From positions 1 to 21,449 of the forward strand of contig WBXG01000028.1 of assembly GCA_008932965.1 (NCBI GenBank): a stretch of 21,449 bases of DNA, in the 5' to 3' direction. Shown one piece after another: positions 1-21,449 of this stretch. Each line of letters begins with the position of its first letter. The stretch's first letter is position 1. The notes beneath the pieces are model-generated. The model saw nothing but the letters and a program-made list of their open reading frames with translations, did not search any database and was not told where the DNA came from. Position numbers and translations under genes: made by a program. Source of the stretch: Verrucomicrobiota bacterium (GTDB taxonomy: Bacteria; Verrucomicrobiota; Verrucomicrobiia; Chthoniobacterales; UBA6821).

Positions 1-1
1 A

Positions 2-751
2 CTCCTAGGTCAAATCGTGAATCTTTACGGACGTCATGAAATTCCTAAAAAAAATGGAAAAAGCCCCTTTGTTCAATTGCTTGAAGCACTCCATGAAATC
101 AAAGGGCTAGAGCGTATTCGCTTTACCTCCCCTCACCCCATGGGATTTCGCCGTGATCTTGTGGAGTGTATTGGAAATTTTCCTAAAATCATGGAGCATC
201 TGCATCTCCCATTGCAATCGGGTTCGGACCGTATTCTAAAAGCCATGCATCGTCCATATACCACGGCAACCTATCGTAAGCTTGTAGAAGATTTACGTTC
301 TGCACGCCCTGATATTGCTATTACCACTGATATCATTGTTGGCTTTCCTGGAGAAACGGAAGAGGAGTATCTTCAGACCCGCTCTCTTGCAGAGGAAATA
401 CAATTCGATAATGCCTTTGTTTTTCGCTACTCACCTCGTGGAGATACTCCTGCAGCCACAATGGAAGGGCAACTTTCCGAAGAGATAAAAGAGGCTCGGA
501 ACAAGGATCTTCTTGAAGTCATTAATCAAGCTGCTTTTAAAAAGTTAGAGGCCACCGTTGGAACACTTCAGGAGATTCTTTGTGAAGGCCCTAGCCGGTA
601 TGACTCCAAGCGCCTGACGGGACGAACACGAACCAACAAAATTGTTGTTTTTGAAGGGAGCAAACGTTTTTATCGTGAGATTTTTCAGTTACGTATTACA
701 AGAAGTCATTCCTTCACGCTCTATGGAGATCCTGCTATTAACCAGGAATAA
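2..751 (+). CDS. miaB: tRNA methylthiotransferase MiaB, C-terminal part. The frame is open to the window edge, so the gene is 5' truncated.
   Basis: The frame stays open upstream of the listed start (LLGQIVNLYG, matching the MiaB LLGQNVNSYG region). It has the radical-SAM C-terminal half (RFTSPHP, LHLPLQSGS, TDIIVGFPGETEEE) and a TRAM-like tail (LQEILCEGPS...LTGRT). Confidence 0.8.
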   Translation, partial: LLGQIVNLYGRHEIPKKNGKSPFVQLLEALHEIKGLERIRFTSPHPMGFRRDLVECIGNFPKIMEHLHLPLQSGSDRILKAMHRPYTTATYRKLVEDLRSARPDIAITTDIIVGFPGETEEEYLQTRSLAEEIQFDNAFVFRYSPRGDTPAATMEGQLSEEIKEARNKDLLEVINQAAFKKLEATVGTLQEILCEGPSRYDSKRLTGRTRTNKIVVFEGSKRFYREIFQLRITRSHSFTLYGDPAINQE

Positions 752-775
752 TCATTCACTACTGGTTGTACTCCT

Positions 776-1726
776 ATGAAATTGAGTGAATTTGTATTTA
801 AAAAAAATGCTGCGCTATGGAAGAGCCCTCTATTTTCCCTTCTTCTTTCTCTTCTTCTTTCTCTTCTCTTTCATGGGCTTCTTCTGTTACTTCTCTGTTG
901 TGGGCTTTTTCATTTTCATGCATGGAACTCGTTACAACCCCCTTTGGAAATGCCTCCAGAAGAGTTACCAGAGGTTGTATTAGATCTAACCCCGCCACCT
1001 CCTGAAAAAAGACCAACAATTCAAACAGCCTCGGAGAATCCATTAAAAGAGGCTCCCCATGAGGCCCCTTTTGAATCCCATGAAAATACCGAAGCATCGA
1101 GTGAACTTCCTGCAACGGGAACTCTTCCGCTTCCTTCCCAGGAGGGAGATGAATCTGATTTCAATGAACTCCAAAAAGGAGCATCAACAGCGAGATCCAG
1201 GCCACTTCCTTCTTCGGAACCTCAAGGTGAAAAACAGGAGACTACCAATACTGTAGCAGCAACGGCACTTCCCTCTCCAACCCCTACTCAGGCCACTATA
1301 AAAGACCATCCGGTTATTGGGAAATTATCTCACAATGCAAAAGGAGAGGAATCGGGCTCTCATCCCTCCATGATCCGAGGTGCTATTTCTAACAAAGGGA
1401 AATCCTCCGTTGCCGCAGAAGCAACTCCCATTGGCCGCTATAAAAAAACATTAGCAGATGCGATCAGTTCTCATTGGTACTATTGCATTGATCAGCGAAT
1501 GGAGTTGTTAAGTTTTGGAACAGCAACGCTTTTTTTTTATGTGAATCAGAAGGGAAATATTGAAGAGCTGCACGTGCTCTCTAACACCTCTAATCAAACC
1601 TTTGCTGACTGCTGCCTTCAATCCATTACGGACGCAAAGCTTCCTATCATCCCTCCTGAAATTGCAAAAACGTTGGAAAAAGGCCGTTTAGAAATCGAAT
1701 ACCGCTTCACTATTTATCCAAATTAA
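776..1726 (+). CDS. TonB-like energy-transducer protein: N-terminal TM anchor, Pro/Glu-rich spacer and TonB-C-like domain
   Basis: Leu/Ser-rich TM segment (LLLSLLLSLLFHGLLLLLL), a PPEELPEVVLDLTPPPPEKRP linker, and a C-terminal beta-alpha-beta-like block (YKKTLADAISSHWYY...TLFFYVNQKGNIEELHVL...RLEIEYRFTIY). It lies directly upstream of exbB/exbD homologues. Confidence 0.6.
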   Translation: MKLSEFVFKKNAALWKSPLFSLLLSLLLSLLFHGLLLLLLCCGLFHFHAWNSLQPPLEMPPEELPEVVLDLTPPPPEKRPTIQTASENPLKEAPHEAPFESHENTEASSELPATGTLPLPSQEGDESDFNELQKGASTARSRPLPSSEPQGEKQETTNTVAATALPSPTPTQATIKDHPVIGKLSHNAKGEESGSHPSMIRGAISNKGKSSVAAEATPIGRYKKTLADAISSHWYYCIDQRMELLSFGTATLFFYVNQKGNIEELHVLSNTSNQTFADCCLQSITDAKLPIIPPEIAKTLEKGRLEIEYRFTIYPN

Positions 1727-1830
1727 TTCGGATATTTATAAGGATTGTTGCAAAGCAAGAAGGTCGATTCATTGAGATGACAACCTCTGTTTTTTTTCTT
1801 CTTCTTCCATCTCCAATCTTCTAACTTATC

Positions 1831-2487
1831 TTGAATACCGACATGACTTCTTCAACTCTACCGCCCATGCTTCAGCTTCTCCTCCACGGAGGTCCTTTTG
1901 TAATTCTACTTCTCCTGCTCTCCGTTGCCTCACTCACGATTATTTTTCAACGTGCTTTAGCATTGAGAGGTTCGGAAATTATTCCCTCTGCACTGAAACA
2001 AGCATTACATACGTTTCAACAATCAAGTTCCATCACAACACTGCAGCAAGTCATTGCTCAGATTGATTCTCCATTAAGTAGAATTTTAAAAACATTATTA
2101 GCTCATCGTGACTGGCCTCGGGTAGAAGCACTCGATGCAGTACAGGTTCGGGCCCGCCATGAGATAGCTCGCTTAGAAGAGGGTCTTACTCTCCTGGAAA
2201 TCACCACAGGCATTGCTCCTCTTCTTGGACTTCTTGGAACACTTTCTGGTCTCGTAGGAATTTTTGCTAATCTTGGTGATAAAGGAGATCCTCAAATGGT
2301 AGCATTGGGAATCTCAGAAGCATTGAATTCAACCATTCTAGGTCTTGCAGTGGCTGTCCCAAGCCTTGTAGCTTATCATTTCTTTTCACGCCGTATCGAA
2401 GTCATCGCCATTGACATGGAGGCGTTATCTGCAGAGCTTGTCACAAAACTCTATATCACGCGTGAAATGAATGCAGAGCAATCCTAG
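1831..2487 (+). CDS. exbB: MotA/TolQ/ExbB-family proton channel protein
   Basis: Three predicted TM segments and the family motif region LLEITTGIAPLLGLLGTLSGLVGIF...ISEALNSTILGLAVAVPSLVAY. The start is either the TTG at 1831 or the ATG at 1843. Confidence 0.8.
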   Translation: MNTDMTSSTLPPMLQLLLHGGPFVILLLLLSVASLTIIFQRALALRGSEIIPSALKQALHTFQQSSSITTLQQVIAQIDSPLSRILKTLLAHRDWPRVEALDAVQVRARHEIARLEEGLTLLEITTGIAPLLGLLGTLSGLVGIFANLGDKGDPQMVALGISEALNSTILGLAVAVPSLVAYHFFSRRIEVIAIDMEALSAELVTKLYITREMNAEQS

Positions 2488-2514
2488 CGCTGGCTCCTCC
2501 CTTATTGAAATTCC

Positions 2515-2931
2515 ATGCGCTTCTATACAAAAAAACGACGGATCCCTTCCATTACGATTGTTTCTCTGATCGATATTTTAGCGATCCTATTGATTTTTTT
2601 TATTGTGACCTCCACTTTTAGAAAAAAACTTTCTCAACTTCAGATTAATCTTCCTGAATCAAAATCGGGAAACCAAGTGGACGCCTTAGATCATAAAAAT
2701 ATTCTTCTAGAGGTCCAATCTGAAGAAAAAATGACCCTGGATGGACATCCTGTTACTCCAGCAACACTCGCTGAGGAACTTCAAGAAATTCAGAAAACTA
2801 ATCCAGGATGTATGGTCACAATGCAGGCAGATAAGGGAGCTCCTTTTGGAGCGATTGTTTCAGTGTTGGATGCACTACAAGCAGCAGGCATCAAAAATAT
2901 TCCAACCATGACGCGTACTTCTGCTCCTTAG
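2515..2931 (+). CDS. exbD: ExbD/TolR-family biopolymer transport protein
   Basis: Single N-terminal TM (ITIVSLIDILAILLIFFIV) followed by a periplasmic ExbD-type domain (LQADKGAPFGAIVSVLDALQAAGI). It follows exbB after a 27-nt gap. Confidence 0.8.
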   Translation: MRFYTKKRRIPSITIVSLIDILAILLIFFIVTSTFRKKLSQLQINLPESKSGNQVDALDHKNILLEVQSEEKMTLDGHPVTPATLAEELQEIQKTNPGCMVTMQADKGAPFGAIVSVLDALQAAGIKNIPTMTRTSAP

Positions 2932-2976
2932 AGTAGAGAAAGCTTTATTCTTCACTTTATTTTTATTTTTTTCTTC

Positions 2977-3540
2977 ATGTCGCTTGAACTTGTCTACTAC
3001 GGTCATCCAGCACTTAGAACCAAAGGAAGCACTATCCAAAAAATAGATCACACTGTCGTTACTCTTGTAGAAGAGATGATAGAGACAATGTACCTCTATG
3101 ATGGTTGCGGATTAGCAGCACATCAAGTGGGTCGCTCATTAAGACTGGCAGTCATCGATGTTGCAACAGCTATGAAAGATCGTCCAAGCAAGGCCTGGAA
3201 GGATGGAGTAGTCATTGATATCGAAAGTATCACCCCACTCGTACTCATTAACCCAGAAATTATCCCCCTTGGGAAAAAAACTATTTATGATACTGAGGGA
3301 TGTTTAAGCATCCCTGGTGTTTCGGCCGAAGTAGATCGATCTGCACGTGTCAAAATACGTTATCAATCTCTTGAAGGAAAACTCTTAGAGATCGAAGCTG
3401 AAGGTCTTCTTGCTCGTGCCGCATTGCATGAGGTTGACCATCTTAATGGGATCTTGTTCATTGATTATCTTCCCCAAAAAGAACTAGAAAAACATCATCC
3501 AACTCTCCAAAAGTTACAACAAACACAACGACTACAATGA
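2977..3540 (+). CDS. def: Peptide deformylase
   Basis: All three catalytic motifs are readable: GCGLAAHQVG, EGCLSIPG and HEVDHLNG. Confidence 0.95.
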   Translation: MSLELVYYGHPALRTKGSTIQKIDHTVVTLVEEMIETMYLYDGCGLAAHQVGRSLRLAVIDVATAMKDRPSKAWKDGVVIDIESITPLVLINPEIIPLGKKTIYDTEGCLSIPGVSAEVDRSARVKIRYQSLEGKLLEIEAEGLLARAALHEVDHLNGILFIDYLPQKELEKHHPTLQKLQQTQRLQ

Positions 3541-3749
3541 ATGACCATATCTACAAAAAAATAGAACTTGTTGGTTCCTCCACCAAAAGCATTGAAGATG
3601 CTGTTCAAAATGCTGTAGCCCAAGCTGCAAAAGAATACACACATCTTCGGTGGTTAGAGGTCATAGAGACACGTGCTCACCTAGAAGATGGCAATATTGC
3701 CCATTGGCAAGTCACCGTAAAAATTGGAACAACCTTAAATTTATCCTAA
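3537..3749 (+). CDS. Dodecin-family small flavin-binding protein
   Basis: 70 aa with the typical dodecin pattern (YKKIELVGSS..SIEDAVQNAV...L.W.EV.ETR.H.EDG.IAHWQVTVKIG). Its start overlaps the def stop as ATGA (3537-3540). Confidence 0.75.
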   Translation: MNDHIYKKIELVGSSTKSIEDAVQNAVAQAAKEYTHLRWLEVIETRAHLEDGNIAHWQVTVKIGTTLNLS

Positions 3750-3771
3750 AAGCTTGGATTCAATGTGCTGG

Positions 3772-4869
3772 TTATTTTAAAAGAAGCAACTGCTCGTGGA
3801 GGAACTTTTTGATTGTATCAACTCCCTCACCTAACTCTGCACAAATAGGAATGACCGTGGTCTTTGGAATTTTTTTCTGAAATTCAGTAAGGTTTTTGGG
3901 GGCTGTGGGGCAATCCATTTTATTTGCAATAACACACCAAGGGCGAGCTGCTAACTCAGGATCATAAAGCTCTACCTCATTTCTTAAGACCTGAAGATCT
4001 TTCCATGGTTTGCGTCCTTCAGCACCAGACATATCGAGTACAAACAGCAAAAAGGGACAACGCATGATGTGTCTTAAAAAAGCATGTCCAAGACCACGGT
4101 TATGACTAGCTCCTTCAATGAGTCCAGGAATGTCGGCAACAGTTGTTTGTGTATAATTACCTAAATCGACAACTCCTACTTGAGGATAACGCGTGGTAAA
4201 GGGATAAGAGCCGACTTTAGGATGAGCTGCAGAAAGGGCCCGGAGCAATGTTGATTTTCCGGCATTGGGATATCCTACCAAACCTGCAAAGGCGATGGTA
4301 CGAAGCTCTAAAAGAAACCAACTCTCTTCCCCCTCGGTTCCTTCAGTGAAGCGACGTGGAGCACGATTTCGCGAGCTCTTAAAATGGATGTTTCCTCGAC
4401 CTCCATGTCCTTTGAGACAGAGCACAAATTCCTCTCCTGGCTCTGCTAAATCGGCAACAAGATCCTGAGGATCAGGAGGGGCTAATTTAGAGCGAGGCTC
4501 TGATTTTGGAGCAGAGCTTTCTTCGACTGTTTCGTCTGGTTCTTCCTCAAGAGCAAGTGCAGAGGGGGGGGCCGGAACTCGATAAACCAATGTACCTACA
4601 GGAACCGGGAGAATTAAATCGACTGCTGACTTTCCATGCTTTTGACGACTCGAACCGGGAGCCCCATTTTCAGCCCGTAGTATGGGTTTATAAAATAACG
4701 AAGCGAGTTGTGTTTCATGGACACTAGCTTTCAAAATCACACTTCCACCATCTCCTCCGTCACCACCGTCAGGTCCCCCCTTTGGTATAAACTTCTCTCT
4801 CCGGAAACTAGCACACCCATTTCCTCCCTTGCCAGCTTTTGCATGAATACGAACGCGATCAATGAACAT
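3772..4869 (-). CDS. obg: GTPase Obg (Obg fold plus G domain, no C-terminal OCT/TGS-like domain)
   Basis: N-terminal Gly-rich Obg fold (KAGKGGNGCASFRREKFIPKGGPDGGDGGDGG), G1 GYPNAGKST, G3 DIPGLIEGA and G4 NKMD. Confidence 0.9.
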   Translation of the reverse strand: MFIDRVRIHAKAGKGGNGCASFRREKFIPKGGPDGGDGGDGGSVILKASVHETQLASLFYKPILRAENGAPGSSRQKHGKSAVDLILPVPVGTLVYRVPAPPSALALEEEPDETVEESSAPKSEPRSKLAPPDPQDLVADLAEPGEEFVLCLKGHGGRGNIHFKSSRNRAPRRFTEGTEGEESWFLLELRTIAFAGLVGYPNAGKSTLLRALSAAHPKVGSYPFTTRYPQVGVVDLGNYTQTTVADIPGLIEGASHNRGLGHAFLRHIMRCPFLLFVLDMSGAEGRKPWKDLQVLRNEVELYDPELAARPWCVIANKMDCPTAPKNLTEFQKKIPKTTVIPICAELGEGVDTIKKFLHEQLLLLK

Positions 4870-6076
4870 TTGGAGAGTCTTTCAGAATGTGATCGTAAAG
4901 TCGCTCTGTTTTCTTAGCAATCATTTCCCATGAAAAAAAGTTCTCTGCACGGAGTCGTCCTGCAGCTCCCATGGAGGCTCGTAGAGCTGGGTCACTCATC
5001 AATTGATTTACTCTAGAGGCAAGAGTAAGAGTGAATTTTTCAGGATCCGAAATATCAGAACCTCCCTTTTTCTGATCCAAAGGGACAAGAAATCCTGTGA
5101 CACCATCTACTACTACTTCTTTGATACCACCAACTGCTGAGGCTACCACAGGAACTCCGCAGGCCATAGCCTCCAAATTAATAATTCCAAAAGGTTCATA
5201 AATAGAGGGACAAATAAAAACAGAAGCTCCTGAATAAAGAGCAATGATATCCTGATGCTCTACCATCGTGTTAATCCAAATAATTCCTGGCCGATCTTCT
5301 TGGGCTTGGGCTACCGCATGTTTCATCTCGAGGGCAATTTCTGCCGTATCTGGAGCACCCGCACAAAGAACAATTTGAAAATTAGGATCCATATGCTTAA
5401 TAGCATGAACAAGGTGCACGATCCCTTTCTGTCGTGTAATACGTCCTACAAAAAGAACGTACGGGAGATGAGGATCAATACCATATTTTTCTAAACACCC
5501 CATCTCTTGATTCTTAGAATATTCGTTGAGATCAATACCGTTATGAATCACTGAAATGCGATTCTCTGGAATTTGAAAATGAGTAAGAATATCTCGCTTT
5601 GTTTCTTCCGAAACAGCAATCACTGCATCTGCCATCTCGAGTGCCTGTCTCTCAATCCAACATGAATAATCATAGCCACCTCCCAATTGCTCTCGCTTCC
5701 AAGGGCGCAGGGGCTCTAACGAATGAACGGTAATAACGAGTGGAATACCATACAGCTGTTTTGCCATGATGCCTCCAAGATAGGTGTACCAGGTATGGCA
5801 ATGCACTAAGTTAGCATCGATTCCAACTGCATTAAATTGAATCCCCCTCCAAGCAGCATCAAGTGGGCTCTTGAGCTGTGAAGGAGAGTCTAAAACGAGC
5901 CCTTTCTCAGAAAATCCACGAATAGAAAAATGTTCTTTTTTTTTCTGTTGATCCCCAAAGCAACGCACTTCGACCGAAATCAACTTGGCAAGCTCACGAC
6001 TCAGATAATCGACATGAACGCCGGCACCACCATAAATATGAGGAGGATATTCTTTAGTAAGGATGAGGAGCTTCAT
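4859..6076 (-). CDS. GT4-family glycosyltransferase resembling the actinobacterial-type glycogen synthase / maltose-1-phosphate synthase (GlgA/GlgM-like)
   Basis: N-terminus MKLLILTKEYPPHIYGGAGVHVDYLSRELAKL, and a C-terminal GT-B block (VGRITRQKGI, PSIYEPFGIINLEAMACGVPVVASAVGGIKEVV). It overlaps the obg start by 11 nt. Confidence 0.7.
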   Translation of the reverse strand: MKLLILTKEYPPHIYGGAGVHVDYLSRELAKLISVEVRCFGDQQKKKEHFSIRGFSEKGLVLDSPSQLKSPLDAAWRGIQFNAVGIDANLVHCHTWYTYLGGIMAKQLYGIPLVITVHSLEPLRPWKREQLGGGYDYSCWIERQALEMADAVIAVSEETKRDILTHFQIPENRISVIHNGIDLNEYSKNQEMGCLEKYGIDPHLPYVLFVGRITRQKGIVHLVHAIKHMDPNFQIVLCAGAPDTAEIALEMKHAVAQAQEDRPGIIWINTMVEHQDIIALYSGASVFICPSIYEPFGIINLEAMACGVPVVASAVGGIKEVVVDGVTGFLVPLDQKKGGSDISDPEKFTLTLASRVNQLMSDPALRASMGAAGRLRAENFFSWEMIAKKTERLYDHILKDSPNVH

Positions 6077-6080
6077 GAAA

Positions 6081-6560
6081 CTATTTTCCGTTTGCTAATT
6101 CTACTGGAATCAAAAACTGCAACACACCTGCACCAGCAGCCATTTTTTCTACTTTGATTGCGGTTAACGAAGCTTTAGGAACATTGACATTTTCCGAGTG
6201 AGCCATTCCCAATAGTTTCGCGATGAGATAACTCAAGTCAGGCTCATGTCCAATGAGCATTACCGATTCAAGCATGATGTAGGATTGAAGCTCCTCTATC
6301 GCTACCTCAGGAGTCATTCCTGAAGCGATCCAAGTTAGTTCAAAAAATGGAGGCCCTTCAATTTTTTCTAAAACTGGATGCATTGTCTCCACAGTCCTGC
6401 AGAGTGGGCTTGTAAGAACTACCTGCGGCTTGATCTGAAACTTTTGACAAAATGCTCCCATCTGAGCTGCTTGTGATTTACCATGCACTGTCAAATGTCG
6501 AGCTGAATCATTGTTGCAATGTGGTTCAGCTTCGGCATGTCTGAGAAGATAGAGAATCAT
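6081..6560 (-). CDS. sixA: Phosphohistidine phosphatase SixA-like (histidine phosphatase superfamily)
   Basis: LYLLRHAEAE catalytic RH motif at the N-terminus and GHEPDLS in the C-terminal half. Size about 159 aa. It ends 4 nt upstream of the GT4 gene. Confidence 0.7.
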   Translation of the reverse strand: MILYLLRHAEAEPHCNNDSARHLTVHGKSQAAQMGAFCQKFQIKPQVVLTSPLCRTVETMHPVLEKIEGPPFFELTWIASGMTPEVAIEELQSYIMLESVMLIGHEPDLSYLIAKLLGMAHSENVNVPKASLTAIKVEKMAAGAGVLQFLIPVELANGK

Positions 6561-6635
6561 AAAAAAACTTCGTAAGTACGCAGTCTGCGAAAAGTATATT
6601 TCTTTTTATTCGAAACTCTCCACAACAGCAGACAA

Positions 6636-6684
6636 GTAAAGAGTAATGAGTGACGGGTAATGAGTAATGAGTAATGAGTAATGA
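6636..6684. repeat. Tandem heptanucleotide array of 7 GTAATGA units. The last four are perfect and contiguous, the second is perfect, and the first (GTAAAGA) and third (GTGACGG) are degenerate.
   Basis: Read directly: gtaaaga gtaatga gtgacgg gtaatga gtaatga gtaatga gtaatga. It lies 76-124 nt upstream of the sixA start (minus strand). Confidence 0.9.
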
Positions 6685-6748
6685 GTTTATCTTTTTGCCT
6701 TCGGCAAGTTCAAACTAAAAGAACCTGATCATACTCAATGGAACACAG

Positions 6749-7018
6749 TAACCTGGTTTTATATTTGCTGAGACTGATGAAGAGCAAGAAGTGACGGCGC
6801 GCAGCAACTGAGTGTACATAGGGTACTCGAGGACGCGAGCACCGGCACGATAATACTCTTCGCTCCATCTGCACAAAAACCCCTCTTCAAGTTCGCTGAG
6901 ACTAGTGAAGAACAAGGCGCGAGGAGCACAGAGAGCGAGCGTATAGTAATACGTGAGGGATCGAGCACCACAGCAACGCAGTTATTCGCAGCCTCAGTAG
7001 AACTTGAAGAGGGGTTTA
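6749..7018. mobile_element. Two diverged tandem units of a MITE-like repeat (variant subfamily). The second unit is bounded by a perfect 18-bp inverted repeat.
   Basis: Unit 1 begins TA+ACCTGGTTTTATATTTGC (6749-). Both units open with GCTGAGACT(GA/AG)TGAAGA (6767-, 6895-) and share the internal CGAGCACC and TTCGC blocks. The inverted repeat AAACCCCTCTTCAAGTTC (6877-6894) / GAACTTGAAGAGGGGTTT (7000-7017) is 18/18. The right end overlaps the fabG stop codon (7016-7018). Confidence 0.7.
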
Positions 7019-7762
7019 CATGGACATCCCACCATCGATGGCTAACACCTGACCGGTAATATAGCTTGCAGAAGGGCCTGCAAGGAAGCTAACAGCAGTA
7101 GCAATGTCATCAGGCTGACCAAAGCGGCTTAAAGGAATTTGGGCGATAGCACCTTTACGAATTTCTTCACTCAACACCGAGGTCATATCTGTTTGAATAA
7201 ATCCGGGAGCGACAACATTAACGGTAATACCTCGGCTCGCTACTTCCCGTGCAAGGCTTTTACTAAAACCAATGAGCCCTGCTTTGCTTGCCGCATAGTT
7301 GGTTTGTCCTGCAAGGCCCATGAGACCACTGACAGAGCTAATATTGATGATTCTCCCTGAACGGGCTTTAATCATAGGACGGATGACGGCACGCACACAA
7401 TTGAATGCTCCCTTAAGATTGGCATTAAGAACTTCATCCCAATGTTCTGAGGACATACGCATGAGTAGATTATCACGAGTAATTCCAGCATTATTGACAA
7501 GAATATCGACTCTTCCAAAATCAGCTACGATCTGTTCTCCCACTTTTTGAACCGCTTCAAAATCGGCCACATCGACGGCATAGGCCTTGGCACTTCCAGC
7601 AATCTTTTGATTCAACGCCTCAGCAACCTTGGAAGAGGTCGCTTCACTGCGACTAACAGCAGCGATTTTAGCGCCTTGAAGCGCGAGTTGATAAGCAATG
7701 GCCTCACCGATTCCTCGGCTAGCACCGGTAACAATGGCGACTTGATTTTCTAATAGTTGCAT
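7016..7762 (-). CDS. fabG: 3-oxoacyl-ACP reductase (SDR family)
   Basis: TGASRGIG cofactor motif, NNAG, and the catalytic S...YAASK triad region, with the typical FabG length of 248 aa. Confidence 0.9.
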   Translation of the reverse strand: MQLLENQVAIVTGASRGIGEAIAYQLALQGAKIAAVSRSEATSSKVAEALNQKIAGSAKAYAVDVADFEAVQKVGEQIVADFGRVDILVNNAGITRDNLLMRMSSEHWDEVLNANLKGAFNCVRAVIRPMIKARSGRIINISSVSGLMGLAGQTNYAASKAGLIGFSKSLAREVASRGITVNVVAPGFIQTDMTSVLSEEIRKGAIAQIPLSRFGQPDDIATAVSFLAGPSASYITGQVLAIDGGMSM

Positions 7763-7870
7763 AAAAAATTTAGAGGGTGAAATGAAGCAGAGAAAATACC
7801 TAGTGCTTTTCTCGCTTGCAAGCTATGAGAAAAAACATGGTGTAAATTTTTTGTCTGGTAAGGAAGTACT

Positions 7871-7888
7871 TAGCCCGCATAGTTCACA
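7871..7888 (+). repeat. Solo MITE terminal-repeat copy (TA+GCCCGCATAGTTCACA)
   Basis: Matches the left TIR consensus TA+GCCCGSATATTTCAYACT at 14 of 16 TIR positions. No partner TIR or element body is adjacent. It overlaps the last sense codon and stop codon (7884-7886) of the PP2C gene on the opposite strand. Confidence 0.6.
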
Positions 7889-8720
7889 AAAATTCAATCA
7901 CCATTGCTGTTGCATTGTCTCTTCCAGATCGCTCGACAGCCTCTTCGACGAGATGTTGTGCTAGTGGTTTTTTTGTAGACTCCGTTAAAATTTCCAATAG
8001 TTGAGCATCAAAAATTCCATCGGTCACGCCATCCGAGCAAAGCAAAAAGCGATCGCCCGGAGCGCAAGTCAGAGAGCCGACGTGTGGTGTGATAAATTGA
8101 TGATCAGCTCCAAGCACTTTTTGAAGCAGATTACGGCGAGGGTGATTTTTTGCCTCACGTTCATTGATCATTCCTTGGCGAAAGAGCCATCCGACATGGG
8201 TGTCATCCTCAGAAATTTGAGAGATCCCCCCTTTCTTTGGGAGATGATAAAAACGACTATCACCGATGTGTGCAAAATAAAGCCTTCCAGGACGCAACCA
8301 ACACATGGTCAAAGTTGTCCCCATACCACGGCATTCCTCATAGCTATTACTGAGAAAAAGAAGAGCTCGATGAATTTCGTGAAACAGCGCGATCAGGAGC
8401 TGATTGGCAGAATCATCTTCTGGAGCATGATCACGCTTTGGCATTTTATCTAATTGATTCAAGTAAGAAGGAAGCATTTTGGTTATTTTTTCAACTGCAA
8501 TCCGACTGGCAAATTCCCCTGCCATTGCTCCCCCCATCCCATCACTCACGGCAAAGACGTAGTCTTTAGAAGCATCGGAAGCTTCTCCGATTTTCCCCAA
8601 ATAACGCACCTCGTGCACATCAAGTGAGAGACCTAAAAAACTATCTTCATTATTTTTGCGTACATGTCCGATATCAGTGTGCCCCGACCAGCGCACGGTT
8701 ATTGATGATGAAGAGTTCAT
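7884..8720 (-). CDS. PP2C-family Ser/Thr protein phosphatase
   Basis: GHTDIGHVRKNNEDSF and VSDGMGGAMAGEFAS metal-binding motifs, and the C-terminal LLCSDGVTD...DNATAMVIEF block. Confidence 0.85.
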   Translation of the reverse strand: MNSSSSITVRWSGHTDIGHVRKNNEDSFLGLSLDVHEVRYLGKIGEASDASKDYVFAVSDGMGGAMAGEFASRIAVEKITKMLPSYLNQLDKMPKRDHAPEDDSANQLLIALFHEIHRALLFLSNSYEECRGMGTTLTMCWLRPGRLYFAHIGDSRFYHLPKKGGISQISEDDTHVGWLFRQGMINEREAKNHPRRNLLQKVLGADHQFITPHVGSLTCAPGDRFLLCSDGVTDGIFDAQLLEILTESTKKPLAQHLVEEAVERSGRDNATAMVIEFL

Positions 8721-8798
8721 ACGAATTTTAAAAAAGAGGGATTAAAATAGAGTTTTTTTCACAAAGGCGCTCTATTCAAGCACCTCTTTGTAGCAACT

Positions 8799-9200
8799 TC
8801 ACTTTTGAAAAACAGATTCATTTTTTTCGTTTAAAATAGTTGCAAATTCAAAATCGATGAGGCAAAAACGACCATCTTGGTGACGGTAGGTCACATTGCG
8901 CATATCCGGATCATCATGGTGGACTCCATATTCTTCAAGATCATCAAAGAGCTCTTTTTGCCTCTTTTTATCGAGATGTTCGATACGACTTCCGCAGCTT
9001 GTAGTCACGATCTTTAAATGCGATTCATCAACTTCCAAGAGTCGAGGAACAAAAAGACACGATTTTGACTCAAGATAGCGAAGCACCTTCACTTCATTGA
9101 GAAAGCGTTCATGAGCCTTCGGTCCATGGAATTGTTTGATCACACGCCCATCAAAGGTGACATGAACAGTAGATCGTAACGTCTCTTTGATGGTCTGCAT
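8799..9200 (-). CDS. Very short (133 aa) protein-kinase-like ORF
   Basis: Kinase-core landmarks appear in the right order: candidate beta3 Lys in RVIKQF, alphaC-like ERFLNEVKVLRYL, an HxDxxxxN-type catalytic loop HDDPDMRN, and a DFG-like LIDFEFA. There is no Gly-rich loop and nothing after the DFG-like motif. It is co-oriented with the PP2C gene, 78 nt upstream. Confidence 0.45.
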   Translation of the reverse strand: MQTIKETLRSTVHVTFDGRVIKQFHGPKAHERFLNEVKVLRYLESKSCLFVPRLLEVDESHLKIVTTSCGSRIEHLDKKRQKELFDDLEEYGVHHDDPDMRNVTYRHQDGRFCLIDFEFATILNEKNESVFQK

Positions 9201-9265
9201 TGTTGAAAAAATATTATGGTGTATTTAATTGAAAAGGGGACGAAAGAAGCACTTCATTTTTTTCT

Positions 9266-9450
9266 TAGCAGGGATGTTTCATAGTGAAGGGGCATAAGGT
9301 GCCGTGCAAAGCTTATTAGGAGAAGGTGGCCGAAGGATTGTAAAACCTGGCTTTAGGAGTTCCTACCGCCCAAGTCAAAATAAGAGTCTCATGCAGTATT
9401 GAACTACTTTTACGGCTTCCGTAGGTGATCAGCATAAAATATCCCTGTTA
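9266..9450 (+). mobile_element. 185-bp MITE-like element (subfamily 2, copy A) in the glnII upstream region
   Basis: Left end TA+GCAGGGATGTTTCATAGTG. The right end reads TA+ACAGGGATATTTTATGCTG on the reverse complement. Its interior can be aligned with copy B at 13161-13345 (CAAAGCTYATTAG, TAGGAGTYCCWACCGYCCAAKTC, ATGCAGTA, CCGTA blocks). TA flanks both ends. Confidence 0.75.
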
Positions 9451-9541
9451 ATAAGATTCAAAAAGTAACTTGATAGAAATGAATTTTTTTTTAACATGGT
9501 TATTTTAGCAAGTACTCATTTACACCCCATTATAGCATCAC

Positions 9542-10558
9542 ATGACTCCCTACAAATTAGAATATATCTGGCTTGACGGTTATGAACCTGTTGCCAATCT
9601 TCGTAGCAAATTACAGGTCAAACAGTTTCCCTCGGAGCCTACACTCGAAGAGATTCCGATGTGGAGCTTTGATGGTAGCTCCACACGCCAAGCCGAAGGC
9701 AAAAGTTCTGATTGTATGTTAAAACCGGTGGCACTCTATCCTGATGTCACCATGGAAAATGCCTATTTAGTGATGTGCGAGGTCATGATGCCCGATGGAA
9801 CCCCACACCCATCGAATACACGTGCTACTATTTTAGATGCCCCCGATGCTTGGTTTGGTTTTGAACAAGAATATTTTCTTTACCAGGAGGGACGCCCCCT
9901 TGGTTTCCCAAAAGAGGGCTACCCTGGACCACAAGGTCCCTACTACTGTGGCGTTGGATATTCTAATATCGGCTCTATGGCACGCCAAATGGTCTACGAA
10001 CATCTTGAAATCTGCTTAGCAGCCGGTATTCATCATGAGGGAATTAATGCCGAAGTAGCCAAAGGACAATGGGAATTCCAGATTTTTGGTAAAGGTTCTA
10101 AAAAGGCTGCCGATGAGGTTTGGGTCGCCCGCTACCTTCTGCAACGTCTTGGAGAAAGCTATGGTATCGATGTAGAATACCATTGCAAACCTCTGGGCAA
10201 GGATCTTGATTGGAATGGTTCTGGAATGCATTGTAATTTCTCTACAAACCAGATGCGCGAGCAAGGTGGTAAAGAATATTTTGATAAGCTCATGATTGCT
10301 TTTGATAAATACAAAAATGAACACATTGCCGTATATGGTCCTGACAATCATTTGCGCCTCACTGGACTTCACGAGACACAGTCGATTGATAAATTTAACT
10401 ATGGTATTGCTAATCGTGGCGCTTCCATTCGAGTTCCTCACACATTCGTTAATAATGATTATAAAGGATACTTGGAAGATCGCCGACCTAACTCTCAAGG
10501 GGATCCCTACAAGATTGCTGGTCGCATCTTACAAACAATAGCTACAGTAAAGTCCTAA
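9542..10558 (+). CDS. glnII: Glutamine synthetase type II (GSII, eukaryote-like)
   Basis: KLEYIWLDG N-terminus, FGFEQEYFL, AKGQWEFQ, GSGMHCNFST and NRGASIRVP motifs, with the GSII-typical length of 338 aa. Confidence 0.9.
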   Translation: MTPYKLEYIWLDGYEPVANLRSKLQVKQFPSEPTLEEIPMWSFDGSSTRQAEGKSSDCMLKPVALYPDVTMENAYLVMCEVMMPDGTPHPSNTRATILDAPDAWFGFEQEYFLYQEGRPLGFPKEGYPGPQGPYYCGVGYSNIGSMARQMVYEHLEICLAAGIHHEGINAEVAKGQWEFQIFGKGSKKAADEVWVARYLLQRLGESYGIDVEYHCKPLGKDLDWNGSGMHCNFSTNQMREQGGKEYFDKLMIAFDKYKNEHIAVYGPDNHLRLTGLHETQSIDKFNYGIANRGASIRVPHTFVNNDYKGYLEDRRPNSQGDPYKIAGRILQTIATVKS

Positions 10559-10585
10559 TCTTGCTAATCCCCCAACCGTTGATAT

Positions 10586-13126
10586 TTATTCCTCAAATGG
10601 TATTGGCTTAGGTGATGGAAGATTCATGACAGGAAGTGCACTTGGAAGATCCATGGGACGAACGCGCTCTGCACGACGCACTTCAGGATTTACTGGAATG
10701 GCCTTCTCCACAGGAATTGGTTTTTTCGTAGATTTTGATTTTTCTAATCCTGGTGATCGAGCTATGGCGGCTGCAGGTTCAGAAATAGTAGATCTTTCGT
10801 CTATGGCAATGGCTTTTGCTACAGGAATGTTGGTGTTTTCTGGTTGCTGGGCAAGAGGAGGAAGGAGTGTCTGATAGGCATCTGCAGAAGCAAGAAGGGT
10901 AGGCCCTGTTACTGCAATTGGAGAAATAGGAGCAAGATCAACAGCTGAGACTGCACGTGGCCACTCCTCGAGTTCATAATCTTTTGTATAGTTGGGAGAA
11001 ATATTCCCATGAACATCACAGTCACGGGTTGGTATCTCAGCATCCGTGGCATACTCGGCAACCACTGTGTTAGCCTCGTAGCAGGCATCTGTTGCTCGTA
11101 AACCAGAGGAACGACAGATACTTTCCTGATGTAGCGATGATGGTCGAGTGATCGGCTTGGGAGGAAATGTCGTAAGTGAGGCATTCATGACTGCTGCCCA
11201 GACGGGTAATGCAAGGTCTTTTCCAAAGGCACCACGATAAATTTTTTGTGGTTTATCAAAACCAAGCCAGACACCACAAGTAACCTCACTGGAATAACCG
11301 ATGAACCACGCATCGGTAAAATCGTAGGCAGTTCCACTCTTACCCCCTGAGGGAAAGAGTGGAAGATTCTCTTTTTTGATTTCAGAAGCATCCGTGTGAT
11401 GCAGGGCATCATCTAAAATAGAGTGTGTTTGAAAAGCAACCTCGGGAGAAATAACATCGAGACGTTTGAGAGGGGTTTCAAAAAGCAAGGAACCATCGGC
11501 ATCAGTAATTTTTTTAATTGTATAAAGTTTTTCAGGACGACTCCCTTCTCCTGGAAAGAGAGAGAAAGCGAGTGTTAAGTCATCAAGTTCCATTTCACTG
11601 GATCCAAGATAGGCATTAGAAACCTCACGCACAGGCGCATGAATCCCTGCCTGGGCACAAAATTGCTTTAAAGCATCTGTTCCAGTTAAAAAACCTAAGC
11701 GCACAACAGCAGCATTTTTTCCTCGTGCCACTGCTTCATGAGAAGTCATTGGGCCTTCGTAGCCATTATCGACACACTCTACCCCCCATTCCCCCAAAAT
11801 ACCGGTTTCTCCCCCAATCATGACATAATGATTATCCATACAACTATCATCAACCACCTCCCCTGGAAAAATTCCTTTGTTATAAGCAGCGGCTGCAACC
11901 AGCGGTGTAAAAAGGGTTCCTGGTGGGCGCCGTCCTTGTAATGCACGATTATACTCGCTATGCATGAAGTCACGCCCCCCCACTAAGGCCAAAATTCCCC
12001 CAGTATGATTATCAATAGTGAGAACAGCTCCCTGCAAGTAACCAGGTGTTGGAAAGTTAACAAAGCCCCCTTTTGCCACGATTTCCTCTAGTCCACGATG
12101 GCGTGCGTGATAATCTGCATAAGTTTCATGATCATATCCTTTGGTGAGGTCAATGCGGTCGAGTTCTTGGTGCAATGCATTTTCTGCCACTTGTTGGAGA
12201 TGAAGATCCAAGGTGGTATCGATTCGAACCCCTCCATTCATGGCTCGCTGGTATCCTAAGGCTGCAATCGCTTGCTGTCGTACTAAGTCAATGGCATAGG
12301 AAACTTTAAAAGGATTACTTCTTTTTTGGACACCCAAAGGAAGCTGAAGTGCCTCTTGGCACTCTTTTTTATTCATAAAACCTAATTCATACATACGGTT
12401 TAAAACAAAATCACGTACTCCGAATGCTCCTTTGGGATTATTCCAGGGAGAGAGCGCATTAGGACTTTTTAGTAATCCTGCTAGGAGCGCACTTTCACTG
12501 ACGTTTAAGGAACCAGCATGCTTGCCAAAGTACCCCATTGCAGCTGCTTCAACCCCATAAAAACCGCTTCCAAAATAGACCCGATTTAAATAGAGCTCCA
12601 TAATTTTTTCTTTTGTCAAATGACGCTCAATACGATGGGCCAAAAACATTTCTAAAATCTTGCGTTGAATACTCCGCTCGCGAAGATCAAAAGAATTTCG
12701 TGCCAATTGTTGAGTCACAGTACTAGCCCCTTGCTTAATACGGCCTTGTCGGTAGTTGCTAATGGCAGCACGAAGAACTCCAAAATAATCGACTCCATGG
12801 TGCTCAAAAAATCGATTGTCCTCCTCAGCCACAATGGCATTCACCATAGTCTTAGGAATGTCTGAATAATGGATGGGCAATCGATTTTGAATAAATATTT
12901 TTCCAATCTCTACTCCATTACGATCATAGATAACACTCGCAGACTCCATCTTCTCAAGCTTAGAGAGATCAAAACCTTCCACCTGATTTGCAAATCTATA
13001 GTAAAGGTAAGCATAACCAACAAGACCACCTAGAGTTCCTAACATAAGAAAACTGACCAGGAGCATCAACCACCCACGTCGATACCATGGTCTCTTCTCA
13101 GATTTTTCCCAGCTGTAATAGTTCAT
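10586..13126 (-). CDS. Class A penicillin-binding protein (PBP1A-like). The GT51 glycosyltransferase is intact, the transpeptidase domain has degenerate catalytic motifs, and there is a Pro-rich C-terminal tail.
   Basis: GT51 motifs EDNRFFEHHGVD, GASTVTQQLARN, RKILEM and KEKIMELYLNRVYFG. The transpeptidase-homologous region has PGTLFTP, ARGKNAAV and KSGT. Confidence 0.85.
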   Translation of the reverse strand: MNYYSWEKSEKRPWYRRGWLMLLVSFLMLGTLGGLVGYAYLYYRFANQVEGFDLSKLEKMESASVIYDRNGVEIGKIFIQNRLPIHYSDIPKTMVNAIVAEEDNRFFEHHGVDYFGVLRAAISNYRQGRIKQGASTVTQQLARNSFDLRERSIQRKILEMFLAHRIERHLTKEKIMELYLNRVYFGSGFYGVEAAAMGYFGKHAGSLNVSESALLAGLLKSPNALSPWNNPKGAFGVRDFVLNRMYELGFMNKKECQEALQLPLGVQKRSNPFKVSYAIDLVRQQAIAALGYQRAMNGGVRIDTTLDLHLQQVAENALHQELDRIDLTKGYDHETYADYHARHRGLEEIVAKGGFVNFPTPGYLQGAVLTIDNHTGGILALVGGRDFMHSEYNRALQGRRPPGTLFTPLVAAAAYNKGIFPGEVVDDSCMDNHYVMIGGETGILGEWGVECVDNGYEGPMTSHEAVARGKNAAVVRLGFLTGTDALKQFCAQAGIHAPVREVSNAYLGSSEMELDDLTLAFSLFPGEGSRPEKLYTIKKITDADGSLLFETPLKRLDVISPEVAFQTHSILDDALHHTDASEIKKENLPLFPSGGKSGTAYDFTDAWFIGYSSEVTCGVWLGFDKPQKIYRGAFGKDLALPVWAAVMNASLTTFPPKPITRPSSLHQESICRSSGLRATDACYEANTVVAEYATDAEIPTRDCDVHGNISPNYTKDYELEEWPRAVSAVDLAPISPIAVTGPTLLASADAYQTLLPPLAQQPENTNIPVAKAIAIDERSTISEPAAAIARSPGLEKSKSTKKPIPVEKAIPVNPEVRRAERVRPMDLPSALPVMNLPSPKPIPFEE

Positions 13127-13160
13127 ATCAGTGATATTGCTTAGAGCAGTCGCAATGAAT

Positions 13161-13345
13161 TAACCTGCATATTTCATACTGAAGTGTCCTGAGGCGACGT
13201 TCAAAGCTCATTAGTACAAGACGTGCTAAGGAGTTGATACCGAGCTGTAGGAGTCCCAACCGTCCCAATCGCCATTTGAAATCAATGCAGTAGCCATAGA
13301 GCTTTCCAGAAGCCGTAATAGATGGAGTGTAAAATATTCAGGTTA
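13161..13345 (+). mobile_element. 185-bp MITE-like element (subfamily 2, copy B) between the PBP1A start and tRNA-Leu
   Basis: Left end TA+ACCTGCATATTTCATACTG. The right end reads TA+ACCTGAATATTTTACACTC on the reverse complement (16/19). TA flanks both ends. The right-hand interior (GAGCTTTCCAGAAGCCGTAATAGAT) is nearly identical to the element at 15867-16048. Confidence 0.8.
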
Positions 13346-13436
13346 AAACTCTCTGTGATTCAATGCGGTCTTTCTTCACACTTTAAAAAACTTTTGAAGA
13401 AATCCTCTCTTGACTCAAACTGGAAACACAACCATT

Positions 13437-13520
13437 TACCGGCGGAGGGGTTCGAACCCACACATCCTTGCGGATACCAGATTTTGAGTCTAGCGCGTCT
13501 GCCAGTTTCGCCACGCCGGC
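13437..13520 (-). tRNA. tRNA-Leu (anticodon CAA), type II with a long variable arm. CCA is not encoded.
   Basis: The reverse complement reads GCCGGCG TG GCGAAACTGGCAGACGC G CTAGA CTCAAAA TCTGG TATCCGCAAGGATGT GTGGG TTCGAAC CCCTC CGCCGGT A. This gives a cloverleaf with a CUCAAAA anticodon loop and a GTTCGAA T-loop. Confidence 0.85.
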
Positions 13521-13607
13521 TTGTTTGCGATACAGTCGCTAAGACTACTCGTTTAAAATCTATTTATTCAATCTAAATCCCGTCGTTAAAATGGATAAAT
13601 TCTCTCC

Positions 13608-13628
13608 TTTAGATGAAATATCCGGGCT
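13608..13628 (+). repeat. Solo right-end TIR fragment of the MITE family (TTTAGATGAAATATCCGGGCT)
   Basis: Matches the right end of the 15867-16048 element (TTTAGTGTGAAATATCCGGGCT) with one substitution and one 1-nt gap. There is no matching left end between it and the tRNA. Confidence 0.6.
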
Positions 13629-13705
13629 TGGGCAAAACTCATTCACATTAAAAAAAACTAGAGGTCATAAGTGCGTTTGTTACCATTGTGCGGTGATCTC
13701 TTTCT

Positions 13706-14036
13706 TAGCCCGAATATTTCAAACTCATCACCTGCAGAGACTGGGAAGCCAGATAAATTCTGCGTTAGCCCGCCTATTTCATACTTGTTCATCGCGAGGC
13801 GACGCGAATCCCGATGCAGAAACCACCGGCGGTCAGGAGACCATGGGGGAGACTGCCCTGGCTTTAAGGGGGCAGCCCGGAAAGGGCGAGACGAGCGGGA
13901 GCGAGCGAGTCAACGAAGGTGATGGATTGCAACGACGGCTGTATGTCTCATACTGCCCGAGGAGCAATTCGAGGCTGACGCAGTATCCATCAGTTGTTCG
14001 CAAGCTGCAGCAGAATCAGTATGAAATATTCGGGTT
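13706..14036 (+). mobile_element. Composite or nested MITE cluster upstream of amtB: a solo left TIR (13706-13727), then a 271-bp composite unit (13766-14036) made of module 1 (13766-13866) plus a D-type element with an eroded left TIR
   Basis: TA+GCCCGAATATTTCAAACT at 13706 and TA+GCCCGCCTATTTCATACT at 13766. Module 1 is about 88% identical by eye to 21240-21340. The right part aligns with 15867-16048 (CGAAGG.TGATGG, CTGT.TGT..CATACTGCCCGAGGA, ACGCAGTA) and ends with the right TIR CAGTATGAAATATTCGGGT (14017-14035). Confidence 0.8.
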
Positions 14037-14052
14037 GCCTCACCGTTTTAAA

Positions 14053-15489
14053 ATGTCACTCTTGTTTCTGATTTTTTTTATCAGTAGCGCTATAGGAGCT
14101 CCAGTCAGGGAAACAGGCTCTCAACCTTTTTCTGTAGAACAGCGTCTCTCCTATTTGGAAGCGATGCTTCATAATGAAGATCCCTCATTAACAGGAATGG
14201 TTTCAGTAGCCGCTCCGTGGCATACTGCTTGGATGATGGTTGCTGCACTTTTAGTTCTTTTCATGGTGCTTCCTGGACTTGCTCTTTTTTATGGTGGGCT
14301 TGTTCGTCAAAAAAATGTCCTTTCTATTTTAGCAACCTGCCTAGGCATTGCCGGTCTGGTCATTATTCTTTGGTGGGCTTTTGGCTACAGTTTGGTCTTT
14401 GGTCATAATTTTCATTCACCTTTCTTAGGAGGTTCTGAATATTTTTTCCTTCAAGGAGTTAACTCATTACCCAATACCAATTATGCTTATTGGATCCCTC
14501 AAAATATTTTTTGCATCTATGAACTTGCCTTTGCGATCATTACTCCAGCTCTTATTTTTGGAGCAAGTGCAGAGCGAATGAAATTTTCAGCAGTCCTTTT
14601 TTATTCCTTTCTCTGGATGTTCTGCATCTATTTTCCCTTAGCCCATATGGTTTGGGGGAGCAATGGACTCCTTAATGGACTCCTCAATCCAGAGGCCTGG
14701 ATTCCTGCACTTGATTTTGCAGGGGGCACAGTTGTTCATATGTCTTCAGGGTGGTCCGCCTTGGTGCTTTGTATCATTCTTGGAAAACGTTTGGGACATG
14801 GAAAGGAACCGATGATGCCTCATAGTCTTGTTTTAACAGTCGTGGGAACCGGTATCCTTTGGATTGGATGGTATGGATTCAATGCAGGAAGCGCTCTCGG
14901 AGTCGATAGCATTGCGATGAATGCCTTCATGACAACAACTCTGGCAGCAGGAGCAGGCTGCCTAACGTGGCCTACAATAGAATTTTTATTCCGTGGAAAA
15001 CTCAGCGTTTTGGGATTTTGCTCTGGAGCGGTTGCGGGACTCGTAGCAGTGACTCCAGCATGCGGTTTTATCAATAGCGCTGGAGCAATTTGGAGCGGCT
15101 TTATTGCTGCAATCGTAACGTACTTTGCCTGCACAACATTCAAGAAAATATTTCATTACGATGATGCCCTCGATAGCTTTGGAATTCATGGAGTTGGGGG
15201 AACCATAGGGGCTCTCTTAACCGGAGTTTTTGCGACATCAACGGTGAATGCACATCTGATTTCCCCAATTACTATTAATAATGGACTGGAGCATGCTTTA
15301 AAAAATCAAACCATTTGGTTGATACAAGCAAAAGCACTTGGTATGTCTCTTCTCTACGTCGTTATTGTCAGCCTCGTAATTGCAGCTATCGTTAATGGAA
15401 TCATCGGTCTGCGTGCCAGTCAGGAGGCTGAAGCACAAGGACTCGATATCAGCGATCATGGTGAAGAAGGATATACCTTGAATGGTTAG
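14053..15489 (+). CDS. amtB: Ammonium transporter (Amt family) with an N-terminal signal peptide
   Basis: Start re-set to the ATG at 14053 (MSLLFLIFFISSAIGAP signal-like sequence). The 154 codons upstream in the listed ORF are translations of the MITE cluster. Amt signatures are DFAGGTVVHMSSGWSAL, WYGFNAGSA and FGIHGVGGTIGALLTG. Confidence 0.9.
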   Translation: MSLLFLIFFISSAIGAPVRETGSQPFSVEQRLSYLEAMLHNEDPSLTGMVSVAAPWHTAWMMVAALLVLFMVLPGLALFYGGLVRQKNVLSILATCLGIAGLVIILWWAFGYSLVFGHNFHSPFLGGSEYFFLQGVNSLPNTNYAYWIPQNIFCIYELAFAIITPALIFGASAERMKFSAVLFYSFLWMFCIYFPLAHMVWGSNGLLNGLLNPEAWIPALDFAGGTVVHMSSGWSALVLCIILGKRLGHGKEPMMPHSLVLTVVGTGILWIGWYGFNAGSALGVDSIAMNAFMTTTLAAGAGCLTWPTIEFLFRGKLSVLGFCSGAVAGLVAVTPACGFINSAGAIWSGFIAAIVTYFACTTFKKIFHYDDALDSFGIHGVGGTIGALLTGVFATSTVNAHLISPITINNGLEHALKNQTIWLIQAKALGMSLLYVVIVSLVIAAIVNGIIGLRASQEAEAQGLDISDHGEEGYTLNG

Positions 15490-15515
15490 CTTGAATCCGA
15501 CTCCCAGATCGATAA

Positions 15516-15866
<351 letters not shown>

Positions 15867-15869
<3 letters not shown>

Positions 15870-16048
15870 CCCGGATATTTCATACTGATCGTGATGAGGA
15901 GGCCGCGAAGGCTGATGGGGCAAGGCGAGCGATGAAGTCTGACGACTGCTGTGTGTATACACACTGCCCGAGGAAGACTTCGAGATCAACGCAGTAATGA
16001 TGAGCTTTCCACAAGCCGTAATAGATTTAGTGTGAAATATCCGGGCTA
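15867..16048 (+). mobile_element. 182-bp MITE-like element (D-type, best-preserved copy) between the convergent glnK and nitroreductase genes
   Basis: TIRs TA+GCCCGGATATTTCATACT (15867-15886) and AGTGTGAAATATCCGGGC+TA (16029-16048) match at 17/18, with TA on both flanks. A central perfect 14-bp palindrome GTGTGTATACACAC (15951-15964) is nested inside GAAGTCT/AGACTTC (15934-15940 / 15975-15981). Confidence 0.85.
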
Positions 16049-16084
16049 GCTCAGCTACTGGGGAGATCGATACAACCGAAAAGG

Positions 16085-16693
16085 TTACTTGTTACTAAAT
16101 CGATCGATGATCACTGCCTCGTTGTAGGAGATCTGTCCTGGCTTAGGCCAGGCCTCCTTTGTTTTTTTTCCAACAGCAATCATAAAGCTAATAAGATGAT
16201 CCTCGGGAAGATCAATTATTTTCCCCACAGCTTCATAATCGAACCCATCCATAGGACAGGAATCAAGCCCCATAGCCTGAGCAGCAAGCATGATGGTTTG
16301 TCCAGCCAAACCACAGGAGCGCATTGCTTCATCACGAATCACTTGAGGTTTACCTTGGTAATAACTCATGACTGCAGGAATAATAAAATCTTGTACTGCT
16401 TGAGGGGCATTTTTCCAATAGCGTTGGGGCTCCTTCCACGAAGAGAGGTCTGCACAGAGCACGATCAACAAGGAGGCATCGGTCATTTGAGCTTGATCCC
16501 AAGCGGCTGCTCTTATTTGTTGGCGTATTTTTGAATCACGCACGAGCACAAAACGCCAATTTTGAATATTGAAGGCTGTCGGCGATTCCATAGCGAGGGA
16601 GAGTAATTTCGTAATTTCTTCCTCTGACATTTGATAATTGGGATCATACTGTTTAATAGCACGACGACTCAGGATAGCTTCAAAAGTATTCAT
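16085..16693 (-). CDS. Nitroreductase-family FMN oxidoreductase
   Basis: RRAIKQYD N-terminal motif, SPTAFNIQNWRFVLV, and the typical 202-aa size with C-terminal GFD...IAVGK. Confidence 0.8.
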   Translation of the reverse strand: MNTFEAILSRRAIKQYDPNYQMSEEEITKLLSLAMESPTAFNIQNWRFVLVRDSKIRQQIRAAAWDQAQMTDASLLIVLCADLSSWKEPQRYWKNAPQAVQDFIIPAVMSYYQGKPQVIRDEAMRSCGLAGQTIMLAAQAMGLDSCPMDGFDYEAVGKIIDLPEDHLISFMIAVGKKTKEAWPKPGQISYNEAVIIDRFSNK

Positions 16694-16809
16694 AGTGGTT
16701 TTTTTAAATGATTTTTTTTACCCTTTTCCAACTGTTTTGAAATAACATACGGAACCTTAAAGCATTCATCTTTAGCCTTCTGTCTACCAACCCGTCAACT
16801 CAAACATTC

Positions 16810-19800
16810 ATGATGCTACAACAGATTCTGGAAAAAGGATTGCGATTTCTTTCTCGGACTCAATATTCCTTGAATCGAGGTTGGAGACGCTTGCAAAGGA
16901 AGCCTCGCACAGTGACTGAAGCTCCTAATCTTTTACCAACACTCATTAAAGTACTAGCTGCCTTTACTCGCGTTGATGGAGAGATGCTTGAAGAAGAGAT
17001 CGATTCCATCCTTGGGTTTTTGCGTTATGACTATCCCGAAATTGTTTACTCCGAGCTGCGCCAACTTTTTCGTCAAGCACTCGAAGAACAGCAAGACCTC
17101 TCTGAAATCGCCACCAAGCTTTCTAATAATCTAGATAATAATCGCAAAATTCTTCTTGGTGTTCAGCTCTACGATCTCATCTTTCGATCTGGAATGAAGG
17201 AGGATCAGGTGGCTGCTTATTATGATTTTATGGCCAAGCTGGGAATGGCAGATCAGGCCATTGATATTGTTTATCAGCTCAATGCCAATGAAGAGATAGA
17301 TCCCGCTCCCAATTTTCATCATTCCTCTCAACTTGAAAAGCTCAGTTTTGGCCATCCCAGCTATCATGATGTTGGGCTTCGAGATCTTCCTGAAAAAGAA
17401 TTTCTCTTAGCCTACCGTTTTCACGATTTTATTATTCTCAAAAACAAAACAGAACGGGCCATCATCGTTCAAGGAAGGCTTCTCAAGCCACTGGAATTTT
17501 GTCGTATCTATCCTGGACAGCGCATTCTCATTGGTGAACAGGTGATCACAAGCCAGGATCTTATCTTTTATTTTAATGCGAAAAAAAATGTCTCCCTGCC
17601 ACATCTCTTCGTTGCTATTGGCAAAAAAGAGGTTCGACTCGATAAAGTGCGAAATCGAGACAGCAGCCTTGAGGTCGCTTTTGGCCTTAAAGTAGACGTT
17701 ACTGCACTACAAAATCTCCAAGCAACCTTGGATGGTATTACACTTAAAAAAGGGATTCACCTTCAAGCTCAGCTTGATGATCGCATTCTCTTCACCAATG
17801 GAGGAGAGCTCAATTTAAACGATCTTAAGAGACATGTACGCTCATTTGGAGGACGTTTCCCACTCAAAGCATCGAAGTCGGAGTACCTTGTTTCCAATAA
17901 TCCAGGGCTTTTAGAAGAAAATGACATTCTCCTCTCTCATGGAAGTGGGGGGGAAGTTCTTCTTAAAATTTCCTGCAACTATCCGGAAAAGACAGGATAT
18001 ATTCAAGTTCTTCAAGCTGATCGCCCGATCATTGTGCATGAACTTCCTGTTAGAAATGGGGCACCTCTTCTCGATGGCGACACCATTGGAATTAATCCTG
18101 GCCAAGTCCTACGTTGCAACTTCACCGATCGAATTATTGAAGAAGAGCGTAATATTATTCATCGCCTGGAAGTCAAGGATGTCCTTTGCCGATTTCCTAA
18201 TGGTCATGTCGCTTTAGATAATTTGAATTTCTCGGTCGAACGTGGAGAAATGATTTGCGTTATGGGAGCTAGCGGTTCGGGCAAAAGCACCCTGTTACGA
18301 GCACTAGCAGGGGATTTTCGACCCGTCCAAGGAGAGGTGCGTTTTAATGATTACTCCCTCTACGCCCAATATGAAACATTGCGCCAATACATCACCTACA
18401 TTCCCCAATATGAGGCTTTTGATGAACAACTCACCATTGAAGAAAACCTCTCCTTTGCAGCAGCCTTACGTGCTCCCCACTTATCAAGAAAAGAGCGAGC
18501 CCGCCGCATTGATAGCAAATTAGCAGAGTTGGGACTCAATGAACGTCGTAAGAATGTCGTAGGAGATACCCATCAAAAAATCTTAAGTGGAGGGGAGCGA
18601 AAACGTCTCAACATCGGACTTGATATGATTAGCACTGCTGATGTCTACCTTTTTGATGAACCAACCTCCGGACTCTCCTCCAAAGACTCGGAGCACGTTA
18701 TTGAAATCATTCGGGGCATTGCTCATAACAAAATTGTTTTAGTCACCATTCACCAACCGACTTCGAAACTCTTTCAAATGTTTCAAAAAGCACTGCTCCT
18801 GGATCGTGGTGGTAAGTTAGTTTTTTTTGGAACTCCCTCCGAAATGCTTGCCTACTTTGCCGAAGCAGAGCATGAACAGCTTTTTGGAACAGAACTTGGA
18901 GGGTGCAAAGCATGCGGCTCCACACGACCTGAATTTGTCTTTGATGTTCTAGAGACACCATTGCGGGATCTAAGTGGCGATCTCATTTATCAGGAAAACA
19001 ATCGAGGACAGTTGGTCCCAGCACGTCGCTTTTCACCTGATTATTGGAGAGATAAATTTGAGACACATCGATTGATGAAAGAGGTGCAACATTCCTTAGG
19101 ATCTGCAAAACCCCTCTCCACAACCTTAGATGCTCATCCTGCACCCATCCTGATGCCTCAATGGGAGCCGCAACGGTGGCGTGACGAAGTAGCACAACTC
19201 TTTATTTTACTTCAACGATCTTTTATTAGCAAATTACGCAACCGAGCTAATCTTCTCACCACCTTAGTAGAGGCTCCTCTCTTGGCTTTTCTCATTGGAG
19301 TCGTTCTCCGATATTCGGAGAGCAGCAGCTATGATTTTGCATCGGCATTTCATATCCCAACCTACTTTTTCCTTTCACTCGTTGTTGCTATGTTCTTAGG
19401 ACTGACCAATAGTGTGGATGATATTATTCATGACCGACCTGTCCTCTTGCGCGAGCGAAATCTTAATGTACGACTCGGTTATTATGTACTAGCAAAGGGG
19501 ATCACCTTGGGGGTCTTTGCCATTGCGCAGTGCGCCTTATTTGCACTCATTGGTAATAAGATGCTCGGCATTCGTGGTTTTTTTAAAATAGAGTTTGTTG
19601 CATTGTTCTTAACAGCCTTGAGTGGCATTTCACTAGGTCTTCTCATTTCCTCGCTTGCCTCTGAGGGAAAAACCGCAGTAAACATCATTCCCATTGTTCT
19701 CATTCCCCAGATTATTCTTGGGGGTGCTTTGATTAAATATGAGGAAATGAATCGTAATCTCGATTTTATTTATTCTATTCAACAGTGGTTCAATCATCAT

Positions 19801-20391
19801 CCCGACTCAGCAATGGAGCCACGCAGTGACTTGCAGGTTCCTTTCATCTGTGAATTCATGCCGATGCGTTGGTCCTATGAAGCTTTAATTTATGCACAAG
19901 CAAAACTCAATCCCCTAGCAATCCGTCAATCGAGAATTCAAAATCAAATAAATCGAATTTCAGCGATGAGCAATCCAACGGAGAGGGAGTTAGATCGCCT
20001 TGAAGATCTCAAGGAACTCCTTGCTATCCTCAGTGGATTGAGTGGAAAAACAGCAGCAGAAGTCGATTATCGTCTCTCTCTCATTGATAAAGTGATTCAA
20101 GGAGCCCCATTCAATCGCAAAAAACTCGTGAGTCGTCATACAGGTATCAATGTGGAGCAGCTCTATACCAACCAAAAAATGGTCGACCTTGTTTCCAAAG
20201 CTGAAATGGAACAAGCAGATTACCGAGAAAGTCGTCATCCCAATGTTTTCTTTGGACCTATTAAATATTATCTTGGATTAACAATAGATATTCTCACATT
20301 CAATATCGGCGTGCTCCTCATCTCCACCTTCTCTGCTTTTTTAGCACTTTACTTCATTTTGAAACGTCAAATAAAAATGGGAAAGCATTAG
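16810..20391 (+). CDS. Multidomain ABCG/ABC-2-type half-transporter: N-terminal TerB-like helical domain, three FHA-like modules, an ABC ATPase, and an ABC-2 membrane domain with a greatly expanded loop before the last TM
   Basis: TerB-like LIKVLAAFTRVDGEMLEEEIDSILGFL. FHA-like C-terminal strands (RIYPGQRILIGEQVI; VRNGAPLLDGDTIGINPGQVLRCNF). Walker A GASGSGKST, signature LSGGERKRL, Walker B VYLFDEPTSGLS and H-loop VTIHQP. ABC-2 TM block from about residue 800, then about 270 aa containing coiled-coil-like sequence before the final TM FNIGVLLISTFSAFLALYFIL. Confidence 0.8.
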   Translation: MMLQQILEKGLRFLSRTQYSLNRGWRRLQRKPRTVTEAPNLLPTLIKVLAAFTRVDGEMLEEEIDSILGFLRYDYPEIVYSELRQLFRQALEEQQDLSEIATKLSNNLDNNRKILLGVQLYDLIFRSGMKEDQVAAYYDFMAKLGMADQAIDIVYQLNANEEIDPAPNFHHSSQLEKLSFGHPSYHDVGLRDLPEKEFLLAYRFHDFIILKNKTERAIIVQGRLLKPLEFCRIYPGQRILIGEQVITSQDLIFYFNAKKNVSLPHLFVAIGKKEVRLDKVRNRDSSLEVAFGLKVDVTALQNLQATLDGITLKKGIHLQAQLDDRILFTNGGELNLNDLKRHVRSFGGRFPLKASKSEYLVSNNPGLLEENDILLSHGSGGEVLLKISCNYPEKTGYIQVLQADRPIIVHELPVRNGAPLLDGDTIGINPGQVLRCNFTDRIIEEERNIIHRLEVKDVLCRFPNGHVALDNLNFSVERGEMICVMGASGSGKSTLLRALAGDFRPVQGEVRFNDYSLYAQYETLRQYITYIPQYEAFDEQLTIEENLSFAAALRAPHLSRKERARRIDSKLAELGLNERRKNVVGDTHQKILSGGERKRLNIGLDMISTADVYLFDEPTSGLSSKDSEHVIEIIRGIAHNKIVLVTIHQPTSKLFQMFQKALLLDRGGKLVFFGTPSEMLAYFAEAEHEQLFGTELGGCKACGSTRPEFVFDVLETPLRDLSGDLIYQENNRGQLVPARRFSPDYWRDKFETHRLMKEVQHSLGSAKPLSTTLDAHPAPILMPQWEPQRWRDEVAQLFILLQRSFISKLRNRANLLTTLVEAPLLAFLIGVVLRYSESSSYDFASAFHIPTYFFLSLVVAMFLGLTNSVDDIIHDRPVLLRERNLNVRLGYYVLAKGITLGVFAIAQCALFALIGNKMLGIRGFFKIEFVALFLTALSGISLGLLISSLASEGKTAVNIIPIVLIPQIILGGALIKYEEMNRNLDFIYSIQQWFNHHPDSAMEPRSDLQVPFICEFMPMRWSYEALIYAQAKLNPLAIRQSRIQNQINRISAMSNPTERELDRLEDLKELLAILSGLSGKTAAEVDYRLSLIDKVIQGAPFNRKKLVSRHTGINVEQLYTNQKMVDLVSKAEMEQADYRESRHPNVFFGPIKYYLGLTIDILTFNIGVLLISTFSAFLALYFILKRQIKMGKH

Positions 20392-20408
20392 CCCGCATAT
20401 TTCAAATT
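20389..20408 (+). repeat. Solo MITE left-TIR copy (TA+GCCCGCATATTTCAAATT) in the 30-nt gap between the ABC transporter and the MBL gene
   Basis: 15 of 18 TIR positions match the consensus. The TA plus the first G of the TIR form the TAG stop codon of the ABC transporter gene (20389-20391). Confidence 0.6.
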
Positions 20409-20421
20409 ACCAATAGCGACA

Positions 20422-21237
20422 ATGATATCCTTCGAAGACAACTGGCTTGATATTATCCTCAAAGCAATACGAGGATTGAATTTGGATCCCATTACCTTGT
20501 CCCAGAGGAGTGGAATCCCCCAAGCAAAAATCACCTCCCTCTTAGCAGGGCTGCGTAATGATGCAACACTCGTTGCCATTGCTCCAACCTTGGGACTTCA
20601 TCCCCGCGAACTTGTCATGGTTGCAGCTGAGACCTCTCATCTTCTGGTTCCCACCTTACCAATCCATGTTCACTGCTTCACAACCCTCTACCATGGCATG
20701 GAGGTTCACTCGTATCTCCTCTGGAGTCAGATGAATCACCATGCTGTTGCCTTTGATACAGGAGCCGATCTAACCCCCCTCCTAGAAAAACTGGATCAGA
20801 ATCATCTCTCTTTAGAAGCGATTTTTTTAACTCACTCCCATGCAGATCATATCTTTAAACTCGCTGAGCTTCAAAAAAAACTAAAGATTCCTGCTTGGAT
20901 CGATCCTGCAGAGCTTATTGAGGGGACACAACCCCTCACCACCGATTTTTCCTATCAGCTTGATTCAAGAGTCTCGATAAAGGCACTCTCTACTCCTGGA
21001 CATTCTCCAGGAGGTACAACCTACCTCATTGGGGGACTCTCCCGACCGATAGCTATCGTGGGAGATGCCATTTTTGCTCGTTCTGTGGGAGGAATGCCCA
21101 CTGCCTCTTATGCCGCTGGCCTCAAAAGTATTTGCAATAAGATTCTCATGCTTTCCCCTGCAACCCTCCTAGCCCCAGGCCATGGCCCTCTCACAACCGT
21201 CGAAGAAGAACGTATGAAGAATCCTTTCTTTGCATAG
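20422..21237 (+). CDS. Metallo-beta-lactamase-fold hydrolase (glyoxalase II-like) with an N-terminal HTH-like extension of about 70 aa
   Basis: MBL motifs THSHADH, TPGHSPGG, VGDAIF and PGHGP. The N-terminal segment LSQRSGIPQAKITSLLAG resembles an XRE-type helix-turn-helix. Confidence 0.75.
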   Translation: MISFEDNWLDIILKAIRGLNLDPITLSQRSGIPQAKITSLLAGLRNDATLVAIAPTLGLHPRELVMVAAETSHLLVPTLPIHVHCFTTLYHGMEVHSYLLWSQMNHHAVAFDTGADLTPLLEKLDQNHLSLEAIFLTHSHADHIFKLAELQKKLKIPAWIDPAELIEGTQPLTTDFSYQLDSRVSIKALSTPGHSPGGTTYLIGGLSRPIAIVGDAIFARSVGGMPTASYAAGLKSICNKILMLSPATLLAPGHGPLTTVEEERMKNPFFA

Positions 21238-21239
21238 TC

Positions 21240-21449
21240 TAGCCCGCATATTTCATACTGGTTCGTCGCGAGGCGCCGCGAATCCTGATGCAGACACCAC
21301 CGGCGGTCGGAAGACCGCGGGGGAGACTGCCCTGGCTTTAACCCGGATATTTCATACTGATCGTGACGAGGAGGCCGCGAAGGCTGATGGGGTAAGGCAG
21401 GCGAGTATTTTGATGCAGGGCTGTATGTGTACATACTGCCCAAATCAAA
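21240..21449 (+). mobile_element. Second copy of the composite MITE unit (module 1 at 21240-21340, followed by a D-type element from 21339), truncated by the window end
   Basis: TA+GCCCGCATATTTCATACT at 21240. Module 1 aligns along its whole length with 13766-13866. TA+ACCCGGATATTTCATACTGATCGTGACGAGGAGGCCGCGAAGGCTGATGGGG at 21339- differs at about 3 positions from the first 55 nt or so of the 15867 element. Confidence 0.8.

Follow-up and report, generated by a model that had tools for sequence, protein, structure and literature searches.

The window, by which we mean the whole stretch of 21,449 nucleotides analysed here, contains among others the genes for P-II/GlnK, a nitroreductase, AmtB, an ABC transporter and a FabG-like reductase, all of which had been named correctly in an earlier note on this DNA. 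Between the convergent glnK and nitroreductase genes lies the focal element of this study, a miniature element whose core is enclosed by two copies of the tetranucleotide CTAG (Table 1). Written out from 15866 to 16049, it reads cTAG-CCCGGATATTTCATACT...AGTGTGAAATATCCGGG-CTAg; the arms of its terminal inverted repeats (TIRs) match at 16 of 17 positions, and at 20 of 21 once the flanks are counted in. The element and its ends (TAG-CCCGGATATTTCATACT...AGTGTGAAATATCCGGG-CTA) are as the earlier note had described them, and the central palindrome reported there, GTGTGTATACACAC, is present at 15951-15964. By contrast, this copy cannot be regarded as the archetype of its family, as had been proposed: its median identity to the 30 most similar copies is 77%, and it is a mosaic of common modules.

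Further copies are scattered over the window. An 18-nt TIR pattern, allowing up to three mismatches, occurs 10 times in it, compared to 0 times in 100 shuffles, and a repeat finder recovers the copies, truncated pieces and solo ends listed in Table 1. The copies previously listed at 7871, 13706, 13766, 20389, 21240 and 21339 are all real; among the related variants, those at 13161 and 9266 are complete, diverged copies, and the one at 6749 can at most be a relative in an advanced state of decay. The diverged copy that begins at 13164 is located between the start of the PBP1a gene and tRNA-Leu, and the PBP-tRNA spacer of the Kiruna MAG holds a decayed remnant at the orthologous place. The complete long-type copy (13769-14034) lies upstream of amtB and holds the uninterrupted sequence GGCTTTAAGGGGG, a paralogous empty site discussed below. 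In public gene calls, AmtB has an N-terminal extension of 154 codons, which consists of repeat sequence. Towards the end of the window, the TTAG at 20388-20391, immediately before a solo left TIR, contains the TAG stop codon of the ABC transporter gene, and a second long-type copy, starting at 21243, is broken by a nested element, referred to as E, at the TTAA 21338-21341. Locus L001 shows all of E (176 bp), the second TTAA, the remainder of the interrupted copy as well as another, abutting copy. The TGA stop codon of a PP2C phosphatase gene (7884-7886, minus strand) falls inside the decayed solo TIR at 7874-7888. Open reading frames that cross the copies are read-through from neighboring genes, and the elements have no coding capacity of their own. 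A further repeat on the fabG side (6877-7017) was rejected as a family member: it has a perfect 18-nt inverted repeat, AAACCCCTCTTCAAGTTC, and no TA at its far end, and a search of the other loci for AAACCCCTCTTCAAGTTC returned only the same site in near-identical strains.

Table 1. Elements, element parts and target copies in the window
Feature	Position (strand)	Size	Flanks and remarks
Decayed solo TIR	7874..7888 (+)		TTAG before it
Complete, more diverged copy	9269..9447 (+)	179 bp	Ends CAGGGATGTTTCATAG / CAGGGATATTTTATGC; flanks TTAG and TTAA
Complete diverged copy	13164..13342 (+)	179 bp	TTAA on each side (13160-13163, 13343-13346)
Solo right-end TIR remnant	13610..13626 (-)		
Left-end fragment, truncated	13709..13764 (+)	56 bp	TTAG before it
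Long-type copy	13769..14034 (+)	266 bp	Left flank TTAG, right flank decayed (TTGC)
Left target copy CTAG	15866..15869 (+)		glnK stop TAG (15867-15869) inside
Focal miniature element, core	15870..16045 (+)	176 bp	CCCGG...CCGGG; aligns with 57 other MAG copies
Left TIR of focal element, CCCGGATATTTCATACT	15870..15886 (+)	17 nt	
Central hairpin of focal element	15948..15967 (+)		Stem GTGTG/CACAC plus flanking G-C; best-conserved internal segment of the family
Right TIR of focal element, CCCGGATATTTCACACT (minus-strand reading)	16029..16045 (-)		
Right target copy CTAG	16046..16049 (+)		
Solo left TIR	20392..20421 (+)		Fills the 30-bp gap from the ABC transporter gene to the metallo-beta-lactamase-fold gene
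Long-type copy, left part	21243..21337 (+)		CTAG before it (21239-21242)
Nested element E	21342..21449 (+)		Extends past the window end

The family is not confined to this locus. When one genome per species was scanned for RCCCGNATATTTCAYACTG, at least 88 fragments were returned. Among the matches listed, the great majority belong to four Chthoniobacterales/Spartobacteria MAGs whose G+C content of 42-44% resembles that of the window (Kiruna_bin-02438 with 42 fragments, Tobar2m-G38 with 22, Deming_bin.170 with 6 and SMAG_U8253 with 4), and a few shorter relatives are from other Verrucomicrobiota. The listed fragments contain 124 TIR ends in 246 kb for Kiruna and 102 in 155 kb for Tobar, and the four MAGs have a total of at least about 250 ends in about 480 kb. 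Most copies measure 176-180 bp, the longer forms 257-294 bp, and the two closest copies of the family are 97% identical. Tobar is nearest to the window, with 88.6% identity over the lactamase-fold gene and its flanks, followed by Kiruna with about 78%. The nitroreductase protein is also encoded on contigs of several metagenomes that are 99.3% identical to the window, all of which carry the elements; the five strain contigs at this level of identity display no presence/absence polymorphism, every copy being present in all of them. The family inhabits genomes of freshwater and soil Chthoniobacterales (Verrucomicrobiota), and recognizing a mobile repeat of such high copy number helps the assembly and annotation of genomes from this order, which is uncultured and common in the environment. 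The points on which the earlier note had made its proposal depend were all checked: the sequence is dispersed rather than single-locus, its copies have TA in their flanks, and filled and empty sites differ by a target duplication.

This last comparison, which had been suggested in the earlier note, can be made for element E. In L001, E interrupts another copy at TTAA, so that the filled site reads GGCTTTAA[E]TTAAGAGGG and the interrupted long-type copy reads ...CTGGCTTTAA[CCCGG...176 bp...CCGGG]TTAAGAGGGCAG.... The corresponding empty sites are found in the long-type paralogue of the window (GGCTTTAAGGGGG; longer reading CTGGCTTTAAGGGGGCAG) and in the Tobar orthologue, locus L070 (GGCTTTAGGGGG; longer reading CTGGCTTTAGGGGGCAG), which is 88.6% identical over the aligned region. 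Both hold a single TTAA, as would equally be expected of a site that was never occupied. Since the site is filled in L001, but empty in the Tobar orthologue and in the paralogue, E must have been inserted after the two lineages split. Conversely, Tobar has one additional full element at the tetranucleotide between the stop codon of the ABC transporter gene and the solo TIR at 20392. The orthologous regions in Kiruna are too diverged or rearranged to serve as empty sites; there, the glnK stop codon is followed by a different, 271-bp member of the family.

The spacing of neighboring copies adds to this picture. In the window and the MAG fragments, eleven pairs of neighbors lie exactly 4 nt apart, separated by TTAA in nine cases and by CTAG in two, and no other short spacings were found there; a twelfth such pair is present in L001, just past the window end. 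As 4 nt is the only short spacing, the tetranucleotide flanking a resident copy must be a favored target. Copies nest, give rise to head-to-tail pairs, swap internal modules and decay to solo ends.

Folded as RNA, the focal copy forms a long hairpin with imperfect pairing, of -73 kcal/mol (z = -6 for the plus and -4.8 for the minus strand), and elements transcribed into 3' untranslated regions are predicted to form such long hairpins. The strength of this fold, a central hairpin with pairing in 98% of cells (58 copies) and an A-U to G-C double change, and the enrichment of elements just past stop codons might all be taken to mean that the copies are primarily functional structured RNAs or regulatory hairpins under selection, with a mobility that is incidental or long past. 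We consider this quite improbable. When the 58 aligned copies are folded together, all that remains is the TIR stem plus a central hairpin of 7 bp (GGCxGTATG...CATACxGCC), and a structure conserved over the whole length was accordingly rejected; the left and right modules exist in several versions that are combined freely among copies, regardless of pairing, which argues against selection on the long stem. The central hairpin itself is conserved mostly in sequence, and its one compensatory pair, found in five copies including the focal one, could go back to a single event. Of the selection on structure that the earlier note had suspected, there remains a weak indication in this one pair among 58 copies; the long stem is not conserved. 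Furthermore, the hairpin center ATGTTTCATACT agrees with the TIR ATATTTCATACT in 11 of 12 positions, and this TIR-like 12-mer, which is present in most copies, may be an additional site bound by the transposase or what is left of a fused end. A search of Rfam yielded nothing of note at the gathering score or at E <= 1 (best E 0.17, at half the gathering score), a terminator scan of the element yielded no terminator-like site or T-run, and both orientations occur among the 30 most similar copies (15 and 15). Target duplications, nesting and empty sites, by contrast, show the sequence to be mobile DNA, and it is as such that we treat the family in the following.

To characterize the target, we took the core as CCCG...CGGG and read the four bases outside each end. 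The 277 single-end flanks comprise TTAA (117), CTAG (60), TTAG (31) and CTAA (25), so that 233 of them (84%) conform to YTAR. Where both flanks of a copy are YTAR, the same tetranucleotide stands on both sides in 57 of 73 pairs: TTAA/TTAA in 37, CTAG/CTAG in 13, and the non-palindromic repeats CTAA/CTAA and TTAG/TTAG in five and two, respectively; the remaining 16 pairs are unlike at position 1 or 4. Relative to 100 available sites, TTAA is used 4.4 times and CTAG 5.5 times, as opposed to 1.9 for TTAG and 1.5 for CTAA, which means that the two palindromic tetranucleotides are favored about 3-fold.

The earlier note had instead seen in these elements IS630/Tc1-mariner MITEs that duplicate TA alone, the G or A that follows being the first base of the TIR and rebuilding a stop codon. 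Some observations are in line with this model: 238 of the 277 ends have TA in the two central flank positions, many IS contigs have the form xTAG...CTAx, as a fixed G...C terminus would give, and palindromic CTAG and TTAA flanks alone cannot separate it from a 4-bp duplication. However, the base beside TA is tightly linked to the base outside TA, T with A and C with G, although the two should be independent if one were derived from the element and the other from the target; the 37 TTAA/TTAA and 13 CTAG/CTAG pairs thus stand against just four pairs with complementary inner bases and one outer match (CTAA/TTAA 2, TTAG/CTAG 2). The CTAA/CTAA and TTAG/TTAG repeats would moreover need non-complementary termini. 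An inner base that belonged to the element should also pass to daughter copies, but the flank types of nearest-neighbor copies are alike in 27 of 52 cases compared to 24.9 expected (p = 0.34), and inheritance of the flank among related copies was rejected on these grounds.

The same conclusion can be drawn from individual insertion sequences, as an identical IS does not have the same inner base wherever it is inserted. The element that encodes transposase P0034 is flanked by CTAA/CTAA at one site and by CTAG/CTAG at another, and the IS with transposase P0041 by TTAG/TTAG at one site. Site 1 of the P0041 element, recovered from five independent assemblies (contigs of 20-49 kb), shows a left CTAG and a right CTAA, and these flanks do not fit a perfect 4-bp duplication unless a later mutation occurred. 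In short metagenomic IS contigs, left and right flanks are unlike in about half of the cases, and these mismatches arise at least in part from chimeric assembly: L190 and L191 agree in the right flank but not in the left, and L194 has the left flank of L193 joined to the right flank of L188. Since such chimeras are demonstrable, the flanks of these contigs are unreliable for judging duplications, and the contigs were left out of the evidence. Because inner and outer bases covary, non-palindromic repeats exist, the flank is not inherited and one IS can have either A or G at the inner position, the duplicated target is the 4-bp sequence YTAR (TTAA > CTAG > CTAA/TTAG), and not TA.

This also changes the relationship between elements and stop codons. 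As the earlier note had noticed, the TAG stop codons of glnK (15867-15869) and of the ABC transporter gene (20389-20391) adjoin a CCCG core, while that of fabG (7016-7018), which it had counted as a third case, adjoins the other repeat. The stop codon is not, as had been thought, rebuilt by the first base of the TIR, but lies in the duplicated 4-bp target; with the whole codon inside this target, the gene keeps its own stop. Every YTAR has TAA or TAG on both strands, and its duplication would leave an intact copy on the side of the gene. Insertion at a stop codon would therefore be costless, and gene ends would gather copies over time. In agreement with this, 32 of 258 ends in the host clade adjoin an open reading frame (80 codons or more) whose stop codon is the flanking TAR itself, and at a further 26 of 258, an open reading frame reads into the element. 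Gene stops in a YTAR context number 147 and intergenic YTAR sites 1986, so that 6.9% of random permissible insertions would be expected to hit a stop codon. If two ends are counted per insertion, about 25% of insertions lie on stop codons compared to about 7% expected, an enrichment of about 3.6-fold over a null model that is based on crude open reading frame calls and takes all intergenic YTAR sites as equally tolerable. This enrichment may reflect tolerance rather than targeting. The nature of the target offers a simple explanation for transposons that sit exactly on stop codons: the motif has a stop codon, and the duplication preserves it.

The window contains no IS1380-type gene, in line with the earlier statement that it lacks a transposase, and the partner of the miniature elements is found elsewhere. 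Locus L019, from a Pedosphaerales MAG, carries at 4916-6716 a 1801-bp element with the structure CTAG-CCCGGATATTTCATACTGG...GGTATGAAATATCCGGG-CTAG (right terminus CCGGG), whose open reading frame matches PF13701 at 2.7e-97 and NF033539, the NCBIfam equivalog for IS1380, with 244 bits (cut-off 180); this transposase has an internal deletion of about 70 residues relative to its closest relative. A second element, in L087, reads ATAG-CCCGCATATTTCACACTG...CCGGG-CTAG and encodes an intact transposase of 464 aa (PF13701, 479 bits). A metagenome scan with both proteins yielded 80 loci at 47-57% identity, of which 41 have matching ends, CCCG[G/C]AT[A/T]T[T/C]TCA, nearly all of them preceded by YTAR. 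The ends CCCGGATATTTCATAC are thereby common to the miniature elements and the transposase-bearing elements (L019, L087, L101 and 38 other loci). In L101, IS ends and miniature-element ends agree in 16 of 16 nt, with the first 16 nt of the focal left TIR being identical to both ends of this IS1380-family element; all 17 nt are identical to the left end of the element in L019. Most of the transposase-bearing relatives are 1.64-2.1 kb long, and the transposase belongs to a protein family with at least 8000 relatives at E <= 1e-20.

An AlphaFold model of one of these transposases (pLDDT 85, pTM 0.87) matches the Tn5 transposase best (E = 8e-9, TM 0.47), followed by the piggyBac strand-transfer complex 6x67 (E = 2e-5, TM 0.41) and mariner Mos1 (E = 0.02, TM 0.16; all TM values are query-normalised). 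A sequence search of the PDB with the transposase gave no match, and neither Pfam nor PDB sequence searches revealed a piggyBac-type domain. As all transposase-bearing elements with these ends are of the IS1380 type and the fold is unlike that of mariner, the assignment to IS630/Tc1-mariner fails on the side of the enzyme as well; together with the flank statistics, the TA-only model is already refuted to a large degree, and we hold it to be very improbable. An origin from an IS5-family insertion sequence, which could invoke the documented 5'-YTAR-3' target duplication of IS5 (PMC5009759) and secondary matches of the partner transposases to PF01609 (DDE_Tnp_1; 23-60 bits), is equally hard to credit in view of the far stronger primary matches to PF13701 (326-479 bits), the score above the cut-off for the NCBIfam IS1380 equivalog and the lack of any IS5-type gene between matching ends (CCCGGATATTTCA) among 173 loci. 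On the sequence evidence, the parent family is IS1380, a distant bacterial relative of piggyBac, and not IS630/mariner.

In the host clade, the enzyme has not been encountered. Neither the window nor the five near-identical strain contigs encode an IS1380-type transposase, and none is encoded in about 480 kb from Chthoniobacterales MAGs; the Chthoniobacterales sequence examined contains no transposase of any kind between matching ends (CCCG[G/C]ATATTTCA), bearing in mind that MAGs often lose IS copies. Likewise, a tblastn search for the transposase in 93 loci and the window returned only L019 and L087, and long-spaced TIR pairs in the host MAG fragments, considered as autonomous copies, all enclose ordinary genes between separate elements. 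The transposase-bearing relatives all reside in DNA of 51-70% G+C, compared to 42-44% in the hosts. Given this gap and the lack of a transposase in the host-clade sequence, the mobilizing enzyme in the host is one that we infer. In the mechanism we propose, an IS1380-type transposase, supplied in trans, would bind the repeats and move the elements by cut-and-paste. Taken as a whole, we assign a probability of about 85% to the reading that this is a miniature, YTAR-duplicating family which has its ends and target in common with IS1380-type elements and is moved in trans.

The autonomous relatives carry the transposase of the IS1380 family (IS1380, IS1247, ISEcp1; NF033539, PF13701). Members of this family in ISfinder have direct repeats of 4-5 bp and ends starting with CC; here, the ends start with CCCG and the duplication is 4 bp. 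The present case differs in the strict YTAR target of the clade studied and in the transposase-less derivatives of 176-290 bp, present in high copy number, that are seen in the window. For IS1247, the duplication is listed as 5 bp (PMC3281130). The IS5 element of Escherichia coli has the same 4-bp YTAR duplication (PMC5009759), but differs in transposase family and ends, and the family described here prefers the palindromic TTAA and CTAG about 3-fold.

IS1380 transposases have been described as distant prokaryotic relatives or an outgroup of piggyBac (PMC10140906, PMC10813416). TTAA is the commonest 4-bp duplicated target here, and the modelled transposase matches 6x67, with Tn5 being the better structural match. 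The ends of piggyBac elements, CCC...GGG, also recur in the present family. On the other hand, the target is degenerate, as TTAA accounts for 37 of the 57 identical pairs, CTAG for 13 and CTAA/TTAG for seven, and the transposase has no match to piggyBac at the sequence level. The resemblance in TTAA, ends and fold is therefore to be taken as a lead and not as a demonstrated common mechanism. With this reservation, one might imagine a hairpin-mediated cut-and-paste reaction as in piggyBac, in which the 4-nt flank would travel with the excised element and anneal at the new target site. We regard this as doubtful, if worth stating: it would explain why positions 1 and 4 differ only by transitions (Y or R), and why CTAG and CTAA stand on opposite sides of one well-assembled IS insertion. 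If true, it would imply that seamless transposition in the style of piggyBac predates the bacterial/eukaryotic split of the superfamily. In any case, the elements and their relatives make up a natural data set, with candidate enzymes, on which one can test how far the bacterial relatives of piggyBac agree with it in target choice and chemistry.

By its size, TIRs, target duplication, dispersal, empty sites and IS-shared ends, the family is a bacterial MITE, which bears out the core of the earlier note, namely a non-autonomous, dispersed, MITE-like mobile family with target duplications and stop-codon sharing. It resembles Correia/NEMIS of Neisseria, ERIC of enterobacteria, RUP of pneumococcus and Nezha of cyanobacteria, which are likewise short, non-coding and TIR-flanked, as well as intergenic, co-transcribed with their neighbors, hairpin-forming and often nested. 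These belong with other transposase families and mostly have a 2-bp TA duplication, whereas the elements described here have a 4-bp duplication and an IS1380-type partner. With them, a family of miniature elements is assigned to IS1380, a source that goes unmentioned in two reviews of prokaryotic MITEs (PMC10969869, PMC3184786). There is also a parallel to the separation between the elements and their putative source: Nezha shares its TIR with an IS that is found only in another species (PMC3184786).

Elements of the main family, the miniature inverted-repeat elements with CCCG...CGGG ends, are mosaics: in an alignment of 58-62 copies, at least three left-arm and at least three right-arm versions are variously combined around a conserved centre. 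Deletion derivatives of 111-149 bp and insertion-bearing forms of 205-294 bp also occur.

A family member follows the glnK stop both in the window species (15866-16049) and in a related Chthoniobacterales genome assembled from Kiruna, the Kiruna MAG (locus L092, 3476-3753), which is ~78% identical to the window. The two members are of different type, 176 bp in the former and 271 bp in the latter, and the genes downstream of the element are not the same. The same site could have been used repeatedly, or recombination could have replaced a member. The tRNA-Leu(CAA) gene has a 100% identical counterpart in the Kiruna MAG, whereas the spacers on either side of it have been remodelled by elements.

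Features discussed in this part, with coordinates in the window unless a locus is named
Feature	Position	Strand	Details
Heptanucleotide microsatellite	6635-6686		AGTAATG-like units
Second repeat	6877-7017		141 bp; perfect 18-nt inverted repeat (AAACCCCTCTTCAAGTTC)
Decayed solo TIR	7874-7888	plus	contains PP2C phosphatase stop TGA (7884-7886, minus strand)
tRNA-Leu(CAA) gene	13437-13520	minus	between two repeat clusters
AmtB ORF	13591-15489		632 aa, as called in public metagenome annotations
IS1380-type element	1159-2835 in L174-L176; also in L182, L183		left flank CTAG, right flank CTAA

Among the transposase-bearing elements of the IS1380 family, the one at locus L019 has the ends closest to those of the focal copy. 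Its transposase (5321-6499) is about 70 residues shorter than the enzyme at locus L087, and this copy is probably defective. Short metagenome contigs with one insertion sequence (L187-L194) are demonstrable chimeras, in which one left flank joins various right flanks and one right flank various left flanks; target duplications read off such contigs are therefore unreliable. Five independent assemblies, with contigs as long as 49 kb, all show the unequal flanks of the tabulated IS1380-type element, the only imperfect duplication we saw that is not easily explained by assembly chimeras.

The PP2C phosphatase stop lies inside a decayed TIR, so that element sequence supplies both this stop codon and the last amino acids encoded before it. 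The fabG stop codon is overlapped by the second repeat, whose interior is similar to 6749-6876 and which has short motifs in common with the main family; among the fetched loci, it had no copies beyond its own locus, recurring at the same site in near-identical strains only.

At the start of amtB, the first 154 codons of the annotated ORF (13591-14052) are an N-terminal extension that runs across the repeat cluster, and an in-frame ATG at 14053 opens a signal-peptide-like N-terminus (MSLLFLIFFISSAIG...). Within the ORF, the start of the Pfam domain is at residue 213, and the alignment with the Kiruna orthologue starts at 14135, with nothing aligned before.

Lastly, alignments with near-identical strain contigs are interrupted and shifted at the microsatellite, which suggests that its copy number differs among strains.

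Follow-up and report, generated by a model that had tools for sequence, protein, structure and literature searches.

We found that the Verrucomicrobiota DNA analysed here (the window, 21,449 nucleotides) carries, at positions 16810-20391 of the plus strand, a single open reading frame of 1193 residues whose sequence supports an ABCG/ABC-2 (type V) half-transporter, in which an ATPase domain (NBD) is followed by a six-helix membrane domain (TMD). The best explanation of the protein as a whole, which we favor with slightly better than even confidence, is a non-canonical, phosphorylation-independent FHA head on an ABCG-type exporter. It is probably a Verrucomicrobiota-wide FHA-headed ABC exporter that is regulated without phosphorylation, and it is not a copy of Rv1747. 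The features, with the evidence for each, are as follows.

16810..20391, plus strand: whole gene, half-transporter with TerB-like domain, three FHA-like modules, NBD and ABC-2 TMD (ORF list, translation, homologues)
16810..16926, plus strand: variable basic N-terminal helix, residues 1-39 (low pLDDT, conserved motif)
16927..17289, plus strand: seven-helix domain, probably TerB-like, residues 40-160 (AF2, sub-threshold Pfam, hhalign)
17335..17595, plus strand: module A, FHA-fold β-sandwich, non-canonical, residues 176-262 (AF2, Foldseek, hhalign)
17596..17850, plus strand: module B, β module, probably FHA-like, residues 263-347 (AF2, EssC alignment span, weak hhalign)
17851..18159, plus strand: module C, FHA-fold, residues 348-450 (AF2, hhalign)
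18160..18879, plus strand: ABC ATPase domain (NBD), residues 451-690 (Pfam ABC_tran, motifs, PDB sequence matches)
18880..19194, plus strand: post-NBD ABCG-type extension (RPEFVFDVLE) and variable linker to the TMD, residues 691-795 (identity profile, Pfam)
19195..19764, plus strand: TM1-TM5 of the ABC-2 membrane domain, residues 796-985 (Pfam, hydropathy)
19765..20259, plus strand: extracytoplasmic TM5-TM6 segment, residues 986-1150 (segment lengths, K/R distribution)
20260..20391, plus strand: last TM helix (about 1157-1182), basic cytoplasmic tail and stop codon, residues 1151-1193 (hydropathy, K/R)
20422..21237, plus strand: downstream, co-oriented MBL-fold (GloB-like) gene (Pfam Lactamase_B; NCBIfam GloB-like, weak)

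The open reading frame is a real gene and not a fusion artefact. At least 117 full-length homologues (65-95% identity, 1150-1236 residues) were found in many independent assemblies, and the distant members from Akkermansiaceae/Akkermansia, at 28-35% identity, retained the same layout of about 1190 residues. The earlier note had named a frameshift fusion near 18150 as a possible refutation; we found that the alignment ran unbroken through residues 440-460 in the 117 full-length homologues, with identities across the putative junction of 0.83 (residues 421-450) and 0.63 (residues 451-480). Given this continuity and the layout shared by the distant members, the probability that the frame is an assembly or sequencing chimera of an ABC transporter and a cytoplasmic protein is close to nil. 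The exporter is conserved throughout Verrucomicrobiota. Of 1.84 billion cluster representatives, just 295 matched a profile of the N-terminal region. In the species-genome collection, the confirmed matching stretches numbered at least 543, and each of the 80 loci that were retained belonged to Verrucomicrobiota. Soil Chthoniobacterales carry the gene, and so do Akkermansiaceae, among them Akkermansia MAGs. The MBL-fold gene was the immediate downstream neighbour in about 19-22 of 68-81 related loci; it is lineage-limited and not a universal partner, and no flanking gene family was present in more than 19 of the 81 related loci. A PADLOC search for defence systems returned generic P-loop/NBD matches alone for the exporter, within residues 465-679, and no matches for the MBL-fold gene.

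The ATPase motifs were found in order: Walker A (GASGSGKS, residue 486), LSGGERKRL (592), Walker B (VYLFDEP, 612) and IHQP (647). Pfam ABC_tran (PF00005) matched residues 469-620 (E 5e-30; 105.3 bits, cut-off 25), ABC2_membrane (PF01061) matched residues 796-990 (E 9e-25; 87.9 bits, cut-off 26.9) and ABC2_membrane_7 matched residues 648-685. The best NCBIfam family was White/eye-pigment TIGR00955, yet its 240.6 bits fell short of the 736-bit cut-off for membership. The best PDB sequence matches were all ABCG/PDR proteins, namely Cdr1/Pdr5, ABCG25/16, ABCG5/8, ABCG1 and ABCG2. Pfam, NCBIfam and PDB sequence matches thus agreed with the description of an ABCG/White-type ATPase and ABC-2 membrane domain in the earlier note. 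Beyond the NBD, residues 691-750 were highly conserved among homologues (identity 0.88-0.90), while residues 751-780 reached only 0.35; the RPEFVFDVLE stretch of this extension is presumably comparable to the NPADF motif of ABCG proteins. Hydropathy gave six peaks (residues 824, 856, 906, 938, 966 and 1175), and the C-terminal tail contained four K/R and no D/E residues.

The segment between TM5 and TM6 was composed of a conserved re-entrant-like part (residues 986-1035, including MRWSYEAL at 1019-1026) and an inserted hydrophilic domain (residues 1036-1150), the latter with a median length of 115 residues and a maximum of 135 in 135 homologues. The entire segment measured 178 residues, compared with roughly 70 in ABCG2. 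The distance from MRWSYEAL to the last TM helix was about 130 residues, so the figure of about 270 given previously was overstated two-fold. A partly coiled-coil character had also been proposed for this loop; its crude heptad score was equalled in 9.6% of shuffles and was not significant. A Pfam search of residues 986-1150 gave no match. The K/R distribution fits an N-in/C-in topology with the TM5-TM6 loop outside, and the enlarged loop is accordingly predicted to be periplasmic, as had been suggested.

Pfam and NCBIfam left the N-terminal 450 residues without annotation, and a PDB sequence-profile search with this region gave no matches. AF2 models of residues 1-460 and 40-347 (pLDDT 80.4 and 84.6) showed a seven-helix domain, with helices at residues 42-158, followed by β modules A, B and C. 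This agreed with the helical module and three beta-rich modules proposed earlier, in about 450 residues upstream of the ATPase where about 470 had been estimated. Module A contained eight strands and a C-terminal helix, module B had the same strand/helix pattern, and module C contained ten strands with a pLDDT of about 90; a conserved RCxFS-G-L-(D/E)EER segment joined module C to the NBD. The modules abutted without a low-confidence linker, and low pLDDT was confined to residues 1-38 and 162-172. In a Foldseek search, the full N-terminus matched almost only FHA structures; the best match was the tandem FHA of EssC (E 6.8e-4, 210 columns), followed by CT664, Ki67, YscD and others. Upon removal of module C, the top 50 were all FHA-containing entries (2.2-3.0 Å over 70-78 columns, probability 1.00). 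The E-values were marginal, at about 1e-2 where the match was a single FHA domain, and the matches came without residue ranges, which makes the assignment to individual modules partly indirect. The EssC tandem-FHA structure 5fwh (188 residues) aligned over 167-210 columns and must therefore span two adjacent modules.

Profile comparisons with hhalign, in which the FHA seeds were GarA and Ki-67 validated with PF00498 and unrelated-module controls gave P 0.3-0.5, placed module C (P 1.2e-4, 77 columns) and module A (P 4.9e-4, 74 columns) in register with the FHA profile, and modules A and C matched each other (P 5.4e-5). For module B, P was 0.0038 with C and 0.0086 with A, and the comparison with FHA was not significant (0.15). 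Pfam FHA (PF00498) did not match the query at E ≤ 1; it matched one of 14 close homologues (E 0.2), and the list of 25 families obtained with 19 diverse members at E ≤ 0.05 did not include it. The models thus support an FHA fold for at least one of modules A and B and, by inference, for module C, while module B is probably FHA-like. Of the three FHA-like modules originally described, A and C drew support from hhalign, whereas B was not independently shown; the non-FHA folds that would have contradicted the assignment were almost wholly absent from the Foldseek matches of the two models.

The seven-helix domain is a probable TerB-like domain, on evidence that is consistent and below threshold. 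Pfam TerB (PF05099) scored 17.1-18.8 bits on the query, below the gathering cut-off of 24.4 bits, and sub-threshold matches were found in all 14 close homologues (best 7e-5) and in 6 of 19 diverse members, none of them above the gathering score. The hhalign comparison with validated TerB gave P 0.0063 over 110 co-linear columns, and that with DjlA gave P 0.026 (controls 0.18-0.38). TerB structures were absent from the Foldseek top 50 for the model of residues 40-347. Of the TerB/DjlA-N-like head claimed previously, the helical domain was therefore borne out by AF2, and its family assignment stays sub-threshold and without a fold match. The preceding residues 1-39 had a pLDDT of 46-54 and a conserved motif, RRLxRKPR(T/S)V, at positions 26-35, in which R26, R27 and P32 were nearly invariant among close homologues.

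We also compared the modules with the canonical pThr-binding residues of FHA domains, namely Gly-Arg in the β3-4 loop, Ser and His in β4-5 and Asn in β6-7. In module C, which aligned in register, S362-N363 occupied the Gly-Arg position, R405-P406 occupied the Asn position and the His position was non-conserved. In module A, G181 was kept and the positions of the canonical Arg, Ser, His and Asn were variable. The alignments thus show the canonical Arg, His and Asn to be lost from the FHA-like modules. The suggestion that the modules may be degenerate was strengthened by these replacements of Arg, His and Asn and by the lack of a Pfam FHA match in the 19 diverse members; in the ILLSH of the third module, once read as a partial FHA pattern, the histidine (H377) was non-conserved, with Pro in most homologues. 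S376 (Ser/Thr in most members) fell on the canonical phospho-binding Ser in the hhalign register, and this register-dependent alignment may leave some phosphate recognition. Family-wide, N363, P365, G396, G423, C436 and E445 of module C were invariant and V361 and S362 nearly so. The strongest conservation lay in the VSN(N/D)P loop at the FHA Gly-Arg site and speaks for a binding surface that has been conserved.

The half-transporter presumably works as a homodimer; we infer both its dimerisation and the direction of export. With Arg, His and Asn replaced and conservation concentrated in the VSN(N/D)P loop, the head would most likely be a phosphorylation-independent scaffold for interaction or self-association, like the tandem FHA domains of EssC, which are likewise degenerate. 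The ATPase cycle would be gated through this head, either by a protein partner or by a signal that the TerB-like domain senses. A short conserved segment fuses the last module to the first ATPase strand. The periplasmic domain of about 115 residues may lengthen the dimer on its exit side. In a diderm envelope, it could pass on a substrate that is lipophilic or envelope-bound.

An Rv1747-like switch, in which the FHA-like modules bind kinase-made pThr on the transporter or a partner and so turn export on, was weighed against this and appears unlikely. The fold-level layout agrees with it, as FHA modules lie N-terminal to an NBD-TMD half-transporter. In Mycobacterium tuberculosis Rv1747, FHA-1 and FHA-2 bind pThr150 and pThr208 in the inter-FHA linker, for which Ser47 and Ser248 are needed, and the transporter is activated by phosphorylation (PMC3138270). 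The phosphate-contacting FHA Arg is described as essential (PMC3138270); here, module C has an invariant Asn in its place and module A has variable residues, and His and Asn are lost, although S376 keeps the canonical Ser position in the hhalign register. No long disordered linker separates the modules, and Pfam FHA scored in no diverse member. The conserved RKPR(T/S)V motif in the flexible N-terminus offers a candidate acceptor, but this is often Ser, and canonical FHA domains are not known to bind phosphoserine. The window contains a PP2C gene and a small kinase-like ORF about 8 kb from the exporter gene, and in one related locus a Pkinase gene is found 2.5 kb downstream. Homologues of the PP2C and the mini-kinase, the pair against which the earlier note had advised profiling the architecture, were found in 1 of 84 and 0 of 84 related loci, respectively. 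Such absent linkage is compatible with kinases acting in trans. The proposed phospho-regulated architecture is therefore weakened on three counts, the pThr-contacting Arg, the inter-FHA linker and the linked kinase.

We regard it as similarly improbable that the β modules serve as structural spacers or as a platform for oligomerisation and have no regulatory ligand, their FHA likeness being an ancestral remnant or generic and TerB being spurious. The sequence libraries and the PDB search gave no FHA, the Foldseek E-values were weak, module B lacked a profile signal, and TerB was sub-threshold and missing from the fold matches. Additionally, no binding partner could be found for EssC-N, whose sole assigned role is a contribution to protein stability (PMC4925161). 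Against this, the fold matches of two independent models were uniformly FHA and not mixed β-sandwiches, the FHA-profile alignments were in register over 74-77 columns, and the VSN(N/D)P loop placed the strongest conservation at the Gly-Arg binding loop. A further reading, to which we attach an equally low probability, takes the TerB-like and triple FHA-fold head with its VSN(N/D)P loop as an undescribed, Verrucomicrobiota-specific sensor of a non-phosphopeptide ligand. Candidates for this ligand are a metabolite, an envelope-stress protein and a metal, which the TerB-like domain would bind; the head would directly gate an ABCG-type lipid/glycolipid exporter, whose enlarged periplasmic domain would connect to a delivery route in the outer membrane. 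If true, it would mean that ABC-2 exporters, in Akkermansia among others, can be regulated by a new logic.

Comparison with known systems revealed partial similarity to each. The seven-helix domain shares with the N-terminal domain of TerB/DjlA an all-helical fold of about 120 residues, the ...A.F...DG....EE......L..L motif, a second degenerate repeat and sub-threshold matches that are co-linear across the whole domain, but it lacks the second DG motif. Eukaryotic ABCG/PDR proteins (White, ABCG2, ABCG5/8, ABCG25 and Pdr5/Cdr1) share the NBD-before-TMD order, the best NBD matches and ABC2_membrane. ABCG structures also have a re-entrant region and an extracytoplasmic loop before the last TM helix, as in the exporter. 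In contrast, the exporter is bacterial, carries a 450-residue head and scores far below the TIGR00955 cut-off.

EssC, the type VIIb secretion ATPase (PDB 5fwh and 1wv3), was the best structural match of the N-terminal model. Both proteins are membrane-anchored transport ATPases whose cytoplasmic N-terminus carries consecutive FHA-fold modules, and both miss the pThr-recognition motifs, as published for the tandem FHA domains of EssC-N (PMC4925161). EssC differs in having an FtsK/SpoIIIE-type ATPase and not an ABC ATPase, two modules instead of three and no TerB-like domain, and it has no detectable sequence similarity to the exporter head.

Public annotation of the exporter homologues reads only 'ATP-binding cassette domain-containing protein', which leaves about 40% of a phylum-conserved protein unannotated. 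The TerB-like and triple degenerate FHA head provides a testable domain map for the exporter of Chthoniobacterales and Akkermansiaceae, and with it an ABC transporter joins the membrane transport machines, EssC and YscD, on which degenerate FHA domains were already known.

Rv1747, an exporter under the control of PknF that was compared by its published description and not by sequence, shares cytoplasmic N-terminal FHA-fold modules before an ABC-2 NBD-TMD half-transporter and is likewise a presumed dimeric exporter. It has two canonical FHA domains, whereas the three modules of the present protein follow one another directly and lack the canonical Arg, His and Asn. Rv1747 also has a phospho-acceptor linker and lies in an operon with pknF (PMC3138270), while neither the linker nor a linked kinase is found here, and the present exporter adds a TerB-like domain and an enlarged TM5-TM6 loop. 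Architecture alone is thus no ground for carrying the phospho-switch model of Rv1747 over to this exporter.

The ABC protein is encoded by a single open reading frame of 1193 codons in the window (16810-20391, forward strand). In a search of 5.8 billion proteins, over 117 relatives were full-length (1150-1236 aa) and 65-95% identical, and those named by source were all from Verrucomicrobiota (Chthoniobacterales, Terrimicrobiaceae or Verrucomicrobiae). An earlier note on this DNA had raised the concern that the frame was a frameshift fusion of two genes near nucleotide 18150. Identity among the full-length relatives continued unbroken through the suspected junction (0.83 for residues 421-450 and 0.63 for residues 451-480), which excluded the artefact and left this explanation with virtually no probability. 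In an exhaustive HMMER search with an N-terminal profile, only 295 proteins, including many fragments, were matched at E <= 1e-3 among 1.84 billion cluster representatives. Distant full-length members, at 28-35% identity, had an identical order of parts and nearly the same length; the named ones were from Akkermansiaceae and Akkermansia MAGs and had "ATP-binding cassette domain-containing protein" as their sole annotation. The most distant full-length members (clusters of proteins P0331 and P0371) come from these MAGs and thereby extend the family to Akkermansia, which is known as a gut genus. When a single genome for each GTDB species was scanned, no fewer than 543 matching stretches were confirmed, and all 80 of the 80 loci retained were verrucomicrobial. 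The gene is conserved and characteristic of the phylum Verrucomicrobiota and is no rarity of a single genome.

The ATPase motifs described in the earlier note were all present (GASGSGKS at residue 486, LSGGERKRL at 592, VYLFDEP at 612 and IHQP at 647), and Pfam assigned both parts of the core:

Residues 469-620: ABC_tran (E 5e-30)
Residues 796-990: ABC2_membrane (E 9e-25)

The top NCBIfam model was that of the White/eye-pigment subfamily (TIGR00955, E 3.5e-71), with 240 bits against a cut-off of 736 bits. When residues 450-1193 were compared by sequence with every PDB chain, Cdr1/Pdr5, ABCG25, ABCG16, ABCG5/8, ABCG1 and ABCG2 led the matches, followed by ABCA proteins. Because the PDB matches were led by ABCG/PDR proteins and the TIGR00955 score was far below the cut-off, the designation "ABCG-type" holds for the kind of transporter but not for membership of the eukaryotic subfamily.

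Hydropathy analysis revealed five transmembrane (TM) peaks within residues 814-980 and one at approximately 1157-1182. The Lys/Arg counts were as follows:

Before TM1: 6
TM1-2 loop: 0
TM2-3 loop: 5
C-terminal tail: 4

This distribution fits an N-in/C-in topology, and the TM5-TM6 segment (178 residues) is therefore predicted to be extracytoplasmic, in agreement with the periplasmic location proposed previously. The dimensions proposed for this loop did not hold, as only approximately 130 residues, and not 270, separate MRWSYEAL (1019-1026) from TM6; its supposed partial coiled-coil character was not significant in a crude heptad test (p ~0.1). Past the conserved re-entrant-like region, the segment 1036-1150 had a median length of 115 residues in 135 homologues and no match in Pfam; its conservation was moderate and peaked towards the C-terminal end (NQK..DLVSKAEMEQADYR).

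The ABC gene is divergent from a nitroreductase gene. Other features of the surrounding DNA were as follows:

20422-21237, forward strand: MBL-fold, GloB-like hydrolase gene, starting 30 nt after the ABC gene and co-oriented with it
9542-15869: nitrogen-assimilation cluster comprising a short gene (338 aa) resembling that of glutamine synthetase, together with genes for an ammonium transporter and a P-II protein
13591-15489: ammonium-transporter ORF as listed, with the Pfam domain from residue 213
13437-13520, reverse strand: tRNA-Leu(CAA) (Rfam, 48.6 bits; ARAGORN)
9266-9304, 13161-13345, 13766-14042, 15867-16053 and 21240-21449: copies of a dispersed intergenic repeat

The pairing of the ABC and MBL-fold genes recurred in the first three contexts looked at, but the wider set of related loci showed it in just 19-22 of 68-81 cases, roughly between a quarter and a third, and it was lineage-limited; the MBL-fold gene was accordingly dropped as a functional partner. 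Its product carries an N-terminal extension of approximately 90 residues without annotation. Every other flanking family occurred in at most 15 of the 81 related loci, so that there is no universal operon partner and the context says nothing on the substrate. A defence-system reading was rejected because PADLOC gave generic ATPase matches only, and a promoter/terminator scan found sites no more frequently than expected by chance. Amid the nitrogen genes, on the opposite strand, lies a gene that, as read from the sequence, is class A penicillin-binding-protein-like (846 aa). Approximately 200 codons at the 5' end of the ammonium-transporter ORF are probably superfluous; they overlap copies of the repeat (13766-14042). 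The repeat is approximately 100-190 nt long and MITE- or REP-like, with inverted ends (TAGCCCGGATATTTCATACTG ... CAGTATGAAATATTCGGGTTG); its copies are mutually 64-92% identical, and the tRNA gene sits between two of them. Two spurious reverse-strand ORFs, 15588-15989 and 21108-21443, are due to this repeat and have a 19-residue peptide in common.

Pfam and NCBIfam revealed no FHA domain in the head, the N-terminal ~450 residues of the ABC protein, and nothing beyond a sub-threshold TerB match; as a profile against PDB sequences, the head alignment gave chance-level matches only (CsgH, TrmJ). An AlphaFold2 model of the head, based on a 98-sequence alignment (mean pLDDT 80.4), predicted the following parts:

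Residues 1-39: flexible basic N-terminal helix
Residues 42-158: seven helices
Residues 162-172: short disordered linker
Residues 176-262: module A, eight strands and a helix
Residues 263-347: module B, with the strand/helix pattern of module A
Residues 348-450: module C, ten strands

The N-terminal helix holds a conserved basic motif, RRLxRKPR(T/S)V (residues 26-35, window 16885-16914, pLDDT ~50), in which Thr and Ser alternate at the acceptor position among close homologues; it could be a membrane-binding or phospho-acceptor site.

When the whole-head model was compared with the PDB using Foldseek, FHA domains were matched almost exclusively. The best match was the EssC tandem FHA structure (5fwh, E 6.8e-4, 210 columns), and others included CT664, Ki-67, EmbR, KIF1A, YscD and PNKP. 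Residues 40-347 were modelled separately (pLDDT 84.6) as a test of modules A and B and of the TerB-like domain without module C. Every entry among the best 50 matches of this model contained an FHA domain, including Rad53 FHA1, EmbR, PNKP, EssC (5fwh, 167 columns), S. aureus EssC-N (1wv3), DgcB, kanadaptin and KIF13, with superpositions of 2.2-3.0 Å over 70-78 columns (probability 1.00). As module C was absent from this model, at least one of modules A and B is predicted to have the FHA fold. The EssC-N tandem comprises 188 residues, and a module of 85 residues could scarcely be left out of alignments that span 167-210 columns; the tandem thus probably matches two adjacent modules.

The modules were also compared by hhalign with one another and with an FHA profile seeded from confirmed GarA and Ki-67 sequences carrying PF00498; this profile was small (5 diverse seeds and 6 hits) because the seed search was dominated by GarA orthologues.

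Local profile-profile comparisons of the head modules.
Module C with FHA profile: P 1.2e-4, 77 columns
Module A with FHA profile: P 4.9e-4, 74 columns
Module B with FHA profile: P 0.15 (not significant), 51 columns
Module A with module C: P 5.4e-5, 57 columns
Module B with module C: P 0.0038, 62 columns
Module B with module A: P 0.0086, 47 columns
Controls with helical domain: P 0.29-0.5

Of the three FHA-like modules proposed in the earlier note, A and C are FHA-like by predicted fold and by profile, whereas module B, which had no significant match to the FHA profile, is probably FHA-like on the basis of the models.

The helical domain is probably TerB-like, as had been suggested, although not every comparison agreed. 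Pfam TerB matched residues 46-114 with 17-19 bits, below the cut-off of 24.4, and sub-threshold matches were found in 14 of 14 close homologues (best E 7e-5) and 6 of 19 diverse ones. Against a TerB reference validated beforehand in Pfam (81.8 bits), hhalign aligned the helical-domain profile co-linearly over 110 columns (P 0.0063), the motif LAAFTRVDGEMLEEEIDSILGFL aligning with ARIAVASDGVSSEEKQKMIGFL of TerB; the comparison with DjlA gave P 0.026, and beta-module controls gave P 0.18-0.38. No TerB structure was found among the best 50 fold-search matches of residues 40-347.

The earlier caution that the modules may be degenerate was borne out, as the canonical Arg, His and Asn are replaced in module C. 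In particular, an in-register alignment placed S362-N363 at the canonical Gly-Arg and R405-P406 at the canonical Asn, while the canonical His aligned with a non-conserved position; H377, taken before as part of a partly recognisable phosphothreonine-binding pattern ("ILLSH"), is Pro in most homologues. Only the Gly (G181) of the canonical residues is kept in module A. A study of Rv1747 names Arg and Ser as the two essential residues that bind phosphothreonine directly (PMC3138270), and this Arg is absent from modules A and C. On the FHA binding surface, the usual place of the Gly-Arg loop is occupied by a conserved VSN(N/D)P loop, in which N363 and P365 never vary and V361 and S362 hardly do, including in members at 19-42% identity. 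A true Rv1747-like phospho-switch would gain from the conserved Ser/Thr position S376, which coincides with the canonical Ser in the hhalign register but not in the register derived from the model strands. Nevertheless, Rv1747 has a long disordered linker between its modules that carries pThr150 and pThr208 (PMC3138270), whereas no linker of this kind was found in the head models. Candidate phosphorylation partners lie approximately 8 kb from the ABC gene:

7884-9200, reverse strand: PP2C phosphatase (278 aa) and an adjoining 133-aa kinase-like ORF with a weak APH hit (E 5e-5)

A comparison of gene neighbourhoods revealed no linkage of this pair to the ABC gene, with a PP2C homologue in 1 of 84 related loci and a mini-kinase homologue in none of the 84. 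With the Arg, the linker and the linkage all missing, we consider the phospho-switch unlikely. EssC-N, the closest structural match to the head, is likewise a tandem of FHA domains without phosphothreonine-recognition motifs, for which the authors found no binding partner (PMC4925161). Because of this precedent, these three absences and the place of the VSN(N/D)P loop, we favour a phosphorylation-independent interaction or self-association as the role of the head, with this loop as the likely contact surface. A purely structural head without a ligand appears similarly doubtful to the phospho-switch.

We propose, with moderate confidence, that the ABC protein functions as a homodimeric exporter of the ABC-2/ABCG type whose substrate is lipophilic or envelope-associated. 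The cytoplasmic head, composed of the TerB-like domain and the three FHA-fold modules in their degenerate form, would gate the ATPase cycle through protein-protein contacts and not phosphothreonine binding, and the exit side would be lengthened by the periplasmic insert. Precedents exist for ABC exporters with an FHA head (Rv1747) as well as for transport ATPases bearing degenerate FHA domains (EssC, YscD). A literature search for the present architecture found nothing; by that search, what is new relative to these systems is the combination of a TerB-like domain, three contiguous non-canonical FHA modules and an ABCG-type core, together with an enlarged periplasmic loop and conservation across Verrucomicrobiota.
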